This document shows, piece by piece, positions 1 to 64,000 of a stretch of DNA of 64,000 bases. This stretch comes from Microcystaceae cyanobacterium. Lineage in GTDB: Bacteria > Cyanobacteriota > Cyanobacteriia > Cyanobacteriales > Microcystaceae. The notes under the pieces were generated by a model. That model saw only the letters and a program-made list of their open reading frames with translations, was not told where the DNA came from and did not search any database. How positions within the stretch are numbered: the first letter of the stretch is position 1; every line of letters begins with the position of its first letter. A program made the position numbers and the translations under genes. Where the stretch lies: NCBI GenBank assembly GCA_041746575.1, contig JBGTGT010000113.1, forward strand, positions 26,017-90,016. The letters run 5' to 3'.

Positions 1-2
1 AA

Positions 3-941
3 CGATTGCGACCTGAAATTAAAATTATTGGTGTTGAGCCTGTTGATGCGGATGCCATGTATCGCTCCCTCAAGGCGGGAAAAAGAGAACGTTTATGCCA
101 AGTTGGGTTATTTGCTGATGGGGTGGCGGTGAAGGAGGTGGGAGAAGAAACCTTTCGTCTTTGTCAGCAATATGTAGATGAAGTGATTTTAGTGGATACT
201 GATGACACTTGTGCGGCGATTAAAGATGTTTTTGAAGATACTCGTTCAATTGTAGAGCCAGCTGGGGCATTAGCGATCGCTGGGGCTAAAGCGTATGTCG
301 AACGAGAAAAAATCACCGATGAAACCTTAATTGCTGTGGCCTGCGGTGCTAATATGAACTTTGACCGACTGCGCTTCGTTGCGGAAAGGGCAGAATTCGG
401 CGAAGGCAGAGAAGCGATCTTTGCCGTAACCATTCCCGAAAAACCGGGCAGTTTACACCAATTTTGTCAATGTATTGGTAAGCGAAATTTAACAGAATTT
501 AACTATCGCATTGCTGATGAGAAAGAAGCTCATATCTTTGTGGGGGTACAAATTGAAAATAAAGCACAAGCCGCAGAAATGGTCGAAAAATTTACACGAA
601 ATGGCTTAAAAACGCTGGATTTAACCGATGATGAATTAACCAAGTTGCACCTTCGCCATATGGTGGGAGGTCGCTCTATCCTTGCGGAAAATGAATTACT
701 GTATCGCTTTGAATTTCCTGAATATCCGGGGGCTTTGATGAAATTTGTCGCTTCTATGAGTCCTAACTGGAATATTAGCCTATTTCATTACCGCAATAAC
801 GGTGCAGATTATGGACGAATTGTGGTAGGCGTACAAGTTCCCCCCAACGAAACCAGCGAATGGCAAGCGTTTTTAGAGACATTGGGCTACCGTTATTGGA
901 ACGAAAGCGATAATCCTGCTTACCGTCTGTTTTTAGCTTAA
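3..941 (+). CDS. ilvA: Threonine ammonia-lyase, biosynthetic (5'-truncated by window edge)
   Basis: GLFADGVAVK, EPAGALAIAG and GANMNFDRLRFVAERA motifs, then two ACT-like C-terminal regulatory repeats (TEFNYR, SLFHYRN). Confidence 0.95.
   Translation, partial: RLRPEIKIIGVEPVDADAMYRSLKAGKRERLCQVGLFADGVAVKEVGEETFRLCQQYVDEVILVDTDDTCAAIKDVFEDTRSIVEPAGALAIAGAKAYVEREKITDETLIAVACGANMNFDRLRFVAERAEFGEGREAIFAVTIPEKPGSLHQFCQCIGKRNLTEFNYRIADEKEAHIFVGVQIENKAQAAEMVEKFTRNGLKTLDLTDDELTKLHLRHMVGGRSILAENELLYRFEFPEYPGALMKFVASMSPNWNISLFHYRNNGADYGRIVVGVQVPPNETSEWQAFLETLGYRYWNESDNPAYRLFLA
273..280. repeat. HIP1 octamer GCGATCGC (first example; dispersed through the window)
   Basis: Also read at about 1882, 2694, 3708, 10139, 11710, 15120, 16620, 18164, 20994, 23074, 25181, 25691, 30289, 35072, 37942, 39013, 39727, 44921, 46641, 61321 and elsewhere; hallmark of many cyanobacterial genomes. 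Confidence 0.9.
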
Positions 942-951
942 TTCTTGTAGT

Positions 952-967
952 TGTAATTAATATTACA
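952..967. promoter_or_regulatory. NtcA-consensus palindrome TGTA-N8-TACA
   Basis: TGTAATTAATATTACA in the spacer between ilvA and the ORF at 1087; overlaps a TAN3T hexamer (TACAGT, 964-969). Confidence 0.4.
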
Positions 968-1086
968 GTAAATTGCAAGTCAGGCACCGGCACACTTCAC
1001 TTCTTTTTTAGACGCTTCGCGAAAATCGGTGACATAGACTTAAGAATCTATTAGGATAGAAGGGATAAAAGCTTGCAGGAAGACTT

Positions 1087-1518
1087 ATGGAGATGACCTC
1101 AGAACAACAAGTTAAACACTACCTTGCCTGTTGGTTTCTCTTAGGCAAAAAAGTGTTATTACCCAGAGAACAAGATGCTATTTGCCCTCGTTGGGTTTTT
1201 AAAGGGGAAAAATATTCCCCCGAATTTGAGCAATGTTGGCAAAGACTTATTGAAGGCAATAATCAGGATTCCTATTTAGAAGGAACAGAACAAACGATTC
1301 GAGACCTTTTATCGACAAAATGGGAAATTGTTGATTGTGCCAAATGCCAAATGCCCGTCCCTATTGTTTCACTAGGATCACAATCCAATGGTTGTCCTTG
1401 TTGCGACTTAGAATTTTGGCCGAATACCGAACTCCCTCAACCGAAACGTCCTGTTAATGATCAAGCGCAAATCAATCGCATTCGGGAAAAACTAAGTCAA
1501 TGGGGTGAGCAAGAATAA
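1087..1518 (+). CDS. Conserved cyanobacterial hypothetical protein with two CxxC pairs
   Basis: 143-aa ORF; YLACWFxLGKK N-terminus; CAKC and CPCC pairs; AGGAAG upstream. Confidence 0.75.
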   Translation: MEMTSEQQVKHYLACWFLLGKKVLLPREQDAICPRWVFKGEKYSPEFEQCWQRLIEGNNQDSYLEGTEQTIRDLLSTKWEIVDCAKCQMPVPIVSLGSQSNGCPCCDLEFWPNTELPQPKRPVNDQAQINRIREKLSQWGEQE

Positions 1519-1577
1519 TCGGTTTTAAATTTTTATTAATCTTTTTCAACTTCAACTGCCCGAAGTGAGTCGTCGAT

Positions 1578-2945
1578 TTAGGTTGCTTCTGACTTTAAGT
1601 GGCTGACTTTTGCGGTAATTGTCCCCATAATATCGTGTCGAATCCACCAATAAGATCCTAAACCCACGGCTAGATTCGCCACTAAAGTCGCCCCGAAAAT
1701 TCCTTGAATTCCCCAGATCCAACTGCCTAGATAAGCTAGGGGAACATATAATAAGACCATTCGCGTAAAATTAATGATCATTGAGGGAAAAGGCTTTCCT
1801 AAGGCATTAAAAGTGGCGGCCGATACAAAAATAATACCCGATGCGCTATAACTAACAGGAACGATTCTGAGATACTGAGAAGCGATCGCAATGACATCGG
1901 CATTCTGATTAAACAAAACTACTACAGAAGGGGCAATCAGGGCTAAAATGAGAGCCACGCTGAGTCCCCACGCCAAAGACCAGCGAAAACTGATATTAAT
2001 AGATTGACGGACTCTCTGATACAGTTTAGCTCCCCAATTCTGTCCAACAAAGGGGCCAATACTGGCTGATAACCCCAGTAACCCTAATAGGGCAAAAGCT
2101 TCTAGACGCGAAGCGACACCAAATCCTGCCACCGCTTCTGCACCATAGCTGGCCATCAGTTGGGTGATAATTGCCGCCGAAAAAGGACTAATCATATTAG
2201 TGGCTGTTGCCGGTAAACCAATTGCCAGAATATTACGCCAACAGGCTAACAGGTTCGGCCACTGAGGACGTTCCCACAGCAGTAAATTTAAGCGAAAATG
2301 CAAAAACCAAATAGAAACAACTAAAGTAATCGCACGGGCAAGAACTGTGGCGATTGCCGCTCCTCTTAATCCCAATCCGTCAAAATTGCCGATTCCAAAA
2401 ATGAATAAGGGATCAAGTACCCCATTGGCAACTGCCGCCACCGTCATGGTTAAGCTCGGAATTAGAGTATTACCAGCCGCTCGAATTGCACTATTCCCTA
2501 CCATCGGCACCACGAGAAACATCATCCCCCAGTACCACGGGGTCATGTATTCGTGAATTAAGGGCAAAATCTGCTCATTTGCTCCTAATCGGCTAAAGAG
2601 GGGGTCAATGGTGCTTAGACCGACTAATGCAAAGATCACGACCACCAGAAGCGATAAACTTAAACTGTGGGTTGTTAACTGTTTGACTTGGTGGCGATCG
2701 CCTTCCCCAATGGCACGAGCAATCACAGAGGATGCCCCAATTCCTAATCCCATGGAGACACTGCCCAAAATCATAACAACGGGAAAGGTAAAACTAATAG
2801 CGGCTAATTCTTGCGTGCCTAACTGACCGACAAAGTAAGTATCGACTAAATTAAAACCAATGACCGCAAAAACGCCCCATACCATCGGCAGGGTTAAGTG
2901 AAGTAATTGGGTATTGACCTTCCCTTGGGTGAGCGAACTTTTCAT
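1578..2945 (-). CDS. MATE family efflux transporter
   Basis: About 12 hydrophobic segments; VDTYFVGQLG, LDPLFIFG and GQNWGA motifs. Confidence 0.92.
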   Translation of the reverse strand: MKSSLTQGKVNTQLLHLTLPMVWGVFAVIGFNLVDTYFVGQLGTQELAAISFTFPVVMILGSVSMGLGIGASSVIARAIGEGDRHQVKQLTTHSLSLSLLVVVIFALVGLSTIDPLFSRLGANEQILPLIHEYMTPWYWGMMFLVVPMVGNSAIRAAGNTLIPSLTMTVAAVANGVLDPLFIFGIGNFDGLGLRGAAIATVLARAITLVVSIWFLHFRLNLLLWERPQWPNLLACWRNILAIGLPATATNMISPFSAAIITQLMASYGAEAVAGFGVASRLEAFALLGLLGLSASIGPFVGQNWGAKLYQRVRQSINISFRWSLAWGLSVALILALIAPSVVVLFNQNADVIAIASQYLRIVPVSYSASGIIFVSAATFNALGKPFPSMIINFTRMVLLYVPLAYLGSWIWGIQGIFGATLVANLAVGLGSYWWIRHDIMGTITAKVSHLKSEAT

Positions 2946-3025
2946 TAAGTTTTTTTACAAAGTATTGACATGCTCGCATTTTAACCCAAGCAGTAATCGG
3001 TTACCACTCATCGGTGGACTGATCG

Positions 3026-4129
3026 TCAATAATCAACAGAGGTTGAATCCATGGGGATATCTTCGTCTCGTGGCTCATTGGAAACGCGGTTATCGTCCCT
3101 GTTGAGTAATAAGTCTAAACGGGGGGGCATCTGGAGATTAAGCTGATTTAAGGCCCATCTTGCCGTTGCTTTGACTTCTTCGTCTTGGTCGTCAATGGCG
3201 TGACACAGGAGTTGACTGACTTGGGACATCATATCGTAAAGACGCGTAAGATCCCGAATGGCATTTTTGCGGACTTGAGGATTTTTATCTTGTAAGGAAA
3301 GGGCTAAAGCCTGATTCATGGGTTTAATGGTGCGGGCACTAATCTGCGAGAGGGCTTCTAAGATCAAATTACGCTCAAACGAGTCGCTATCAATCATTAA
3401 CTCGACTAAGGGTTTCATTGCCCGGGAATCTGCTTTTTGGGCTAGTTTCCAAATGGCTTTGCGCCGTCTTTTGGGATCGGGATTTTGTAATTCTCGAAGC
3501 AATTCTTCGACGAATTCTGGGGTGGGAATACGGGTCGTTTTTTGGAGGGGAAAGGCGGACTCCCCCATCTGAGATTCTTCGTCCCTGTCCTCAGGGGAAA
3601 AACGGGTTTCTTGGGAAGGAAGGGGCAAATGATGCTCAATAACCTCTTCTTTTTGGAATTCAGGCGGTTTTGCCTTCGGCTTACGATTCAGAAAATAGAG
3701 GACGGCAGCGATCGCACCAATGAAACCTACTCCACTTAAAATTATCCATCGTGGATCTTGTAAAAAAATAGGCCACGAATTTCTGGGTGAGCTTAAACGT
3801 AGCACTTCGACATTCTGAATCGCTTGTTTAGCGTATATATTATCGGGTTTGACTTGTAGGGCTTTCTTAAAACTTTCTAGGGCTTTATCATAATTTCCGG
3901 CATCTGTTGCGGTATAACCTTCCTTCATGTATGTGTCATAACCTTTTGGATTAAGGATTTCAAGCGGATCAACTTCAGTAGGAGCAGGAGCAGAATCTTG
4001 AGCAAAGTATTGACTTGCTTTTACTTCATTTACCCTATTTTCAGCTTTAGATGACTGAATTTGTTCAAACATCACACTCCAACCGGCAAAAGCGGTCGCC
4101 ACGAACATCAATAAACGGTAGTGAATCAT
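3026..4129 (-). CDS. Membrane protein with N-terminal TPR and C-terminal HEAT repeats
   Basis: Signal-like N-terminus; TPR (GNYDKALESFKKALQVKPDN); TM helix; HEAT-like repeats (RRKAIWKL, VRKNAIRDL, VKATARWAL). Confidence 0.75.
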   Translation of the reverse strand: MIHYRLLMFVATAFAGWSVMFEQIQSSKAENRVNEVKASQYFAQDSAPAPTEVDPLEILNPKGYDTYMKEGYTATDAGNYDKALESFKKALQVKPDNIYAKQAIQNVEVLRLSSPRNSWPIFLQDPRWIILSGVGFIGAIAAVLYFLNRKPKAKPPEFQKEEVIEHHLPLPSQETRFSPEDRDEESQMGESAFPLQKTTRIPTPEFVEELLRELQNPDPKRRRKAIWKLAQKADSRAMKPLVELMIDSDSFERNLILEALSQISARTIKPMNQALALSLQDKNPQVRKNAIRDLTRLYDMMSQVSQLLCHAIDDQDEEVKATARWALNQLNLQMPPRLDLLLNRDDNRVSNEPRDEDIPMDSTSVDY

Positions 4130-4368
4130 AAGGATTTAATTATATAAAAGCGGCAGATAGAGGGAGGTGAGAAAAGTAAGGCTTTGTGACTATTTTATGA
4201 GATGAATTTTATTATGTCCCTATTGGTCAATAAGACCTTGGTTAGTTGGCTTTTGAGTAAGCTCTACCGTCCATTTTTTAGCATATTGTGAGTTAGAATA
4301 CAAGAAATTTGATTAATACGATGTTTAATTAAGCAATATTGTTTTAAATTTCTCGCTAAAACCTTCTT

Positions 4369-6033
4369 TTAATTAATCGGACTGGTGTCCCAATGTTCTC
4401 CCTTAATTAGCGTGTGAACTTGCCATTGAGCGTCGGTTTTAGGGTAATCTAAACGATAATGACCTCCTCGACTTTCTTGGCGAAATAGCGAGCTTTTTAG
4501 GATCAAATCAGCAATATCGAGCAAATTCATCGTTTCAGTCCCTAAGCGAACCGATAATTCTTCTTGGGGTGATAATAACACAACGGTCTCCCTCGAATGA
4601 CTGAGCATCTGACGGAGAAAAGTATGTTGAAAAGATTGGTGCCATTGGGATACTTGGGTGATCGCTGTTTCTAATCCGATTTGGTTACGGCATATTCCGG
4701 CTTTTTGCCAAATTAACTGGGGTAAATCTGCTCTTATCTGTTCAAATTGTTGAACATCAGCTTCAGAAAACTTGAAAGTTCCTCTTTTTAGGGTTTCTAC
4801 TTCAGCTTTATTTTCTAAGGTTAGGGGTAAATAAGCCAATTGCGCCGCAAAGACGATACATTCTAATAAAGAATTACTCGCGAGACGATTCGCCCCGTGA
4901 ACTCCTGTACTAGCCGTTTCACCGATGGCATATAATCCGGCAAGGGAGGTTTGGTTCATTTGATCGGTCATCACGCCCCCCATCCAATAATGAGCCGCCG
5001 GCGCAACGGGAATCGGTTGCTGCAGAATATCAATGCCCCACCGTTGACAAACCCGAATAATATTGGGAAAGCGGCGACGGATGGTATCGGGAGCAATGGG
5101 GCTTAAATCTAGATAAACTTGATGGGAATCCGTTTTTTGCAGGTGGTCAAAAATGGCACGACTAACTATATCTCTAGGGGCTAATTCCCCTGATGGATGG
5201 TAATCAAAGGCAAAGCGGTAGCCAGTGTGATCAATAAGGTGTGCGCCCTCTCCTCGTACTGCCTCACTGATTAAAAAACAGGGTGCGCCTTCTTTCGTTA
5301 AAGCGGTGGGATGAAACTGCACAAATTCCACATCTCGAATTTTCGCCCCTGCACGCCATGCTAAAGCCACCCCGTCCCCTGTACTTACCTTGGGGTTGGT
5401 GGTTTGGGCAAAAACTTGGCCACCCCCCCCTGTGGCTAAAATAACCGCCCTCGCTTGCACCCACCGAATTTGACGCTGATAGAGGACTTGAACCCCTTGA
5501 CAGGTGGAATTGTGCCGATTAAGCCAGAGATTTAACACAAAAGCTTGGGGAAAAATCTGAATATTTCTTCTTTCCAGCACTTTTGCGGTTAGGGTGCTAA
5601 TAATCGCTTTGCCTGTTGTATCAGCCGCGTGTAGCACTCTCGGACGGGAATGGGCGGCTTCTAAGGTCATGGCTAAATGATCGTCTTTGCGATCAAAGGC
5701 TACGCCGAACTCGACGAGGGAGGTAATGGCATGGGGGGCATTTTCGACTAAAAATTTTACGGCTTGGGGATCACAAAGACCTGCCCCTGCATTGAGGGTA
5801 TCTTGAAAGTGCATCAATGGGGAATCGTGAGGATCTACGGCTGCGGCAATCCCACCCTGCGCCCAATCACTCGCCCCGGTTTTTAGGGTATCCTTAGTCA
5901 TTAAGGCGACTTGGTAATGAGAAGGTAAGCATAACGCTGCATACAGTCCAGCCGCTCCTGAACCAACGATAATGACGTCAAATCGGCAGGAAAGGGGTTG
6001 TTCGGGGTTCGAAGATGAATCTGAAGAAGTCAA
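4369..6033 (-). CDS. nadB: L-aspartate oxidase
   Basis: GSGAAGL FAD motif; WAQGGIAA, FVQFHPT, LAPRDIVSRAI, HGANRLASNSLLE, ESRGGHYR. Confidence 0.95.
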   Translation of the reverse strand: MTSSDSSSNPEQPLSCRFDVIIVGSGAAGLYAALCLPSHYQVALMTKDTLKTGASDWAQGGIAAAVDPHDSPLMHFQDTLNAGAGLCDPQAVKFLVENAPHAITSLVEFGVAFDRKDDHLAMTLEAAHSRPRVLHAADTTGKAIISTLTAKVLERRNIQIFPQAFVLNLWLNRHNSTCQGVQVLYQRQIRWVQARAVILATGGGGQVFAQTTNPKVSTGDGVALAWRAGAKIRDVEFVQFHPTALTKEGAPCFLISEAVRGEGAHLIDHTGYRFAFDYHPSGELAPRDIVSRAIFDHLQKTDSHQVYLDLSPIAPDTIRRRFPNIIRVCQRWGIDILQQPIPVAPAAHYWMGGVMTDQMNQTSLAGLYAIGETASTGVHGANRLASNSLLECIVFAAQLAYLPLTLENKAEVETLKRGTFKFSEADVQQFEQIRADLPQLIWQKAGICRNQIGLETAITQVSQWHQSFQHTFLRQMLSHSRETVVLLSPQEELSVRLGTETMNLLDIADLILKSSLFRQESRGGHYRLDYPKTDAQWQVHTLIKGEHWDTSPIN

Positions 6034-6096
6034 CAGGGGGGTTAGGTCTTTTTGTCTTAAATTTATTAATCATAGTATAAAAGATCAAAACTGATC

Positions 6097-6315
6097 ATGA
6101 AAATTCAAGTGAAGGTCAAACCCAACGCTAAACAGCAGAAAATCGAAGAAACCGAAAAAGGGGGATTGATTGTTTCTTTAAAGTCTTCGCCTGTTGAGGG
6201 GAAAGCGAATCAAGAATTAATCCAATTATTGGCCAAAAAATATCATGTTCCTCGCTCTTCGATTACGATTAAATCCGGTGTATCTTCTCGGCTGAAGTTA
6301 ATTGAAATTGAGTAG
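6097..6315 (+). CDS. DUF167/YggU family protein
   Basis: [19 protein letters not shown] and SGVSSRLK motifs. Confidence 0.88.
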
Positions 6316-6430
6316 ATTATTCCCGTTCGTCTGGGGGGCGATTTAAGAACACTCTCTTTATAAAAAAAGACAAAAGCAAAGAGCATAAGTATCTCCTCCC
6401 TTTTGTCCCTTAGATAATCAAATGACAAGG

Positions 6431-7237
6431 CTATTTTTTGCCTTTTTTACCTTTTCCTTTCGTTCCTCTAGGGGGTGCTTTAGCCTCAGGTTTCGTTTCC
6501 GGTTCGGGATCAGCCTTAACTTCAGGTTCAGGTTTCGTTTCCGGTTCAGCCTCAACTTCGACTTTGGGAATTTCTGTTACTTTTTGACCCGTTTGAGCGG
6601 CGACTTCATCAGCAAAGTTAGTGACTTCTTTTTCGATGCCTTCTCCGAGAACAAAACGGACAAAGCGACGAACTTGAATATTTTCGCCAAGGGTGGACAC
6701 GGCTTTTTTCAGTAACTCATCGACGGAAATGCCTTGATCTCGAATAAAGGGTTGATCCATAAGAGATAAGTCCTTTAATCCCTTGTCAATTCGACCCTGA
6801 ACGATTTTTTCTCGAATATTTTCTGGTTTATTCGCTAAATCGTCCCGGCCCATTTCAATTTCTTTCTCTTTGGCGATGACTTCGGCAGGAATATCCTCGA
6901 CTTTAACGTATTCCACATTCGGACAGGCGGCAATTTGCATGGCTACATTCCGAACGAGTTCTTTAAACTCATCACGACGCGCCACAAAATCAGTTTCACA
7001 GTTAACTTCCACCAGAACGCCAATTCGCCCTCCGGTGTGAATATAACTATCAACCAACCCTTCGGCGGCTACGCGACCTGCTTTTTTCTCGGCGGAGGTA
7101 ATGCCTTTTTGACGAAGCCACTCAATGGCTTTCTCGGTATCTCCATTACTTTCGGTCAGTGCCTTTTTGCAATCCATCATGCCGGCACCGGTTTTGTCAC
7201 GGAGGTCTTTAACTTGTTTTGCTGATATCTCTGCCAT
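6431..7237 (-). CDS. tsf: Elongation factor Ts with Pro/Glu/Lys-rich C-terminal extension
   Basis: [16 protein letters not shown] and [11 protein letters not shown]; directly downstream of rpsB. Confidence 0.97.
6486..6547. repeat. 20-bp direct repeat in the tsf tail (encodes EPETKPE twice)
   Basis: tcaggtttcgtttccggttc at 6486-6505 and 6528-6547. Confidence 0.9.
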
Positions 7238-7291
7238 GTTGACTTCTGGTTTCTACTCTAATGTTTATCTTAGTCCAAATGGGATAACGCG

Positions 7292-8152
7292 CTAGTTTTC
7301 ATTCGTTTCGTCATCGTCATCCTCATCGTCGTTGTCGCTATCGTCTGCTTCGTCGTTGAAGTCTTCTACGGCGTCGACGTCGTCTTCGTAATCGTCTTCG
7401 TAGTCATCTCCTTCGTCATCCCCAGCGAGACTTTCTTCAAATTCCTCATAGTCTTCATCACTCTCGAGTTGACCATGGCGACCTTCATAAATGGCATCTG
7501 CTAGTTTACCGACAATGAGCTTGACAGAACGAATGGCATCATCGTTAGCTGGAATCGGAATATCGGCATAATCAGGGTCACAATTGGTGTCTAATAGGGA
7601 AATAATCGGAATTCCTAATTTTTGACATTCCTGAATAGCATTGTACTCCCGTCGTTGGTCAACGATAATCACGATATCGGGAATCCGACGCATGGTTTTG
7701 ATGCCACCCAAGTATTTTTGCAGTTTAGCCATTTCTCGGCGCAAAACCGCTCCTTCTTTCTTGGGACGTCGGTTAATATTGCCGCTTTCTTCAAGGGATT
7801 CCAATTCTTTGAGTCTTTCGACGCGATTTTTGATGGTTTCCCAATTCGTTAGCATTCCCCCTAACCAACGCTGGTTGACGAAATATGCCCCGCAACGAGC
7901 GGCTTCCTGTTTAATAATTCCGGCGGCTTGACGTTTTGTCCCCACAAACAGGAATCGTTTGCCTTTTTCTGCGGACTTGCGCACAAAATCATACGCATCT
8001 TCCAGTAAGGATGCGGTTTGGACGAGGTCGATAATATGAACCCCGTTTCGGGCAGTGTAAATGTAGGGATCCATTTTGGGATTCCAGCGACGGGTTTGGT
8101 GGCCAAAATGGACCCCAGACTCTAGCAACTCTGCAAGGGTAACGACGGACAT
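7292..8152 (-). CDS. rpsB: 30S ribosomal protein S2 with long acidic tail
   Basis: [39 protein letters not shown]. Confidence 0.98.
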
Positions 8153-8170
8153 TTGTAATTTTCTCCTTTA

Positions 8171-8231
8171 TTCGGGTTTTTCCTCCATTCAGGGGATTTC
8201 AGCAGTGAAACACCCGAAAGCCTGAATGTGC
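8171..8231 (-). promoter_or_regulatory. rpsB (S2/t44-like) autoregulatory leader RNA
   Basis: Minus strand: stem CATTCAGG/CCTGAATG, inner stem TTTCA/TGAAA, and internal TTCGGGT complementary to downstream ACCCGAA next to the AAGGAG SD. Confidence 0.7.
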
Positions 8232-8251
8232 GAAATTTAGACAACTCTCCT

Positions 8252-8260
8252 AGCATAGCA
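8252..8260 (-). promoter_or_regulatory. Extended -10 promoter element for rpsB-tsf
   Basis: TGCTATGCT (TGnTAnnnT) about 20 nt upstream of the leader stem. Confidence 0.55.
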
Positions 8261-8395
8261 CAAAGTCGGCCTTGCTTACCGTTTCTTGTGCCGTTTTTTG
8301 TGAATTCATAGGGATGGACAAGCGAATGTCATTTTTAAAATTGCGGCTCTCAAAAAAAATTGAATCGATTGTCATCAATAATAATGGGAGGCAAC

Positions 8396-9448
8396 TTAAC
8401 GAATATGCAAAGCGGGAAAATCGGTAAGAGCCAGCGAAGATTTAACAAGGTGCATTCCTGCATCGGCAAACCGTTGAAAGGCGGCATCTGCTTGAGGGGT
8501 AAAATCAACGATATTGGGGACAACCACGGGAGAAGTACAGTCTTCTAAGAGATAAACTTTTTGGGCTAAATTGGCATCTTGTACTAGAATTTCTCTGAGT
8601 AAATCATCAATCGTCCAGGCGACACAATGACTCTTAGCTTGTCCTGCCACAATGATGGCATCAAAATCTAGTAATCTTTGGATAAAACGGGTATTTTTCT
8701 GAGCAATAGAACGACCTTGATTATCTTCTAGTACTTCAGGACGTAACGCAGAATAGTTTTCAGTTAATGGGTTTCCTCCTTTTATGGCAAAATGAGTTTG
8801 ACTATAACGGGTAAGATTGTGGAAAAATAAGGCTTCTTCAATAGATGACACTAAACTATGACCGATTCCGCCTAATAGGCCATGATAAGGCCAAATTGTT
8901 AAAGGATACTTTCCTTCATCATGGAGTTTTCTAACATAATGAATAGCATATTGTTGCAACTCATCCTCCTTTTTGTTGGCGACATTATGAGCAATAGCAG
9001 GATTGACTTTCCATCTTCCTTCTTGAATATCTTCAACGTTAATTATGCTATGGGGTTGAGGGTGTTCTCCTAAATCATTTATCCAAAAAATAGAATGGAA
9101 AATTTGCATGACCGTATGGGTATCCATGGTTGGCGTAATTTCTGTAATTGCATTTAAATTACGATAAATAAACTCACACAAGCGAATGTTATCATCGATC
9201 GCTCCTCGTCCAGATTGTCCCCTCACAAATAGTTCAAAATCAGGAAGGCAAAAGGTATTTTGGACATCAATGATGACTAAGCAAATACGAGTTTTATCTT
9301 GTGCCGCAGGTTTAATTTGATATTGTTTTGCCCAATTTTGAGCATCTAATGCTCTAGCTTGATAAGAAACACGCCAAATTATTTCAACTTTTTTAAAATC
9401 AAAAAAAGTGGGAACTGGCAAGTTTTTAAGGGTCACAGACATGATCAA
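8396..9448 (-). CDS. Isochorismatase/nicotinamidase-like cysteine hydrolase
   Basis: IIDVQNTFC, DTH, WPYHG, KG..ENYSA and catalytic-type GQAKSHCV. Confidence 0.85.
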   Translation of the reverse strand: MIMSVTLKNLPVPTFFDFKKVEIIWRVSYQARALDAQNWAKQYQIKPAAQDKTRICLVIIDVQNTFCLPDFELFVRGQSGRGAIDDNIRLCEFIYRNLNAITEITPTMDTHTVMQIFHSIFWINDLGEHPQPHSIINVEDIQEGRWKVNPAIAHNVANKKEDELQQYAIHYVRKLHDEGKYPLTIWPYHGLLGGIGHSLVSSIEEALFFHNLTRYSQTHFAIKGGNPLTENYSALRPEVLEDNQGRSIAQKNTRFIQRLLDFDAIIVAGQAKSHCVAWTIDDLLREILVQDANLAQKVYLLEDCTSPVVVPNIVDFTPQADAAFQRFADAGMHLVKSSLALTDFPALHIR

Positions 9449-9507
9449 AATTCTCTGAGGAAATAAATATAAAATAGGAAATACGCTTTGAATTCAAACC
9501 CTTTATT

Positions 9508-10938
9508 CTAAACAAAAGCTTTTTCTTTTCGTTCTTTAAGATAGGCAAAAAATTCTCTTCCTTCTCGTAAACGACGGACTAACATTTGAGGGTCTTCCAA
9601 CATCTCTTGTACGATCGGAATAATTGCTTTCGGACGAAAATAGAAACGACGATACATCTTTTCTACGGCATTCTCAATTTGTGTAGCAGAGAGATTTGGA
9701 TAGGCTAACGTCGATAATTGAATGCCCGAAGACGTAACTAAGTCTTTGCTCGTAAACCAGCCATTTTCTTGCGCTTGGTGGTATAATTCCGTTCCAGGAT
9801 AAGGCGCGGCAATCGACACTTGAATAGTATGAGGATTAACCTCACAAGCAAAGCGAATGGTTTCTTCGATGGTTTCTTGATTTTCGTTGGGAAGACCAAT
9901 AATGAAGGTTCCATGCACTTTGATGCCCAATTTTTGGCAATTTTCCATAAATTTACGGGCAACTTCTAATTTAATCCCTTTACGAATACCTTCAAGAATG
10001 TCCTGATTTCCCGATTCAAAGCCGACTAAAAGTAGCCTCAAACCATTATTTTTCAGCGTTTTTAGGGTATCGTAATCTAAATTGGCACGAGCATTACAAC
10101 TCCACGTTAAGTTTAACCGCTTAAGATGTTCACTAATGGCGATCGCTCTTTGTTTATCGATAGTAAAAGTATCATCATCGAACATATACTCCCTAACTGT
10201 ATCTTCAAAGAGGTATTTCGCTTTTTCCATTTCTTTTCCCACGGCTTCGGGACTTTTTGCCCGATATTGATGCCCCCCAATGGTTTGCGGCCATAGGCAA
10301 AAGCTACATTTAGCGGGACATCCGCGCCCCGTATAAAAGGAAATATAAGGATGAAGAAGATAACCAATGAAATATTTTTTAATATCAAGATCTCGTTTAT
10401 AAATCGGTAATACGCTTGGCATAGCGTCCCAATCGTGGATTAATTGCCGTTCTGCAGTATGTTGAATCTTCCCTGTTTGATCTCGATAGCTTAATCCCTT
10501 AATGTCATTGTAGGGCTTTCCTTCGGCTAATTCTTGACAGGTATAGTCGAACTCATTGCGGCAGACAAAATCAATGACTGGGTTTTCTTCTAGGGTTTTT
10601 TGGGGTAAAACTGCCACATGCGCCCCAATTAAGCCAATTTCAGTGTCTGGCTTGTGCGCTTTAATCGCTTCTGCACATTGAATATCATTGAGTAAAGAAG
10701 GGGTGCTGGTGTGCATAATCACCAATTCGTAATCCTTAGCAATTTGTAGGACATCTTCTACACTTTGATGATGAGGGGGCGCATCAACGAGCTTACTGTC
10801 AGGCACTAAGGCAGCAGGTTGTGCTAGCCATGTCGGATACCAAAATGATGTGATTTCCCGTTTTGCTTGGTATCTTGCCCCTGCACCACCATCGAAACCA
10901 TCAAAAGAAGGAGGACTGAGAAAGAGGGTTTTTTTCAT
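9508..10938 (-). CDS. hpnJ: Hopanoid-associated B12-binding-like radical SAM protein
   Basis: N-terminal PPSFDGFDGGAGARYQAKREITSFWYPTWLAQ typical of HpnJ; CxxxCxxC (RGCPAKCSFC). Confidence 0.88.
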   Translation of the reverse strand: MKKTLFLSPPSFDGFDGGAGARYQAKREITSFWYPTWLAQPAALVPDSKLVDAPPHHQSVEDVLQIAKDYELVIMHTSTPSLLNDIQCAEAIKAHKPDTEIGLIGAHVAVLPQKTLEENPVIDFVCRNEFDYTCQELAEGKPYNDIKGLSYRDQTGKIQHTAERQLIHDWDAMPSVLPIYKRDLDIKKYFIGYLLHPYISFYTGRGCPAKCSFCLWPQTIGGHQYRAKSPEAVGKEMEKAKYLFEDTVREYMFDDDTFTIDKQRAIAISEHLKRLNLTWSCNARANLDYDTLKTLKNNGLRLLLVGFESGNQDILEGIRKGIKLEVARKFMENCQKLGIKVHGTFIIGLPNENQETIEETIRFACEVNPHTIQVSIAAPYPGTELYHQAQENGWFTSKDLVTSSGIQLSTLAYPNLSATQIENAVEKMYRRFYFRPKAIIPIVQEMLEDPQMLVRRLREGREFFAYLKERKEKAFV

Positions 10939-10998
10939 CTTAATTTTTTTTCACAACCGTACCCAATGATATAATGATAAATGATCAATGGAGAGACG

Positions 10999-11376
10999 TT
11001 ATAATTTTTTCACCATAAGAAGGGTTAAAAAAGTTGCAGAAAACCCCCAGAAAATACTCATTAGAGTATAAATCATAGATAACAAATATTCAGAATCTTT
11101 CACCAAAGCATTATTCTCCAAAGCAAAAGATGAAAAAGTAGTAAATCCGCCACAAAATCCTGTAATGAATAATAAATTAAAGTAGGGACTTAATAAGTAT
11201 CTTTCTGATAGTCCGGCAAAAATTCCAATTAGAATACAGCCTATTATATTAACCGTAAAGGTTGCCAAAGGAAAGTCCGTGGCTACTTTAGTAGAAATTA
11301 GAAAACTCAATAAATAACGGGTAAGACTGCCTAATCCTCCTCCGATAAAAATAATTAATAATTCAACGAATTTCAT
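10999..11376 (-). CDS. crcB: Fluoride channel CrcB/Fluc
   Basis: GGGLGSLTRY, TFTVNIIG and GFCGGFTTFSSF signatures. Confidence 0.93.
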   Translation of the reverse strand: MKFVELLIIFIGGGLGSLTRYLLSFLISTKVATDFPLATFTVNIIGCILIGIFAGLSERYLLSPYFNLLFITGFCGGFTTFSSFALENNALVKDSEYLLSMIYTLMSIFWGFSATFLTLLMVKKL

Positions 11377-11505
11377 TCCTTTAAATAAATAGGGTTTCTA
11401 CCAGAATACTAAAACTTGAACTTAATAATATTGAGATAAAGTTACTTTGACTGTAAGCTAGGTTATTGAAGCCGAATTATTGAACAATTTTTATTACTTA
11501 GCATT

Positions 11506-12270
11506 ATGGCCGGTCATAGTAAATGGGCAAACATTAAACGCCAAAAAGCCAGAGTTGACGCTAAAAAAGGCAAAACCTTCACTCAAATATCCAGAGCAAT
11601 TATTGTTGCCGCTAGAGAGGGATTACCCGACCCAGACGCTAATTTTCGCTTAAGAACAGCCATTGACAAAGCGAAGGCGGCCGGTATTCCCAATGATAAC
11701 ATCGAACGGGCGATCGCTAAGGGAGCAGGAACATATGAAAATGATAGTCAGTATGAAGAAATTCGCTACGAGGGTTATGGTGTGGGAGGAGTTGCCATTT
11801 TGATTGAAGCCTTAACAGATAATCGTAACCGTACTGCTGCCGATTTACGGTCAGCTTTTAGTAAAAATGGTGGAAATCTTGGAGAAACAGGGTGTGTAAG
11901 TTGGATGTTTGAACAAAAAGGGGTCGTACAACTTGAGGGAGACATTGATGAAGAGAAACTACTCGAAGTCTCCTTAGAAGGAGAAGCTGAACGTTATGAA
12001 CTTTTTGATGATGAAACTGAAAAAGGGGTAGAAGTCTTTACAGAGGTCGTAAATCTTGAAAATTTAAGCAGTACCTTAGAAAAAAAAGGATTCAATGTCA
12101 CTCAAGCGGAATTACGCTGGATTCCCAGTAATATTATTAATGTTGACGATGAAGAGATGGCGCAATCCTTAGTGAAATTGACGGATGCTTTGGAAGAATT
12201 GGATGACGTGCAGAATGTTACCGCTAATTTTGAGTTATCAGACAATTTCATTAAAAATTATGAATTATAA
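11506..12270 (+). CDS. yebC: YebC/PmpR family protein
   Basis: MAGHSKWANIK, YEGYG and TDNRNRT. Confidence 0.95.
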   Translation: MAGHSKWANIKRQKARVDAKKGKTFTQISRAIIVAAREGLPDPDANFRLRTAIDKAKAAGIPNDNIERAIAKGAGTYENDSQYEEIRYEGYGVGGVAILIEALTDNRNRTAADLRSAFSKNGGNLGETGCVSWMFEQKGVVQLEGDIDEEKLLEVSLEGEAERYELFDDETEKGVEVFTEVVNLENLSSTLEKKGFNVTQAELRWIPSNIINVDDEEMAQSLVKLTDALEELDDVQNVTANFELSDNFIKNYEL

Positions 12271-12376
12271 ATTTTATCTGAGATATTAAGGGAAACAAAT
12301 AAGGGAGTAATGGCTATATTATTATTGAAATAAAAGGCTTAATGAGATCTATTGAAATACCCAAATAACTTACTCT

Positions 12377-12889
12377 TTAATCAAATTTAACCCTTGCCAT
12401 TAAATAAGCATTAACATATTTTCCTTGACGAAAAGCAAATTTTTTAAGGGTTCCTTCAATGACAAAATTATATTTTTTATAAAGTGAAATGGCTGATTCA
12501 TTATCACAATAGACAAAGAGTTCTAATCGTTGTAAATTTAACCAATTTTCAGCTAAATTAATTAAGGATGCTAAGAGTTGAGAGCCAATTCCTTGACCCT
12601 GATAATCATCACGAATAGCCATCCCTAACGCGGTGACATGAGAGCGTCTTCCTTGTTGAGTTTCTAAGCTACCGATTCCAACGACGGTATCTTGATAAAT
12701 CGCCACTAAACCATGACCTTCTGTGGCAATTTGTTCAGTTTTTTTACGCAATTGATCCCGAGAAGTATAGGGAATTTGGAGGGTTCCCCATTGACAACGA
12801 GGAGAAAGAAGTATTGTCGCAATATCTTCCCAATCGGTACTTTCTACGCCTCGAATCACAATAGAAGAAGGTTGATGTTGAGTATCCAT
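12377..12889 (-). CDS. GNAT N-acetyltransferase (YhhY/AaaT-like)
   Basis: YQGQGIGSQL acetyl-CoA motif; NWLNLQRLELFVYCDN, AISLYKKYNFVIEG. Confidence 0.88.
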   Translation of the reverse strand: MDTQHQPSSIVIRGVESTDWEDIATILLSPRCQWGTLQIPYTSRDQLRKKTEQIATEGHGLVAIYQDTVVGIGSLETQQGRRSHVTALGMAIRDDYQGQGIGSQLLASLINLAENWLNLQRLELFVYCDNESAISLYKKYNFVIEGTLKKFAFRQGKYVNAYLMARVKFD

Positions 12890-12961
12890 AAAATAGCTAA
12901 GGAGTCAGACCAAAATTTTATGATTATTCGGTTAAGAAATAGAAAAATCATCGTGCCTTTT

Positions 12962-15475
12962 TTAATCCCCTTGACTCTGATCAATAAAAGTCTGTACTTT
13001 TTGCCGATAATCTCGTAAGGATTGATCTACCCATTCGCGATCTTCACTATTAGCATAAATATGAACTAACGGTTCACCGCCATCAGGTAAGATTAAAACC
13101 CAATTATCATTTTTTGGATTCATAATTTTAACGCCATCGGTTAATCTTAATTGTTCGGGGGTATGAATTTCTAACATATAACGCATCACCGCTCCTTTCA
13201 CTTTCCACGGACAACGAATCGTACAGGATTTATGACAAACTTTGGGGAGTTCTGCGCGCAGTTGCACTAAAGATCGCCCTTGAATCGTTAACATTTCTAA
13301 TAACTTAGCAATACTAAACATGGCATCGAAGCCAGGGTGCAATTTAGGGAAAATAAAGCCGATTTCTCCACTTCCCCCTAGCACTACATTGGGGTTATTT
13401 TGGGCGACCTCCATTAAAGCCGTTGGGTTCGCTTTGGTGCGAATAACACAGCTATCGTGGCGACGGGCAATCTGTTCAACCGCGCTAGACGCATGGACAG
13501 GAACTACCACCGTTCCCTTGGGATTTTCCGTGAGAATGACACTGACCATCAAAGCTGTCAACTGCTCCCCTCGCACGCTCAGCCCTCCTTCATCCACTAA
13601 AATAAACTGTTCTCCGTTGGCAGACACTTGTACGCCTAAATTGGCTTTCAAGACTTCCACCACTTGCCCCAGTTGCAACAAAAGCGTTTCTTTTTCGACA
13701 GGAGACACTGCCGATTGACGGAGACTGGCATTGAGAACAACGGCGTCACATTCAAATTTGGCAAGAATTTGCGGTAAAATTGCGCCTGAAACCCCATAAG
13801 CGTAATCAAGAACGATTTTTGTCTGACTGTTACTGATCGCGCTAATGTTCAATTGCGTTTCAAAGACCTTACGGTAAACCTCAATGACCTGTGCGGGATA
13901 GGACATATCCCCGATGTTTTCTAGTCCCACCCGTCGTAAATCTTCTTTGAAATAAGCTCCTTCGATTTTTTTCTCGATCGATTTAGAGATATTAATCCCT
14001 TTTTCGTCAAAAAATTCAATTAAGATGTAATCTGGGCGGTCTGGATGCGCTCTGGCGTGGACTCCCCCAATGACCCCTAGACGAGGGGCAAGGGTGCGAG
14101 AAATGGGTAAGGCGGTCGCTTGGAGGTTCTGTATATTGACGCCCACCGACATTAAGCCGGCAATCAGGGAACGACTCACCATACGAGAAACCCCGCGTTG
14201 GTCACGGGAAACAATGACTTGAGAACCGATTTTGAGGGTTGAACCGTAGGCTGCACCAAGTTTTACGGCAAATTCTGGGGTAATATCAATATTGGCTAAT
14301 CCGGTGACCCCTCTCTGCCCAAAAAGATTACGGTGAGCCGTGTTTCCCCATATCAAATTAATATTAAGGATTGCCCCTGATTCAATGCGCTTACTTGGCC
14401 AAACTCTGACATTCGGACTAATTTGCGCTTCTTCACCGACGGTAGAAAGGGGTCCAATAACAACCCCTTCTAAAACTTGAGCGCGACGGTCAACCCGAGT
14501 GCCTCTCGCAATGACACAGGCAGCTAAATAGGCTTCATCCCCAATTATCACCCCATTCCAAATAATCGGGCGTTTCAGGTCGGCACCTGCTCCAATGGTG
14601 ACATTGTCCCCAATCACCGTTCCCCCTTCAATAATGACCCCTGCCCCAATCCGACAGTTATCGCCAATAATGGTGGGGGATTCAACGATGGCACTGGGAT
14701 CAATATAGGTATTGTGACCAATCCATAGACCGGGCGACCGTTCAGGATAGGCAACATCGAGTTGCACTTTGCCGTATAAGGCATCATATTGGGCTTCCCG
14801 ATAAGCATCAAGGTGTCCTACATCGCACCAGTAACCCTCCGCAATAAAACCATACATCGGCTCTTCTTTTTCTAGTAATAAAGGAAAAAGATCCTTAGAA
14901 AAGTCACATTCTTCTGAGGAAGGTAGGTAGTCCAAAACGGACGGTTCGAGAATATAAATGCCCGTGTTGACGGTGTCAGAAAAAATTTCACTGGCGGCAG
15001 GTTTTTCCAAAAAACGGCGAATTCTTTGGTCTTTGTCGGTAATGACGACCCCAAACTCAATAGGATTGGGGACACGGGTTAAAACGAGGGTCGCCTTTGA
15101 TTGTTTTTCGTGGTGAAAAGCGATCGCCGCTTGGAGGTTAAAGTCAGTAATACTATCACCACTGATTACGATAAAGGTATCCTTCAACCATTCTTCAATT
15201 TTCTTGACACAACCGGCGGTCCCCAATGGTTGTTCATCTTCTACTGAATAGCGGATACTTAGACCAAATTCTGAACCATCTTGGAAGTAATCCTTCATCG
15301 TATCGGGTAGATAATGCAGCGTTGCAATAACTTCGGTAATTTCGTTTTTTCTAAGAAGATTAATAATATGTTCAGCAATGGGACGATTGAAAATGGGAAC
15401 CATGGGTTTAGGAAGATCACACGTGAGGGGTCGTAAGCGAGTTCCTGAGCCACCTGCCATTAATACTGCCCGCAT
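12962..15475 (-). CDS. Mannose-1-phosphate guanyltransferase-like NTP transferase + hexapeptide repeats + phosphohexomutase-like domain
   Basis: MAGGSGTRLRPLT/PKPMVP, EKP, LbH repeats (IGDNCRIGAG), then LFGQRGVTG PGM-like domain. Confidence 0.9.
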   Translation of the reverse strand: MRAVLMAGGSGTRLRPLTCDLPKPMVPIFNRPIAEHIINLLRKNEITEVIATLHYLPDTMKDYFQDGSEFGLSIRYSVEDEQPLGTAGCVKKIEEWLKDTFIVISGDSITDFNLQAAIAFHHEKQSKATLVLTRVPNPIEFGVVITDKDQRIRRFLEKPAASEIFSDTVNTGIYILEPSVLDYLPSSEECDFSKDLFPLLLEKEEPMYGFIAEGYWCDVGHLDAYREAQYDALYGKVQLDVAYPERSPGLWIGHNTYIDPSAIVESPTIIGDNCRIGAGVIIEGGTVIGDNVTIGAGADLKRPIIWNGVIIGDEAYLAACVIARGTRVDRRAQVLEGVVIGPLSTVGEEAQISPNVRVWPSKRIESGAILNINLIWGNTAHRNLFGQRGVTGLANIDITPEFAVKLGAAYGSTLKIGSQVIVSRDQRGVSRMVSRSLIAGLMSVGVNIQNLQATALPISRTLAPRLGVIGGVHARAHPDRPDYILIEFFDEKGINISKSIEKKIEGAYFKEDLRRVGLENIGDMSYPAQVIEVYRKVFETQLNISAISNSQTKIVLDYAYGVSGAILPQILAKFECDAVVLNASLRQSAVSPVEKETLLLQLGQVVEVLKANLGVQVSANGEQFILVDEGGLSVRGEQLTALMVSVILTENPKGTVVVPVHASSAVEQIARRHDSCVIRTKANPTALMEVAQNNPNVVLGGSGEIGFIFPKLHPGFDAMFSIAKLLEMLTIQGRSLVQLRAELPKVCHKSCTIRCPWKVKGAVMRYMLEIHTPEQLRLTDGVKIMNPKNDNWVLILPDGGEPLVHIYANSEDREWVDQSLRDYRQKVQTFIDQSQGD

Positions 15476-16010
15476 TCTATCCTCCTTATGCTTTAATTTT
15501 GTTAAATTTTCCTTCGTTAATCATCTTTACTTGTCTTTGTTAGGAAGAAAATCATCACTTTATCTTAGCATTGACTTTTAAAGCCGGAAATTATAAAAAA
15601 AAATTATCTTTATCAAGATCAATAATATTTATTTTTAAAGATTGTCAGGAAATTCTGATTTTTAGTGACTCAACGATAGAATAAGGCTTTCAGACTTCAT
15701 CTTCTCAACGAAATAATTAGGGTTTTCGCCTGCCGCTTGAAAAAACATTTCATTTTTATGATATAATACAAGTAAAATAGGGTTATAGTGACTTTAAAAA
15801 TTAAACAAAACGAAAAACCGTTACTGTACAAGGGTTTCGAAAAAAGCCCTCTTTTTTTTGTCAACAATTCTTAACTTTTGTAATGATAATTTTTTCAAAT
15901 ATGCTTTTAAGTATTTAATCATTTAAAATCATACATTTATTTTTTGTATGACCGAACTTTCATTTAATCTAAATAATCTAAGTAACTATAAAAATTTTCC
16001 GTAACTGCCT

Positions 16011-17138
16011 GTGACTACCATTCCCCCTGTTGACCTAGCCCGACAATACCAACATATCCGCCAAGAAGCAGACATAGCAGTGTTAGACGTTCTCCATTCT
16101 GGCCGCTACATTGGGGGTCAAGTGGTTAGCGATTTTGAGGAACAATTTGCCGCATATACAGGAGTTGACCATTGTTTAGCTTGTAATTCTGGAACAGACG
16201 CTCTTTATCTTGCGCTCAGAGCGTTAGAAATGGGGCAAGGGGATGAAGTAATAACCTCAACCTTTACCTTTATCGCCACTGCCGAGACGATTACCCTAGC
16301 AGGAGCAACCCCTGTTTTTATTGATATTGATTTAGAAACCTTCAATTTAGACCTCAATCAATTAGAAAAAGCCATCAATCCCCGTACTAAGGCGATTATG
16401 CCTGTCCACTTGTTTGGACAACCCGTTAATATGACTCAGGTGCAAGCCATTGCCGAGAAATATCACCTTTATATAATAGAAGATTGCGCTCAAGCGACAG
16501 GAGCGACATGGCAAGGTAAAAAAGTCGGAAGTATCGGTCATATTGGCTGTTTTAGCTTCTTTCCAACGAAAAACTTAGGAACATGCGGCGATGGAGGAGC
16601 AGTTACTACCGATGATCAAGCGATCGCAACAAAAATTCGCACGATTAAAGAACATGGTAGCCAAGTGCGTTACCGCCATGATGTAGTGGGCATTAATAGT
16701 CGTTTAGACGGCGTACAGGCGGCAATTTTGCAGGTTAAATTACGCTATCTAGACCAATGGAATGAACAAAGGGTCAAAATTGCCCATACTTACCAACGTT
16801 TACTAGAGCCGTTGCCTCACATAAGTTTACCTCAAGAAATCGTTGGGGGTGACCACGTGTGGAATCAATATACAATCTTGGTTAAAAATCAACACAGTCA
16901 AGATCATTCAACTAGAGATCAATTGCGAGAAAACTTACAGAAAAAAGGAATTATTTCGATGGTTTATTATCCCATTCCTTTACATTTGCAACCTGTCTAT
17001 CAAGGATTAGGTTACCCAAAAAGATGTTTTCCTAAAGCAGAAAAAGCCTGTTTTGAAGTATTATCTTTGCCGATGTTTCCCGATTTAACCTTTGAAGAAC
17101 AACAACAAGTGGCTTATGCTTTGAAAGAATTAATCTAA
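16011..17138 (+). CDS. DegT/DnrJ/EryC1/StrS PLP aminotransferase
   Basis: NSGTDAL, PVHLFG, IEDCAQA and FSFFPTKNLG (PLP lysine). Confidence 0.92.
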   Translation: MTTIPPVDLARQYQHIRQEADIAVLDVLHSGRYIGGQVVSDFEEQFAAYTGVDHCLACNSGTDALYLALRALEMGQGDEVITSTFTFIATAETITLAGATPVFIDIDLETFNLDLNQLEKAINPRTKAIMPVHLFGQPVNMTQVQAIAEKYHLYIIEDCAQATGATWQGKKVGSIGHIGCFSFFPTKNLGTCGDGGAVTTDDQAIATKIRTIKEHGSQVRYRHDVVGINSRLDGVQAAILQVKLRYLDQWNEQRVKIAHTYQRLLEPLPHISLPQEIVGGDHVWNQYTILVKNQHSQDHSTRDQLRENLQKKGIISMVYYPIPLHLQPVYQGLGYPKRCFPKAEKACFEVLSLPMFPDLTFEEQQQVAYALKELI

Positions 17139-17209
17139 GTTAACATCATGCCTAAAGGACGAGTCGAACAAAGACAAAGAAAAATGATAAATACGTTGTA
17201 TTGTAAAAT

Positions 17210-17866
17210 ATGACTCAAGAATATATCAATCAGATTGACTTAGATCTCTATAATCATTCTAACTGCGAAGAATTGGCAACTCAAGCGGTTAAAGGAAGGC
17301 ATTTGAAGCTTTTATCCTCCTCTGTTAACGCCGCCCTTCAAATATGCCTATGTGAAGACCAATATCAGGCATGGTTACCGCAACCTCAGTTAAGCTATCT
17401 TCAACCCACGAATCAAACGTATCAACCCGTTTCCTTCACTCGTTCACAAATTGAAGCGAAAATTCCCGAAATTATTGCTTTTACTGAAGCGGCAAAGGCT
17501 GTTCCCAATCAATACTTATGGGGAGGCACGTTACCCCCCCATTATGACTGTTCGGGATTAATTCAGTCTGCCTTTGCCTCCGTTGGAATTTGGATTCCGA
17601 GAGATTCTTATCAACAGGAAGCATTTGTCCACAAAATCACACAAGAAGAGCTAGAAGACGGGGATTTGATTTTTTTTGGTAAAGAAAAAGTAGATCATGT
17701 TGCCCTGTATTTAGGACAAGGCCATTATATTCATAGTTCAGGCGCAAAAGAAGGACGTAATGGCATTGCGATCGATCCTTTATCCCCTCAAGGTGATCAG
17801 ATTAGTCAGCATTATTACCGTAAATTGCGGAGTTTTGGCCGAGTAGTGCAGAGTTTTCGCCAATAA
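17210..17866 (+). CDS. NlpC/P60 (C40) peptidoglycan peptidase
   Basis: YLWGG, DCSG catalytic Cys, GDLIFF, HVALYLG..YIHSSG. Confidence 0.92.
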   Translation: MTQEYINQIDLDLYNHSNCEELATQAVKGRHLKLLSSSVNAALQICLCEDQYQAWLPQPQLSYLQPTNQTYQPVSFTRSQIEAKIPEIIAFTEAAKAVPNQYLWGGTLPPHYDCSGLIQSAFASVGIWIPRDSYQQEAFVHKITQEELEDGDLIFFGKEKVDHVALYLGQGHYIHSSGAKEGRNGIAIDPLSPQGDQISQHYYRKLRSFGRVVQSFRQ

Positions 17867-17889
17867 TTTAAGATACCCGTTAATCCTAC

Positions 17890-18447
17890 CTACTTCTTTT
17901 CAGAAGGGATAGAGGTTAAATTCAACAAGAATAAAGCGGCTCTTTGCGCCGTTGCCTCAGATAATCGGATTTGTTTAAGGGTAACAAGACCATCTGTCCT
18001 AAAAGAATCTCGAACAAGGGCTTTTTCTCCCACATTAAAGCTTGTTTCGTAAAAAATAGTCTTAATTCCCGCCGATATGACCAACTTTAAACAACTCAAA
18101 CAAGGTTCGAGGGTGACATAAATACTTGCTCCTTGGGTACTAATACCATGTTTTGCCGCCTGTGCGATCGCATTTGCTTCTGCATGAACAGCGCGAGACG
18201 GTAACTGACTTGAAGCGTCGCAACTACTCAATCCCGGATAACAAAACCCTTGTGCCGTACAATGAACCGATCCCGACGGTGACCCATTATAGCCTGTCGC
18301 CAACACTTGACGATCTTTAACAATGACTGCGCCAACCGGAAAAGCTAAACACGTCGAACGAGTGGCCGCCAGTTTTGCCATCATCAAAAAATATTCATCC
18401 CAAGTTGGCCGTTGTTCTTCTAGATTCATTGAGGTATTCTTCAGCAT
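17890..18447 (-). CDS. dCMP deaminase family protein
   Basis: RPTWDEYFL, ATGYNG, HAEANAI and PCLSC zinc motifs. Confidence 0.9.
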   Translation of the reverse strand: MLKNTSMNLEEQRPTWDEYFLMMAKLAATRSTCLAFPVGAVIVKDRQVLATGYNGSPSGSVHCTAQGFCYPGLSSCDASSQLPSRAVHAEANAIAQAAKHGISTQGASIYVTLEPCLSCLKLVISAGIKTIFYETSFNVGEKALVRDSFRTDGLVTLKQIRLSEATAQRAALFLLNLTSIPSEKK

Positions 18448-18450
18448 TAT

Positions 18451-18891
18451 TTAGACTTTTACCTCAATTCCCGTTGATCCAAAGCCTCCTGCACCCCGTT
18501 GGGTGTCCTCAAGCTGGATTACGTCTTGAATTTCCACCCGAATAATCGGACAGATTACCAATTGGGCAATTCTCATCCCCTTATTGATTTTAAAGGTTTT
18601 TTGACCATGATTAATCAAGATCACGCCGATTTCTCCCCGATACCCTTCATCGATAGTGCCGGGGGTATTTAGCACCGTAATTTGATATTTTAAAGCCAAT
18701 CCACTGCGAGGACGAATTTGTGCCTCTGTTTGTGGGGGTAATTGAATAGCGATTCCCGTACGAATTAAGCGACTTTGGGCAGGTAAAAGCTCTTTATCTT
18801 CAATTGAGATCAAATCTAACCCAGAATCATCAGGATGCTCGTATTGAGGAATAACCGCATCGGGATTCAACTTGAGAATTTTGAGGTACAT
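18451..18891 (-). CDS. dut: Trimeric dUTP diphosphatase
   Basis: SGLDL, PRSGLA, GTIDEGYRGE, RIAQLV, RGAGGFGSTG (motifs I-V). Confidence 0.96.
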   Translation of the reverse strand: MYLKILKLNPDAVIPQYEHPDDSGLDLISIEDKELLPAQSRLIRTGIAIQLPPQTEAQIRPRSGLALKYQITVLNTPGTIDEGYRGEIGVILINHGQKTFKINKGMRIAQLVICPIIRVEIQDVIQLEDTQRGAGGFGSTGIEVKV

Positions 18892-18926
18892 TTTGAGTTT
18901 TAGATTTTAGATGATTATCCTACTGT

Positions 18927-19220
18927 TTACTGTAGTCTTGTGGCCATTGTCATTAGTCCCTGCTGTCCGAGTAATAATTCCCGTAACAAGGTAATCAAAG
19001 CAACCCAAAGAATCGGACTAATATCTACGCCGCCTAAAGGAGGAATCAGCTTACGCATCGGAATTAATAAGGGTTCTGTCGTAATAATCACTAAATTGAC
19101 AGGAAAACGCTGTAAATTAATCGGGGGATACCATGTCAAGACGATCCGAATAATCAAGAGAACTGTCATTAAGCTAAAGAGTAGCCCCAAAAAAAACATG
19201 GCCAAGGGAAGTAAGTTCAT
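18927..19220 (-). CDS. YggT family membrane protein
   Basis: RIVLTWYP, TEPLLIP and PPLGGVDISP. Confidence 0.9.
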   Translation of the reverse strand: MNLLPLAMFFLGLLFSLMTVLLIIRIVLTWYPPINLQRFPVNLVIITTEPLLIPMRKLIPPLGGVDISPILWVALITLLRELLLGQQGLMTMATRLQ

Positions 19221-19305
19221 CGAAAATTCAATTACAATTTGTTACAGAATCTAGATTTATTTTACTGTTATTGTGAATTTTGCGGGACAAGACGATGGGT
19301 TAACC

Positions 19306-19752
19306 ATGACCAAAGAAACTTTGATTGAAACCCCTCAGCAACAACCCTTATCAGAACAAATCCAAGGGTTAGGACTGAATCAGATTCAACGCCATTTGTT
19401 TCTGTGCGCCGACCAAACTAAACCCAAGTGTTGTACGAAAGAGGAAGGGTTAGCGGCATGGGATTATTTAAAACGTCGTCTCAAAGAACTAGAATTAGAT
19501 AAAGTCACAGAAGCTCACTCTCACCTTGTTTTTCGTACTAAAGCGAACTGTTTGCGTGTTTGTATAGCCGGCCCAATTTTGTTAGTGTATCCCGATGGCG
19601 TTTGGTATCGTCAAGCCACCGCCGAAGTCATTGAACGGATTTTGCAGGAACACCTTATGAAAAATCAAATCGTCGAGGACTACGCTTTCGTTAAAACGCC
19701 CTTACCGATAACTCTTAATTTTTCTCAAGCGTCGGAGAAATCAGCGCAATAA
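19306..19752 (+). CDS. Thioredoxin-like [2Fe-2S] ferredoxin domain protein
   Basis: FLCADQTKPKCC and ANCLRVCIAGP..VYPDGVWY; ATG at 19306 preferred over GTG at 19273. Confidence 0.85.
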   Translation: MTKETLIETPQQQPLSEQIQGLGLNQIQRHLFLCADQTKPKCCTKEEGLAAWDYLKRRLKELELDKVTEAHSHLVFRTKANCLRVCIAGPILLVYPDGVWYRQATAEVIERILQEHLMKNQIVEDYAFVKTPLPITLNFSQASEKSAQ

Positions 19753-19921
19753 AGCTTAACTTTCCAAAAGGTTAGAACATCAATAGAGTAAACTAACATA
19801 GTTATTAGAGAGCTAATCGCTGATTGACTGATGGGTGTTTCTGTTTCTCCTGAATCAAGAATATCGTCTTTTCTGTCTTCTACAAGAAATGACCCTGCTT
19901 AACTTTGTAATGTGATGTATT

Positions 19922-20551
19922 ATGAAAGATAAAGATAGCAAAAGTCTCCTTTTAGTGGATGATGACCCCAATTTAATTTTGTTGGTGAAGGATTATCTCA
20001 TCTATCGAGGCTATGACGTTCGTACGGCTGATAATGGACGAGAAGCCCTAGAAATCCTCGAAAAACAAATCCCAGATTTGATCATCTGCGATGTCATGAT
20101 GCCAGAGATGGATGGTTATGCCCTCGTCGAAAAGGTTCGTCAAGATCCGCGAACGAATTGGATTCCCTTTATGTTCCTATCGGCGAAAGGACAGAGCCAA
20201 GATAAGATCAAAGGGCTTAATGCGGGGGCTTATGTCTATATGGTAAAACCCTTTGAACCCGAAGAACTCGTCGCTCAAGTTGAATCCTTATTAAACGTAG
20301 TACAGAAAAGACCTTTACATACCGTAAGCGATGAAAGTCGGATTCATGTGCCAAGTTCCGTTGAATTAACCCCTACTGAACTCAAAGTGGTGCAATTAGT
20401 CGCTCAAGGGATGGCCAATCGTGAAATTGCAGAACGTTTAAACGTCAGTCAACGCACCATTGAAAGCCACGTCTCGAATATGCTCAATAAAACCAATTTG
20501 CATAATCGCACAGAACTGGCACGGTGGGCAATTGAAAGTAACCAAGCGTAA
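19922..20551 (+). CDS. NarL/LuxR-family two-component response regulator
   Basis: Receiver (LVDDD, CDVMMP, KPF) plus LuxR HTH (LTPTE..G..NREIA..TIESHVSN). Confidence 0.93.
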   Translation: MKDKDSKSLLLVDDDPNLILLVKDYLIYRGYDVRTADNGREALEILEKQIPDLIICDVMMPEMDGYALVEKVRQDPRTNWIPFMFLSAKGQSQDKIKGLNAGAYVYMVKPFEPEELVAQVESLLNVVQKRPLHTVSDESRIHVPSSVELTPTELKVVQLVAQGMANREIAERLNVSQRTIESHVSNMLNKTNLHNRTELARWAIESNQA

Positions 20552-20630
20552 AAATGGTTTTATGCCTTGAATGTCCTTTAACTAAGCACAATAAACTTTA
20601 AAAAGGAACTTTCATCCTGTTCTCGAAATT

Positions 20631-20639
20631 TGCTATGCT
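20631..20639 (+). promoter_or_regulatory. Extended -10 element upstream of tRNA-Thr
   Basis: TGCTATGCT about 30 nt upstream of the tRNA. Confidence 0.5.
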
Positions 20640-20669
20640 AGATCAGGCGATTTTAGAAAGCTTAGAAAT

Positions 20670-20742
20670 GCCTGTTTAGCTCAGTTGGTAGAGCGGCGCA
20701 CTTGTAATGCGTAGGTCAGGAGTTCAAGTCTCCTAACAGGCT
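20670..20742 (+). tRNA. trnT: tRNA-Thr(UGU), CCA not encoded
   Basis: Cloverleaf: acceptor GCCTGTT/AACAGGC, D stem GCTC/GAGC, anticodon loop CT-TGT-AA, T arm AGGAG-TTCAAGT-CTCCT; 73 nt. Confidence 0.97.
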
Positions 20743-20879
20743 TTGAGTTATCCCAACAAAACCCTCGTAGTTCGGCAAGTATTTTTCCGTAATTTTGTCT
20801 ATTTCATGCTCAAATCAGCATTAATAGTTCGTTTACGGGTTAAAATATCGAAAAAGTTTTGTATTGGAGGCCATAGAGA

Positions 20880-21650
20880 ATGAGTGTCGTCCTAAAAGTT
20901 GGTGATCAATCCTTTGAAGAAAAAGACTTATACCCCCTTTTGGGAAAGTACCGCCTTTTACCCCAATTAGCCAAAGAAATTCTCCTCGATCAAGCGATCG
21001 CTGATGTGATTTGTTCTGCCGAAGAAGTGCAAGTCACCCGTCAACAACTCTATCAACATCTGCAAATTACCACCGATGCTCAACGACAGGTCTGGTTAGA
21101 ACAGAATGGGATGACGCAAGAACAGTTAGATGAATTAGCCATTCGGGAACTCAAAATTGATAAATTTAAAGAAGCGAAATGGCATGACCAACTGAATAAC
21201 TACTTCCATCAATGCAAAAAACAACTAGATCGGGTGGTTTATTCCCTCATCAGAACCAAAGATAGCGGAATTGCCCAAGAATTGTATTTTCGCATTCAAG
21301 AAGAAGAAGCGAAATTGGCAGACTTAGCGCGGGAATACTCCGAAGGAGCAGAAGCTCAAACCGGGGGATTAGTCGGTCCTGTTGAATTAAAAGCCCCCCA
21401 TCCCCAAATTGCCCAATTGTTGTTCAATAGCCAACCCGGTCAACTCTTACCTCCTACCCGTATTGGAGAATGGTGGATTATTCTACGCCTAGAAAAATAT
21501 ATTTCCGCAGAACTCGACGAACCCACCAGTAAACGGTTGCTAAATGACCTCTTTCAAGGGTGGTTAATGGGACAAATCCAGCAATTTGTCTATTTTTCTC
21601 CCCAAACCCTTGCTTTACCCGAAGCCCCCCCTCTCAATCACCCTAACTAA
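20880..21650 (+). CDS. PpiC-type (parvulin-like) peptidylprolyl isomerase
   Basis: LDRVVYSLIR, ELYFRI, LAREYSEG.EAQTGGLVGPV, WWIILRLE. Confidence 0.85.
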   Translation: MSVVLKVGDQSFEEKDLYPLLGKYRLLPQLAKEILLDQAIADVICSAEEVQVTRQQLYQHLQITTDAQRQVWLEQNGMTQEQLDELAIRELKIDKFKEAKWHDQLNNYFHQCKKQLDRVVYSLIRTKDSGIAQELYFRIQEEEAKLADLAREYSEGAEAQTGGLVGPVELKAPHPQIAQLLFNSQPGQLLPPTRIGEWWIILRLEKYISAELDEPTSKRLLNDLFQGWLMGQIQQFVYFSPQTLALPEAPPLNHPN

Positions 21651-21668
21651 ATCTAAAAATATCGCAGT

Positions 21669-23249
21669 CTAGTGCAGAGAAATCCGTAAGTGAGTCGGTT
21701 TTCCGACATCCCCGCTTAAAATCACACCGCGATGATTGGCCGCTAAATGGCGCACAATCTTATAAACGGCTTCAATTTGAGTCGCTGCCCCAGCTCTTTC
21801 TGCTAATGTTTTTAAATCTAAGGGAGAATCAGCCGTTTTTAAGACCGACATAATCTGAGCTTGTAAGGTCAAAACAGAGGCGGCGGCCTTTTTTCCCGCT
21901 TCTACTCCAGGCTGATGATAAGCATTAATATTGACCAAAGCCGCATAAAAGCTCACTGCCCGCTCATAAAGGGCGATTAACGCCCCGACGATTCGAGGAT
22001 TCACCGTTTTTATCGTAATCGTGATGGATTCTCGTCCATTTTCAAATAACGCCTGACGAGTTCCCTGAAGCAATCCTGCTAAATAGTCTCCTGCCGTTAC
22101 CCCCGATTCAACTTCCACCGATTCCCCTTGACGATCTTGTAATACTTCAATAAAAGTTACAAAAAAATTGGCAACCCCTTCTCGCAATTGCTGAACATAG
22201 GCGTGTTGATCAGTAGAACCTTTGTTCCCATAAACGGCGATCCCCTGATGAACGACTTTCCCATCAAGATCCGTTTCTTTACCCAGAGATTCCATGACTA
22301 ACTGCTGAAGATAACGACTAAATAACAATAAACTATCTTTATAGGGCAAAATCACCATATCTTTTTCTCCCTTACCCTTACCAGCATAATACCAAGCCAT
22401 CGCCAATAAAGCGGCAGGATTATTTTTGACGGCTTTAATTCGGGTTGACTCGTCCATTTCTTTTGCCCCCGCCAACATGGCATCGATGTCAATCCCTTGT
22501 AAAGCGGCAGGGAGTAAACCAACGGCGGATAGAACGGAAGTTCTTCCTCCCACCCAATCTTGCATAGGGAAGCGTATTAACCAATTTTCTGCCACTTTAT
22601 CCAATTGACTACCGGGCATGGTCACTGCCACCGCATATTTCTTAAAATCAAGTCCTTTTTTCTCATAGGCGGTTTTTACTTCGATCATCCCGTTGCGGGT
22701 TTCGGGCGTGCCGCCTGACTTACTGGTGACAATGACTAGGGTACTTTGTAAATTACCCCCTAAACGGCTCACCCTGCGATCAATGCCTGCTGGGTCGGTA
22801 TTATCGATAAAAAGCACTTCTAAAGGCGGAAAATCAGGGGATAACGCTTCTGCAACAAATTGAGGACCGAGGGCCGAACCCCCGATACCAATGGAAAGAA
22901 CATGGGTAAATTTAGCGGCGGTGGGGGGTTTAATGATGCCATTGTGAACCTTACTGACAAAATCCTTAATTTTCGCTAAAGGTTCTTGGATTTCTTGTCT
23001 AATATCATCATTGGGGGCTAATTCGGGGGCGCGTAACCAATAATGTCCCACCATCCGATTTTCATCAGGATTAGCGATCGCGCCTGCTTCGAGATCGTCC
23101 ATTAACTGAAAAGCATGGTCGAATTTGGGCTTAAGCATTTGAAAAAACGAATCATCAAAGCCCATACGGCTGATATCAAGATATAAATCTAAATTGTTTT
23201 GATAGTAGAGCCAATCTTGATAACGTTGCCATAGCATTGCTGTGTCCAT
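21669..23249 (-). CDS. pgi: Glucose-6-phosphate isomerase
   Basis: [41 protein letters not shown]; start set at [10 protein letters not shown]. Confidence 0.96.
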
Positions 23250-23400
23250 AATGAATTCAGTCCCCAAAATGAAAAAAACACAAGTAAAATTGAAGGGAGA
23301 TCGATATTCTCTCACTTATTAACGCTTTATCCTAGCAAAATCCGAGCAATCAGGAGGCTTGAAAGTCGCTAGATGGGGCAGAAAAGGGAGATTTAAGGGG

Positions 23401-24276
23401 TTACTGTTCATCGATACGATAGGCGCGAATCATCGCCGGTGTCCCTTGTTCGTCTCCTCCCATGCTTTGTACCTGTTTAAATAGGGAATTTGCTAATTTT
23501 AAACCGGGTAAGTCTAAATCTCCCATACTTTCCTGAACTAAGCGTAAATCCTTAAGAATGTGTTTAATCATAAAGCCGGGGGCAAAATCAGACGTCGCAA
23601 CTTTTTCCCCCAAATTCGCCAAAGCCCAAGAGCCGGCTGCCCCACTACCACAGACGTCTATCATGAGATTAGGATCAAGATTGAACTGTTGCGCCAGTTG
23701 CATTGCTTCACATAAGGCCACCATGTGCAGAGAACAGAGGACTTGATTACAGAGCTTGACCGCTTGTCCGCTACCTTGTGAGCCACAATAAACAATTTTC
23801 TTGCCCATTGCCCCTAATAAGGGTATAGCTTCTTCATAATCAGCTTTTTCGCCCCCCACCATGATGGTCAATGTGCCGTTTTGTGCGCCAATGTCTCCAC
23901 CAGAGATAGGAGCATCTAGAAAGCGCAATTTTTTATCTTTCAAAGAATCGGCAATTTCGAGAACGGCTGAAGTTCCAATGGTACTAAAATCAATGATTAA
24001 AGCACTAGGGTGCGCATGTTCTGCAATTCCGCCTTGACCCAAAATCACCCTTTTAACATCGTCAACATCACTGACGCAAGTACAAATAAGGGCAGTATCC
24101 TCCTTAATAGCTTCAGCAATAGAAGGGGCGAGATTGACGCCATTTTCGGCGGCTTGTTGTACCAGTGGACGGTTTGAGGTACGATTCCAAGCTGAAACGG
24201 GGTAACCTGCTTTAACGAGGTTTTGCGCCATAGGACTCCCCATTACGCCTAATCCGATAAAAGCAACATTTTTCAT
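23401..24276 (-). CDS. 3-hydroxyisobutyrate dehydrogenase / tartronate semialdehyde reductase family
   Basis: FIGLGVMG, DAPISGG, LTIMVGG, catalytic KLCNQ, KDLRL; GGAG SD before ATG at 24276. Confidence 0.9.
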   Translation of the reverse strand: MKNVAFIGLGVMGSPMAQNLVKAGYPVSAWNRTSNRPLVQQAAENGVNLAPSIAEAIKEDTALICTCVSDVDDVKRVILGQGGIAEHAHPSALIIDFSTIGTSAVLEIADSLKDKKLRFLDAPISGGDIGAQNGTLTIMVGGEKADYEEAIPLLGAMGKKIVYCGSQGSGQAVKLCNQVLCSLHMVALCEAMQLAQQFNLDPNLMIDVCGSGAAGSWALANLGEKVATSDFAPGFMIKHILKDLRLVQESMGDLDLPGLKLANSLFKQVQSMGGDEQGTPAMIRAYRIDEQ

Positions 24277-24345
24277 GCTGATTTCTCCCTTTAAATTCAT
24301 CATTTATCAAGATAACAGGGAAAGATGCTATGAAGTCCAGACTTA

Positions 24346-25995
24346 TTAAATAACTAGCAATAAATCAATAAATTGATGCCATGTTAAAGATTCATATCCT
24401 GTTTTATGCTTTAAAAACTTAATTTCTTGAGGGAATAAAGGAGGTTCTCCTACGCTCTGCAAAACCCGATTCATTTCTGCTGAATCGATTAACCCGTCTT
24501 CATTATCATCAATAGGAATAAAATAAGTCACCAATTCATTATAGTTAGTGGTTAAGCGTTGGTGTCGTAAGATTAATTCTCCAAATTCTTCAAAGTCAAT
24601 TTTCCCACTATTATCAAGATCAATACTGTTAAATAAGTCGTTAATTTCAGTATCTAGCAGCGTGTCATGGGCAAGTCTTAAGTAGGTTTTTAATTCTGAT
24701 AGTGAAATTTTTTCATTGCGATCACTATCAATAGCATTAAAAATATATCGGAGGTCTCCTTTAAGTTCAGCACTCGCTTTTTGAAAGAGCAAAAAAGTTG
24801 TTTTTTCTACTATCGCTTCTTGAAGTTGATAGCGAAAACTGACAATAATCTCTTTGGCAATTTGATAACGTTTATAATGTTCTTCAGGGCAAGTAATTGT
24901 ATAAAGTGCAACAGGAACTAGAGAAGGAATCGAATGTTTTACAATGAAAAAAGCACCCATCGTTGTTATCGTAAATGCTAAAGCTAATGGCGGTAACCCA
25001 AGGGGAGCAAAAACCAGAAGTAATTCCCAATGTACCCACGCACAAACGAAAGAGGCTAACAGTGCAATGCCAATACTGCGAGGTAGCGGCGCATAAAAAA
25101 TTCCTCCCAAGGCAATCGCTGTCAAAACTGAGTTCAATTCCCATAATCCTAGATAGACAGATTGTAAGTCAATACCCAGAGCGATCGCTACTATAGCACT
25201 TATCAAAGCCCCCATTAATCCCATTCCTGCACTAATAGGAGAACAGATAAAAACCCCCGTTAGAATTAATAAACTCGAAATCAGGTTTAGACTAAACAAG
25301 ATACTGCCAAAGCTTCTGGGAAAAGAGAATAATAATTGTAAGCCATCTAGCGAAGTAATCGGCGGGCTTATTGGGGGACTTCCTAACTCAAATAATGGCT
25401 GAGGAATATATAATATTGCGCCATAAAAAAGAAGCGTTATTAAATGAAATGGAATCCCTAAAATCGAAATTTTAAAATAGGTTGTAATCCAAACTCTCAA
25501 AGTATTCGCTAAAATAGTGGTTAATATCGCTAAAATAATAACGGCAAATGCCCATAGAGGACTACCGTTTCCATTGCCCCACAAGCTAAATGTTCCGACG
25601 GCTAATCCCCCTAAAGTTCCATTAAAGCCCCAAACGCCATTCCGAATAGCGTCTATATTGACTTTTAGGAAAATAGCGGTTATTGTTGATGCGATCGCTC
25701 CTAATAATCCGCAGAGTCCAACCCAAGGAGAGTGAATAAAAGTTGCCACTAAAAATATTAATCCAGTCAAGGGATTATTGCAAAAAATGACCTGACCTAT
25801 GCCGCGTAATGTAGCATTAATTCCGTCGAAAAAAGAGGATGGAACTAACTGCTCATTTAGCCATTGCATTGTACCTGTAATCGGCAGAAAGCGACGAGTT
25901 GAACTTTGAGCAGGAGCATCCAAAATTTTAGCCAGTAGCGCTTGCAAGGATAAAGATTGATGATGGGGGTTTTCTGTCGAATTTGATTCACTCAT
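24346..25995 (-). CDS. Urea transporter (UT) family channel fused to C-terminal EF-hand domain
   Basis: LRGIGQVIFCNNPLTG and GVWGFNGTL UT motifs, about 10 TM segments, ITCPE; EF loops DSDRNEKISLSE, DLDNSGKIDFEE, DDNEDGLIDSAE. Confidence 0.85.
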   Translation of the reverse strand: MSESNSTENPHHQSLSLQALLAKILDAPAQSSTRRFLPITGTMQWLNEQLVPSSFFDGINATLRGIGQVIFCNNPLTGLIFLVATFIHSPWVGLCGLLGAIASTITAIFLKVNIDAIRNGVWGFNGTLGGLAVGTFSLWGNGNGSPLWAFAVIILAILTTILANTLRVWITTYFKISILGIPFHLITLLFYGAILYIPQPLFELGSPPISPPITSLDGLQLLFSFPRSFGSILFSLNLISSLLILTGVFICSPISAGMGLMGALISAIVAIALGIDLQSVYLGLWELNSVLTAIALGGIFYAPLPRSIGIALLASFVCAWVHWELLLVFAPLGLPPLALAFTITTMGAFFIVKHSIPSLVPVALYTITCPEEHYKRYQIAKEIIVSFRYQLQEAIVEKTTFLLFQKASAELKGDLRYIFNAIDSDRNEKISLSELKTYLRLAHDTLLDTEINDLFNSIDLDNSGKIDFEEFGELILRHQRLTTNYNELVTYFIPIDDNEDGLIDSAEMNRVLQSVGEPPLFPQEIKFLKHKTGYESLTWHQFIDLLLVI

Positions 25996-26069
25996 TTTAA
26001 AATTAGAAATTGAGAATTAATTTAGTTTAGTGTATTATGAAAAGCTTGACTGAGTGCAGGTAATATGTT

Positions 26070-27788
26070 ATGAAACAAGACCAAAGATTATATGGCAAGA
26101 CAATGACTACTTTACCGTTATACCTCCCTAGACCTAGAGAAGCGGAAGGCACTTATTTAAGAATTGTGTCTATTAATGATGTTTACGAAATTAAAAACTA
26201 TCCTTATATTGAAACTGTAATTCAAGGACTGAAGCAAACAGCAGAAGATGCAGTGGTCATTGCTTCTATGAGTGGGGATTTTCTCTCTCCTTGCCTGCTA
26301 ACATCTTTGGATGGTGGGAAATCCATGTTGGATGTTCTTAATGTTGTCAATATCGATTATATTTGCTTTGGCAATCACGAATTTGATATCAATTTAGATG
26401 TCCTGCACGAACGGTTTAAGACCTATCGAGGAAAATGTCTAAACGGCAATATTCCTAACTTATCTATCGTTGATATAACAGGTAATCCTCTGCCCAAATA
26501 CGATCTTGTAAAAATAAAAAAACATCGAGTCGCCTTCGCCGGATTTTGTACCAACAATACTGATATTTTTCGACCGGGAACCAATTTAACAATTCTGCCA
26601 ATTTTTGAGGCTTTAAAACAAGTTTGGACTGAGTGTAAAAATGAAGCAACTATGTTAATTCCACTGACCCATCAAACCATTGCTGAAGATCGGGCATTAG
26701 CAATTCAAATTGCAGAAGATGACGAACTTCGAGGCCATATTCCGATTATTCTGGGTGGCCACGAACATGAAGTTTATATTGAAGAAATCGCCCAAAACTT
26801 TATTGTCAAAGCGGGCTCTGATGCTAAGAATGTTGTAGTGGCAGATGTGTGGTGGACAGCAGAGGATAAAGTACAAAGGGCGGTTCATTTATTACCAGCA
26901 AGTCACTTTGATGCCGATCCCCATGCTCAAATATTCGTCGAAAAAACGCAAAACTTTTTGGGTTCGTTAATAGATGTAGAGATTTTTCAAGTCAAAGAAA
27001 CTATGTCTTCTAAGAGAACACGCTTCCAGCCAGAAAAAGTTGCCTCAACCCTCTGTTCTTATATTAAAAAAAGTTTACAAAATATAAATATCGTTATATT
27101 GCAAGGAGGATGTGTCCGAGGCAATCGTGACTATCAAAAAGATTCATCATTTACCTATGGCGATTTGTTGGAAGAATTACCTTTTGATACGCAAATTGCC
27201 GTGATTAAAGTCCCCGGAAAAGTCTTGCAGGATGCCATCTCTTTAACACGAAGTACACCTGAGCAAGAAGCTCCCAACTTTTTACACGTAGATCTTGATA
27301 CCATTATTGAAGACTATCCCCGTTTAAAAATTGTCAGTATTAACCACGCACCTTTTGACCCTGAAAAGATATACAATGTTGCGATTTATCAATTTTTGCT
27401 GACAGGTTTAAACGAGATTAAGCCTCTGCTAGATTATGTCAATACCCAAGGCAGTATTCCCTCTTTAGAGCAGTGTATTCCGGGGAAAAACTTAATTCTA
27501 GAAGCTTGTATGAAAGATGCTTGGCGAACCCTCGTTAATTTTGAGGAATGGGATAGCAATGGAGATGGAAATATTTCTAAATCCGAACTCGAACAAGCTG
27601 TTAAAAAAGCCTTTGCCTTTCTAGATCAAAACCAAGATGGACACATTTCACCCACAGAGCTGCAAACTGCAATTATCGAAAAAACAGGGAATCGAGATCA
27701 TGGCTTAATTAATATGATGTTTGAGATGCTTGATGCCGATAACGATGGTATGGTGTCAATGGAAGAATTAGCATCTTTAGCGATATAA
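26070..27788 (+). CDS. 5'-nucleotidase-type metallophosphoesterase with C-terminal EF-hands, no signal peptide
   Basis: INDVY, GDFLSP, GNHEFD, LTH, GGHEH; 5'-NT C-domain (GGCVRG..YGDLLEELPF); EF loops DSNGDGNISKSE, DQNQDGHISPTE, DADNDGMVSMEE. Confidence 0.87.
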   Translation: MKQDQRLYGKTMTTLPLYLPRPREAEGTYLRIVSINDVYEIKNYPYIETVIQGLKQTAEDAVVIASMSGDFLSPCLLTSLDGGKSMLDVLNVVNIDYICFGNHEFDINLDVLHERFKTYRGKCLNGNIPNLSIVDITGNPLPKYDLVKIKKHRVAFAGFCTNNTDIFRPGTNLTILPIFEALKQVWTECKNEATMLIPLTHQTIAEDRALAIQIAEDDELRGHIPIILGGHEHEVYIEEIAQNFIVKAGSDAKNVVVADVWWTAEDKVQRAVHLLPASHFDADPHAQIFVEKTQNFLGSLIDVEIFQVKETMSSKRTRFQPEKVASTLCSYIKKSLQNINIVILQGGCVRGNRDYQKDSSFTYGDLLEELPFDTQIAVIKVPGKVLQDAISLTRSTPEQEAPNFLHVDLDTIIEDYPRLKIVSINHAPFDPEKIYNVAIYQFLLTGLNEIKPLLDYVNTQGSIPSLEQCIPGKNLILEACMKDAWRTLVNFEEWDSNGDGNISKSELEQAVKKAFAFLDQNQDGHISPTELQTAIIEKTGNRDHGLINMMFEMLDADNDGMVSMEELASLAI

Positions 27789-27849
27789 ACCGTGTGCCTG
27801 TTCAAAACACTCACTTGTGAGAACAAGGAAGCAACGAGATTTTTTAATG

Positions 27850-28839
27850 TTAGGAAACGAATTGTTTAAAGAGTTGTAAGAACTTTTGAGTATCAACATC
27901 AAAACAGGCATCAACATTAGGGGGGTTTGCCAATTCATCACGCCGATTGCGTAAATCTGCTAAAGATAGCCCTTTGGTAAAACGGCCTTCCGTTTCCACT
28001 ACCATATAAAGGGGTTCTGTTTTTACTAAGCTTGGATCGAGCACAACTGCTATCGCTAAAGGATCATGTAAATAACAGCCATAAAATCCCTCATTATCCC
28101 GATAAAATGCCATATAAATTTCTGTACAATCAGCAATAAACTGAGTGATTTTCGATGGAGAATTCCGTAAATTTTCCTCCACAACTTTACGATGTAAAGG
28201 TGCTTTTATCGCAACATCTAAACCCACCAACGTTAATGGAATACCCGATTCCATTACCAATTGTGCGGCATGGGGATCAACAAAAAAATTAAATTCGGCA
28301 GCAGCTGAAATATTGCCCGGAACATTTACGGCTCCTCCCATAATAATAATACGCCCAATTTTTTTCAGGACTTCGGCATCTTTTTGCAGCGCAGTGGCAA
28401 TATTTGTGAGGGGACCTAAAGCAACAATTGTTAAGTTTTTACCGTATTCCTGTGCCGCATTGAGAAGGATATCAATAGCACTTTCAGGAGAAAGTTTTAA
28501 GGCTAATTCAGGATAACGAGGAGAGCCATTTTTTTCTTGAAAACGGTGTAATTCTCCCAAACCATCCGCACCGTGAATTCCTGCCGCATCAAAGGGAGGA
28601 TTAACTAATGGTTTTTTACAGCCTTTTGCCACCGTTGGCATTTTATTAGGAGCGACAACACTAACCACACGTAAGACATTTTGAGCCGCTTGCTCAACAT
28701 TAATATTACCCGCCAAAACGGTGATCGCTTTCAGATCAATTTGTGGTGAATTTAAGGCCATAATCAAGGCTAAAGCATCATCTACTCCGCCATCAGTGTC
28801 AATAATTATAGGGATCGAGGGATTGGGTAAACTCGCCAT
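27850..28839 (-). CDS. Inosine/uridine-preferring nucleoside hydrolase
   Basis: DTDGGVDD Ca2+-binding signature, HGADGLG, GPLTN, MGG, AEFNFFVDP, LHDP. Confidence 0.93.
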   Translation of the reverse strand: MASLPNPSIPIIIDTDGGVDDALALIMALNSPQIDLKAITVLAGNINVEQAAQNVLRVVSVVAPNKMPTVAKGCKKPLVNPPFDAAGIHGADGLGELHRFQEKNGSPRYPELALKLSPESAIDILLNAAQEYGKNLTIVALGPLTNIATALQKDAEVLKKIGRIIIMGGAVNVPGNISAAAEFNFFVDPHAAQLVMESGIPLTLVGLDVAIKAPLHRKVVEENLRNSPSKITQFIADCTEIYMAFYRDNEGFYGCYLHDPLAIAVVLDPSLVKTEPLYMVVETEGRFTKGLSLADLRNRRDELANPPNVDACFDVDTQKFLQLFKQFVS

Positions 28840-29044
28840 AGTACTCAAAATTTCCTAAAATCTGCTGTATCTGCTTTAATAGAAATATTAATAATTTGAA
28901 GTTTACCATTCAATGGATAGCTAACTCGCCAGCGTGCAATTTTAGGCAGAGTGCTCACCAATTTGTCGTTGGACTCAATCAACTGCCATCGATTCGAGAA
29001 TAGTCCTTAAATCTTGACATTCACACCCGTATTCCCTTAGAGCC

Positions 29045-29261
29045 ATGGAGTACCCCAGAAAAAGCCAGAGAATTACTGGCTCAAGAACGGTAACATGACC
29101 ACCAAACCCCTGAAAAAATGGTTAATCGGGTGGTCAAAGAAGAGCAATCGCAACAACAAGAACTTAATAAAAAAGCACGGAAATTACTAACCCAAGATCG
29201 TCAACACAAACAAAATCTTGACGAAAATATGCTAAGTCGTGCTGAATCCGAACTTCATTAA
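29045..29261 (+). pseudogene. Disrupted small protein with two IF7 (GifA)-like repeats
   Basis: ATG plus an extra G, then STPEKARELLAQER*HDHQTPEKMVNRVV...KKARKLLTQDRQHKQNLDENMLSRAESELH; in-frame TAA at 29091. Confidence 0.55.
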
Positions 29262-29451
29262 CCAGAATCTCTCACCATTGATTCAGGAAATATTAAAGCA
29301 ATATGGCTATTTTCTTCGATCTTTTGCTTTTCTGCCTTTGAAACTTCTCCTTACAATCAGCAAAAAATCCTCCTAACGTTACGCTCGATCAACCAAAGAT
29401 GCTACGATTGACCAGAGAGAAAGAAACGTGATAGAAAAGGATAGACGCTTC

Positions 29452-31608
29452 ATGAAGGAGTTTGAGAAGTCCATCTCTTTTGACGGGAGAGATATTCGGC
29501 TAAAGATCGGAGCATTTGCCCCCCAAGCCGGGGGAAGCGTTCTGATTCAGTCTGGAGACACCGCAGTTTTAGTAACTGCAACCCGTGCAACCGCCAGAGA
29601 AGGCATTGATTTTTTGCCCCTAACGGCAGATTATGAAGAACGTCTGTATGCAGCAGGACGTATTCCAGGTGGATTCTTACGTAGAGAAGGCAGACCGCCC
29701 GAAAGAGCCGTTTTAATCAGTCGTTTAATTGATCGCCCCCTCCGTCCCCTTTTTCCCCAATGGTTACGGGATGATCTTCAAGTAGTAGCGACAACTTTAT
29801 CCATGGATGAAGAAGTCCCCCCAGATGTCTTAGCGGTAACGGGGGCATCTGTAGCGGTTTTGTTGGCAAAAATCCCCTTTTATGGGCCGATGGCTGCTGT
29901 CAGAGTGGGATTAGTCGGGGATGATTTCATTATTAACCCCACTTACCGAGAAATTAACATTGGCGATCTCGATTTAGTGGTGGCCGGCAGTCCCAATGGG
30001 GTGGTGATGGTTGAGGCGGGTGCCAATCAGTTGCCCGAACAGGATATCATCGAAGCGATCGATTTTGGTTATGAGGCAGTGCGGGATCTCATCCAAGCGC
30101 AACACGATGTAATTAAAGAATTAGGCATTGAAATTGTCATCGAAGAACCGCCGTCGGTTGATGAAATGCTTGAACAATTTGTCAGCGAAAAAGCGACTCC
30201 TGCGGTCAAAAAAATCCTCTTACAGTACGATTTAACCAAGCAAGGTCGAGATGAAGCCTTAGATGTTGTTAAAGCTGAAGTTGAAGAAGCGATCGCTGCT
30301 TTGCCTGAAGATGACCCCATTAAGGCAACTACTAGCGAAAATGGCAAAGCATTAGGCAATACTTACAAGGGTTTGACCAAAAAACTGATGCGGACGCAGA
30401 TTGTCGAAGAAGGGGTGCGGGTGGATGGTCGTCAACTCGACGAAGTTCGTCCGATTTCTTGTGAGGTCTCCCTGTTACCGCGACGGGTGCATGGCAGTGC
30501 CTTATTCAATCGGGGATTAACCCAAGTGCTGTCTTTAACGACCCTCGGCACCACAGGAGACGCTCAAGACTTAGCCGATGATCTCCATCCGGGGGACGAA
30601 AAACGCTATCTCCATCACTATAATTTCCCGCCTTATTCTGTCAGAGAAACCCGTCCCCTCCGTCCTCCCGGACGACGAGAAATTGGGCATGGTGCCTTAG
30701 CAGAACGGGCGATTTTACCCGTTTTACCCTCTCAAGAAGAGTTTCCCTATGTGGTGCGGGTGGTTTCAGAAGTCCTCTCTTCCAACGGCTCAACGTCAAT
30801 GGGATCAGTCTGTGGTTCTACCTTATCCCTGATGGATGCAGGCGTTCCTTTGTTAAAGCCCGTTAGTGGAGCGGCTATGGGACTAATCAAAGAAGGCGAA
30901 GAGGTGCGAATTCTCACGGATATTCAAGGTATTGAAGATTTCTTAGGGGATATGGACTTTAAGGTCGCTGGAACCGATGTGGGCATTACGGCGTTGCAAA
31001 TGGACATGAAAATTACGGGATTGTCCATGAATACGATTGCTAAAGCCATTCAGCAAGCCCGTCCGGCTCGTTTGCACATCCTTGAGAAGATGTTAGCGAC
31101 ACTTGAGAAACCCCGCCCTGAATTGTCGCCGTTTGCCCCCCGTCTGATGACGACCAAAATTGATCCTGATATGATTGGTTTAGTCATTGGTCCCGGTGGT
31201 AAAACGATCAAAGGCATTACGGAGCAAACCAACTGTAAAATCGACATTGCTGATGATGGAACGGTGACGATCGCCGCAACGGATTCAGAAAACGCTAAAC
31301 GTGCCAAACAGATTATCTACAATATGACCCGCAAACTCTCAGAAGGGGAAGTTTATTTGGGTAAAGTCACCCGCATTATTCAGATTGGGGCATTTGTCGA
31401 AATTTTACCCGGCAAAGAGGGCATGATTCATATTTCCCAATTGGCCGAAGGCCGAGTCGGTAAAGTGGAGGATGAACTGGCCGTCGGGGATGAAGTAATC
31501 GTCAAAGTTCGTGAAATTGACGGAAAAGGACGGTTAAATCTAACCCGTTTGGGAATCCATCCCGATGAAGCCGCTCAAGCACGCCGTGCGGCATCTAACC
31601 TTTACTGA
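29452..31608 (+). CDS. pnp: Polyribonucleotide nucleotidyltransferase
   Basis: Two RNase PH domains ([35 protein letters not shown]), KH (IGPGGKTIK) and S1. Confidence 0.98.
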
Positions 31609-31692
31609 TCTTTGCAATGGGGTAAAGTACAAAGCTTCTAAACCTTGAGAATCTAACCCCTAACTTCTCAAACTTGAAACCGAAAAAAGACC

Positions 31693-32577
31693 ATGAGCAA
31701 TGTAATTGGGATTGATTTGGGAGGAACGGCCATTAAATTTGGCCGTTTTTTGCGAAATGGCAACTGTACAGCGACTTTAACCCTACCCACTCCCCAACCC
31801 TCTACCCCCGAAGCCGTCAGAGAAACCTTAATAGCAGGGATTGATCAACTCAATCTTGACCAGCCATCTTGCGCCATTGGTTTAGGAACACCAGGGCCGG
31901 TAGATGCTACAGGACGTATTGCCAAGGTTGCCATTAATTTAACGGGATGGCACGATATTCCCTTAGCAAATTGGTTGGAAACAGCGACAAAATTACCAAC
32001 TGTTTTGGCCAATGATGCTAATTGTGCCGGATTGGGAGAAGCTTGGTTAGGAGCAGGGAAAGGGTATAATGACCTTATTTTGTTGACGTTAGGAACGGGG
32101 GTTGGAGGCGCAATTATCCTGAATGGTCAATTATTTACAGGTCATCAAGGGGCGGCAGGAGAATTGGGCTTAATTACGCTGAACCCAGAGGGCGCACCCT
32201 GTAATAGTGGGAATCAAGGTTCATTAGAGCAGTATTGTTCGATTCAAGCGATTAAGCAACTAACAGGACGAGATCCTGCTGAATTAGGCAAACTAGCTAA
32301 GGCAGGTGACCCCACGGCTTTGGGTTTTTGGCGGGAATATGGTCAATTTTTAGGGATTGGCTTAACCAGTTTAATTTATGTGTTAACGCCTCAGGCGGTA
32401 ATTATTGGAGGCGGCATCAGTGCTAGTGCCGATTATTTTTTACCCGCCACCCGTGCGGAAATCACTCAGCGCGTGTTACCGAGTTCTCGGCAGGGGTTGG
32501 TTATTTTAAGAGCAGCCTTAGGCAATCAAGCGGGAATGGTGGGGGCGGCAAAATTAGCATGGTCTAAGATGAATTAA
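31693..32577 (+). CDS. ROK family sugar kinase (glucokinase-like)
   Basis: GIDLGGT, ANDANCA.LGE, LGTGVGG, AGELG, C.SGN.GSLE. Confidence 0.9.
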   Translation: MSNVIGIDLGGTAIKFGRFLRNGNCTATLTLPTPQPSTPEAVRETLIAGIDQLNLDQPSCAIGLGTPGPVDATGRIAKVAINLTGWHDIPLANWLETATKLPTVLANDANCAGLGEAWLGAGKGYNDLILLTLGTGVGGAIILNGQLFTGHQGAAGELGLITLNPEGAPCNSGNQGSLEQYCSIQAIKQLTGRDPAELGKLAKAGDPTALGFWREYGQFLGIGLTSLIYVLTPQAVIIGGGISASADYFLPATRAEITQRVLPSSRQGLVILRAALGNQAGMVGAAKLAWSKMN

Positions 32578-32616
32578 CAATTCGACGTTAATTTTGAATT
32601 TCTAAGACCGCCTTTT

Positions 32617-32934
32617 TTAGAAGTCTATCCTGACCCATCCCATTGACTTTTGTTCGACTCGAAAAATAAGAGCACGGGCTAACCCTAATTCTTGGACAAC
32701 GGCTTGTAAGATTAAAGATTGTGCTTTGGTGGATTCCAAAAAAGTAGGACATTGGCTAAAATCTAAACATAAAACGGTTGAACAGTCCCAAGGCTCTCGA
32801 AATACTCGACAATTACTGGGAAGAAACGTGACCAACGCCCGAAAGCGACTAAGTGCCGCCTGTTCAAATTGCGTAGCGGTACAATCGGACGGCAAAGGTT
32901 GATTGCTCATAGAATCCTCATCAAGGCTCGCCAT
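32617..32934 (-). CDS. Hypothetical protein (cyanobacterial)
   Basis: 105-aa ORF filling the gap; FREPWDCSTVLCLDF core; start uncertain. Confidence 0.6.
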   Translation of the reverse strand: MASLDEDSMSNQPLPSDCTATQFEQAALSRFRALVTFLPSNCRVFREPWDCSTVLCLDFSQCPTFLESTKAQSLILQAVVQELGLARALIFRVEQKSMGWVRIDF

Positions 32935-32987
32935 GCTTATTGTAGATTGCTTCCCCCTTCTTTGCTGAATTCCTCAATAAAAGCTTA

Positions 32988-34173
32988 ATGACTCAACCCT
33001 TGACCAATTTGCCGATTTCTGTATTGCTAATTGACGACCAACCGATGATTGGGGAATCTGTTCGCCGAATGTTAGCGGAGGAAAGCGATATTGTCTTTCA
33101 CTATTGCCGAGATCCGACCCAAGCAATCACTATGGCACAATATACCCAACCAACGGTTATTTTACAAGATTTGGTGATGCCCGATCTGGATGGATTGGTA
33201 TTAGTGCGTTTTTTACAGGCTAAAAATGCGCCAACCCGCCATGTTCCTTTGGTGGTGTTATCGAGTCGTGAAGACCCAGTGATCAAGGTAGAAGCGTTTA
33301 AATCGGGAGCGAATGATTATTGGGTAAAATTACCGGATCCGAAAGAATTCATTGCCCGTATTCGTTATCATTACTAATGCTTAGATTAACTTTCTTAAAC
33401 GTCAAGAAGCAGAAGAAAAATTAAAACAAGAAAATTTAAGATTGAGTGCAGAATTAGAAGTTACTCGCCGTCTGCAACAGATGATTTTACCCAAAGATGA
33501 AGAACTGCGTCAGATTTCGACTTTAGACATTGCCGGTTTTATGGAACCGGCTTCGGATGTGGGAGGAGATTATTATGATGTTTTACAACACGATCAGGCG
33601 GTTAAAATTGGCATTGGGGATGTTACCGGCCCTGGCTTAGAAAGTGGAGTAGTTATGATAATGCTACAGACAGCTATCCGAACATTGATGATGCAAGATC
33701 CCGTAAAGTTTTTAGATGTTATCAATCGAACGATTTATGATAATGTTAAACGCATTAATTCTGATAAGAATTTAACCTTAATTTTGCTGAATTATCAACA
33801 AAATTGTCTTCGTTTAAGCGGGCAACACGAATCTGTTATTGTGGTGCGATCACAAGGAGAGATTGAACTCATTGACACCATTGATTTAGGATTTTCCATC
33901 GGTTTAGACGAAGAAATTATAGATTTTATTGCCGAAAAAGAAATTTACTTAAATACAGGAGATGGCGTTGTTCTTTATACTGATGGCATTACAGAAGCCG
34001 AAAACGAGGTAGGAGAATTTTATGGATTAGAACGATTGTGTGAGGTTATTTCTCAACATTGGTCAAAGCCATCTCAAGAGATCAAAAAAGCGGTGATTGA
34101 AAACCTTAGAAATCATATTGGTCGGCAAAAAGTTTATGATGATATTACCTTACTCATTCTCAAGCAAAAATAA
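32988..34173 (+). pseudogene. Response regulator-SpoIIE/PP2C (RsbU-type) phosphatase, split
   Basis: Receiver 32988-33377; +1 frameshift near 33372 and TAG at 33382-33384 in the linker (INFLKRQEAEEKLKQENLR), which is in frame with the PP2C domain (VGGDYYD, GDVTG, LYTDGITE, DDITL). Confidence 0.8.
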
Positions 34174-34328
34174 TCTATCTCATGATATTTTAAGTTTGAT
34201 TTTTTATTTTGCCCCTTTTCAAGTCGCCAACAACAAAGTAATTATAACCGTCTCAGCGATGAAGAACAGGCGTTTCTTCCGTGGGATGATCTATAATAAA
34301 AGGCGATCTTTAAAGATGACCCGAAATT

Positions 34329-34553
34329 ATGAGCAACATCGAACAACAAATTGAAACGGAACGTGCTAACGCCAGAGCAGTTTGTAGTACAGAAGGTGCA
34401 AACTCTGGCGACTGTGCTGCCGCTTGGGATGCCGTTGAAGAATTACAAGCAGAAGCCTCCCACCAACGGGAAAGTCATCCCGAGAAAAGCTCTTTTGAAA
34501 AATATTGCGATGATAATCCCGAAGCAGCAGAATGCCGTATTTATGACGATTAA
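34329..34553 (+). CDS. cp12: Calvin cycle regulator CP12
   Basis: C..C-AAAWDAVEELQAE and EKYCDDNPEAAECRIYDD, with both Cys pairs. Confidence 0.96.
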   Translation: MSNIEQQIETERANARAVCSTEGANSGDCAAAWDAVEELQAEASHQRESHPEKSSFEKYCDDNPEAAECRIYDD

Positions 34554-34576
34554 GCTGAAATACTAATCGCTCGATC

Positions 34577-34617
34577 AGCGGTGGAATCGGCTCGCTTGCT
34601 GAATTCCACTGCTTTTT
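34577..34617 (+). terminator. Intrinsic terminator after cp12
   Basis: Stem agcggtggaat...attccactgct followed by a T-run. Confidence 0.7.
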
Positions 34618-34678
34618 GCTGATACGACCCTTTTTTCTTTTAAACTTAGCTTAGATTATCTCTATCATTTCATTTTTT

Positions 34679-35308
34679 ATGGATATTTGGTTTAATCCAT
34701 TGGTTTGGCTCGATTATCGTTTAGCTTTTATTTTTGCCGTCATTATTCCCTTAATTTTACTGATTTGGTCAGCTTTTAGACAAGTAGAATCGATTCAGCG
34801 TCTTTTAATTATTTATTGGCGTGTGGCAAGTTTATTGATGATTACGGTTTATTTGCTGATTCCCCTATTTCCCGATGGGGACAAAACAGGTTTATTTCCC
34901 CGAATTCTCGCTTATGGCTTTGTAACTAGCTTTTTAGCGAGGGTACTTATTCCGCTATGCCTGTGGTTTTGGGTGGATTTGAATGATGAAATTAAAGATT
35001 TGCCGATTACGTTATTAAAACTGGTGGTGACGTCGTGGCGTTGGGCAATTACCCTTTATTGTATCTTAGGAGCGATCGCCACCCTTCCCTTTGTAGCCTG
35101 TACCTTTTCCCCCCCTCAATTAGTGACGCCTTACTGTCAAGTCTGGTTACAAACACCTTGGCACTATAAGGAATGGTTTCACCCCAATATGTCGGCTGGA
35201 TTCTTGGGTTTTTTGGGAATTATAGGCTTGGTTGTCTATTTTCTTTATTTTTTGACCTTTTTAGTCTTTCGTTTAACCAAAAATGGTCGCTCAGCCTTAG
35301 AACAATAA
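34679..35308 (+). CDS. DUF3177 family membrane protein
   Basis: LVWLDYRLA, IYWRVASLLMIT, LWFWVDLNDEI, GRSALEQ. Confidence 0.85.
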   Translation: MDIWFNPLVWLDYRLAFIFAVIIPLILLIWSAFRQVESIQRLLIIYWRVASLLMITVYLLIPLFPDGDKTGLFPRILAYGFVTSFLARVLIPLCLWFWVDLNDEIKDLPITLLKLVVTSWRWAITLYCILGAIATLPFVACTFSPPQLVTPYCQVWLQTPWHYKEWFHPNMSAGFLGFLGIIGLVVYFLYFLTFLVFRLTKNGRSALEQ

Positions 35309-35481
35309 AAGCAATTGCTCCAATATGAGGGGACGGGATAAAATACGAAAAACGGATAACCCTAGTTCTTTCCTTGAGAGAAAGACACAAGGGAAGGGGT
35401 TGAGAGTTTTTTAGCTATACTATTAAGTCAGATGAATCAAAAAACACCGTCAATTATTAACCATCTAACGATTAACGCTTA

Positions 35482-36171
35482 ATGGAAATCAGTGAGGTTA
35501 GCGATCTTTTTCCCTTATTCAGTACCACCAACACTGAAGTAATCGAATGGCTCTTATCAGTGATTGAAACCGAACAATACGCCCCCGGTGAGGTAATTAT
35601 CCGAGAAGAAGATTGGGGTAAGTCCGTGTGTTTTATTGTATCAGGTTGGGTTAAGCTAGAATCTTACATGGGCAATCAGGATATTACCCTTGATGTTCGT
35701 AGTAAAAGCGACTATTTCGGTGAAATTGCCGTATTGGATGAACCGATTCAGGCGACAGAGGCGATTGCTTTATCGGCGGTTTCTCTCCTCAGTTTATCAG
35801 CCCAGCGTTTTTTACAAATGTTATTCAAAGATCCTCAATTACAGCACAAAATTCTTCACTTAACGGTGAAAAGAATTCGCCACTGTTATCATCTTTCCCA
35901 AATTGCTCAGCAATCCCCCCAATTAAAACTGATTAAAACCCTCATTAATTTAGCCGAAATTTATGGACAATCCACAGAAAGAGGCATTGAAATTTTCAAT
36001 ATCCCTTCGCCCGATTTAGCTGATTTAGCGAATATTAAGCTAGAAGAAGCACAAGAAATTCTAATTAAGTTACAAAGCAAAGGTTGGGTTGAAGTCAATT
36101 CAGCCGCTCAAATCTTGTCCCTTCCCAATCTTAAAAATCTAAACCATTTTGTTAACCAACTTTTGGCTTAA
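35482..36171 (+). CDS. Crp/Fnr family transcriptional regulator
   Basis: cNMP-like domain (IVSGWVK, YFGEIAVLD) plus C-terminal HTH (DLADLANI..KLQSKGWV). Confidence 0.85.
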   Translation: MEISEVSDLFPLFSTTNTEVIEWLLSVIETEQYAPGEVIIREEDWGKSVCFIVSGWVKLESYMGNQDITLDVRSKSDYFGEIAVLDEPIQATEAIALSAVSLLSLSAQRFLQMLFKDPQLQHKILHLTVKRIRHCYHLSQIAQQSPQLKLIKTLINLAEIYGQSTERGIEIFNIPSPDLADLANIKLEEAQEILIKLQSKGWVEVNSAAQILSLPNLKNLNHFVNQLLA

Positions 36172-36228
36172 TCCCATCCTTGCGCCTGATGCCCTGTCCT
36201 TTTATTGATGTGTCTATTAATTTTCAAG

Positions 36229-38004
36229 ATGACTGAAGCGACTGCCCTCAAACCGACAGAAAAAAGGCAAAATAAGCCTCGACTATTCTATCAAGTCGAG
36301 ATGCCTCAACCCACATCTCACCTATTTGAAGTAACCTTAAATATTACCCAGTGGCAGGGTTCGACTCTAAACTTAAAAATGCCAGTTTGGACACCGGGAT
36401 CTTATCTTGTTCGAGAATATACTCGCCATCTTCAGGATTTTATTGCCCTAGAATCTCCGACAGAAAAGCCCTTATTTTTTCAAAAAGTCAGTAAAAACCA
36501 TTGGCGAATTCAAACTGAAAAAATCTCAGATATCATCGTTCGCTATCGTATTTTTGCCAATGAATTAACAGTACGAACCAATCATTTAGATAATAGTCAT
36601 GGATATTTTAATGGTGCGGCTTTATTTTTCTATATTCCCACTCTTGAAAAAGAGCCAATTCAAGTTGAAATTATGCCCCCAGACGGTTGGCAAGTGGCTA
36701 CTGCTTTACCGAAAGTCTCGAAGACAGATTATCTCTATCAAGCCGAAGATTTCGATACATTAGTGGATAGTCCCTTTGAAATCGGGTTACATCAGTCTTA
36801 TCAATTTACGGCTCACAATAAACCCCATCAATGGGTTATTTGGGGAGAAGGAAATATTAATCCGCAAAAAGTCATTGAAGATACCCAAAAAATTATTGAA
36901 GCAGAAGCCTCCCTCTTCGGTGGATTACCTTATGAACATTATCTTTTCCTGCTTCATCTATCAGGAAGTGGGTATGGGGGACTGGAACATAAAACATCTT
37001 GTACGCTTAACTATCCTCGCTTAGGCTTTCGAGATAAAGACAAATATAACCGATTTCTTCAGTTAGTTGCCCATGAATTTTTTCATCTCTGGAATATTAA
37101 GCGTATTCGCCCTAAAGCCCTAGAAATTTTTGATTATGATCAGGAGAATTATACTCCATCTTTGTGGTTTTTGGAAGGCGCAACCAGTTACTACGATACC
37201 CTCATTCCTTTGAGGGCAGATATTTATGATCAGACTTTTTTCTTGAAAAATTTAGGCAAAGAAATTACCCGATTCTTACAAACCCCAGGTCGTTGGGTAC
37301 AACCCCTGAGCGAATCTAGTTTTGATGCTTGGATAAAACTCTATCGCCGAGATGCCGACAGTGATAATTGCCAAATGTCTTATTATTTAAAAGGTGAATT
37401 AGTCTGTTTATTACTCGATTTATTAATTCGTTTAAATACTAACCATCTTCAATCCTTCGATACGGTGATGCAGGTGATGTGGCAACAATTTGGTAAGGCA
37501 GAAATTGGCTTTACCCCAGAACAATTGCAACAAACAATTGAAATCGTGGCTCATCAAGATTTATCAGACTTTTTTGATAATTATATTCATGGCCTAACAG
37601 AACTCCCCTTTGAGCAATACTTCGAGTCTTTTGGTTTGCGACTGAAACCCATTTTTGATTTGGAGCCTTATCCTGAATTAGGCATTAAAGTTCAATCAGA
37701 AAATGGCAGAGAAATGATAAAATTCGTCGGAATGAATTCCCCCGCCTCTCTAGCAGGAATTAATGCAGAAGATGAACTCTTGGCGATTAATGGCATTCGC
37801 CTCAGCGCAGATCAACTTAATGAAAGGCTTAAAGATTATCAAGCAGGTGATATGATTTCCATAGCGGTGTTTCATCAAGACGAATTGAAAACCTTCTCAG
37901 TTCGCCTCGGAGAACCGCAACCCCGTTGCTATGAAGTGATAGCGATCGCTAATCCCTCTAAACGTCAAAAACACAACCTAGTAACGTGGTTAAAACCGAA
38001 TTAA
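36229..38004 (+). CDS. M61 glycyl aminopeptidase with PDZ domain
   Basis: MPVWTPGSY, GGLEH, HEFFHLWN zinc motif, SYYLKG, C-terminal PDZ (SPASLAGI). Confidence 0.92.
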   Translation: MTEATALKPTEKRQNKPRLFYQVEMPQPTSHLFEVTLNITQWQGSTLNLKMPVWTPGSYLVREYTRHLQDFIALESPTEKPLFFQKVSKNHWRIQTEKISDIIVRYRIFANELTVRTNHLDNSHGYFNGAALFFYIPTLEKEPIQVEIMPPDGWQVATALPKVSKTDYLYQAEDFDTLVDSPFEIGLHQSYQFTAHNKPHQWVIWGEGNINPQKVIEDTQKIIEAEASLFGGLPYEHYLFLLHLSGSGYGGLEHKTSCTLNYPRLGFRDKDKYNRFLQLVAHEFFHLWNIKRIRPKALEIFDYDQENYTPSLWFLEGATSYYDTLIPLRADIYDQTFFLKNLGKEITRFLQTPGRWVQPLSESSFDAWIKLYRRDADSDNCQMSYYLKGELVCLLLDLLIRLNTNHLQSFDTVMQVMWQQFGKAEIGFTPEQLQQTIEIVAHQDLSDFFDNYIHGLTELPFEQYFESFGLRLKPIFDLEPYPELGIKVQSENGREMIKFVGMNSPASLAGINAEDELLAINGIRLSADQLNERLKDYQAGDMISIAVFHQDELKTFSVRLGEPQPRCYEVIAIANPSKRQKHNLVTWLKPN

Positions 38005-38050
38005 TTTCACCCTAATACGCTTAAATTTCGATCCATTCTTGTTTAAAAAA

Positions 38051-38965
38051 ATGCACAGCTTCCTTCCTTACGCCTATTTCCAAAATCAATTTGTCCCCTT
38101 TGAAGATGCGAAGTTATCCATTGCAACCCATGCGTTACACTATGGAACAGCCGCCTTTGGTGGACTTCGAGGCATTCCTAATCCGAAAAATTCACAACAA
38201 ATCTTACTATTTCGCCTAGCTCGACATTGTCGCCGCCTTAGTCAGAGTGCCAAGTTTCTTCATTATGAAATTTCTCCTGAAAAAATTCAACAGGTGATTA
38301 CTGATTTCGTGCAAAAAAATCGCCCTGAAAATTCTTTTTATATTCGCCCTCTCGTTTATAGTTCAGGGTTAGGCATTGCACCTCGATTACATAATATCGA
38401 AAAAGATTTTTTCGTCTATGGATTAGAAATGGGAGAATACTTATCTCCCGATGGCATTGCTTGTCGTATTAGTTCTTGGTATCGTCAAGAAGACCGCAGT
38501 TTTCCCTTAAGAGGTAAAATTAGTGCCGCCTACATTACCTCTGCCCTAGCCAAAACAGAAGCGGTAGAATCGGGGTTTGATGAGGCTATTTTAATGAATT
38601 CCCAAGGTAAGGTTTGCGAAGCAACAGGAATGAATATTTTTATCGTTAGAAACGGTCAATTAATGACTCCCGGTTTTGATCAAGATATCTTGGAAGGAAT
38701 CACAAGAGAGAGTGTTTTAGCCATTGCTAAAGATTTAGAAATTCCCATTCTAGAACGTTCTATTGATAAGTCAGAATTATTCATTGCTGATGAGGTCTTT
38801 TTATGTGGCACCGCCGCTAAAATTGCCCCCGTCAAACAGATTGAAAACTTTACCTTATCAGATGAACGACCGATTACAACAAAACTAAAAGAAAAATTAA
38901 CTGCCATTACAGAAAATCGAGATAGTAAGTATAAAGATTGGATCTATTCGATTGATTTAGCTTAA
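38051..38965 (+). CDS. ilvE: Branched-chain amino acid aminotransferase
   Basis: HALHYG, YIRP, GKISAAY PLP lysine, ILEGITR, DEVFLCGTA. Confidence 0.92.
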   Translation: MHSFLPYAYFQNQFVPFEDAKLSIATHALHYGTAAFGGLRGIPNPKNSQQILLFRLARHCRRLSQSAKFLHYEISPEKIQQVITDFVQKNRPENSFYIRPLVYSSGLGIAPRLHNIEKDFFVYGLEMGEYLSPDGIACRISSWYRQEDRSFPLRGKISAAYITSALAKTEAVESGFDEAILMNSQGKVCEATGMNIFIVRNGQLMTPGFDQDILEGITRESVLAIAKDLEIPILERSIDKSELFIADEVFLCGTAAKIAPVKQIENFTLSDERPITTKLKEKLTAITENRDSKYKDWIYSIDLA

Positions 38966-38984
38966 GAGTACGGTTTTAGACACA

Positions 38985-39860
38985 ATGCGATTTCCCCCCT
39001 ATCTTAAAAAAGGCGATCGCCTCAAAGTGATTGCTCCCTGCGGGGCATTAAAAGAATTAACTGCCTTTGAAAGGGGGTTGGATATTTGGCGATTACGGGG
39101 ATATGAGCTTGATTTAGCCCCCCAGTACTCAGAAAAATACGGTTATTTAGCTGGAGAAGATGAAACTAGACGAAAAGCGTTAGCCGATGCTTGGAGAGAG
39201 CCAGACTATAGAGCGATTCTTTGCGCTAGAGGGGGTTATGGCAGTACGCGACTGCTTGAGCGGTGGCAATGGGGAGAAAGTCAACCCAAATGGCTGATTG
39301 GTTTCTCTGATGTCACTGGATTATTGTGGAGCTTGGCAAAAAACGGTATTTCAGGGCTTCACGGGGCAGTTTTAACCACAATTGCTGATGAACCACTTTG
39401 GTCACAGGAACGTCTTTTTTCTTACCTTGAAACAGGCTTTCTCGCCCCTTTAAAAGGGAAAGGATGGGGTAACGGTTACGCAACAGGAACGTTACTGCCG
39501 GCTAACCTTACGGTGGCCACCCATCTTCTAGGAACATCGCATCAGCCTTGCTTAAACGGGGTAATTTTAGCCTTAGAAGACGTGGCAGAAGCTCCCTATC
39601 GCTTGGATCGAATGTTAACCCAGTGGCGAATGCTAGGGGCATTTCAGGGAATTGCTGGTATTGCGCTAGGGCGATTTAGTCGTTGCGAGGGAACAAACGG
39701 CAGTTGGACGGTAGAAGAGATGTTAAGCGATCGCTTAGGTGATTTAGGGATTCCGATTGTGTCTGAGTTACCTTTTGGTCACGATGGGGTGAATGCGGCA
39801 CTTCCGACCGGAATTAAAGCAAATTTAGATGAAAATAAGGGTCTATTAAGTTTTAATTAG
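38985..39860 (+). CDS. ldcA: LD-carboxypeptidase (S66)
   Basis: ARGGYG, GFSDVT nucleophile, LEDV.E, PFGH. Confidence 0.9.
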   Translation: MRFPPYLKKGDRLKVIAPCGALKELTAFERGLDIWRLRGYELDLAPQYSEKYGYLAGEDETRRKALADAWREPDYRAILCARGGYGSTRLLERWQWGESQPKWLIGFSDVTGLLWSLAKNGISGLHGAVLTTIADEPLWSQERLFSYLETGFLAPLKGKGWGNGYATGTLLPANLTVATHLLGTSHQPCLNGVILALEDVAEAPYRLDRMLTQWRMLGAFQGIAGIALGRFSRCEGTNGSWTVEEMLSDRLGDLGIPIVSELPFGHDGVNAALPTGIKANLDENKGLLSFN

Positions 39861-39861
39861 C

Positions 39862-39985
39862 CAACGTGAGTTCGACAATTAGAAAATCTACGAGACTTCT
39901 TTCTTTAATTTTTTTGTGCAGGGGGTTTGGGGGGCTAGTCCCCCAATCAAGAATTTGTTTTTCTTTTCCTAATCCCAATGAGAAT
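39862..39985. mobile_element. Possible terminal remnant of an insertion sequence
   Basis: Begins caacgtgagttcgac right after the ldcA stop and contains a GGGGG-CTAGT-CCCCC hairpin; resembles cyanobacterial IS ends as recalled, not verified. Confidence 0.3.
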
Positions 39986-39989
39986 GGAC

Positions 39990-40451
39990 AAAAGGATTAA
40001 GATATAGAGAAGATTATAGCTATGGTTACAATGAAAAGAAGAAACGCTTTCATGCGCTAAAGAACGGGAGGAGACAAGGGCAAGTTAATATGATTGCTAC
40101 TGGGTGTAATGGGAGTTTATTGGCCTCGTTTACTATTGAGGGAGCTTGTAACCGAACTGTGTTTAAAATTTGGCGGGAAACTTGTTTTATACCCTCACTA
40201 AAACCTGGACAAATAATGATAGCCGATAATGCCACATTTCATCGGGACGGACGAATTAAAGACTTAATTGAAGCGGCAGGTTGCCCGTTTAAATACTTGC
40301 CACCCTATTCACCTGACCTTAATAAAATTGAGCGATGCTGGTCATAATTAAAGAGTAGAATTCGTAAACAAATTATTCAATTTGACTGTCTTCGGGATAC
40401 CATGGAAGATGTGCTTTGCACAGCGTCTTAACCGCCTTGGCGGTTGCTATA
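39990..40451 (+). mobile_element. IS630-family remnant (3' half of DDE transposase plus right end)
   Basis: YGYNEK..RFHAL.NGRRQG.VNMIA, IMIADNATFH, YLPPYSPDLNKIE; in-frame TAA at 40345 then LKSRIRK..; ends gctaTA. Confidence 0.85.
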
Positions 40452-41050
40452 CTAGAATCCCTAGCCCGACAATTCCGTAACAAATGAAACTTCTCATCCC
40501 CGTTACTAAATTAAAGTCAAACGGGTGAGTTTCCGCCAGAATAATGACAGTTTGAGGACAAAGGTCTGCTAACATTGCAGATGCGTTAGCATAACGGTCA
40601 TTAGCATTTGGTTGAATTGCCTTATCTAAAATCTGGCACAATTGAGGACTAATATGAGTCGCATATTGATGCCAAAGGATTTCGCCTGTCATGGGGTCTG
40701 AGTCCAATTTATCAGGCGTTTTTCCCGTTAACCAGTAAATTGCTGTTAATCCTAGCGCATAAATATCACTAGCTAAGACAGATCTGCCTCGAGCTTGTTC
40801 TGAGGGGATAAAACCCAGTACACCCATCAAAACTGAACCGAGTGCTTTCGGTAGCCTGTCTGTATCAAACAAAGATGATGACAAGAATATGCTTAATTTA
40901 GGAGATTTGGGGACAATAATATTAGTTTTAGTAACATTTCGTTGTTATTATGTCGCTTTTCAAGCTGAGACAACAAACTAATCAGTAAACATTTAACCTG
41001 TTGTTCAGAAAAGGCTTTTCTGTTTTCGATTAAAACGATTGGGTGGCGTT
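40447..41050 (-). pseudogene. Degraded eukaryotic-type Ser/Thr kinase
   Basis: Subdomains VIII-XI (GFIPSEQ, SDIYALG, ILDKAIQPNANDRY) plus separate FSEQQVKCLL fragment; no HRD/DFG or Gly-loop; 3' end cut at the IS630 TA. Confidence 0.75.
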
Positions 41051-41176
41051 TGACTGGAACTGAAGGAGAATGAGGTTGTTCAACAGGTAAATTCATATTT
41101 TTACCGTAATGTCGCACAAGCGTTACATTTTCATTGTTCCCAGATCCTTTCGATTTCTAACACAAAGTATCATTTC

Positions 41177-41971
41177 TCAATTAATGGTTGAAGTTTTTCT
41201 GGAACGAAAGAGATGAGAATAATCGGGATGATAGAGTCCAGAACGATAATTCTTGAGCGGATCTAAAGCGGGACTAATAATATAAAGGGTAGTGCGAATC
41301 AGCTTTTCTTGTTGAGTGATTTCTGCCATTTTTTCTAAGGGAACAACCCAAATTTTTTCGTCTTCCCATCCCACTCGAAAACAAATTGCCACAGGGGTGT
41401 CAGGGGAATAATGTAACAGTAATTTTTCTTGAGCTTTATCCGCTTGGCGAGCAGTTAAATAGAGGCATAAACTCGCTTTATGACTGGCTAAACTTGATAA
41501 TTCTTCCGCATCAGGTACAGTAGAGGCATTACCGCCCATTCGTGTTAGAATAATCGTTTGGACTTCTTCTGGAATCGTTAATTCAGCTTCTAATTTTGCG
41601 GCGGCCGCTTGATAAGCACTAATTCCCGGAATTAATTCAAAGGGAATATTGTGTTTTTTTAAGGCTTGAATTTGTTCGTAAATTGCACTATATAAACTTA
41701 AGTCGCCAGAGTGTAAACGAACAACAGATTGATTATTTTGAACGCCATTCACCATCAGGGGAATAATTTCTTCGAGGGTTTTATTTCCTGTTGCGATAAT
41801 TTCTGCATCTGGACGGACATCCTTTAACATTTGTGAAGGAACGAGGGAATTTGCGTATAAAATAATATCTGCTTGAGAGAGAATTTTAGCCGCTTTTAGG
41901 GTTAATAAATCGGGATCACCAGGACCGGCTCCGATAAAATAAACGATGGGGGATAAAAGAGAATGGGTCAT
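41177..41971 (-). CDS. cobM: Precorrin-4/cobalt-precorrin-4 C11-methyltransferase
   Basis: IGAGPGDPDLLT, YANSLV, RLHSGDLSLY, QTIILTR, SGLYHP. Confidence 0.93.
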   Translation of the reverse strand: MTHSLLSPIVYFIGAGPGDPDLLTLKAAKILSQADIILYANSLVPSQMLKDVRPDAEIIATGNKTLEEIIPLMVNGVQNNQSVVRLHSGDLSLYSAIYEQIQALKKHNIPFELIPGISAYQAAAAKLEAELTIPEEVQTIILTRMGGNASTVPDAEELSSLASHKASLCLYLTARQADKAQEKLLLHYSPDTPVAICFRVGWEDEKIWVVPLEKMAEITQQEKLIRTTLYIISPALDPLKNYRSGLYHPDYSHLFRSRKTSTIN

Positions 41972-42295
41972 TGTGAGCAATCAGAATAAAATAGATTATA
42001 TGCCAGTCTAAATAAAGGGTGGAAAAATAGAATAAGCTTCTAGCTTGTAACGACAAGATGCGCTGTTACGGGTTCACAAACGATTTAGACTTTTTACCTC
42101 GTTATTATATTAACCTAAAATTAAGAATAGATCGGCTGGGAACTTTTCTAATGAAGTTTCGTTGTTTATTTCTTTTACGGTTACAAGGAAAATTATAATT
42201 GTTAAAATGCCCTGACTAAGAGAGATTAATTCTTGCCGATCGCTGGTAAAATATTTATCAAATCTTTTTATCTTTTATCATTCCTAACGTCTCTT

Positions 42296-42745
42296 GTGTC
42301 TCTCAATTAAGTCTCTGCGATTACCGAAATTCTATTAAATACCAAGCAAGCCCTAGGTCTCTCTTTTACAGACCTTAAACAAATTATCGGTCGAGATGAA
42401 GTTTGGATTACAACGGTCATTTATCGCTAGGCTAGTGCTTTAGAAGAGGAAGCTTGTAAGCTTCTAGACGCATTGCATTTAAAGCACGAATCGTTGACCA
42501 CTTTAACCGATTGTCCCACAAAAAGATTAAGTTCCATTGCACCAACTGACCCTTTCATTTACCGTTTTTATGAAATTATGCAAGTCTATGGTACGCCGCT
42601 AAAAGGGGTTATTGATGACAAGTTGGGAGATGGTATGATGAGCGCAATTGATTTTACCCTAGATGTGGAAAAAGTTGAAGATCCTAAAGGCGAGCATGTT
42701 AAAGTCATTATAAATAGCAAATTTCTTCCTTATAAAAAATGGTAA
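42296..42745 (+). pseudogene. cynS: Cyanase pseudogene
   Basis: GTG at 42296, TAA at 42308, ITEILL..GLSFTDL..IGRDEVWI..IYR*AS (TAG at 42428), then [29 protein letters not shown]. Confidence 0.88.
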
Positions 42746-42752
42746 TTTTCTG

Positions 42753-43169
42753 ATGGAAACAAGACCTCCTTTACCTCCTTTTACCCTAGAAACAGCAAAA
42801 GCAAAAGTTCAGACAGCAGAAGATGCTTGGAATACGCGCAATCCTGAAAGAGTGTCTTTAGCTTATACTGAAGATTCAGCTTGGCGTAACCGGACTGAAT
42901 TTTTTACCGGACGCCAAAAGATTCAAGAATTTCTGACTCGCAAGTGGAATAGCGAACTCAATTATCGCCTTAAAAAAGAACTTTGGAGTTTCAGCGATAA
43001 CCGTATTTCTGTTAAATTCGAGTATGAATATCATACAGATTCAGGACAATGGTATCGTGCCTACGGAAATGAACAATGGGAGTTTGCACCAAATGGTTTA
43101 ATGCAGCGTCGAGAGGCCAGTATTAACGATTTACCGATTCAGGAATCAGAACGTAAATTCTGTTTTTAA
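42753..43169 (+). CDS. DUF1348 / NTF2-like (SnoaL-like) protein
   Basis: [46 protein letters not shown]. Confidence 0.88.
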
Positions 43170-43310
43170 GGTTAACTTTAAGAATAACATCGAGGCGGTC
43201 AAATCAGAATTTCTGAAATTGCAGAGCCAGTTGTGATAAAGTTAAAAATAAAAAATTTGTTGAACAGTTTGGTTTAATAATTAACGCTATCGAGTTCGTT
43301 ACTTTTTAAG

Positions 43311-43742
43311 ATGAATAAATTGCTGAAACAGTTAGGGTTAGCCACTTTTATTTTAGGGATAACTTCCTTAAATTTACCCATTCAAGCAGCGCAATATCAA
43401 CATTGTTTTAATGTAAAAAAATATCGTACCGTCAGAGATTCTGGGAATCATCCTACTGCTTATAATGATGGTTATCGAGAAGGTTTACAATCAGCCAGAA
43501 AGGGAGAGAAATACGAACCAAGGAGTACAGGAGGAGAATTTGCGAGAGGGTTTGATGATGCTTATTATGGACGAGTTGCCACAGGACAAGAATATATAGT
43601 TCAAGATCGCCAAGAACCTTACACAGCTCAAGAATGCCGACTTTATTACTATAGTGAAAAGTATTCAATTGATCAGATTTTACGGCAAGTTTTAGGAGAT
43701 TTTGAACAGGACTTAGAACGTCAATGGAATATTAATGATTAG
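43311..43742 (+). CDS. Hypothetical exported protein
   Basis: Signal-like N-terminus ending IQA; YNDGYREG and FARGFDDAYYG motifs. Confidence 0.65.
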   Translation: MNKLLKQLGLATFILGITSLNLPIQAAQYQHCFNVKKYRTVRDSGNHPTAYNDGYREGLQSARKGEKYEPRSTGGEFARGFDDAYYGRVATGQEYIVQDRQEPYTAQECRLYYYSEKYSIDQILRQVLGDFEQDLERQWNIND

Positions 43743-43785
43743 TAGCTTAAAATTAGGATTGATTTGTGTCAATTTTAGCAATGCC

Positions 43786-44367
43786 TTAGGAAGGAGAAAG
43801 CAAAGAGAGATCGTGGAAAGCAAATTCTTGATAAATGTCCCATTGTTTGCCATTATGTAACAATAAAGTGAGGTGAGAAACGGTAAAATTAAATTGCAAA
43901 CATTGATCTTGATATTCTTGCCATGCGGAATGAAAAGCTGATTTTTTTAAATCTCGAAAGGCGACAGTTAAATGAGGATGAAAAGGACGATGTTGGGCAA
44001 CCTCATGAACAATATTTAAGTAAGTTTCTAAATAATCACTTAAGTCTTTTTGTAGCCGTAATAATTCGGGTGTTTTAACCACATTAATGAAAATGACACG
44101 GGGTTTAAATGCACTAAACCCATCCAATGTCATTGGAATGGGAATATGATTTTTCGCAAACGTTGTTAAAGCCTGACTCAGTTGAGAAACGTTATCCCAT
44201 TGCCATTCAAAAGGGGGTTGTAACGTAACATGAGGTGGAGATTTCTTAGCCGCTTTACTGTTATAAGTTTCCGCAAAATGATCTTTAATTTGATTGGCAA
44301 CATCTTGCACTTCTTGAGAGGGTAATAGGGCGATAAAAAAACATTTATTTTGATTTGAATCATTCAT
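43786..44367 (-). CDS. 2H phosphoesterase (2'-5' RNA ligase family)
   Basis: Two HxT motifs: PHVTL and PHLTVAFRDL. Confidence 0.88.
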   Translation of the reverse strand: MNDSNQNKCFFIALLPSQEVQDVANQIKDHFAETYNSKAAKKSPPHVTLQPPFEWQWDNVSQLSQALTTFAKNHIPIPMTLDGFSAFKPRVIFINVVKTPELLRLQKDLSDYLETYLNIVHEVAQHRPFHPHLTVAFRDLKKSAFHSAWQEYQDQCLQFNFTVSHLTLLLHNGKQWDIYQEFAFHDLSLLSPS

Positions 44368-44445
44368 TTTGATTTAAAAAAAGATTATTTATTATCTAAT
44401 ATTGCTATAACCTCGAATAATTGTTCTTTATTCTAACTCACTATT

Positions 44446-44561
44446 CTAACTCACTTTTTCTTCAGGCAATGTCCCTTTCAAATAACTTACTATTCAATTA
44501 AACGCTCTAAGTGCTTTTAAAGTTTTTCATCACCTCTAACCCTTGGACTAACACTTTTTTT
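44446..44561 (-). repeat. Decayed duplicate of the mfd 3' end
   Basis: Aligns by eye with 45051-45164; translates with indels to KKVLVQGLEVMK..HLERLIE*.SYLKGTLPEEKVS*, versus Mfd [37 protein letters not shown]. Confidence 0.85.
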
Positions 44562-44622
44562 GCTCCTAGAATAAATAGTGTATAATTAAGGATGGATTAA
44601 ATTTAAAGATTCAAAAAATTTC

Positions 44623-45030
44623 ATGAAGTATTTAATTATTTACGATGGCAATTGTAATTTGTGCGTGACTTTTACCCGATTGCTAGAAACCTTTGATCAA
44701 GGGAAACTCTTTAATTATATCCCCATGCAAAATGAGAAAGTTTTAAAACAATATCATATTACACCAGAAGATTGTGAAATGGGGATGATTTTAATTAACC
44801 AAGATGTGCCAAGTCAACGCTCACAAGGGAGTGAAGCGGCTGAAGAAATTGTCAATTTGTTACCGATGGGACAAGCCTTTATCTCAGCTTATCGTGCTTT
44901 ATCAGGTATGAAACTATTAGGCGATCGCACCTATGAACAAATCCGAGATAATCGTTATCAATGGTTTGGTAAACGTCAAGAAACTTATCATTCTTCCTTT
45001 GGTTGTCATCAAGAAAAATGTTCATTTTAA
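44623..45030 (+). CDS. DCC family (DUF393) thiol-disulfide oxidoreductase
   Basis: IYDGNCNLC (DxxCxxC) and Y..IRDNRYQWFG. Confidence 0.9.
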   Translation: MKYLIIYDGNCNLCVTFTRLLETFDQGKLFNYIPMQNEKVLKQYHITPEDCEMGMILINQDVPSQRSQGSEAAEEIVNLLPMGQAFISAYRALSGMKLLGDRTYEQIRDNRYQWFGKRQETYHSSFGCHQEKCSF

Positions 45031-45050
45031 GTATCTCTTTATTCTAAATT

Positions 45051-48000
45051 CTAACTTACTTTTTCTTCAGGTAATCCCCCTTTTAAATGACTTAACCACT
45101 CAATTAAACTCTCTAATTGTTTTTGGGGTTTCATGACGCCTAATCCTCGCACTACTACTTTTTTAGACGTATAAACGAAACGAGTTTGTAAATATTTTGG
45201 TAAATTTTCTGCTAACAATTTCCATGCCGGCTCTTCCATGGGAGTTTCTAAAATAACGTGTTGTTTTCCTTCAGGTTTAATACGCGAAAATCCCACTGAT
45301 TTCGCTAAGAATTTCAATTTAATCACCTGTAATAATTGTTGCACAGGAGACGGTAATGCGCCGTAGCGATCGCACCATTCTGCCGCAATTTGAGTTAATC
45401 TCTCCTGAGAATCTGCTGTCGCCACTTGTCGATAGGCGGCCATTTTTTGCTCTAAATCGGTGATATAGTCGGCGGGAATAAAGGCTGTTAGGTTCAAATC
45501 GATGCTGGTTTCCTCAACTTTAGGAATTTCTTGTCCCTGTATCTCATTAATAGCTTCTTGCAACATCTCCATATATAATTCAAAGCCAATCGCCGCCATT
45601 TGTCCCGATTGCTCTGCCCCTAAAAGGTTACCGACGCCGCGAATTTCCATATCTCGGGTGGCTAGTTGATAACCTGACCCCAATTGACTAAACTCTTGTA
45701 AAGCGCGCAGTCGCTCCCTTGCCGTTTCGGATAAATCTCCTTTACCGGGATAAAGTAACCATGCGTGAGCTTGAGTACCAGAGCGTCCGACGCGTCCTCG
45801 CAGTTGATAAAGCTGAGATAAGCCAAATTTTTGAGAATCTTCGACAATAATGGTGTTTACCCTCGGAATGTCCAAACCCGATTCAATGATAGTGGTACAA
45901 ACCAAAATATCCGCTTCTCCGTTATTAAACGCTAACATGGCAGTTTCTAATTCATTGACTTCCATTTGACCATGAGCCATCATAATCCTAGCACTGGGTA
46001 TCATTTGCTGTAACTGTCCGGCGATTTCTTCAATTCCTTCCACTTTAGGAACGACATAAAAGACTTGTCCTCCCCTGTCTAATTCGTTACGAATAGCAGT
46101 GCGGATAACATCGGTGTTGTAAGTAGAAAGATGGGTTTTAATCGGACGACGAGAAGGGGGAGGGGTAGTAATCAAACTCATTTCTCGTATGCCTGAAAGA
46201 GACATGTAGAGGGTTCGGGGAATCGGTGTAGCGGTTAAGGTTAAGACATCAACTTGAGTTTTCATTGCCTTAATTTTCTCTTTTTGATTGACACCAAACC
46301 GTTGTTCTTCGTCTATTATAAGTAATCCTAAGTCTTTAAACTTAACACTTTTTCCTAATAATTGATGGGTTCCCACCACAATATCTAATTCCCCCGTAGC
46401 AAGGCGTTGGATTATATCTTTTTTCTCAGAAGCAGTGCGAAACCGATTTAACAAACCAATATTAATCGGATAGGGAGCAAATCGTTCTTTCAAAGTGTGA
46501 TAATGTTGTTGAGTTAGAATCGTAGTAGGGGCGAGAAAAGCGACTTGTTTATGTCCTGATGTAACAGCTTTAAAAATAGCTCGAATAGCGACTTCAGTTT
46601 TACCAAAACCCACATCCCCACAAACTAGCCTATCCATCGGGCGATCGCTTTCTAAATCTCTTTTAACATCCTGTGTGGCTTTTAATTGGTCAGGAGTGGG
46701 TTGATAAGGAAAGGAGTCCTCCATTTCTATTTGCCAAGGCGTATCTACGGGATAGGTAAACCTTGTCAATTTAGAACGTTTCGCATAAAGATTTAAGAGA
46801 TCAACCGCTAATTTTTTAATTGCTTTTCTGATTCTTTGTCGTGTTTTTTCCCATCCCTGCCCTGACATTTTATCGAGTTGGGGAGGACGATTGCTAATAT
46901 TACGATAGCGAGATAAACTATCTAGATTATCAGCAGGAATACGCAGAATTCCATCGGCATATTGCAGAACTAAGTATTCGCGAGTAGATAGGGTTTCTAA
47001 CTGAATAAATTTACCGATGCCATGACTTTTATGAACAACATAATCTCCCGGCGTGAGTTTATTGACATCTACCTGTTTTGAAGTGGCTTTTCGTCGTTTA
47101 CGAACATATCCTGTTACGGCTAAAACGTGTTGACCAAAAAACTCTCTATCGGTCACAACCACAATACGAAAAGTGGGTAAAATAAAGCCTTCTAATTCTG
47201 CTAAACCGGAATATTTTAAAGCAATATTTGTGCCTTGTATTTGAAGTTTTTCGATGGCAGGATAATCTTTAATATTGGGAACGAATTGAGAGGGACAATC
47301 GTGTTCTTGTAAGAGTGAAACAGTGCGAGAAGGTTGAGCAGAAATTAACCAAGTAGCATACTTTTCGATAGTCATTCCTTGATAAATTTCCCGCTTTCCT
47401 CTCAGAATTTCAGCCATCTTCGCAAATTGATGAGGAGTGGTGGGCAGGGGACGGCTGGATAAGTTAATAGCGGCTTTATCGGTTGCTTCTACTAATTCTG
47501 ATAAGTAGAGAATAGGAAAGGCTTGAAATTGTTGAATTGTTTGATCAAAAGCTCGGTGTATTTTTGGTAAAAAGGCTTGAGAATTGAATTCTTCCCATTG
47601 ATCTTGCACATATTCTAACCATTTATCGCTATGGGATTGACACTGCTCTAATTCATCAATTGCCCATAAAGTATCATCAGGCAAATAATCCAGAAGGGAA
47701 CTCGGAGACTCAAAAGCAAGCCCCAAAAAACGCCCCATTCCTTCAGGAAAGTTACCCCTTTCTAAATCGTCTTGTTCTGCTGAAGAGAGGAAAGAATGAA
47801 TACGATTTCCGGTTACTTGAAGCTGCTGAGAAATAATCGGTGCGAAGCTAGTCGGAGTGACCACAATTTGTTCAATTCTATCTAAAGATCGTTGGGTTGA
47901 AGGGTCAAATTCCCGAATTTGTTCTAATTCATCACCAAACCATTCTAATCTTAGGGGCAATTCCGCAGAAACAGGGAAAATATCGACAATATCTCCTCTA

Positions 48001-48539
48001 CGACTCCATTGTCCTTCTGTTTCCACTAAAGACACCCTTTCGTAGCCCAGTTGTGCCAATTCCTGCTCTAATGCTTTGGCATCTTGACTCATGCCCGACG
48101 TGAAGGTAAGGCAGTAACGTTGAAAGACATCTGGGGGAGGAAGATGAGGCTGTAACGCTTTTTCGGTGGTAACAATGGCGAGTTGTCGGGTAACGGATAA
48201 TGGGTTATGGATGACTGACAAAACCTGCATCTGTCCCCAAATCATCTCGGATTCTGGGTTAAAAGCTTCGTAAGGAGACGCTTCTGAGGTGGGATAGAAA
48301 TTCACGCTTTTCCACCCCATCGTCTCTAATTGTGCCGTCCAACGGGAGGCTTCCTCAAGGGTGGCGCAAACCACTAAGAGATTTTGAGCTTCAGCTTGGG
48401 CTAGACTAGACGCAAGGAGTCCTTTAACGATGCGAGGGATTCCGGTTAGGTGTAAGGTCTTATTTTTAGCTAATTTTTGCTGTAATTCTGCACTGAGGGG
48501 CGATTTATTGAGGTGACGAATAACAGAAGAAAAAACCAT
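45051..48539 (-). CDS. mfd: Transcription-repair coupling factor
   Basis: [64 protein letters not shown]. Confidence 0.97.
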
Positions 48540-48744
48540 AGGGAGGAAGCATCAAAATTTTAAGCGCAATTTTATATTATATAACCATCTCCAAAAGTCT
48601 TAAAAACTTATCTTTACTTCATTCGTAATCTTGCAAAATCTAGCTAAATAATCCTCATCCAATGCTTTATTTACCCTCAATAGCTATCAGCCGCTTTCAG
48701 TGATGACATTCAAGTACTGCGTCATTTTTTCTCCTGTCAAATTC

Positions 48745-50268
48745 TTAGAATTCATCCACAGGGGTTGCCAATCCATATTTTTCTAAAAGTGTCACTAATT
48801 GTTCTTTGGCTTGAGAGGCGTTAATCGCTAATTCTGCAAATTCAATGTAACGTTTCAGTTCTTTACGGAGTAAATTACGTTCGACTTCCCACGTTTCTCG
48901 ATCTAACGCTGGGGGTAAAACAATCATATCAAATAAAGTTGCCTGTTTTTTGTGGGGATGAACTCGTAATATACGTCCCCTTCGTTGAATAAATTGACGC
49001 GGATTCCCTGTACTTGCTAAGATAATTGCTGTTTGAATGGAGGGAATATCTACCCCTTCATCAAGACAACGAATGGCAACTAATCCTTGCAAGATTCCTT
49101 GTTCAAATTGTTGACGTATTTTTTCTCTTTCTTTTAAGGGCGTTTCGGCGGTATAAGTATTAACTCGGTACCCCATTTCTTGTCCCAAAACTTGGGTAAC
49201 GACTTCTAATTGACGGCGATAAGATTGATTATGGTGGGCGACAGAGCCATCGCCACAATAAAAGAGAGTATGGTCAGTATTTTTTCGATTAATCATTACT
49301 TCTCTTAAGGCTTGAATTTTATTTTCTGCTGTACCAATTAAACGAGCGCGTTGGATTAATAAAGCCGTTAGCGTTTCATTTTTGGTGCCTTGATTGTGTT
49401 TGCTTAATGCCCAGCCAATCCGTTGTGTTAACTTTGCATATTGCCACGCTTCCGATTCTGTTAATTCTACAAAAATAGGATAGTATAAATAGGGGGCTAA
49501 CACGTTTTTTTGAATAGCATCTTCGAGGGTAAATTCAGGTTCTAAAATTTTGCCAAAGTAAGACAATAAAGATTCTGTCCCTTCTTCATCAAAGTAGCGT
49601 TCAGGGGTTGCTGATAATCCTAGGCGTAAGCCAATGCTACGGGGTAATTTGTCTAAGAGATGCTCAGATCCTAAGTTATGAACTTCATCTCCAATCATTA
49701 AGGTTTTTTCGGGAAAAAATTGAATATTAGACTGAAAACCTTCAGTGATTAAGGTCGAATTGGTGGTGATAACCGTTAAAAAATCCTGTGGATTAATCGT
49801 TAAATTATACAATTGATTTGCCAAAATAGGTTGCCACTGATGAACCGTTTCAAAGGCCAAAATTGGACATAAATGAAAGCGTTGACACTCTTTTTCCCAT
49901 TGGGTGACTAGATGACAATAAGGACAAATTATCACCACCATTCTTAAGTTAATTTTCTGGTATAATTCAGTAAGAATCGCTAGAGCAGTAATGGTTTTAC
50001 CGCTTCCTGTGGCCATTTTTAATGTTCCTCGGCCTTGATGATTGAACCAATTCAGAATTGCTTGATGTTGATAATCTCTTAGGAAAAAATTGGCAGGGTA
50101 TTTAGGAATGCCTAACTGCTGAGTATGATAATCGCTAAACGATTCTGCAACTCTTTTTTTAATTTTCTTTTGATACGTTTGGCTTAAGTATTGCCAGTCT
50201 ATATTAAGAGAGTTTTCATGTTCAATTAATTGAGGGGGATGGGACCAATGAAAATAATTGATAGACAT
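48745..50268 (-). CDS. SF2 helicase resembling cyanobacterial DNA-phosphorothioation-associated restriction enzymes
   Basis: LRDYQ, MATGSGKT, DEVH, SATP, LDEGVDIP, QRRGR; family assignment from recall. Confidence 0.75.
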   Translation of the reverse strand: MSINYFHWSHPPQLIEHENSLNIDWQYLSQTYQKKIKKRVAESFSDYHTQQLGIPKYPANFFLRDYQHQAILNWFNHQGRGTLKMATGSGKTITALAILTELYQKINLRMVVIICPYCHLVTQWEKECQRFHLCPILAFETVHQWQPILANQLYNLTINPQDFLTVITTNSTLITEGFQSNIQFFPEKTLMIGDEVHNLGSEHLLDKLPRSIGLRLGLSATPERYFDEEGTESLLSYFGKILEPEFTLEDAIQKNVLAPYLYYPIFVELTESEAWQYAKLTQRIGWALSKHNQGTKNETLTALLIQRARLIGTAENKIQALREVMINRKNTDHTLFYCGDGSVAHHNQSYRRQLEVVTQVLGQEMGYRVNTYTAETPLKEREKIRQQFEQGILQGLVAIRCLDEGVDIPSIQTAIILASTGNPRQFIQRRGRILRVHPHKKQATLFDMIVLPPALDRETWEVERNLLRKELKRYIEFAELAINASQAKEQLVTLLEKYGLATPVDEF

Positions 50269-50426
50269 AGCTTGATCAAAATAAAATTTTTATTACTAAC
50301 AGATATTAAACCTATGATAACTTAAACTTAAAAGACAGTAACTAATTCGTCACCATGGAGAAATAGAGATTAAAAATAAATAGGTAGAAATCCAGAATCA
50401 TCCGTTTAAGTGTCTTAATATTTAGT

Positions 50427-50984
50427 TCATTTTTGTCCTTTTTTGAATCTTTTATTCGTTTTTTTCTGGTTTTTTTTGAGAGTGGAAAAAGATTTCAGTT
50501 TTGAACTAATTTGATCACTGATACTGTGACTCATTGCGCCTAGTTCTAAACCTATAAAAATAGCGATCGCTTCTTCTTGATACTGCTTCACGATTAGATT
50601 GATAATCTGTGTTCCCGTTGCTAACAAGTTGAACTCGAATTTATTGCTTAAATTCAATAAAGAAAGAATAAGAATGGATAATAAGATTAAAAACAATGAC
50701 AAATAGAATAACCGAATTATTGTACCGATCATCAACCCATGGGATAAAAATGAGCGATGTCTGATCCATTTTTGATAAGGTTTCCAAATTCCCCTTAACA
50801 TTCCCCATCGTTTGTATTGAATTGAATAAATATCTAAATCCGGCCCAAACATCAAGCCACTGAAGAGATAAGCGGTAGAAACGATTAACGTAATGCTCCA
50901 CTTTTGAGTCAAAATATAACAGAGACTTAAAAGGAGTGGAATCGTTAAAAACGTAATGCGATCATGGGTTTGACCTGATGGCAT
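50427..50984 (-). CDS. DUF2227 putative metal-binding membrane protein
   Basis: MPSGQTHDRIT, GPDLD, HRSFLSHG, GAMSH..SD. Confidence 0.87.
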   Translation of the reverse strand: MPSGQTHDRITFLTIPLLLSLCYILTQKWSITLIVSTAYLFSGLMFGPDLDIYSIQYKRWGMLRGIWKPYQKWIRHRSFLSHGLMIGTIIRLFYLSLFLILLSILILSLLNLSNKFEFNLLATGTQIINLIVKQYQEEAIAIFIGLELGAMSHSISDQISSKLKSFSTLKKNQKKTNKRFKKGQK

Positions 50985-51303
50985 AATACCCCATTTTTAA
51001 TTCGTGAAGGAGATTAATCATCAAGGACGTTGAGTCAAGCTCATCAATCATCATAACCTCTACCGACCCAGCTATTTAACAGAAATTAAGCAATCTTACT
51101 TAACCGTTAAGTTTTCGTTATGTAACTTTTTATAAAAAAGCGAGATCAAGACGTCACTTTATGATATGGAGAAAAACAAGCTTAAGAATAGGGAATAACC
51201 CTCACGTAAAACCCATCAGGAAAGTTAATCAAAGGGTCTATAAATTGTAATTGAAAAATCCTTAAATAGGCAATCCTAGAATGACAAAACCCGATATCAC
51301 TCA

Positions 51304-51312
51304 TGGTATGAT
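51304..51312 (+). promoter_or_regulatory. Candidate extended -10 for rbcLXS
   Basis: TGGTATGAT about 160 nt upstream of the rbcL ATG; GGAGG SD before the start. Confidence 0.35.
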
Positions 51313-51471
51313 GAGGACTCGAAGGAAAGATTAAGGATTCTTAACGGTCGTTCAGACAAGGCTTCTGACAACCGAATAGAAAAATTCTCCCGAAATATGG
51401 CGTTAGCTCAATCGAGATAGAACGCTAAGTAAAGAGACGTTAAATTTGCCATTTTATGGAGGAATAACCAA

Positions 51472-52887
51472 ATGGTACAAACCAAATCCAAAGGGTTTCA
51501 GGCCGGTGTACAAGACTATCGCCTAACCTACTATACGCCCGACTATACCCCTAAAGATACCGATTTGCTAGCTTGCTTTCGGATGACTCCTCAGCCCGGT
51601 GTTCCTCCCGAAGAAGCAGGGGCAGCCGTTGCAGCAGAATCTTCAACCGGGACTTGGACAACAGTTTGGACAGACAACTTAACGGACTTAGACCGTTATA
51701 AAGGTCGTTGTTATGATCTCGAACCCGTTCCCAACGAAGATAACCAATATTTTGCCTTTATTGCTTATCCTTTAGACTTATTTGAAGAAGGATCTGTTAC
51801 AAACGTTCTTACCTCTTTAGTCGGTAACGTTTTCGGATTTAAAGCCTTAAGAGCATTACGTTTAGAAGATATTCGCTTCCCTGTTGCTCTCATCAAGACC
51901 TTCCCCGGACCTCCCCACGGTATTACTGTAGAACGGGATAAATTAAATAAATATGGTCGTCCGTTACTCGGTTGTACCATTAAACCCAAACTCGGTTTAT
52001 CCGCAAAAAACTATGGACGGGCAGTCTATGAGTGTCTTCGCGGTGGCTTAGACTTCACCAAAGATGACGAAAACATCAACTCTCAGCCTTTCATGCGTTG
52101 GCGCGATCGTTTTCTCTTCGTACAAGAGGCGATTGTAAAATCTCAAGCAGAAACCAACGAAGTTAAAGGTCATTACCTCAACGTAACGGCTGGAACTTGC
52201 GAAGAAATGCTCAAACGGGCAGAATTCGCCAAAGAAATTGGGACTCCCATCATCATGCACGACTTCTTAACAGGCGGTTTCACGGCGAACACCACCTTAG
52301 CGAAGTACTGTCGGGATAATGGCTTATTACTGCACATTCACCGAGCAATGCACGCGGTAATCGACCGTCAGAAAAACCACGGGATTCACTTCCGCGTCTT
52401 AGCAAAATGTCTGCGTCTCTCTGGGGGAGATCACCTGCACTCTGGAACAGTGGTCGGTAAACTTGAAGGGGAACGAGGTATCACCATGGGCTTCGTTGAC
52501 CTCATGCGGGAAGATTACGTTGAAGAAGACCGTTCTCGCGGGATTTTCTTCACCCAAGACTATGCTTCTATGCCTGGCACCATGCCGGTTGCTTCTGGCG
52601 GGATTCACGTATGGCATATGCCCGCGCTGGTGGAAATCTTCGGTGACGACTCCTGCCTACAGTTTGGGGGTGGTACCTTAGGACACCCTTGGGGGAATGC
52701 ACCCGGTGCAACCGCAAACCGAGTTGCCCTTGAAGCGTGTATTCAAGCCCGTAACGAAGGCCGTAGCTTAGCTCGTGAAGGAAACGAAGTCATTCGCGAA
52801 GCGGCTCGTTGGTCTCCTGAATTGGCGGCCGCCTGTGAACTGTGGAAAGAAATTAAGTTCGAGTTCGAGGCAATGGATACCCTGTAA
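51472..52887 (+). CDS. rbcL: RuBisCO large subunit, form IB
   Basis: [30 protein letters not shown]. Confidence 0.99.
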
Positions 52888-52897
52888 ATTGGGAAAA

Positions 52898-53046
52898 CAG
52901 TTATCAGTGCTGCCAAAGGCACGGCGTAGCCGCCCAGTAAAACGTCAATGGTTATTGCTTAATGAGTGCAATTTACGAATTTACTCATAACAAACCACTG
53001 ATAACTGACTAGATGGAAGATTTTGCGCCTCTAGCACTGATAACTG
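52898..53046. repeat. One arm with two downstream inverted copies in the rbcL-rbcX spacer
   Basis: CAGTTATCAGTGCT 52898-52911; CACTGATAACTG 52996-53007; AGCACTGATAACTG 53033-53046. Confidence 0.85.
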
Positions 53047-53052
53047 AAACCT

Positions 53053-53436
53053 ATGTATCCTAAAAAAATCGCCCAAGATACGGCTCATGTTCTTCAAAGC
53101 TACTTGACTTATCAAGCGGTTCGCACCATTATCGACCAACTGTCGGAAACCAACCCCAATCAGTCTCTCTGGTTACGTCAATATTTGGCTTCCCACAATG
53201 TGCAGCAGGGAGAATTCTTCTTAGAGGGACTGATGGGAAACAACAAAGAGCTATTGTTGCGAATTTTGACAGTGCGAGAGCATATTGCTGAAGAAATACT
53301 CGATTTTCTGCCAGAAATGGTGCGTAGTGGCATTAGTCAAGCGAATATAGAACATCGTCGCCAGTTATTGGAAAGACTGACTCAATCTCCCTCCGTTTCT
53401 ACGGAATCGGATGCGGATGACACCCAAGTTTCTTGA
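53053..53436 (+). CDS. rbcX: RuBisCO assembly chaperone
   Basis: [33 protein letters not shown]; lies between rbcL and rbcS. Confidence 0.96.
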
Positions 53437-53470
53437 ATCAATTCATCAACCATCAAGGAAAATCAGACCC

Positions 53471-53809
53471 ATGAAAACTTTACCGAAAGAGCGTCGTTAC
53501 GAAACCCTGTCTTATTTACCCCCTTTAACTGACCAACAAATTGCTAAACAAGTTCAGTATCTTTTAGATCAAGGCTTTATCCCCGGTGTTGAATTTGAAG
53601 AAGAACCCCAACCCGATACCCACTTCTGGACGATGTGGAAATTGCCTTTATTTAGTGCTTCTTCGTCTCAAGAAGTGATCGCAGAAGTGCGGGAATGTCG
53701 GTCTGAATATCCTAATGCTTACATTCGGGTAATTGGTTTTGACAACATTAAACAATGTCAAACCGTGAGCTTTATTGTTCACAAACCGAATACAGGTAAT
53801 CGCTATTAA
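53471..53809 (+). CDS. rbcS: RuBisCO small subunit
   Basis: [37 protein letters not shown]; true start at 53471. Confidence 0.98.
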
Positions 53810-53834
53810 GATTCACTTTAATTAACAGATAGTC

Positions 53835-53870
53835 AGCACGGGGGATCATTTCTCTCGTGTTTTTCTTTTT
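53835..53870 (+). terminator. Intrinsic terminator after rbcS
   Basis: agcacggggga-tcatt-tctctcgtgtt stem (with GU pairs) followed by a T-rich tract. Confidence 0.75.
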
Positions 53871-54047
53871 TAACCTTATTTGAAAATGCCCCCCAAAAAA
53901 TGAAGTTAAATAGACATTATTACGCCCCTTTTAAAGACGACTGGAGTATCATCTAATCCATAATCGCTAAAACGATAGTCGCTTAAGGGTTCTGTCAAAA
54001 ATGATAAAAATTGATATACTTTAAGAGCTTAACCCCTTAAAATTCTT

Positions 54048-55037
54048 ATGAATACCGTTGACTATTTACGAATAAGTTTGATAGACCGCTGTAACTTTCG
54101 CTGTCAATATTGTATGCCAGAAGGGGAAGAATTAAACTATATTTTACAGCAAAATCTTTTGACGTTTAAAGAAATTCTGATTTTATTACAAGAAGTCTTT
54201 ATTCCTCTTGGATTTTGTAAGTTTCGCTTAACAGGAGGTGAACCCTTACTGCGTCCCCGAATTGTCGAACTGATTAAAGATATCGCTTCACTGCCGCAAA
54301 CAAAAGATTTATCTTTAACAACCAATGGCTATTTTTTGGCAGAATTAGGACAAGACTTATACAATGCTGGACTGAGGCGCGTCAATATCAGCTTAGATTC
54401 CTTAAATTCTCAAACTTTTAGCAAAATTGCCGGAAATCGAAGTCAAAATCTTTGGGAAAGAACATGGCAAGGCATTCAAGTGGCGCATCAAGTGGGGTTT
54501 AATCCTTTAAAATTAAATGTGGTGGTGATTCCGGGAGTAAATGAGCACGAAGTTGAAAATTTAGCCGCTTTAACCCTCGAAAAAGAGTGGCACGTCCGTT
54601 TTATTGAATTTATGCCGATTGGCAATAATTCTCTTTTTGTAGATAAAGCATGGATTCCTTCAGAAGAATTACGTTGCCGCATTCGTCGAAAATGGGGATT
54701 AACGGAGTCAAACGTCAGCGGAAATGGCCCCGCCGATGTCTTTCAAATTCCTGACGCAAAAGGGACAATTGGTTTTATTAGTCAGATGTCGGAATGTTTC
54801 TGCGATCGCTGTAATCGCATGAGATTATCGGCAGATGGCTGGTTAAGACCGTGTTTATTAAATGAAACAGGACAAATTGACTTAAAATCGGCTTTGAGAC
54901 AAGGGATATCACCAGAGATACTAAGGGATAAAGTCAGTTATTTATTAAGGATGAAACCAGAGATTAACTATAAAGACCGAAATTCAGGTACAGAAAACGG
55001 GAATTATCGCCGTACAATGTCACAAATTGGCGGATAG
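54048..55037 (+). CDS. moaA: GTP 3',8-cyclase
   Basis: [47 protein letters not shown]-terminus. Confidence 0.96.
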
Positions 55038-55121
55038 TATTTGATAAGGAGAGAAAGTTTCAAGATAACCGATTCATGATATTTAATTTAAGTAGTAAGT
55101 CCTGTGATAGCTTAAACTGTT

Positions 55122-55736
55122 ATGAATCCTGATATTGAAATTCGCCGATTACTGGATGTTTTGCCCGCTTCGGGACGAATGTTCACTAAAATAACCAGTA
55201 AGCCCCAACAATCGAAAGTTATCGATGCTCCTTTTCCTGTTCCTTGGCAAAAACCCCAACGTCCCATTTACGTCAATTTTGACCTCTGGAGGCAATTACC
55301 CCAAGGACAAAGAGATTTAGTCATGCTAAGAACGGCCAGTTATTTGACCAATGTAACGTGGTTTAAACTGAATATTTATCAAGGAGGAGCGTTAATCGGT
55401 TTAGTCGGCATGACTGCAGAACTGTTGCAAGGTGACTTAGTAGGGGTATTGGTAGCGACAGGGTTAACCACCATTGCTGTCAATCGAGTCTGGCGAGAAA
55501 ATCGTAGTGTTCAACGAGACATTGATGCCGATGAAGAAGCGATTAAAGTTGCCCTGAGACGGGGTTATACGGAGGCTGATGCAGCAAAACAATTGTTAAA
55601 TGGCATAGAATCCGTTGCCAATTTAGAAGGACGTTCTGTCCTCAATTTTACCGAGTTAATTCGTTTCCAACATCTTAAATCTTTAGCGAATTTATCCCCT
55701 GTGGGTATACCCGATAGTGTAAAAATGTATGAGTGA
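55122..55736 (+). CDS. DUF3318-like cyanobacterial membrane protein
   Basis: EIRRLLDVLPASGRM, NFDLW, ADEEA..VALRRGY. Confidence 0.8.
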   Translation: MNPDIEIRRLLDVLPASGRMFTKITSKPQQSKVIDAPFPVPWQKPQRPIYVNFDLWRQLPQGQRDLVMLRTASYLTNVTWFKLNIYQGGALIGLVGMTAELLQGDLVGVLVATGLTTIAVNRVWRENRSVQRDIDADEEAIKVALRRGYTEADAAKQLLNGIESVANLEGRSVLNFTELIRFQHLKSLANLSPVGIPDSVKMYE

Positions 55737-55855
55737 TAGTGATGAATAATTAATGACTCAGTTATCCGTCAACGTTCTCTACTTATTCTAAGTTCAACTT
55801 ATTAATATATTCCGCTAGAAATTCATCGTCGGTCGAAGCAGATGAACTTTTACGG

Positions 55856-56629
55856 CTACTTAATATTTACTTTTTTTGCAGAGTTGGGTAAAGCGATAAT
55901 AATGATTAATAAAATGCCTAATCCTAAAGCCAGAAGAGCGATATTATTTTGATACCCATACTTAGCCACAATAGCCCCTAATGTCCACACCACAACACCA
56001 GCGTAAATTCGATCATTTCTTTGAATTCTCATAAAAATAGCGATTAAAGTCGCAATTACTAGCAAAATCCCCGTCCATATTGGTGGAGAAATCCCCCCCC
56101 CATTCCAACCCAGATAATCTAAAGCGGAGGCGATATTCGTAATCGTAGCTACACTAATCCAACCTAAATAAAGACTAATGGGATAATAAATAAACCACCG
56201 TTGAGACGTAGGAATAGGCACAAGATTGATGGCTAATTTTTGATATAAAAGCATGAGGGAAATTAAGATTCCAATCATTGCTAAAACTGAGAGTGAAAAG
56301 AAACGAAACTGAAATAAAAATACCCAAATAATTTGGATAAAACTGCTAATTGCCAGAAAGTAACCTATGTTTTCAATAAGGGAATTCTCCTGATTTTTGG
56401 GTAAGACACTGTAAATTCCTAGGCTAATTAACCCTAAATAAATTAATCCCCAAATCGCAAAGGCATAATTTGCGGGAATAATTAAGACATCGGCAAAAAA
56501 AGTGCTAGAGATTTCCCCAATGGATAATCCGGTTAACGGTGCAATATTTGCCCAGATATTCATTGCAAAAGCGGCAAGGATTGCGATCAAATTCGTCCAA
56601 GATTGCAGTCTTATTGCAGAAGCTTTCAT
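55856..56629 (-). CDS. Tryptophan-rich sensory (TspO-like) membrane protein
   Basis: PANYAFAIWGLIY and SLYLGWISVAT..N; multiple TM helices. Confidence 0.75.
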   Translation of the reverse strand: MKASAIRLQSWTNLIAILAAFAMNIWANIAPLTGLSIGEISSTFFADVLIIPANYAFAIWGLIYLGLISLGIYSVLPKNQENSLIENIGYFLAISSFIQIIWVFLFQFRFFSLSVLAMIGILISLMLLYQKLAINLVPIPTSQRWFIYYPISLYLGWISVATITNIASALDYLGWNGGGISPPIWTGILLVIATLIAIFMRIQRNDRIYAGVVVWTLGAIVAKYGYQNNIALLALGLGILLIIIIALPNSAKKVNIK

Positions 56630-56736
56630 AAACAGACTCGGAGTAGATTCAAAAAACGAATACGTCTACGCTAACATCAAAAAAGAAGGAAAACATGGGT
56701 AGAAAGGATGAAAATATTTTGCTATTCTAGTCATTA

Positions 56737-57111
56737 GGAAAGCGTTGGCGTCGGGGTTGCGGATTCAACGTTGGATTGAATCTGAGGAAAGTCCGGACTC
56801 CCAAAAGACCAAACGGCTGGGTAATTCCCAGTATTCGTAAGGATGAGGAAAGTGCCACAGAAAAATACCGCCTTTTTTGGTCATTAATGATCATTGGAAA
56901 GGGTAAGGGTGCAAAGGTGACGGTAAGAGCGCACCAGTAGTATCGAGAGATACTAGCTCGGTAAACCCCCGTTGGGAGCAAGGTCGCAGAGAGAACGGTT
57001 GGTCTTGCATACCTCTCTCGTTATAGGTGAACCGCCTAAGGTGTTTGGTAACAAACGTCTCAGATAGATAACCCCCATTGAACAGAATCCGGCTTATGTC
57101 CAACGCTTTCC
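56737..57111 (+). ncRNA. rnpB: RNase P RNA, type A
   Basis: P1 GGAAAGCGTTGG/CCAACGCTTTCC; GAGGAAAGTCCGG, AGTGCCACAGAAA, GGTAAACCCC and ACAGAATCCGGCTTA conserved blocks; TGCTATTCT -10 at 56720-56728. Confidence 0.97.
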
Positions 57112-57255
57112 AATTTACTCATAAAAATTATTATACTTTTATAAAATTTCAAGAAGATTACCAATGAAAAATAATAAAAGTGAATCAATAAAGTAAAACG
57201 ATCATTGCTATGATAAACATAAAAAATTTTTAAGTTCAATAAATTATAAATCGAT

Positions 57256-57993
57256 ATGATGATACCGAAAAAAAGACAGCAAGAACTCCAGAAGCTTATT
57301 CAAGAATTAAGTTTAGAATCTACCCAAATTGACTGGAACTTGCTTAATTTAGCTCTTACTCATCCGAGCCTTTCAACTACTCATAATTATCAACAACTTG
57401 AATTTATCGGAGATTCTGTTGTTCGCCTTATTGCCGCCGAAATTTTAAGGGAAAATTATCCCGATGAATCCGTCGGAGAATTTGCCGCTATTCGTTCAAT
57501 AATGGTGAGCGATCGCACCTTAGCAGAATTCGCTGAGCGATTGGATTTGGAGAATTATTTGTTACAGTCAGAGGTATCTGCTAAAGACGAAAACGGCAGA
57601 ATTTCAAGGCTTGCAGATGGCTTTGAAGGGGTTTTAGGGGCATTATATTTAAGTATTCACAACATGAATTTGATTCGTCCTTGGTTAGATAAATTATTGA
57701 TACAAAAAGCAGAAGAAATTCGTCAAGATCCTGCTCGCCAAAATTATAAAGATGCTCTACAAGAATGGACACAAAGAAAATATAAATGTTTACCTCAATA
57801 CCAAGTTAAAGCAGTTGAGCCAATTCTCAATTCTGAAGAAAGATTCATTTCAGAAGTATGGCTAAATCAGCAAAGATTAGGAGTGGGGAAAGGACGAACT
57901 AAAAAAGCCGCAGAACAGGCGGCTGCTAAAGAGGCTTTTTTACAGCAAAATAAAAACAATGCAGAAGAAATAAATAAAACTTTATCTCACTAA
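57256..57993 (+). CDS. rnc: Ribonuclease III
   Basis: ALTHPS, QQLEFIGDSV, ADGFEGVLGALY, dsRBD (YKDALQEWTQ..KKAAEQAAA). Confidence 0.93.
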   Translation: MMIPKKRQQELQKLIQELSLESTQIDWNLLNLALTHPSLSTTHNYQQLEFIGDSVVRLIAAEILRENYPDESVGEFAAIRSIMVSDRTLAEFAERLDLENYLLQSEVSAKDENGRISRLADGFEGVLGALYLSIHNMNLIRPWLDKLLIQKAEEIRQDPARQNYKDALQEWTQRKYKCLPQYQVKAVEPILNSEERFISEVWLNQQRLGVGKGRTKKAAEQAAAKEAFLQQNKNNAEEINKTLSH

Positions 57994-58050
57994 AAGAGTA
58001 GAATCAATACAATTAAGCGTGTATCTTTTGACGGCTTATCGGCGTAAGAT

Positions 58051-59667
58051 TTGAAAACAATTCTTTATTTTTTTATTGCGTTAGGCACACTGTTGCGCTT
58101 TCTTTTTATTGATCATCGAGAGCTTTGGTATGATGAGATTCTTTCCCTTGCTCTCGTAACAGGACAAAAACACCTTTATAGCACTCCCCCCGATATTCCC
58201 ATTTCTTTATCTCAATATCTTCCTATTTTAACGCTTTCTCCTCAAGATAGCTTAAGCGCAATCATTCAAGTTTTAAAAGGGATTTTAGCAGAACCCCATC
58301 CCCCTTTATTTTTTCTGTTGCAACATTTTTGGTTACGTTGGTGGGGTAATAGTGAACAAGCGATGCGAAGTTTACCCCTGCTTTTCAGTTTAAGTACGAT
58401 AGCGTTGGCTTACGCTTTGGGGCGTACTGTAATGAATCATCGAGGAGGATTAATTTTTTCTGCTTTAATGGCATTAAATCCCTTTTTTTTCTTTCATTCT
58501 CTTAATGTTCGAATGTATGTTGCGTTAATATTTTGGGTAACATTAGCATCAGGATGTTTAGTGAAATTGATCAATATTGGACAAGAAGAAAATAATAAAA
58601 TAAGGTTTATTTTGGAGAATATTGGCTTTATTATCGCAGTAACGGCAGGAATATACACATTTTATCCCGTGATTTATTGGATGATAGCTGCAGGGCTATT
58701 AATTTTCTGGTGCGATCGCTCTCATTGGTGGCAATATGGATTAAGGTTTACCCTTTCCTTCCTTTTTTTGATCCCTTGGATAGGGTGGGGATTGAGTAAA
58801 CAAGTCCAAAACGCAGACTTTAATCGATTTAATGCGTCTGGGGGCTTTATTCCCTCATTGAGCGAACATTTCCAAGGATTCATTGAAACAATAGGGATTC
58901 AGCTTTTACTAGGGGATACCGTCACAAGTTTCTCTTTGAGCGGAAGATTGAGCGCAGGAATATTAAGTATTGTCGGTTTAATGATGGCGATTGTTCTTTT
59001 GTATCGCAAAAAGATATATCGTCCTTTAATTATTGCTGTATGTTTAGGAATTGTTCCTCTATTGATTGCATTTTTAGCTGATATTTTAACCGGCAAATTT
59101 ACCCTTGGATTTGGTTGGGGAAGGTCAGTCAGTTTTAGTTTACCCGGTTTATTATTATTATTATCTATTGCCATCGAAAAAGGTTTAGATAAACAAAAAA
59201 ATGCTATTATTTTAATTATTTTAAATCTTTATTTAATGATTAATGTCGCAGATTTTGCCTTACGCCCTCGTCAAGTTTTTCATCAATTATCTGCTTTAAT
59301 TGACCCTCAAGGTTCTACTCTTCTTGTAATGAATTCCCAAGCATGGGGTCATGTTTTACGTTTAGCTTATTATTTACCGCAAAATCGTCAGATTGATTTA
59401 TTAGCGCAATCGAGTGCCAACTTACCCTTAAAATTACAAGAATTAAGCTTAGAACAACTTAATAACTATAATAAAGTGATTTGGTTAGATAGTGCTAGGC
59501 CGGTTTGGCAAGCTCCCAAAACAGTAGAAGAAAAAGTAATCTATCAACAACAAATGAAACGTTTTCTCAATCAAAATTTAATCTTGGAACAGCAACAAGT
59601 CGTTACTGGAACATGGACATTAGACCACTTTATGATTAACGTTTACCAAACAATTAATAATCAATAA
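58051..59667 (+). CDS. GT-C fold membrane glycosyltransferase (GT39/PMT-like)
   Basis: LWYDE, HPPLFF, RSLP, VRMY; many TM segments; TTG start uncertain. Confidence 0.8.
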   Translation: MKTILYFFIALGTLLRFLFIDHRELWYDEILSLALVTGQKHLYSTPPDIPISLSQYLPILTLSPQDSLSAIIQVLKGILAEPHPPLFFLLQHFWLRWWGNSEQAMRSLPLLFSLSTIALAYALGRTVMNHRGGLIFSALMALNPFFFFHSLNVRMYVALIFWVTLASGCLVKLINIGQEENNKIRFILENIGFIIAVTAGIYTFYPVIYWMIAAGLLIFWCDRSHWWQYGLRFTLSFLFLIPWIGWGLSKQVQNADFNRFNASGGFIPSLSEHFQGFIETIGIQLLLGDTVTSFSLSGRLSAGILSIVGLMMAIVLLYRKKIYRPLIIAVCLGIVPLLIAFLADILTGKFTLGFGWGRSVSFSLPGLLLLLSIAIEKGLDKQKNAIILIILNLYLMINVADFALRPRQVFHQLSALIDPQGSTLLVMNSQAWGHVLRLAYYLPQNRQIDLLAQSSANLPLKLQELSLEQLNNYNKVIWLDSARPVWQAPKTVEEKVIYQQQMKRFLNQNLILEQQQVVTGTWTLDHFMINVYQTINNQ

Positions 59668-59778
59668 TGACAAAGTTTCTTAAAAATGATGGGTTTTAAA
59701 AATAAAGGGGAATACTAACCTTTAAGAAATCTCTCAAAATTTCTTGTTTAATGTATCATTTGGGGAGGATAACCACCT

Positions 59779-61764
59779 ATGTCTCTCGCACAAGGTTTAC
59801 AAGCCTTTAAAGAACAAAAATTTGACGAAGCCATCGAATTATTAAGTCAATACTGTCAGGATGCAACCCATAAAGACAGTGCAGAATACAGTCAGGCACA
59901 AATGGCCTTAGCCAAAGCGTATCATAGCAAGGGACAGATTGAGGAAGCGATCGCCCTTTGTCAAATCCTGAAAAATCATTTGGATTCCCAAGTAAACCTC
60001 TGGGCAACTGAATACGAAAAACGGTTAAAAGCCGCTCAAACCCAATCAGCATCCCCCCATCCTGACCTTTTGGCTAAAGCCGGACGAGCCACCCAAACAG
60101 GGGTAAAATTAGCCATGAGAGGCATTGCTAGTAGTTTAGCTCTTGCTTCTATGGTTACTATTTCTCTTCTCTTCGGCATGATCTTTGTTCTGAGTCTTTC
60201 TTTGATATTTATCATTAAAACAGACAATCCCAGTCAAGGATTAGGAATAGCGTTAATTGTCACTCTCATCTTTAGTGGGATATCTTTTTTCCTGTCTCCC
60301 CTCATTATGGATATTGTGCAGAATGCTTTGTACGGAACAAGTTGGATATCCCTTGAAACCTTACGTCAATCCAGTCCTGAAAGCGCAGACGTGATTGAGC
60401 GGGTGTGCCAGCAAAGACAGATTGCCCCCCCTCGTTTAGGCATTATTCCAGACGAAAATCCGACAGCTTTTACCTATGGTTCGTTACCTGATACTGCCCG
60501 ATTAGTGGTGAGTCAAGGGTTATTTACCTATCTCGATGAGGATGAAGTCGCCACCGTTTATGCCCATGAATTAGGCCATATCGTCCATTGGGACTTTGCG
60601 ATTATGACTTTAGCATCGACTCTGGTGCAGATTTTGTACTTAATTTATAGCTTCGTAAGACGAATGAGTCGGCAAAGTGGGGACAAAGCCAAAAGCTTTT
60701 TGATGAATATAGCAATTACAGCTTATGCTTTTTACTTAATGGGTACCTATCTTATTCTCTATCTTTCCCGTACTCGGGAATACTATGCCGATCATTTTGC
60801 GGCCGAAACCACGGGTAATCCCAATGGATTATCACGGGCATTAGTTAAAATTGCTTACGGCATTGTGGAAGAAAGCGACAAAACGAAAGAACCCAGTCCA
60901 TTAATTCAAGGAACGCGGGCTTTAGGCATTTATGACCCAAAAGGGGCGGCATCTACGGGTGTCGCTTATCGTATGGCCTCCGATAGCTATCAAGTTGGAC
61001 GTATCTTTTTATGGGATATTTTTAATCCTTGGGGGTGGTGGATGGAACTTAATTCGACCCATCCCTTAACGGGTAAGCGAATTCGGGCATTAACCACTTA
61101 TGCAGAGCAAATGGGACTAAAAACCGAGTTTGACATGGCTAGAGTCGTTAAGGATGGTAAATACCTTAATAAAAAGCGGCTTTACGGTACTTTTATCGTA
61201 GATTTGTTGGTGATGAATAGTCAATGGGTTGGGGCTTTAATGGGATTACTGATTGGGATAATTTTAGCGAGTATTTTTCGTTATTCCTTATTATCCTTTA
61301 GTTTTGCACTGTGGGGATTTGCGATCGCTACTTTCCTTAAATCGTTCGTCATGTATCCTGATTTTCATCAAGCTGAACCGGCGAATATTCTAACCTTGAT
61401 GGGTGACCCCTATGCCAGTCCTTTGCGAGGAAAACCGATTCATCTTAAAGGGAAATTAATCGGTCGAGGGGATGCTGGATATCGTTTTGGGTCAGAATTA
61501 AAGCTTCAGGATGCAACAGGTATGATTTTTGTGCGCTATGCTTCTCGTTTGGGGGCTTTAGGTAACTTTTTCTTTGGTGCATCTCAAGTTCCCGGCTTAA
61601 TCGGTGCAGAGGTTAAAGTCGTCGGATGGTTTCGTCGAGGGATTATGCCTTGGATGGATTTGGCGCAACTTCGCTCGAATCGGGGCGATGTCGAAAGTTA
61701 TCCTCGATTTTCCATGATGTTAATGGGAATTGGTGCGATTATTCTAGGGTTGGTCATTCTTTGA
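59779..61764 (+). CDS. HtpX-like M48 zinc metalloprotease with N-terminal TPR
   Basis: PTAFTYG, AHELGH, LSRTREYYAD, STHP; TPR-like N-terminus. Confidence 0.9.
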   Translation: MSLAQGLQAFKEQKFDEAIELLSQYCQDATHKDSAEYSQAQMALAKAYHSKGQIEEAIALCQILKNHLDSQVNLWATEYEKRLKAAQTQSASPHPDLLAKAGRATQTGVKLAMRGIASSLALASMVTISLLFGMIFVLSLSLIFIIKTDNPSQGLGIALIVTLIFSGISFFLSPLIMDIVQNALYGTSWISLETLRQSSPESADVIERVCQQRQIAPPRLGIIPDENPTAFTYGSLPDTARLVVSQGLFTYLDEDEVATVYAHELGHIVHWDFAIMTLASTLVQILYLIYSFVRRMSRQSGDKAKSFLMNIAITAYAFYLMGTYLILYLSRTREYYADHFAAETTGNPNGLSRALVKIAYGIVEESDKTKEPSPLIQGTRALGIYDPKGAASTGVAYRMASDSYQVGRIFLWDIFNPWGWWMELNSTHPLTGKRIRALTTYAEQMGLKTEFDMARVVKDGKYLNKKRLYGTFIVDLLVMNSQWVGALMGLLIGIILASIFRYSLLSFSFALWGFAIATFLKSFVMYPDFHQAEPANILTLMGDPYASPLRGKPIHLKGKLIGRGDAGYRFGSELKLQDATGMIFVRYASRLGALGNFFFGASQVPGLIGAEVKVVGWFRRGIMPWMDLAQLRSNRGDVESYPRFSMMLMGIGAIILGLVIL

Positions 61765-61809
61765 TCAAAAATATAGCAGTTTGCGACTCTGTGGGTTACA
61801 CTCTTGACG

Positions 61810-61832
61810 GTAGGGGCGCAAACCTCGCCCCC
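61810..61832 (+). repeat. GTAG-type REP-like palindrome
   Basis: GTAGGGGCG-CAAACCT-CGCCCCC between convergent genes. Confidence 0.55.
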
Positions 61833-61886
61833 CAGATGGACTATAGAAAGTATGGGTGCATACTGTGGTCAATTAACAAAAATTAT

Positions 61887-63218
61887 CTAAGATTCCATCT
61901 CATGAATTTGTTTAGGCGCACTGGCTGTTAAAATTTCATTCCCTTTTTCAGTCACTAAAATATCATCTTCAATGCGAATACCAATTCCTCGCCAGTTTTC
62001 AGGAATTTCAGGTTGTCCTTCGGCGGGTTTAATATGAGGAGAAATATAAATTCCGGGTTCGACGGTGACGATTTGATTGGGCTGAAAAGTTTGCCACGTT
62101 TCTTCGCCGCACTTGTATAGACCCACATCATGAACATCTAAACCTAGCCAATGACCTGTACGGTGCATATAAAAGGGTTTATATTTCTCTTCTGTAATGA
62201 TTTCCTCCAAATCGCCCACTAAAAGCCCCAAATCAATTAATCCTTGTACAATCACACAAACGGCAATATCATGAAATTCGTGATAGGGTTTACCCGTTTT
62301 GACTTCTTCGATGGCCTGCTGTTGCGCTTCTAGGACAATTTCGTAGATAGCTCGCTGTTCTGGCGTAAATTTACCACTAATCGGAAAGGTGCGAGTAATG
62401 TCACCGTTATAGTAGCCATAAGAACACCCAGCATCAATTAAGATCAGATCATTATCTTGAATTTGACGACTATTCTCGATATAGTGCAGAATACAAGCAT
62501 TCGCACCAGAGGCAACGATAGAAGGATAAGCAACGCCTATTGCTCCCTCTGATCGAAAAAGATGCTCAATTTCGGCTTGTATTTGATATTCATAATGACC
62601 TACCTGAGCGAATTCTTTAGCATGGTTGTGTGCTTTAGCGGAAATTGCGGTCGCTTGGCGCATTAAGGCTAATTCGGCATCACTTTTCACTAAACGCATC
62701 GAATGCAGAATAAAACCGCTATCTTCAATTCCCCTCGGGCCTGTTCCCCGTTTGGGATAGGTCATTAAAAGGTGTTGCCAATGGCTTAAAATGACTTGAT
62801 TGAAGTGAGTATCCCGTCCAAAATGATAGTAAAGACGGTCAGCTTTTTCTAAGTATTGTGATAGCTTTTCATCAAGTTCGGTAATCGGATACGCTTCGTC
62901 TGCCTCGTAATAAGACTTGGCTTTTTCCACACCACAACGATAACCCGTCCACGTTTCTTTTTCGGAATCTTTCGGTTGAACAAAAAGGATAAAACGGTGT
63001 TCGGGATGATGGGGACATAAAACGGCAACCGCTTCGGGTTCGTTAAATCCTGTTAAATAAAAAAAGTCACTCTCTTGGCGAAATATATATTCAACGTCAT
63101 TGTGCATTACTGCCATTGGCGCACTCCGAAAAATAGCTGTTCCTTGACCCATTTTGTCCATTAATTTTTCTCGGCGTTGGCGATATTCCGTTTGAGAGAT
63201 TTCCATCGTTTCAATCAT
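61887..63218 (-). CDS. pepP: Xaa-Pro aminopeptidase
   Basis: FRQESDFFYLTG, LHY, DAG, DITRTFP, HWLGLDVHD, TVEPG, IRIEDD; start may be 63206. Confidence 0.93.
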   Translation of the reverse strand: MIETMEISQTEYRQRREKLMDKMGQGTAIFRSAPMAVMHNDVEYIFRQESDFFYLTGFNEPEAVAVLCPHHPEHRFILFVQPKDSEKETWTGYRCGVEKAKSYYEADEAYPITELDEKLSQYLEKADRLYYHFGRDTHFNQVILSHWQHLLMTYPKRGTGPRGIEDSGFILHSMRLVKSDAELALMRQATAISAKAHNHAKEFAQVGHYEYQIQAEIEHLFRSEGAIGVAYPSIVASGANACILHYIENSRQIQDNDLILIDAGCSYGYYNGDITRTFPISGKFTPEQRAIYEIVLEAQQQAIEEVKTGKPYHEFHDIAVCVIVQGLIDLGLLVGDLEEIITEEKYKPFYMHRTGHWLGLDVHDVGLYKCGEETWQTFQPNQIVTVEPGIYISPHIKPAEGQPEIPENWRGIGIRIEDDILVTEKGNEILTASAPKQIHEMES

Positions 63219-63269
63219 TTTAAGACTAACCCTTATTATAAATCATTGCTCCACCATTGCTCTAAATAT

Positions 63270-63810
63270 CTAGGTTTCCTGAAATTTAGCCATTAACCAC
63301 ATACTTATTTCAGAATGAATACTTTCCTTAGTCCGTTTTAAGACTTCTATGAAAACATTTATTAATTTAATAATCCTTGTAAAACCTCTAACGTGTGAAT
63401 GCGCCAACTACCGCCATTTTCCATTTTAAAGGCAATAATTTCTATCGTTTGAACATTGACTACCCAATATTCTTTAACCGCTAATTCTTCATATAATGAT
63501 CGTTTTTCCCCTAAGTCATCTTTGAAGGACGTATTAGCAATTTCAATCACTAAATTAGGAGGGGGTTAGTTATCTAAATTAATCATGGCTGCACCATCGG
63601 AAACCACATTGACATTTTCCCCAAGATAAAAGGATAAATCAGGTTGTGCTTCTCCGATACCTGCTTTACGATAGGAACAATTGTCTTTCCCCTTTAAAGG
63701 AATTTGTTTTAATCCTGCAGATAGATAAATGCTATAATCCAGAATACTATGATTACTGGCAGGATCGTGACCAATAGGGATCATTTCAACGCGTATCCTT
63801 TGCGCAAAGT
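63270..63810 (-). pseudogene. Uma2 (DUF820) family endonuclease pseudogene
   Basis: QPDLSFY..NLDN*PPPNLVIEIANTS..DDLGEKR.LYE..VKEYWVV (in-frame TAA at 63566-63568); 3' part frameshifted, ending ..WLMAKFQET*. Confidence 0.8.
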
Positions 63811-63946
63811 CATAAAATTTAGCTTCAGAAAGTTGAGGAGCATCGCAGAGTTTTAAATACCAGGGTAAACGCATCTTAACTTAGCCCAAAAATATGGTAT
63901 GATAAAACTTTGACTAATTTCCTAAATAGTTGATTGATATACATTG

Positions 63947-64000
63947 ATGGCTAAAGGCTTCCAAAAATCTGTAGAAACCCAAGGAAAACAGAATTTTTCT
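63947..64000 (+). CDS. Possible start of a CDS running off the window (MAKGFQKS..)
   Basis: Open frame of 18 codons to the window edge; TGGTATGAT upstream. Confidence 0.35.
   Translation, partial: MAKGFQKSVETQGKQNFS

Follow-up and report, generated by a model that had tools for sequence, protein, structure and literature searches.

Intracellular Ca2+ in cyanobacteria climbs from about 0.2 to 4 μM upon light-to-dark, temperature, salt, and osmotic shifts, and the signaling mechanisms involved have been termed "virtually unknown" (PMC7065334). The closest described examples of EF-hand Ca2+ sensing in these organisms are NOX5 (including Cylindrospermum csNOX5) and Anabaena CSE. In NOX5, a calmodulin-like domain fused to the enzyme acts as its switch, and a cyanobacterial NOX5 has been used as the model of how Ca2+ activates through EF domains (PMC7317449); CSE stands alone as a sensor and has been termed the only known Ca2+ sensor of Anabaena (PMC7065334). 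Urea channels of the UT/SLC14 family (human UT-A and UT-B, dvUT, Yut; PF03253) depend on their pore threonines: T176 and T338 of hUT-A2 are needed for urea flux, which T176A, T338A, and Q231A impair (PMC11589576; the role of the pore threonines is also covered in PMC12171576). Nucleoside hydrolases of group I, such as C. fasciculata IU-NH and the E. coli enzymes RihA and RihC, are defined by a DxDxxxDD Ca2+ site and a His preceding the last Asp, with two tyrosines of helix alpha-8 needed for purine nucleosides (PMC8910321). Here, we describe a cyanobacterial locus that probably shares EF-hand sensing with NOX5 and CSE but would have a hydrolase and a solute channel as its effectors.

The locus lies in a 64,000-nucleotide stretch of DNA (the window) from a Microcystaceae cyanobacterium and comprises three genes: a channel gene, UT-EF (24346–25995, minus strand; 549 aa ORF); an EF-hand 5′-nucleotidase-family gene, NT5-EF (26070–27788, plus strand; 572 aa); and a nucleoside hydrolase gene (27850–28848, minus strand; 332 aa). 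The ORFs, with three canonical EF loops each in UT-EF and NT5-EF, bear out the initial annotation, which had two EF-hand proteins head-to-head across a 74-bp spacer and a nucleoside hydrolase converging on the pair (IU_nuc_hydro, E 9e-94; tail-to-tail gap of 61 bp). UT-EF and NT5-EF are neighbors and account for two of only five ORFs with at least two strict-pattern EF loops in the whole 4.2-Mb genome. An ESM Atlas look-up added nothing to Pfam. The divergent spacer (25996–26069) is AT-rich and would measure 107 bp with translation of NT5-EF from its second Met, the point from which most homologs align. Its one sigma70-like site (26010–26038, plus strand) is not above chance (13 sites found versus 16.2 expected), a promoter and terminator scan gave no signal exceeding chance, and comparison by eye of the spacers at L001, L013, and L017 revealed no obvious common sequence. 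A HIBADH/tartronate-semialdehyde-reductase-family gene (23401–24303, minus strand; 300 aa) lies 42 bp downstream of UT-EF. We rejected it as a fourth member: none of 28 same-family orthologs has a UT, NT5, or hydrolase gene within 1.5 kb, and no other module locus contains a match. The suggestion that this gene could fit the module is thus dropped, and its alternative description as an incidental neighbor stands.

UT-EF joins a UT/SLC14-fold channel (residues ~37–380; Pfam UT, E 1.3e-65) to C-terminal EF-hands. Its AF2 model (pLDDT 86.7) superimposes on human UT-A3 with a Z of 47.9 and rmsd of 2.2 over 338 residues, showing the two inverted repeats and pore helices of the UT fold; matches to known UT channels span Z 43–48, and the repeat-1 pore-helix GQV and the Leu/Phe constriction pairs are shared. 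The pore, in contrast, is of a threonine-less type. By alignment to 4ezc and 8xd7, Gly180 (25456–25458, minus strand) replaces the inner pore threonine (bovine UT-B T172, hUT-A2 T176), Ala338 (24982–24984, minus strand) the outer one (T334, T338), and Ser231 (25303–25305, minus strand) Q231 of the urea relay. The hUT-A2 relay Q231-T338-T176-Q67 therefore reads S231, A338, G180, and Q68, with one residue of four kept. Loss of both Sm threonines is compounded in the window's copy by loss of Q231 and F/Y287; Ser231, present in 2 of the 75 rows of alignment A1, is restricted to this copy and the sequences nearest to it. Among the other urea-recognition residues (V68, Y123, V/I232, F/Y287), V69 and I232 are kept, F124 is conservative, and L287 marks a loss in the window's copy alone. 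The hydrophobic Sm pairs L127/L291 and F179/F341 persist as L128, L291, F183, and F341. Against the TIGR03441 equivalog, UT-EF scores 159.6 bits (cut-off, 274.6), a score that does not separate Thr/Thr from threonine-less types. The window's channel departs at 11 near-invariant columns (median 4), including a unique E286/L287, and this copy, with its extra pore substitutions, may be decaying; undegraded Gly/Ala relatives occur at L135 and L136, and a Thr/Thr paralog at L003. Because the urea-relay residues are absent, the name "EF-hand urea channel" given initially holds for the UT fold and the EF-hands; "urea channel" is probably wrong as anything beyond a fold label. A pore without urea-recognizing residues may therefore pass nucleobases instead of urea, although, since the constriction pairs are unchanged, a bicyclic purine may still not fit. 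A literature search on the dvUT threonines returned nothing relevant.

Pore type and gene context coincide across relatives of UT-EF. In 15 of 15 loci with a Thr180 channel, the gene immediately ahead of it encodes an EF-hand arginase, a urea-making enzyme; the same holds for 0 of 23 channels without Thr180. Of these 23, 21 adjoin genes of nucleotide or purine catabolism, which fall into three distinct sets: NT5-EF (12 loci), another nucleotidase and/or hydrolase set unrelated to the first (6), and purine-catabolism genes (3; guanine deaminase or hpxO-Rieske-puuE-uraH). L197 and L198 have no nucleotide or purine neighbor; at L197, an EF-hand histidine-phosphatase membrane protein is encoded upstream of a Gly/Ala channel. 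In the sample selected solely on the channel, the Thr180 type occurred with EF-hand arginase in 7/7 cases and the non-Thr type with nucleotide or purine genes in 14/16. Two genomes (G188 and G687) bear both channel types, each with its own partners. Non-Thr channels fill 37 of the 75 rows of A1, eight of them with Ser instead of Thr at 338, which could keep urea hydrogen bonding; 106 of 119 further UT rows are Thr/Thr. Seven other alignment columns separate the two types, three of them pore positions. A preliminary quick tree had left the two Gly clades unjoined; in the later tree, the non-Thr channels form a 24-row clade (SH-aLRT 97). Threonine loss is there a single evolutionary event, and the counts of Thr180 against context are consequently not independent. 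P0053 is a candidate for an independent threonine loss.

The arginase-channel pair resembles the trio in channel family, EF tail, and possession of an EF-fused catabolic enzyme, which in the pair lies directly upstream. It differs in keeping Thr180 and in its arginase motifs, which are present in the EF-hand partner; enzyme product and channel type therefore agree on urea. By the tree, this pair is the ancestral state. A NOX5-like gene adjoins it at L195. Library UT-EF and UT-ankyrin fusions (550–1400 aa) combine UT and EF-hands in about half of the 58 scanned, but fall outside the cyanobacterial clade and are nearly all Thr/Thr; from their length and N-termini, our guess is that they are microbial eukaryote proteins. 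FastTree placed a cyanobacteria-dominated channel clade (43/67 rows, support 99) apart from the long, eukaryote-like UT-EF fusions. An origin of the channel inside that group was rejected on this separation, and any transfer could have run in either direction.

These patterns bear on whether UT-EF, its selectivity loosened, still carries urea (or NH3 or water) as the last product of a purine degradation that NT5-EF and the hydrolase initiate. The UT fold is intact, Q68, V69, F71, L128, L291, F183, and F341 are kept, and UTs also conduct NH3 and water (PMC12171576). The window's genome has urease and most of the purine-to-ureide pathway, carrying GuaD, an XdhB-like gene, HpxO, UraH, OHCU decarboxylase, PuuE, and an NCS2 permease. 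However, a single relay residue of four remains in a relay where alanine mutants impair flux, Thr180 is kept in all 15 loci with a urea-making neighbor, and UrtA is already present alongside urease. A search for XdhB and PuuE found neither over cut-off in any of the five other trio genomes, so the purine-to-urea route is not general. The urea link made in the initial annotation thus gives way to the lost relay, these missing enzymes, the pairing of EF-hand arginase with the urea-type paralog, and the UrtA and urease already at hand, and we regard urea conduction by UT-EF as unlikely. With its purine genes, the window's genome could degrade the base, so export would not be needed there. The URC (ribosylurea) route for uracil involves a URC4/DUF1688 gene, which gave 0 matches in the window's genome and also in 0 of 14 controls.

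NT5-EF has the Metallophos and 5_nucleotid_C domains, EF-hands, and the two-domain fold of UshA/CD73-type phosphoesterases. Structural matches to 5′-nucleotidases reach Z 30–32 (about 30–31 for the UshA/CD73/NadN group; PF00149 plus PF02872). D37, D70, N102, H103, H201, H231, H233, and R318 are invariant in 90/90 sequences, and the GNHEFD motif and the C-domain Arg/Phe of the nucleotide site are present. Unlike UshA, CD73, and NadN, it carries three EF loops, lacks a signal-like hydrophobic stretch (maximum 15-residue hydropathy of 0.41 in the first 60 aa, by a crude test), and has NDVY where 5′-nucleotidases usually have D-x-H; Tyr39 takes the place of what is presumably a metal-ligand His in UshA. 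It scores far below every equivalog cut-off. Relatives of the same architecture at 34 to 43% include dinoflagellate and haptophyte records, and a haptophyte homolog is fused to two adenylate-kinase-family domains. This fusion and the adjacent hydrolase are indirect hints that NT5-EF may act on NMPs. A Symbiodinium homolog is labeled "mggB", which we take to be the name of a non-nucleotide phosphatase; a literature search on MggB returned nothing relevant. That label, the variant site at Tyr39, the absence of any ribokinase over cut-off in the window's genome, and the histidine phosphatase at L197 would fit a substrate that is no nucleotide derivative, with NT5-EF an MggB-like phosphatase for another phospho-metabolite or the channel passing ribose or a polyol. 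This is quite improbable given the retained nucleotide-site Arg/Phe, the adenylate-kinase fusion, a hydrolase gene, whole or broken, adjacent in 9 of 10 NT5-EF genomes, and purine clusters that yield no ribose.

The hydrolase is an ordinary group I member, unusual in its context alone. It has DTDGGVDD (residues 17–24) as its DxDxxxDD site, H92, a His preceding the last Asp (H261-D262), and Y245/Y249, and scores below the RihA and RihC cut-offs. As in the purine-capable IU-NH, the two tyrosines fall on the Tyr-x3-Tyr of 1mas, positions occupied by Phe/His in RihA, and the pair occurs in 9/9 NH1 sequences; a literature search on Tyr225/Tyr229 gave nothing relevant. The initial annotation had counted the hydrolase as a Ca2+-site enzyme, and the site is indeed present, but it is mute on Ca2+ regulation because every group I hydrolase binds its catalytic cofactor there (PMC8910321). 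The same paper reports that yeast URH1, of this family, acts on nicotinamide riboside. Such an activity would suit an NAD-precursor route from NMN through nicotinamide riboside to nicotinamide, a planar amide nearer urea in size than a purine, whose single ring might better fit a modestly widened pore; NT5-EF also matches the NadN model, albeit weakly (E 6.5e-10, far under cut-off). We consider this route improbable, as the same channel clade occurs in guanine-deaminase and hpxO/puuE/uraH clusters, the purine-enabling tyrosines are universal among the NH1 sequences, and no NAD-salvage gene was noticed in passing among the neighboring ORFs.

The initial annotation had staked the module on the three genes occurring together elsewhere, and they do recur. 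In a sample of 400 genomes, 10 others carry NT5-EF; all three genes are intact in six of these, mostly co-directional and in three gene orders. NT5-EF has UT-EF beside it in 7/10 (background rate, 22/400 genomes with UT-EF) and a hydrolase gene, whole or broken, in 9/10; the hydrolase occurs without the channel in 4/9 genomes. Intergenic gaps are 10 to 34 bp at L135, L136, and L142. A metagenome scan gave four close NT5-EF loci among 80, and a search run without a positive control did not find NT5-EF in five genomes with the channel in another context. The module is broken at many loci (L001, L008, L009, L014, L138, L141, and L143). All three genes are genuine, and together they make up a recurring unit. 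Frequent decay, and the clustering of other EF-fused genes with UT-EF (the NOX5-like gene at L195, the histidine phosphatase at L197), would agree with EF-hand-fused genes co-traveling on a mobile island without functional coupling. But the trio has stayed together although reshuffled into three gene orders, one of its members, the hydrolase, is devoid of EF-hands, and channels of the same clade are also found with purine clusters and with the NT5b/NH2 set, itself not EF-fused. All this makes mere co-travel very unlikely. The conserved cluster, its EF loops, and the tyrosine pair speak in part for the proposed coupling of nucleotide turnover to solute flux; with urea discounted, the "related small solute" of that proposal survives.

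The calmodulin-like domain of UT-EF (residues 401–546; 24358–24795, minus strand) has three canonical EF loops (423, 459, and 496) and a degenerate fourth, and matches calmodulin with a Z of 13.4 over 143 residues (N-lobe rmsd, 1.3–1.6). The canonical loops of NT5-EF, at 495, 519, and 555, are all C-terminal. The first and twelfth positions of the loops hold D/E in 73 to 75 of 75 channel homologs and in 47 to 50 of 50 close nucleotidase homologs (53–81% identical). Canonical, conserved loops in a calmodulin-like domain are the NOX5 arrangement, and NT5-EF and UT-EF are probably under Ca2+ control. Complex prediction for NT5-EF docking on the channel EF domain scored 0.00 in both runs, giving no answer either way. 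Conserved EF loops combined with a lost relay and a still hydrophobic constriction could also describe a sensor rather than a bulk channel, in which binding of a ligand in the pore, or of Ca2+ at the tail, passes on a signal, with the enzymes producing or removing that ligand. The same EF tail on Thr/Thr paralogs resembling working urea channels, and the lack of a conserved kinase or regulator gene in the trio, leave a sensor with little probability.

Starting from the architecture, clustering, residue patterns, and tree described above, we infer substrates, Ca2+ gating, flux direction, and trigger, and tentatively favor, at somewhat under even confidence, a cytosolic and probably Ca2+-switched module that takes NMP to nucleoside to base plus ribose, the UT-fold channel being permeable to a purine base or a ureide. 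It would be a horizontally mobile accessory for intracellular nucleotide stripping. Cytosolic NT5-EF would strip phosphate off NMPs (most likely AMP, IMP, or GMP), and the hydrolase would then cleave the nucleoside to base and ribose. UT-EF would be a passive channel whose remodeled filter (Thr to Gly, Thr to Ala/Ser, and linked changes at 124 and 234) may admit, in place of urea, a larger planar nitrogen compound (purine base or ureide). It would most likely serve as base exit here and as entry in purine-utilization clusters. The EF-hand domains on the committing enzyme and the channel would subject both to cytosolic Ca2+ transients, the trigger perhaps lying in the removal of AMP, or the recovery of phosphate, when a light-dark change or stress sets off a Ca2+ spike. 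The EF-hand arginase with its Thr/Thr, putatively true urea channel would be the sister module. A possible but doubtful generalization is a cyanobacterial family of Ca2+-triggered catabolic valves, each of them self-contained and made of an EF-hand enzyme with a calmodulin-fused UT matched to its product: arginase with a urea channel, nucleotidase-hydrolase with a nucleobase UT.

Our literature search found no description of the trio or of the arginase-channel pair, and the available parts of two diatom papers hold no statement on an EF-hand urea transporter. Trio and pair offer concrete, purifiable candidate effectors tying Ca2+ to nucleotide and arginine catabolism. Because G188 and G687 each hold a Thr/Thr paralog beside arginase and a Gly/Ala paralog beside nucleotide genes, UT selectivity is directly testable. 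About half of such database "urea transporters" (37/75 in A1) may be mis-annotated. If the doubtful family of valves is real, it would comprise a nucleobase channel of UT fold, a UT gated by Ca2+, and a direct path from bacterial Ca2+ spikes to nitrogen-metabolite release. Gated release of bases may be relevant to cross-feeding on purines supplied by marine cyanobacteria.

The four ORFs lie at the positions given in the initial annotation, and Pfam matches identify them as a HIBADH-family dehydrogenase (23401-24303, minus strand), a UT-family protein with EF-hands (UT-EF; 24346-25995, minus), a metallophosphoesterase/5′-nucleotidase with EF-hands (NT5-EF; 26070-27788, plus), and a nucleoside hydrolase (27850-28848, minus). 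The AF2 model of UT-EF (pLDDT 86.7) superposes on human UT-A3 with a Z score of 47.9, and its residues 401-546 match the whole of calmodulin. The NT5-EF model (pLDDT 90.5) matches UshA/CD73-type enzymes with Z scores of 30-32. Nearby, positions 29045-29261, between the hydrolase gene and pnp, share 71-72% DNA identity with both same-genus genomes and by eye resemble a small ORF broken by a stop; at 32988-34173, a response-regulator ORF and then a SpoIIE-like phosphatase ORF read like one split gene.

UT-EF, NT5-EF, and the hydrolase are a unit. NT5-EF is rare, being found in 1/400 other genomes of a phylum sample and 10/400 of an order sample, and UT-EF in 13/400 and 22/400, respectively. As the initial annotation had proposed checking by gene neighborhood, the trio recurs: UT-EF shares the locus in seven of the 10 NT5-EF genomes and all three genes are intact in six, counts that overstate independence because the carriers are partly related (seven in one family, five in one genus). 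The module is often broken; the hydrolase is frameshifted in G687 and broken in G541 and G662, where the channel is absent nearby, and G567 has the nucleotidase alone. Three gene orders occur, UT>NT5>NH, NT5>NH>UT, and the divergent layout of the window, which is also found in L013; L001 and L017 have the divergent pair. Intergenic gaps are 10-34 bp at their shortest (L135, L136, L142) and reach 867 bp elsewhere. An indirect check paired clusters by identical length of the longest contig and matched 14 of 78 channel clusters to one of 54 nucleotidase clusters; 13 of these 14 channels lack Thr180 (threonine-less), and the contig of the remaining one is not long enough for both genes. The hydrolase is less confined, with 4/9 orthologs elsewhere, one behind a different nucleotidase. 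That the trio functions as a nucleotide-catabolic unit is, in our judgment, highly probable. The tartronate-semialdehyde-reductase-family (HIBADH) gene, offered earlier as either a possible participant or an incidental neighbor, proved to be the latter and was rejected as a member, since 0/28 orthologs in its family lie within 1.5 kb of a module gene. The trio looks acquired because its GC3 (0.29-0.31) is lower than that of six flanking genes (0.34-0.45), its genes have no DNA match in two genomes of the same genus (77% and 92% complete), NT5-EF is absent from 20 and 27 same-family genomes (phylum and order samples), and G026, from another family, has the same layout at 72-83% identity.

Aligned with bovine UT-B and human UT-A2, UT-EF places Gly180 at T172/T176, Ala338 at T334/T338, Ser231 at Q231, and Leu287 at F287. 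Urea is reported to pass along a Q231-T338-T176-Q67 relay, with permeation impaired by alanine mutants (PMC11589576); Thr-to-Val mutants reportedly weaken urea, water, and NH3 flux (PMC12171576), and dvUT is described with the same threonines (PMC4357013). Among the best 150 UT library representatives, 106 of the 119 rows spanning both sites are Thr/Thr. By these residues, threonine-less UT-EF is probably not a urea channel, and we consider it likely that the channel is not urea-selective. Because the channel keeps its constriction pairs as they were, the pore may be too narrow for a purine. The window's UT-EF has 11 departures from near-invariant columns, versus a median of 4, among them the unique E286/L287, and this copy may be decaying; the window's NT5-EF is typical (6 departures versus 5.5).

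Pore type tracks the neighboring genes. An EF-hand arginase (Pfam) lies directly in front of the channel at 15/15 Thr180 loci, versus 0/23 threonine-less loci; among 10 arginase loci checked, eight have complete motifs and two have no match to the first. Twelve of the 23 threonine-less loci adjoin NT5-EF, six adjoin another nucleotidase that lacks EF-hands and/or another hydrolase (∼30% identical to that of the window; one is a remnant only), three lie in purine clusters containing either guanine deaminase or a set of hpxO, Rieske oxygenase, puuE, and uraH genes, and two (L197, L198) have neither nucleotide nor purine neighbors. This count omits two duplicates (L004, L194), three fragments whose pore could not be read (L009, L010, L014), and L201, which is next to a urease cluster and has its pore deleted; in L017, L119, and L202, just one of the two pore sites is visible. 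Among the 24 matches to the channel query only, Thr-type channels accompany arginase in 7/7 cases and non-Thr channels nucleotide or purine genes in 14/16, with one deleted. G188 and G687 carry both pore types, each with its own partners and one copy broken in each genome. The eight columns that discriminate best between the types include the defining site itself and three others in the pore (124, 234, 338). In a 46-row quick tree that retained the two trait columns, the threonine-less channels group in a single clade (24 rows, SH-aLRT 97) that arose from the Thr type. The 23 loci are thus one switch and not independent tests; after that single pore switch come three or more different purine/nucleotide neighborhoods. 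One channel, P0053, sits inside the threonine clade with Gly/Ser at both pore sites, which may mark a second, independent loss of threonine.

The EF-hand arginase directly upstream of Thr/Thr UT-EF, seen in 15 loci including one distant family (L002:6761-9963, L003:5899-9062, L007:8447-11689, L121:7424-10550, and 11 more), is separated from it by 3-32 bp in five gaps measured and looks like half of a pair that releases urea from arginine under Ca2+ control. Near UT-EF in six loci lies a protein of ∼465 aa that matches GATase weakly, among them L113:3147-4544, L007:7036-8439, L195:6466-7860, and L197:7630-9024; its Atlas clusters are labeled "hypothetical."

In NT5-EF, seven putative metal/catalytic ligands and R318 are kept in 90/90 homologs; Tyr39 stands at a position where UshA has His. 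A crude test found no hydrophobic stretch at its N terminus, and its substrate pool should therefore be cytosolic. One haptophyte homolog carries two fused adenylate-kinase-family domains, which points to NMPs as substrates. Another homolog is labeled mggB, a name used for a compatible-solute phosphatase; a literature search on mggB found nothing. Tyr245 and Tyr249 of the hydrolase match Crithidia fasciculata IU-NH, whereas RihA has Phe/His there. This alpha-8 Tyr pair is reported to be needed for efficient purine-nucleoside hydrolysis (PMC8910321). The same source describes Ca2+ as a family-wide catalytic cofactor, so the Ca2+ site of the hydrolase, pointed out in the initial annotation, is no regulatory sign.

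UT-EF and NT5-EF have three canonical EF loops each, and first and last loop ligands are kept in 73-75/75 channel and 47-50/50 close nucleotidase homologs. Only five ORFs in the window's genome have at least two strict EF loops. Both proteins therefore likely bind Ca2+. A regulatory role for the EF-hands seems somewhat favored. Ca2+ in cyanobacteria is reported to rise when light gives way to dark and when temperature, salt, or osmotic conditions shift (PMC7065334), and NOX5, reportedly studied through a cyanobacterial enzyme, is a precedent for an EF-hand-switched enzyme (PMC7317449); one cyanobacterial NOX5-like gene is described as a likely transfer from eukaryotes (PMC3591440). In L195, the gene immediately preceding the arginase-channel pair encodes a NOX5-like EF-hand NADPH oxidase (12979-14988), and L199 has the C-terminal part of one; bestrophin-like and MscS-like genes follow downstream in L195, as in L113. 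Other EF-hand fusions join a histidine phosphatase and membrane region (641 aa; L197:4820-6745, upstream of a Gly/Ala UT-EF) and a SAM-methyltransferase (404 aa; L110:1483-2697, in trio-bearing G026). Outside the window, in its genome, contig C85 (25387-26565) has a transaldolase-like ORF whose C-terminal part contains two EF loops, and in C110 (16997-19296) a calmodulin-like 228-aa ORF overlaps, in a different frame, a 568-aa ORF of no assigned family; together they may be a single EF-hand fusion gene with a frameshift.

The initial annotation had linked the trio to purine breakdown ending in urea. The window's genome is compatible with that route, having guanine deaminase, an XdhB-like gene, HpxO, UraH, OHCU decarboxylase, PuuE, NCS2, urease, and UrtA, but with these genes present a passive urea channel would be redundant or wasteful. 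In five other intact-trio genomes, XdhB and PuuE over the cut-off were each found in 0/5. In those genomes the base is more likely the end product, and a channel would be its exit. No ribokinase over the cut-off was found in the window's genome. Outside the window, this genome has another NCS2 purine permease, divided between two ORFs (contig C40:4092-5416).

All module parts belong to known families, and databases already name UT-EF proteins "urea transporter," some mentioning EF-hands. Our literature searches covered EF-hand urea transporters, arginases, and nucleotidases in cyanobacteria, SLC14/nucleobase transport in bacteria, and diatoms, in a library with few subscription journals; within that scope, no description was found of the trio combination, a bacterial calmodulin-fused UT, or the threonine-less subfamily, and the papers matched for cyanobacterial EF-hand urea transporters all concern eukaryotic algae. 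We tentatively propose, as the likeliest of the readings, a chain against which the unchanged constriction pairs, the possible decay of the window's UT-EF, and the frequent breakage of the module speak. In this chain a Ca2+ rise, for example, at a light-to-dark, temperature, salt, or osmotic shift, would switch cytosolic NT5-EF, an enzyme that would drain NMP pools if it had no such switch. The hydrolase would then free the base from the nucleoside, and the remodeled UT-EF, under the same ion, would pass its substrate, for which we give a purine base or ureide an even chance.

Follow-up and report, generated by a model that had tools for sequence, protein, structure and literature searches.

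A calmodulin-tailed protein of the urea transporter fold belongs to a branch with both middle-filter threonines replaced and with nucleotide-breakdown genes as neighbours

A gene in the cyanobacterial DNA analysed here (a stretch of 64,000 nucleotides, referred to as the window) encodes P0001, in which a urea transporter (UT) fold is joined to a calmodulin-like domain. The protein belongs to a branch of 57 sequences in which both threonines of the middle selectivity filter have been exchanged, mostly for Gly and for Ala or Ser, and loci of this branch adjoin nucleoside hydrolase or 5'-nucleotidase genes, where related channels that keep the threonines adjoin arginase or urease. The fusion architecture has already been published; the loss of the Thr filter and the nucleotide-breakdown partners are the new part. 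The function tentatively favoured, at a little under an even chance and from sequence, would be to pass a product of nucleotide breakdown in the cytosol, most likely free nucleobases, through a channel modulated by calcium.

Results and Discussion

Domain make-up and predicted fold

24346..25995, minus strand: UT-fold channel with calmodulin-like domain, P0001, of the Gly/Ala-filter branch ('clade B'); 549-aa open reading frame, Pfam, AlphaFold2, tree
24949..25821, minus strand: UT membrane domain, residues 59-349; Pfam PF03253 (E 1.3e-65), Foldseek matches to UT-A, UT-B and dvUT

The frame is free of stops over its 549 codons. The Pfam UT model matches P0001 over positions 1-288 of 292 with 221.9 bits, against a gathering threshold of 25, and EF-hand models match residues 414-475 with E-values down to 3.8e-15, so that the combination of a UT domain with a C-terminal EF-hand pair, which the earlier note had read from the letters, is also found by profile search. 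All four UT-repeat motifs quoted there were located (GIGQVIF from residue 65, GVWGFNG from 120, SFGSILF from 228 and GLWELNS from 283). The structure prediction that it had proposed as a check gives a UT fold: when the AlphaFold2 model (mean pLDDT 85.5, from an alignment of 74 rows) was searched with Foldseek, the top 17 among the matches listed were UTs, with TM-scores to the target of 0.82-0.90, followed by calmodulins. The best matches among solved sequences are likewise mammalian, fish and Desulfovibrio UTs, with calmodulins next.

P0001 therefore has both marks of the UT family, a whole-model Pfam match and a ten-helix, two-repeat fold with pore helices, and is expected to form a trimer. 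It scores 159.6 against the Yut equivalog (TIGR03441), below the cut-off of 274.6, and no Pfam or NCBIfam profile of the NCS1/NCS2 nucleobase transporters matches it, nor is its fold theirs. The whole gene reads letter for letter the same in contigs of runs X1, X2 and X3, and because they agree an assembly slip is unlikely; the three runs are from one study, possibly the window's own source, and are not independent support.

Loss of both middle-filter threonines

25456..25458, minus strand: G180, at the place of human UT-A2 T176 and bovine UT-B T172 (middle filter, repeat 1); alignment to 8blo_A and 4ezc_A
24982..24984, minus strand: A338, at the place of UT-A2 T338 and UT-B T334 (middle filter, repeat 2); alignment to 8blo_A and 4ezc_A
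25303..25305, minus strand: S231, at the place of UT-A2 Q231 (outer site); closest relatives only, 3/57
25135..25140, minus strand: E286-L287, at the place of G286-F287 (outer site); private to P0001, 1/57, and in the X1-X3 contigs

UT channels pass urea, water and ammonia, and both filter threonines are treated as essential (PMC11589576, PMC12171576). The urea recognition motif is described as Q67 V68 Y123 T176 / Q231 V/I232 F/Y287 T338, and the substitutions Q67A, T176A, Q231A and T338A impair urea permeation (PMC11589576); for Thr-to-Val mutants, fluxes of urea, water and NH3 at control levels are reported (PMC12171576). The human UT-A2 numbering of PMC11589576 was reproduced when P0001 was aligned to the second half of 8blo_A with an offset of 523, as checked at Q67, Y123, T176, Q231, F287, C337, T338, F341, L363 and V366. 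At these places P0001 reads Q68 V69 F124 G180 / S231 I232 L287 A338, with four of the eight positions lost relative to UT-A2. Neither pocket is complete: in the inner one Q68, V69 and F124 are kept or conservatively changed and T176 has become G180, and the outer one reads S231 I232 L287 A338.

Column 180 holds Gly in 54, Ala in two and Val in one of the 57 branch members, and Thr in 84/86 of the remaining UT-EF proteins; column 338 holds Ala in 36, Ser in 19 and Gly in one of the 56 members with a residue there, and Thr in 77/85 of the rest. The two columns rank first and third of 537 for separating the branch from other UT-EF proteins, and two further pore columns, 234 and 124, rank fourth and 11th, ranks that are descriptive and not p-values because only conserved columns can score high. 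The branch-wide change is thus a symmetric one, at both middle-filter threonines, and the first repeat, which had been called canonical, is not so, its middle-filter Thr being G180. Beside Gly180 (54/57), the residues Q68, F71, L128, F183, L291 and F341 are conserved in the branch, and this conservation looks like selection, not decay. Altered selectivity, for which the earlier note had nucleobases among its guesses, is plausible.

Among 136 sequences with both filter columns, made up of distant UT stretches and P0001, 110 are Thr/Thr and three have Gly first. UT-M23 fusions also lack the first filter threonine, and the dinoflagellate UT P0080 has a Gly/Gly filter.

Origin of the branch

In a tree of 186 UT domains the Gly-first cyanobacterial-type proteins, P0053 excepted, form one branch (SH 0.993), which nests within the Thr/Thr UT-EF group, and with the pore columns removed 56/57 members group still (0.971). 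EF-only and full-length trees split the branch; a tree constraining 15 sampled members together outscored the free search (p-AU 0.988), and one clade was not rejected. The Gly/Ala branch is probably a single evolutionary event. From its sequence, P0053, which has a Gly/Ser filter, may be a second origin of the switch, and the AU test does not reject a tree in which it joins the branch (p 0.06); the switch was possibly repeated both there and in P0080. P0053 itself was absent from 61 genomes searched, five of which had a match, and the four full-length matches aligned were Thr/Thr. Broken copies of branch genes were also seen: the second copy in G188 (three stops), fragments in G356 and G396, and L001.

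Gene neighbourhood

26070..27788, plus strand: 5'-nucleotidase-like gene (Metallophos and 5_nucleotid_C) with three C-terminal EF loops; divergent from the channel gene, same cassette
27850..28848, minus strand: inosine-uridine nucleoside hydrolase; IU_nuc_hydro E 9e-94, best solved match RihA; convergent on the nucleotidase gene, same cassette

An identical three-gene layout is found in G026, the genome of the closest relative (72%), and close nucleotidase orthologues adjoin the channel in L001, L008, L030, L062 and L145-L147. The window's 5'-nucleotidase-like protein has no hydrophobic signal stretch, and no signal-like hydrophobic stretch was found in the partner nucleotidases from their likely starts. 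A tartronate-semialdehyde-reductase-like gene downstream (23401-24303) was left out of the cassette because in L030, the closest cassette, the channel does not have it as a neighbour.

For the wider comparison, loci were drawn from named genome contigs, metagenomes (the best 80 of 225 confirmed) and sampled genomes. From 113 UT frames, 73 covered the two filter columns and two or more EF loops, of which 70 were kept at 97% identity; 40 frames (fragments and UTs without the tail) and three near-duplicates were left out, as were small loci repeating larger regions and five loci repeating others. Neighbourhoods were scored within 3.5 kb of the channel gene. Of the Thr-first loci 38 adjoin arginase or urease and seven adjoin neither, and of the Gly/Ala-first loci 19 adjoin a nucleoside hydrolase or 5'-nucleotidase, two guanine deaminase (several genes from the channel) and three neither; some of the loci with neither are short contigs. 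The one His-first locus has neither partner type. Across the 70 loci there is no crossover between filter type and partner type, and at 80% de-duplication 25 Thr-type and 12 Gly/Ala-type loci stand with their partners. As the branch has approximately one origin, the split of 38 versus 21 amounts to about one event and not 59.

Several features of these loci bear on what the association means. Thr-type genes directly precede ureA, with ureB and ureG behind in L204, which serves as a positive control, and the arginases beside Thr-type channels carry EF-hands by fusion and have true arginases as their best solved matches. G188 carries both filter types approximately 7 kb apart, each with its own partner genes. 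Across lineages two distinct nucleotidases and two distinct hydrolases occupy the cassette places, and this variety links the channel to the activity and not to one passenger gene. Close hydrolase orthologues are also present in two genomes, G032 and G050, in neither of which a channel was detected. L035 has a BMP-type ABC system and a biuret amidohydrolase (scoring 421.6 bits, above its cut-off) in the vicinity of the channel.

No fusion of the channel to a nucleotidase or hydrolase was detected among 8000 longer candidates (a weak search) or among 96 near-length homologue matches, and a search for plasmid carriage found only two distant UTs. Upstream scans, using what we take to be the consensus patterns, gave NtcA sites in none of 24 Gly/Ala loci (3.1 expected) and one of 35 Thr loci (3.7 expected), and no Pho-box pattern upstream of the channel loci. 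Promoter and terminator scanning gave no excess over shuffled sequence.

Genome content and the case for a urea channel

Ribokinase scored over its cut-off in all five branch genomes tested (the window's genome, G000, apart), urease was found in four of them and OHCU decarboxylase in one. The genome of the closest relative (G026, 100% complete) gave no urease or OHCU decarboxylase match, which is hard to reconcile with a urea channel. Gene content across the branch fits retention of ribose and phosphate, with bases that are not burnable. The window's own genome is an exception to this pattern: it has urease, OHCU decarboxylase, PuuE, UPRTase and an NCS2 (xanthine/uracil permease family) member, together with guanine deaminase, xanthine dehydrogenase-like and HIU hydrolase-like genes and, by motif scan, UrtA-type uptake, and it gave no ribokinase over the cut-off and no ureidoglycolate lyase (PF04115) match. 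An EF-hand arginase was sought there by tblastn and rejected, as only distant ureohydrolases (24-28% over long matches) were returned.

A retuned channel for urea (with NH3 and water), whose Gly/Ala filter alters conductance or makes it Ca2+-dependent, would explain the neighbours by purine breakdown ending in urea and ammonia. It is in keeping with the fold, with the retention of Q68, V69 and F71 and of Q231 in most of the branch, with urease in four of the five genomes and with the purine-degradation set of the window's genome, from guanine deaminase through to PuuE and urease; the sources also annotate these proteins 'urea transporter', a name given by family and not by assay. Such a channel is nevertheless unlikely. 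In mammalian UTs urea flux is impaired when either Thr is replaced (PMC11589576, PMC12171576), 0/24 Gly/Ala loci adjoin arginase or urease against 38/45 Thr loci, and the closest relative lacks matches to urease and OHCU decarboxylase, the latter being missing from four of the five branch genomes. Even in the window's genome the route to urea has no ureidoglycolate lyase match, and uptake of the UrtA type is already present.

The outer site and the case against conduction

The earlier note had taken the divergence of the second repeat as its signal. This does not extend to the branch, since the changes are private to P0001 or its two closest relatives: Q231 is retained in 50/57 members and G286 in 52/57, position 287 is Tyr, Phe or Trp in 56/57 and Leu in one, S231 is common to P0001 and two close relatives, and E286 and L287 are found in P0001 only. 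A family-wide repeat-2 asymmetry is thereby ruled out. An assembly error at E286/L287 is not supported either, both residues being present in the contigs of X1-X3 (one study).

These private changes suit a protein that does not conduct, either because P0001 is degenerating (E286, L287, S231 and G167R) or because the branch serves as a Ca2+-dependent scaffold or sensor for the nucleotidase and hydrolase. P0001 alone has Glu for a conserved Gly beside the outer site and has lost the outer aromatic, the ribokinase of the other five genomes was not found over the cut-off in its own, and broken copies occur in the branch. Against this, the frame is intact, P0001 departs at 9/141 branch-conserved columns, fewer than its two sisters (12 and 14; branch median 2), and F71, L128, F183, L291, F341 and Gly180 are conserved as expected of a working pore. 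Non-conduction is accordingly regarded as improbable.

The predicted calcium-binding tail

24694..24729, minus strand: EF loop 1, residues 423-434; Pfam, loop scan, branch alignment
24586..24621, minus strand: EF loop 2, residues 459-470; Pfam, loop scan, branch alignment
24475..24510, minus strand: EF loop 3, residues 496-507; loop scan, branch alignment
24811..24927, minus strand: loop 357-369 and EF-carrying helix 370-395; the loop aligns with the UT-A2 cytoplasmic loop holding L363/V366
25918..25947, minus strand: N-terminal amphipathic helix, residues 17-26 (LHELISRIL-like); conserved in the Gly/Ala branch, pLDDT ~56-64

The three EF loops and degenerate fourth described previously are borne out. 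The loops starting at 423, 459 and 496 each have D at position 1, E at position 12, D or N at position 3 and N, S or D at position 5, with E in place of G at position 6 of loop 1, and the AlphaFold2 model places a fourth helix-loop-helix at ~522-548 from which the acidic ligands are absent. The tail thus has the paired EF-hands with ligands at positions 1, 3, 5, 9 and 12 of a calmodulin-like sensor, with the fourth hand degenerate. D1 and E12 of all three loops are present in 54/54 branch members with sequence there, and nearly so outside the branch; this conservation of the Ca2+-ligand positions supports the earlier reading of a UT-fold protein fused to a calmodulin-like domain. The tail very probably binds Ca2+. 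Whether binding would change flux is, judging from the protein sequence, evenly balanced.

In UT-A2, L363 and V366 line an inhibitor pocket at the inner pore mouth on the intracellular side (PMC11589576). Helix 370-395 follows directly behind the corresponding loop, which argues for a cytoplasmic tail with a mechanical path to the pore mouth. The N-terminal helix could be a docking target for the EF lobes, by analogy with calmodulin-regulated channels, in which the lobes dock on a target helix. Partner enzymes are often EF-handed too; one of the two nucleotidase types has no EF-hands, and the tail need not therefore serve assembly.

Proposed mechanism

In the reading favoured here, a passive UT-fold channel with a cytoplasmic calmodulin-like tail would have been repurposed in this branch to nucleotide breakdown. 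The cytosolic 5'-nucleotidase of the cassette (EF-tailed in the window) would convert nucleotides to nucleoside and phosphate, and the hydrolase would then remove ribose, which ribokinase can recycle. The Gly plus Ala/Ser filter would pass the flat, ureide-like free base down its gradient, most likely uracil or cytosine by size, with purines possible. Direction would be set by that gradient, outward for overflow or inward where bases are available externally, and Ca2+ on the three EF loops would modulate flux by way of the helix and loop between the tail and the inner pore mouth. Cyanobacteria are described as releasing purines and pyrimidines, and Prochlorococcus as exuding thymidine, adenine and guanine, with more purines under phosphorus limitation (bioRxiv 2024.02.09.579562); nucleosides and nucleobases are among the metabolites cross-fed in biocrusts (PMC4595634). 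Both papers concern metabolite release and exchange and not the Gly/Ala channel.

Some observations count against nucleobases as the solute. Ser at position 338 (19/56) keeps a hydroxyl, a ring may not fit the narrow Phe-lined UT slot, the window's genome breaks the metabolic pattern, urease occurs in 4/5 branch genomes, and G032 and G050 have the hydrolase without the channel. The fullest version of the nucleobase reading, in which the branch would be the first UT-fold nucleobase channel, acting as a Ca2+-gated release or uptake valve alongside a Ca2+-tailed nucleotidase and a hydrolase, is doubtful.

That the widened pore instead passes ribose, a whole nucleoside or a larger ureide (allantoin, biuret) would draw on the same neighbourhood evidence, on the window's genome, where without ribokinase ribose would be a dead end, and on the BMP-type ABC system and biuret amidohydrolase near the channel of L035, but it is rather improbable given ribokinase in the five other branch genomes, a flat, aromatic-lined UT slot that suits planar solutes and not sugars, and a biuret context in one genome only.

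If the Ca2+-gated nucleobase valve is correct, a calcium signal would start phosphate and ribose salvage and dump the bases, and two filter residues would convert a urea pore to a nucleobase pore. Passage of nucleobases would provide a route for cyanobacterial purine and pyrimidine release, which feeds other microbes, and a channel gated by its tail would be a direct effector of bacterial Ca2+ signalling. If urea still passes, the accepted role of the filter threonines needs revision. The branch of 57 sequences, with both threonines swapped and its partners changed, makes up with the Thr/Thr channels beside arginase or urease a ready-made pair for testing UT selectivity, two point mutations being needed in either direction.

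Spread of the architecture and prior literature

The earlier note had proposed counting this architecture, and UT and EF-hand Pfam labels occur together in 78/96 homologue matches (8000 candidates scored). Named UT-EF homologues are from cyanobacteria and Enhygromyxa, and presence is patchy: 17/401 sampled genomes of the phylum, a count that takes in two short fragments and one distant 27% match, and 19/401 of the class. Cluster representatives include longer UT+EF proteins as well, among them one of Rhodelphis marinus.

Bacterial and protist UTs that carry EF-hand domains have been reported, with Ca2+ regulation suggested (Cagliani et al. 2026, PMC12998343), and a UT with EF-hands, perhaps Ca2+-regulated, is thus already known as a computational statement. 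An abstract-level search, to which subscription journals, bioRxiv supplements and Fig. S1 of PMC12998343 are external, found no publication that deals with the Gly/Ala branch or connects it to nucleoside breakdown.

Comparison with known systems

The proteins of PMC12998343 (Fig. 1A, Table S3), from bacteria and stramenopiles, have the same architecture as P0001 and drew the same Ca2+ suggestion. Its main text contains no word starting with cyanobacter-, arginase, nucleos- or neighbo-, its relevant section has no discussion of a subfamily split or of filter loss, and the rows of Table S3 give only Pfam counts by taxon.

With the UT/SLC14 channels (human UT-A2, UT-A3 and UT-B, bovine UT-B and Desulfovibrio vulgaris UT; PDB 8xd7, 8xde, 8blo, 4ezc, 3k3f) P0001 shares the fold (TM 0.82-0.90), two inverted repeats and pore helices, as well as Q68/V69/F71/F124 and the Leu and Phe filter pairs. 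It differs from them in that both filter threonines are replaced (G180, A338), as are Q231 and F287, and in its calmodulin-like tail, as none of 12 solved UT sequences matches past query residue 385. The Yut-type bacterial urea transporter (TIGR03441) shares the UT family match and is without an EF tail. NCS2/NCS1 permeases (PF00860 and relatives) are alike in the proposed solute class and unrelated in fold, and are ion-coupled carriers, not channels. Closest of all is the Thr/Thr UT-EF branch, which has the same architecture at 31-49% identity, the same EF ligands and a partner enzyme that is often EF-handed, whereas its urea filter is retained and its neighbour makes or consumes urea (EF-hand arginase or urease), so that it provides a natural control for the Gly/Ala branch.

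Distribution and composition of the cassette

The distribution and base composition of the cassette of channel, EF-tailed 5'-nucleotidase and nucleoside hydrolase suggest gain by horizontal transfer, as GC over window 24001-28000 is 0.38-0.39 compared with 0.42-0.44 in the neighbouring bins, and a homologue is present in only two of 20 genomes of the same family, at 43-45%, whereas the cassette recurs at 72-83% in G026, a genome from a different family. Genomes G032 (L197:7084-8184) and G050 (L198:209-2866) encode close relatives of the nucleoside hydrolase that are orthologous to it (73-75%). No gene for a UT-fold channel with a calmodulin-like EF-hand tail (UT-EF) was found in either genome, and in G050 the hydrolase orthologue is accompanied by a nucleotidase, at the end of a contig. 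About 5.5 kb from the cassette (window 17890-18891) are genes that we take, from their motifs, to be deaminase-like and dUTPase-like.

Other EF-hand proteins are encoded in G000, the genome holding the window. A calmodulin-like ORF with three EF loops (G000:C110:16985-17680) overlaps a 600-codon frame at 17494-19293, and the two are possibly a single split fusion. A 193-codon frame (G000:C46:46661-47239) has two EF loops, as does a presumed transaldolase-like protein, named from its sequence (G000:C85:25384-26562).

Changed filter threonines in other UT proteins

Both middle-filter threonines are changed in P0053 (G/S), which is placed inside the Thr/Thr group, in P0080 from Gymnodinium smaydae (G/G), and in two proteins with EF-hands, P0115 from Rhodelphis marinus (S/Q) and P0118 (L/A). 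The first threonine is also absent from UT-M23 peptidase fusions (S/A, S/T or S/S; P0081, P0082, P0085-P0088, P0091 and P0094-P0096).

Gene neighbourhoods of Thr/Thr and Gly/Ser channels

An EF-hand and arginase fusion gene is located directly 5' of the Thr/Thr UT-EF gene at the following loci:

L002:4421-5953, EF-hand + arginase fusion
L003:4463-5968, EF-hand + arginase fusion
L007:4447-5988, EF-hand + arginase fusion
L032:4351-5874, EF-hand + arginase fusion
L040:5424-6905, EF-hand + arginase fusion

Arginases were the top solved-structure matches of these fusions, and the TIGR01229 score was 218 bits against a cut-off of 227.6. At L041:3585-8760 and L042:3302-8544, in two genomes of 2.7-2.9 Mb, the arginase-channel pair follows a gene which, from motifs, is presumably glutamine-synthetase-like. 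A 465-480 aa protein recurs near the EF-arginase (L006:2982-4421, L007:3036-4436, L032:1647-3041); it matched none of the NCBIfam profiles, and its sole match, a weak one, was to a class-I glutamine amidotransferase. Urease genes are located 3' of the Thr/Thr gene in L204:1459-4619 (ureA, ureB and ureG), L206 and L057:2500-6789.

In L035:298-13121 the Gly/Ser channel has a guanine deaminase group on one side and, on the other, an OprB/BMP-ABC group that includes a biuret amidohydrolase and a C-terminal piece of allophanate hydrolase. Both channel types are present 7 kb apart in a single genome, G188 (L032; C59:21514-23121 and 30273-31898), where the Thr/Thr gene is intact and paired with the arginase, and the Gly/Ser gene is broken and paired with a nucleoside hydrolase and nucleotidase.
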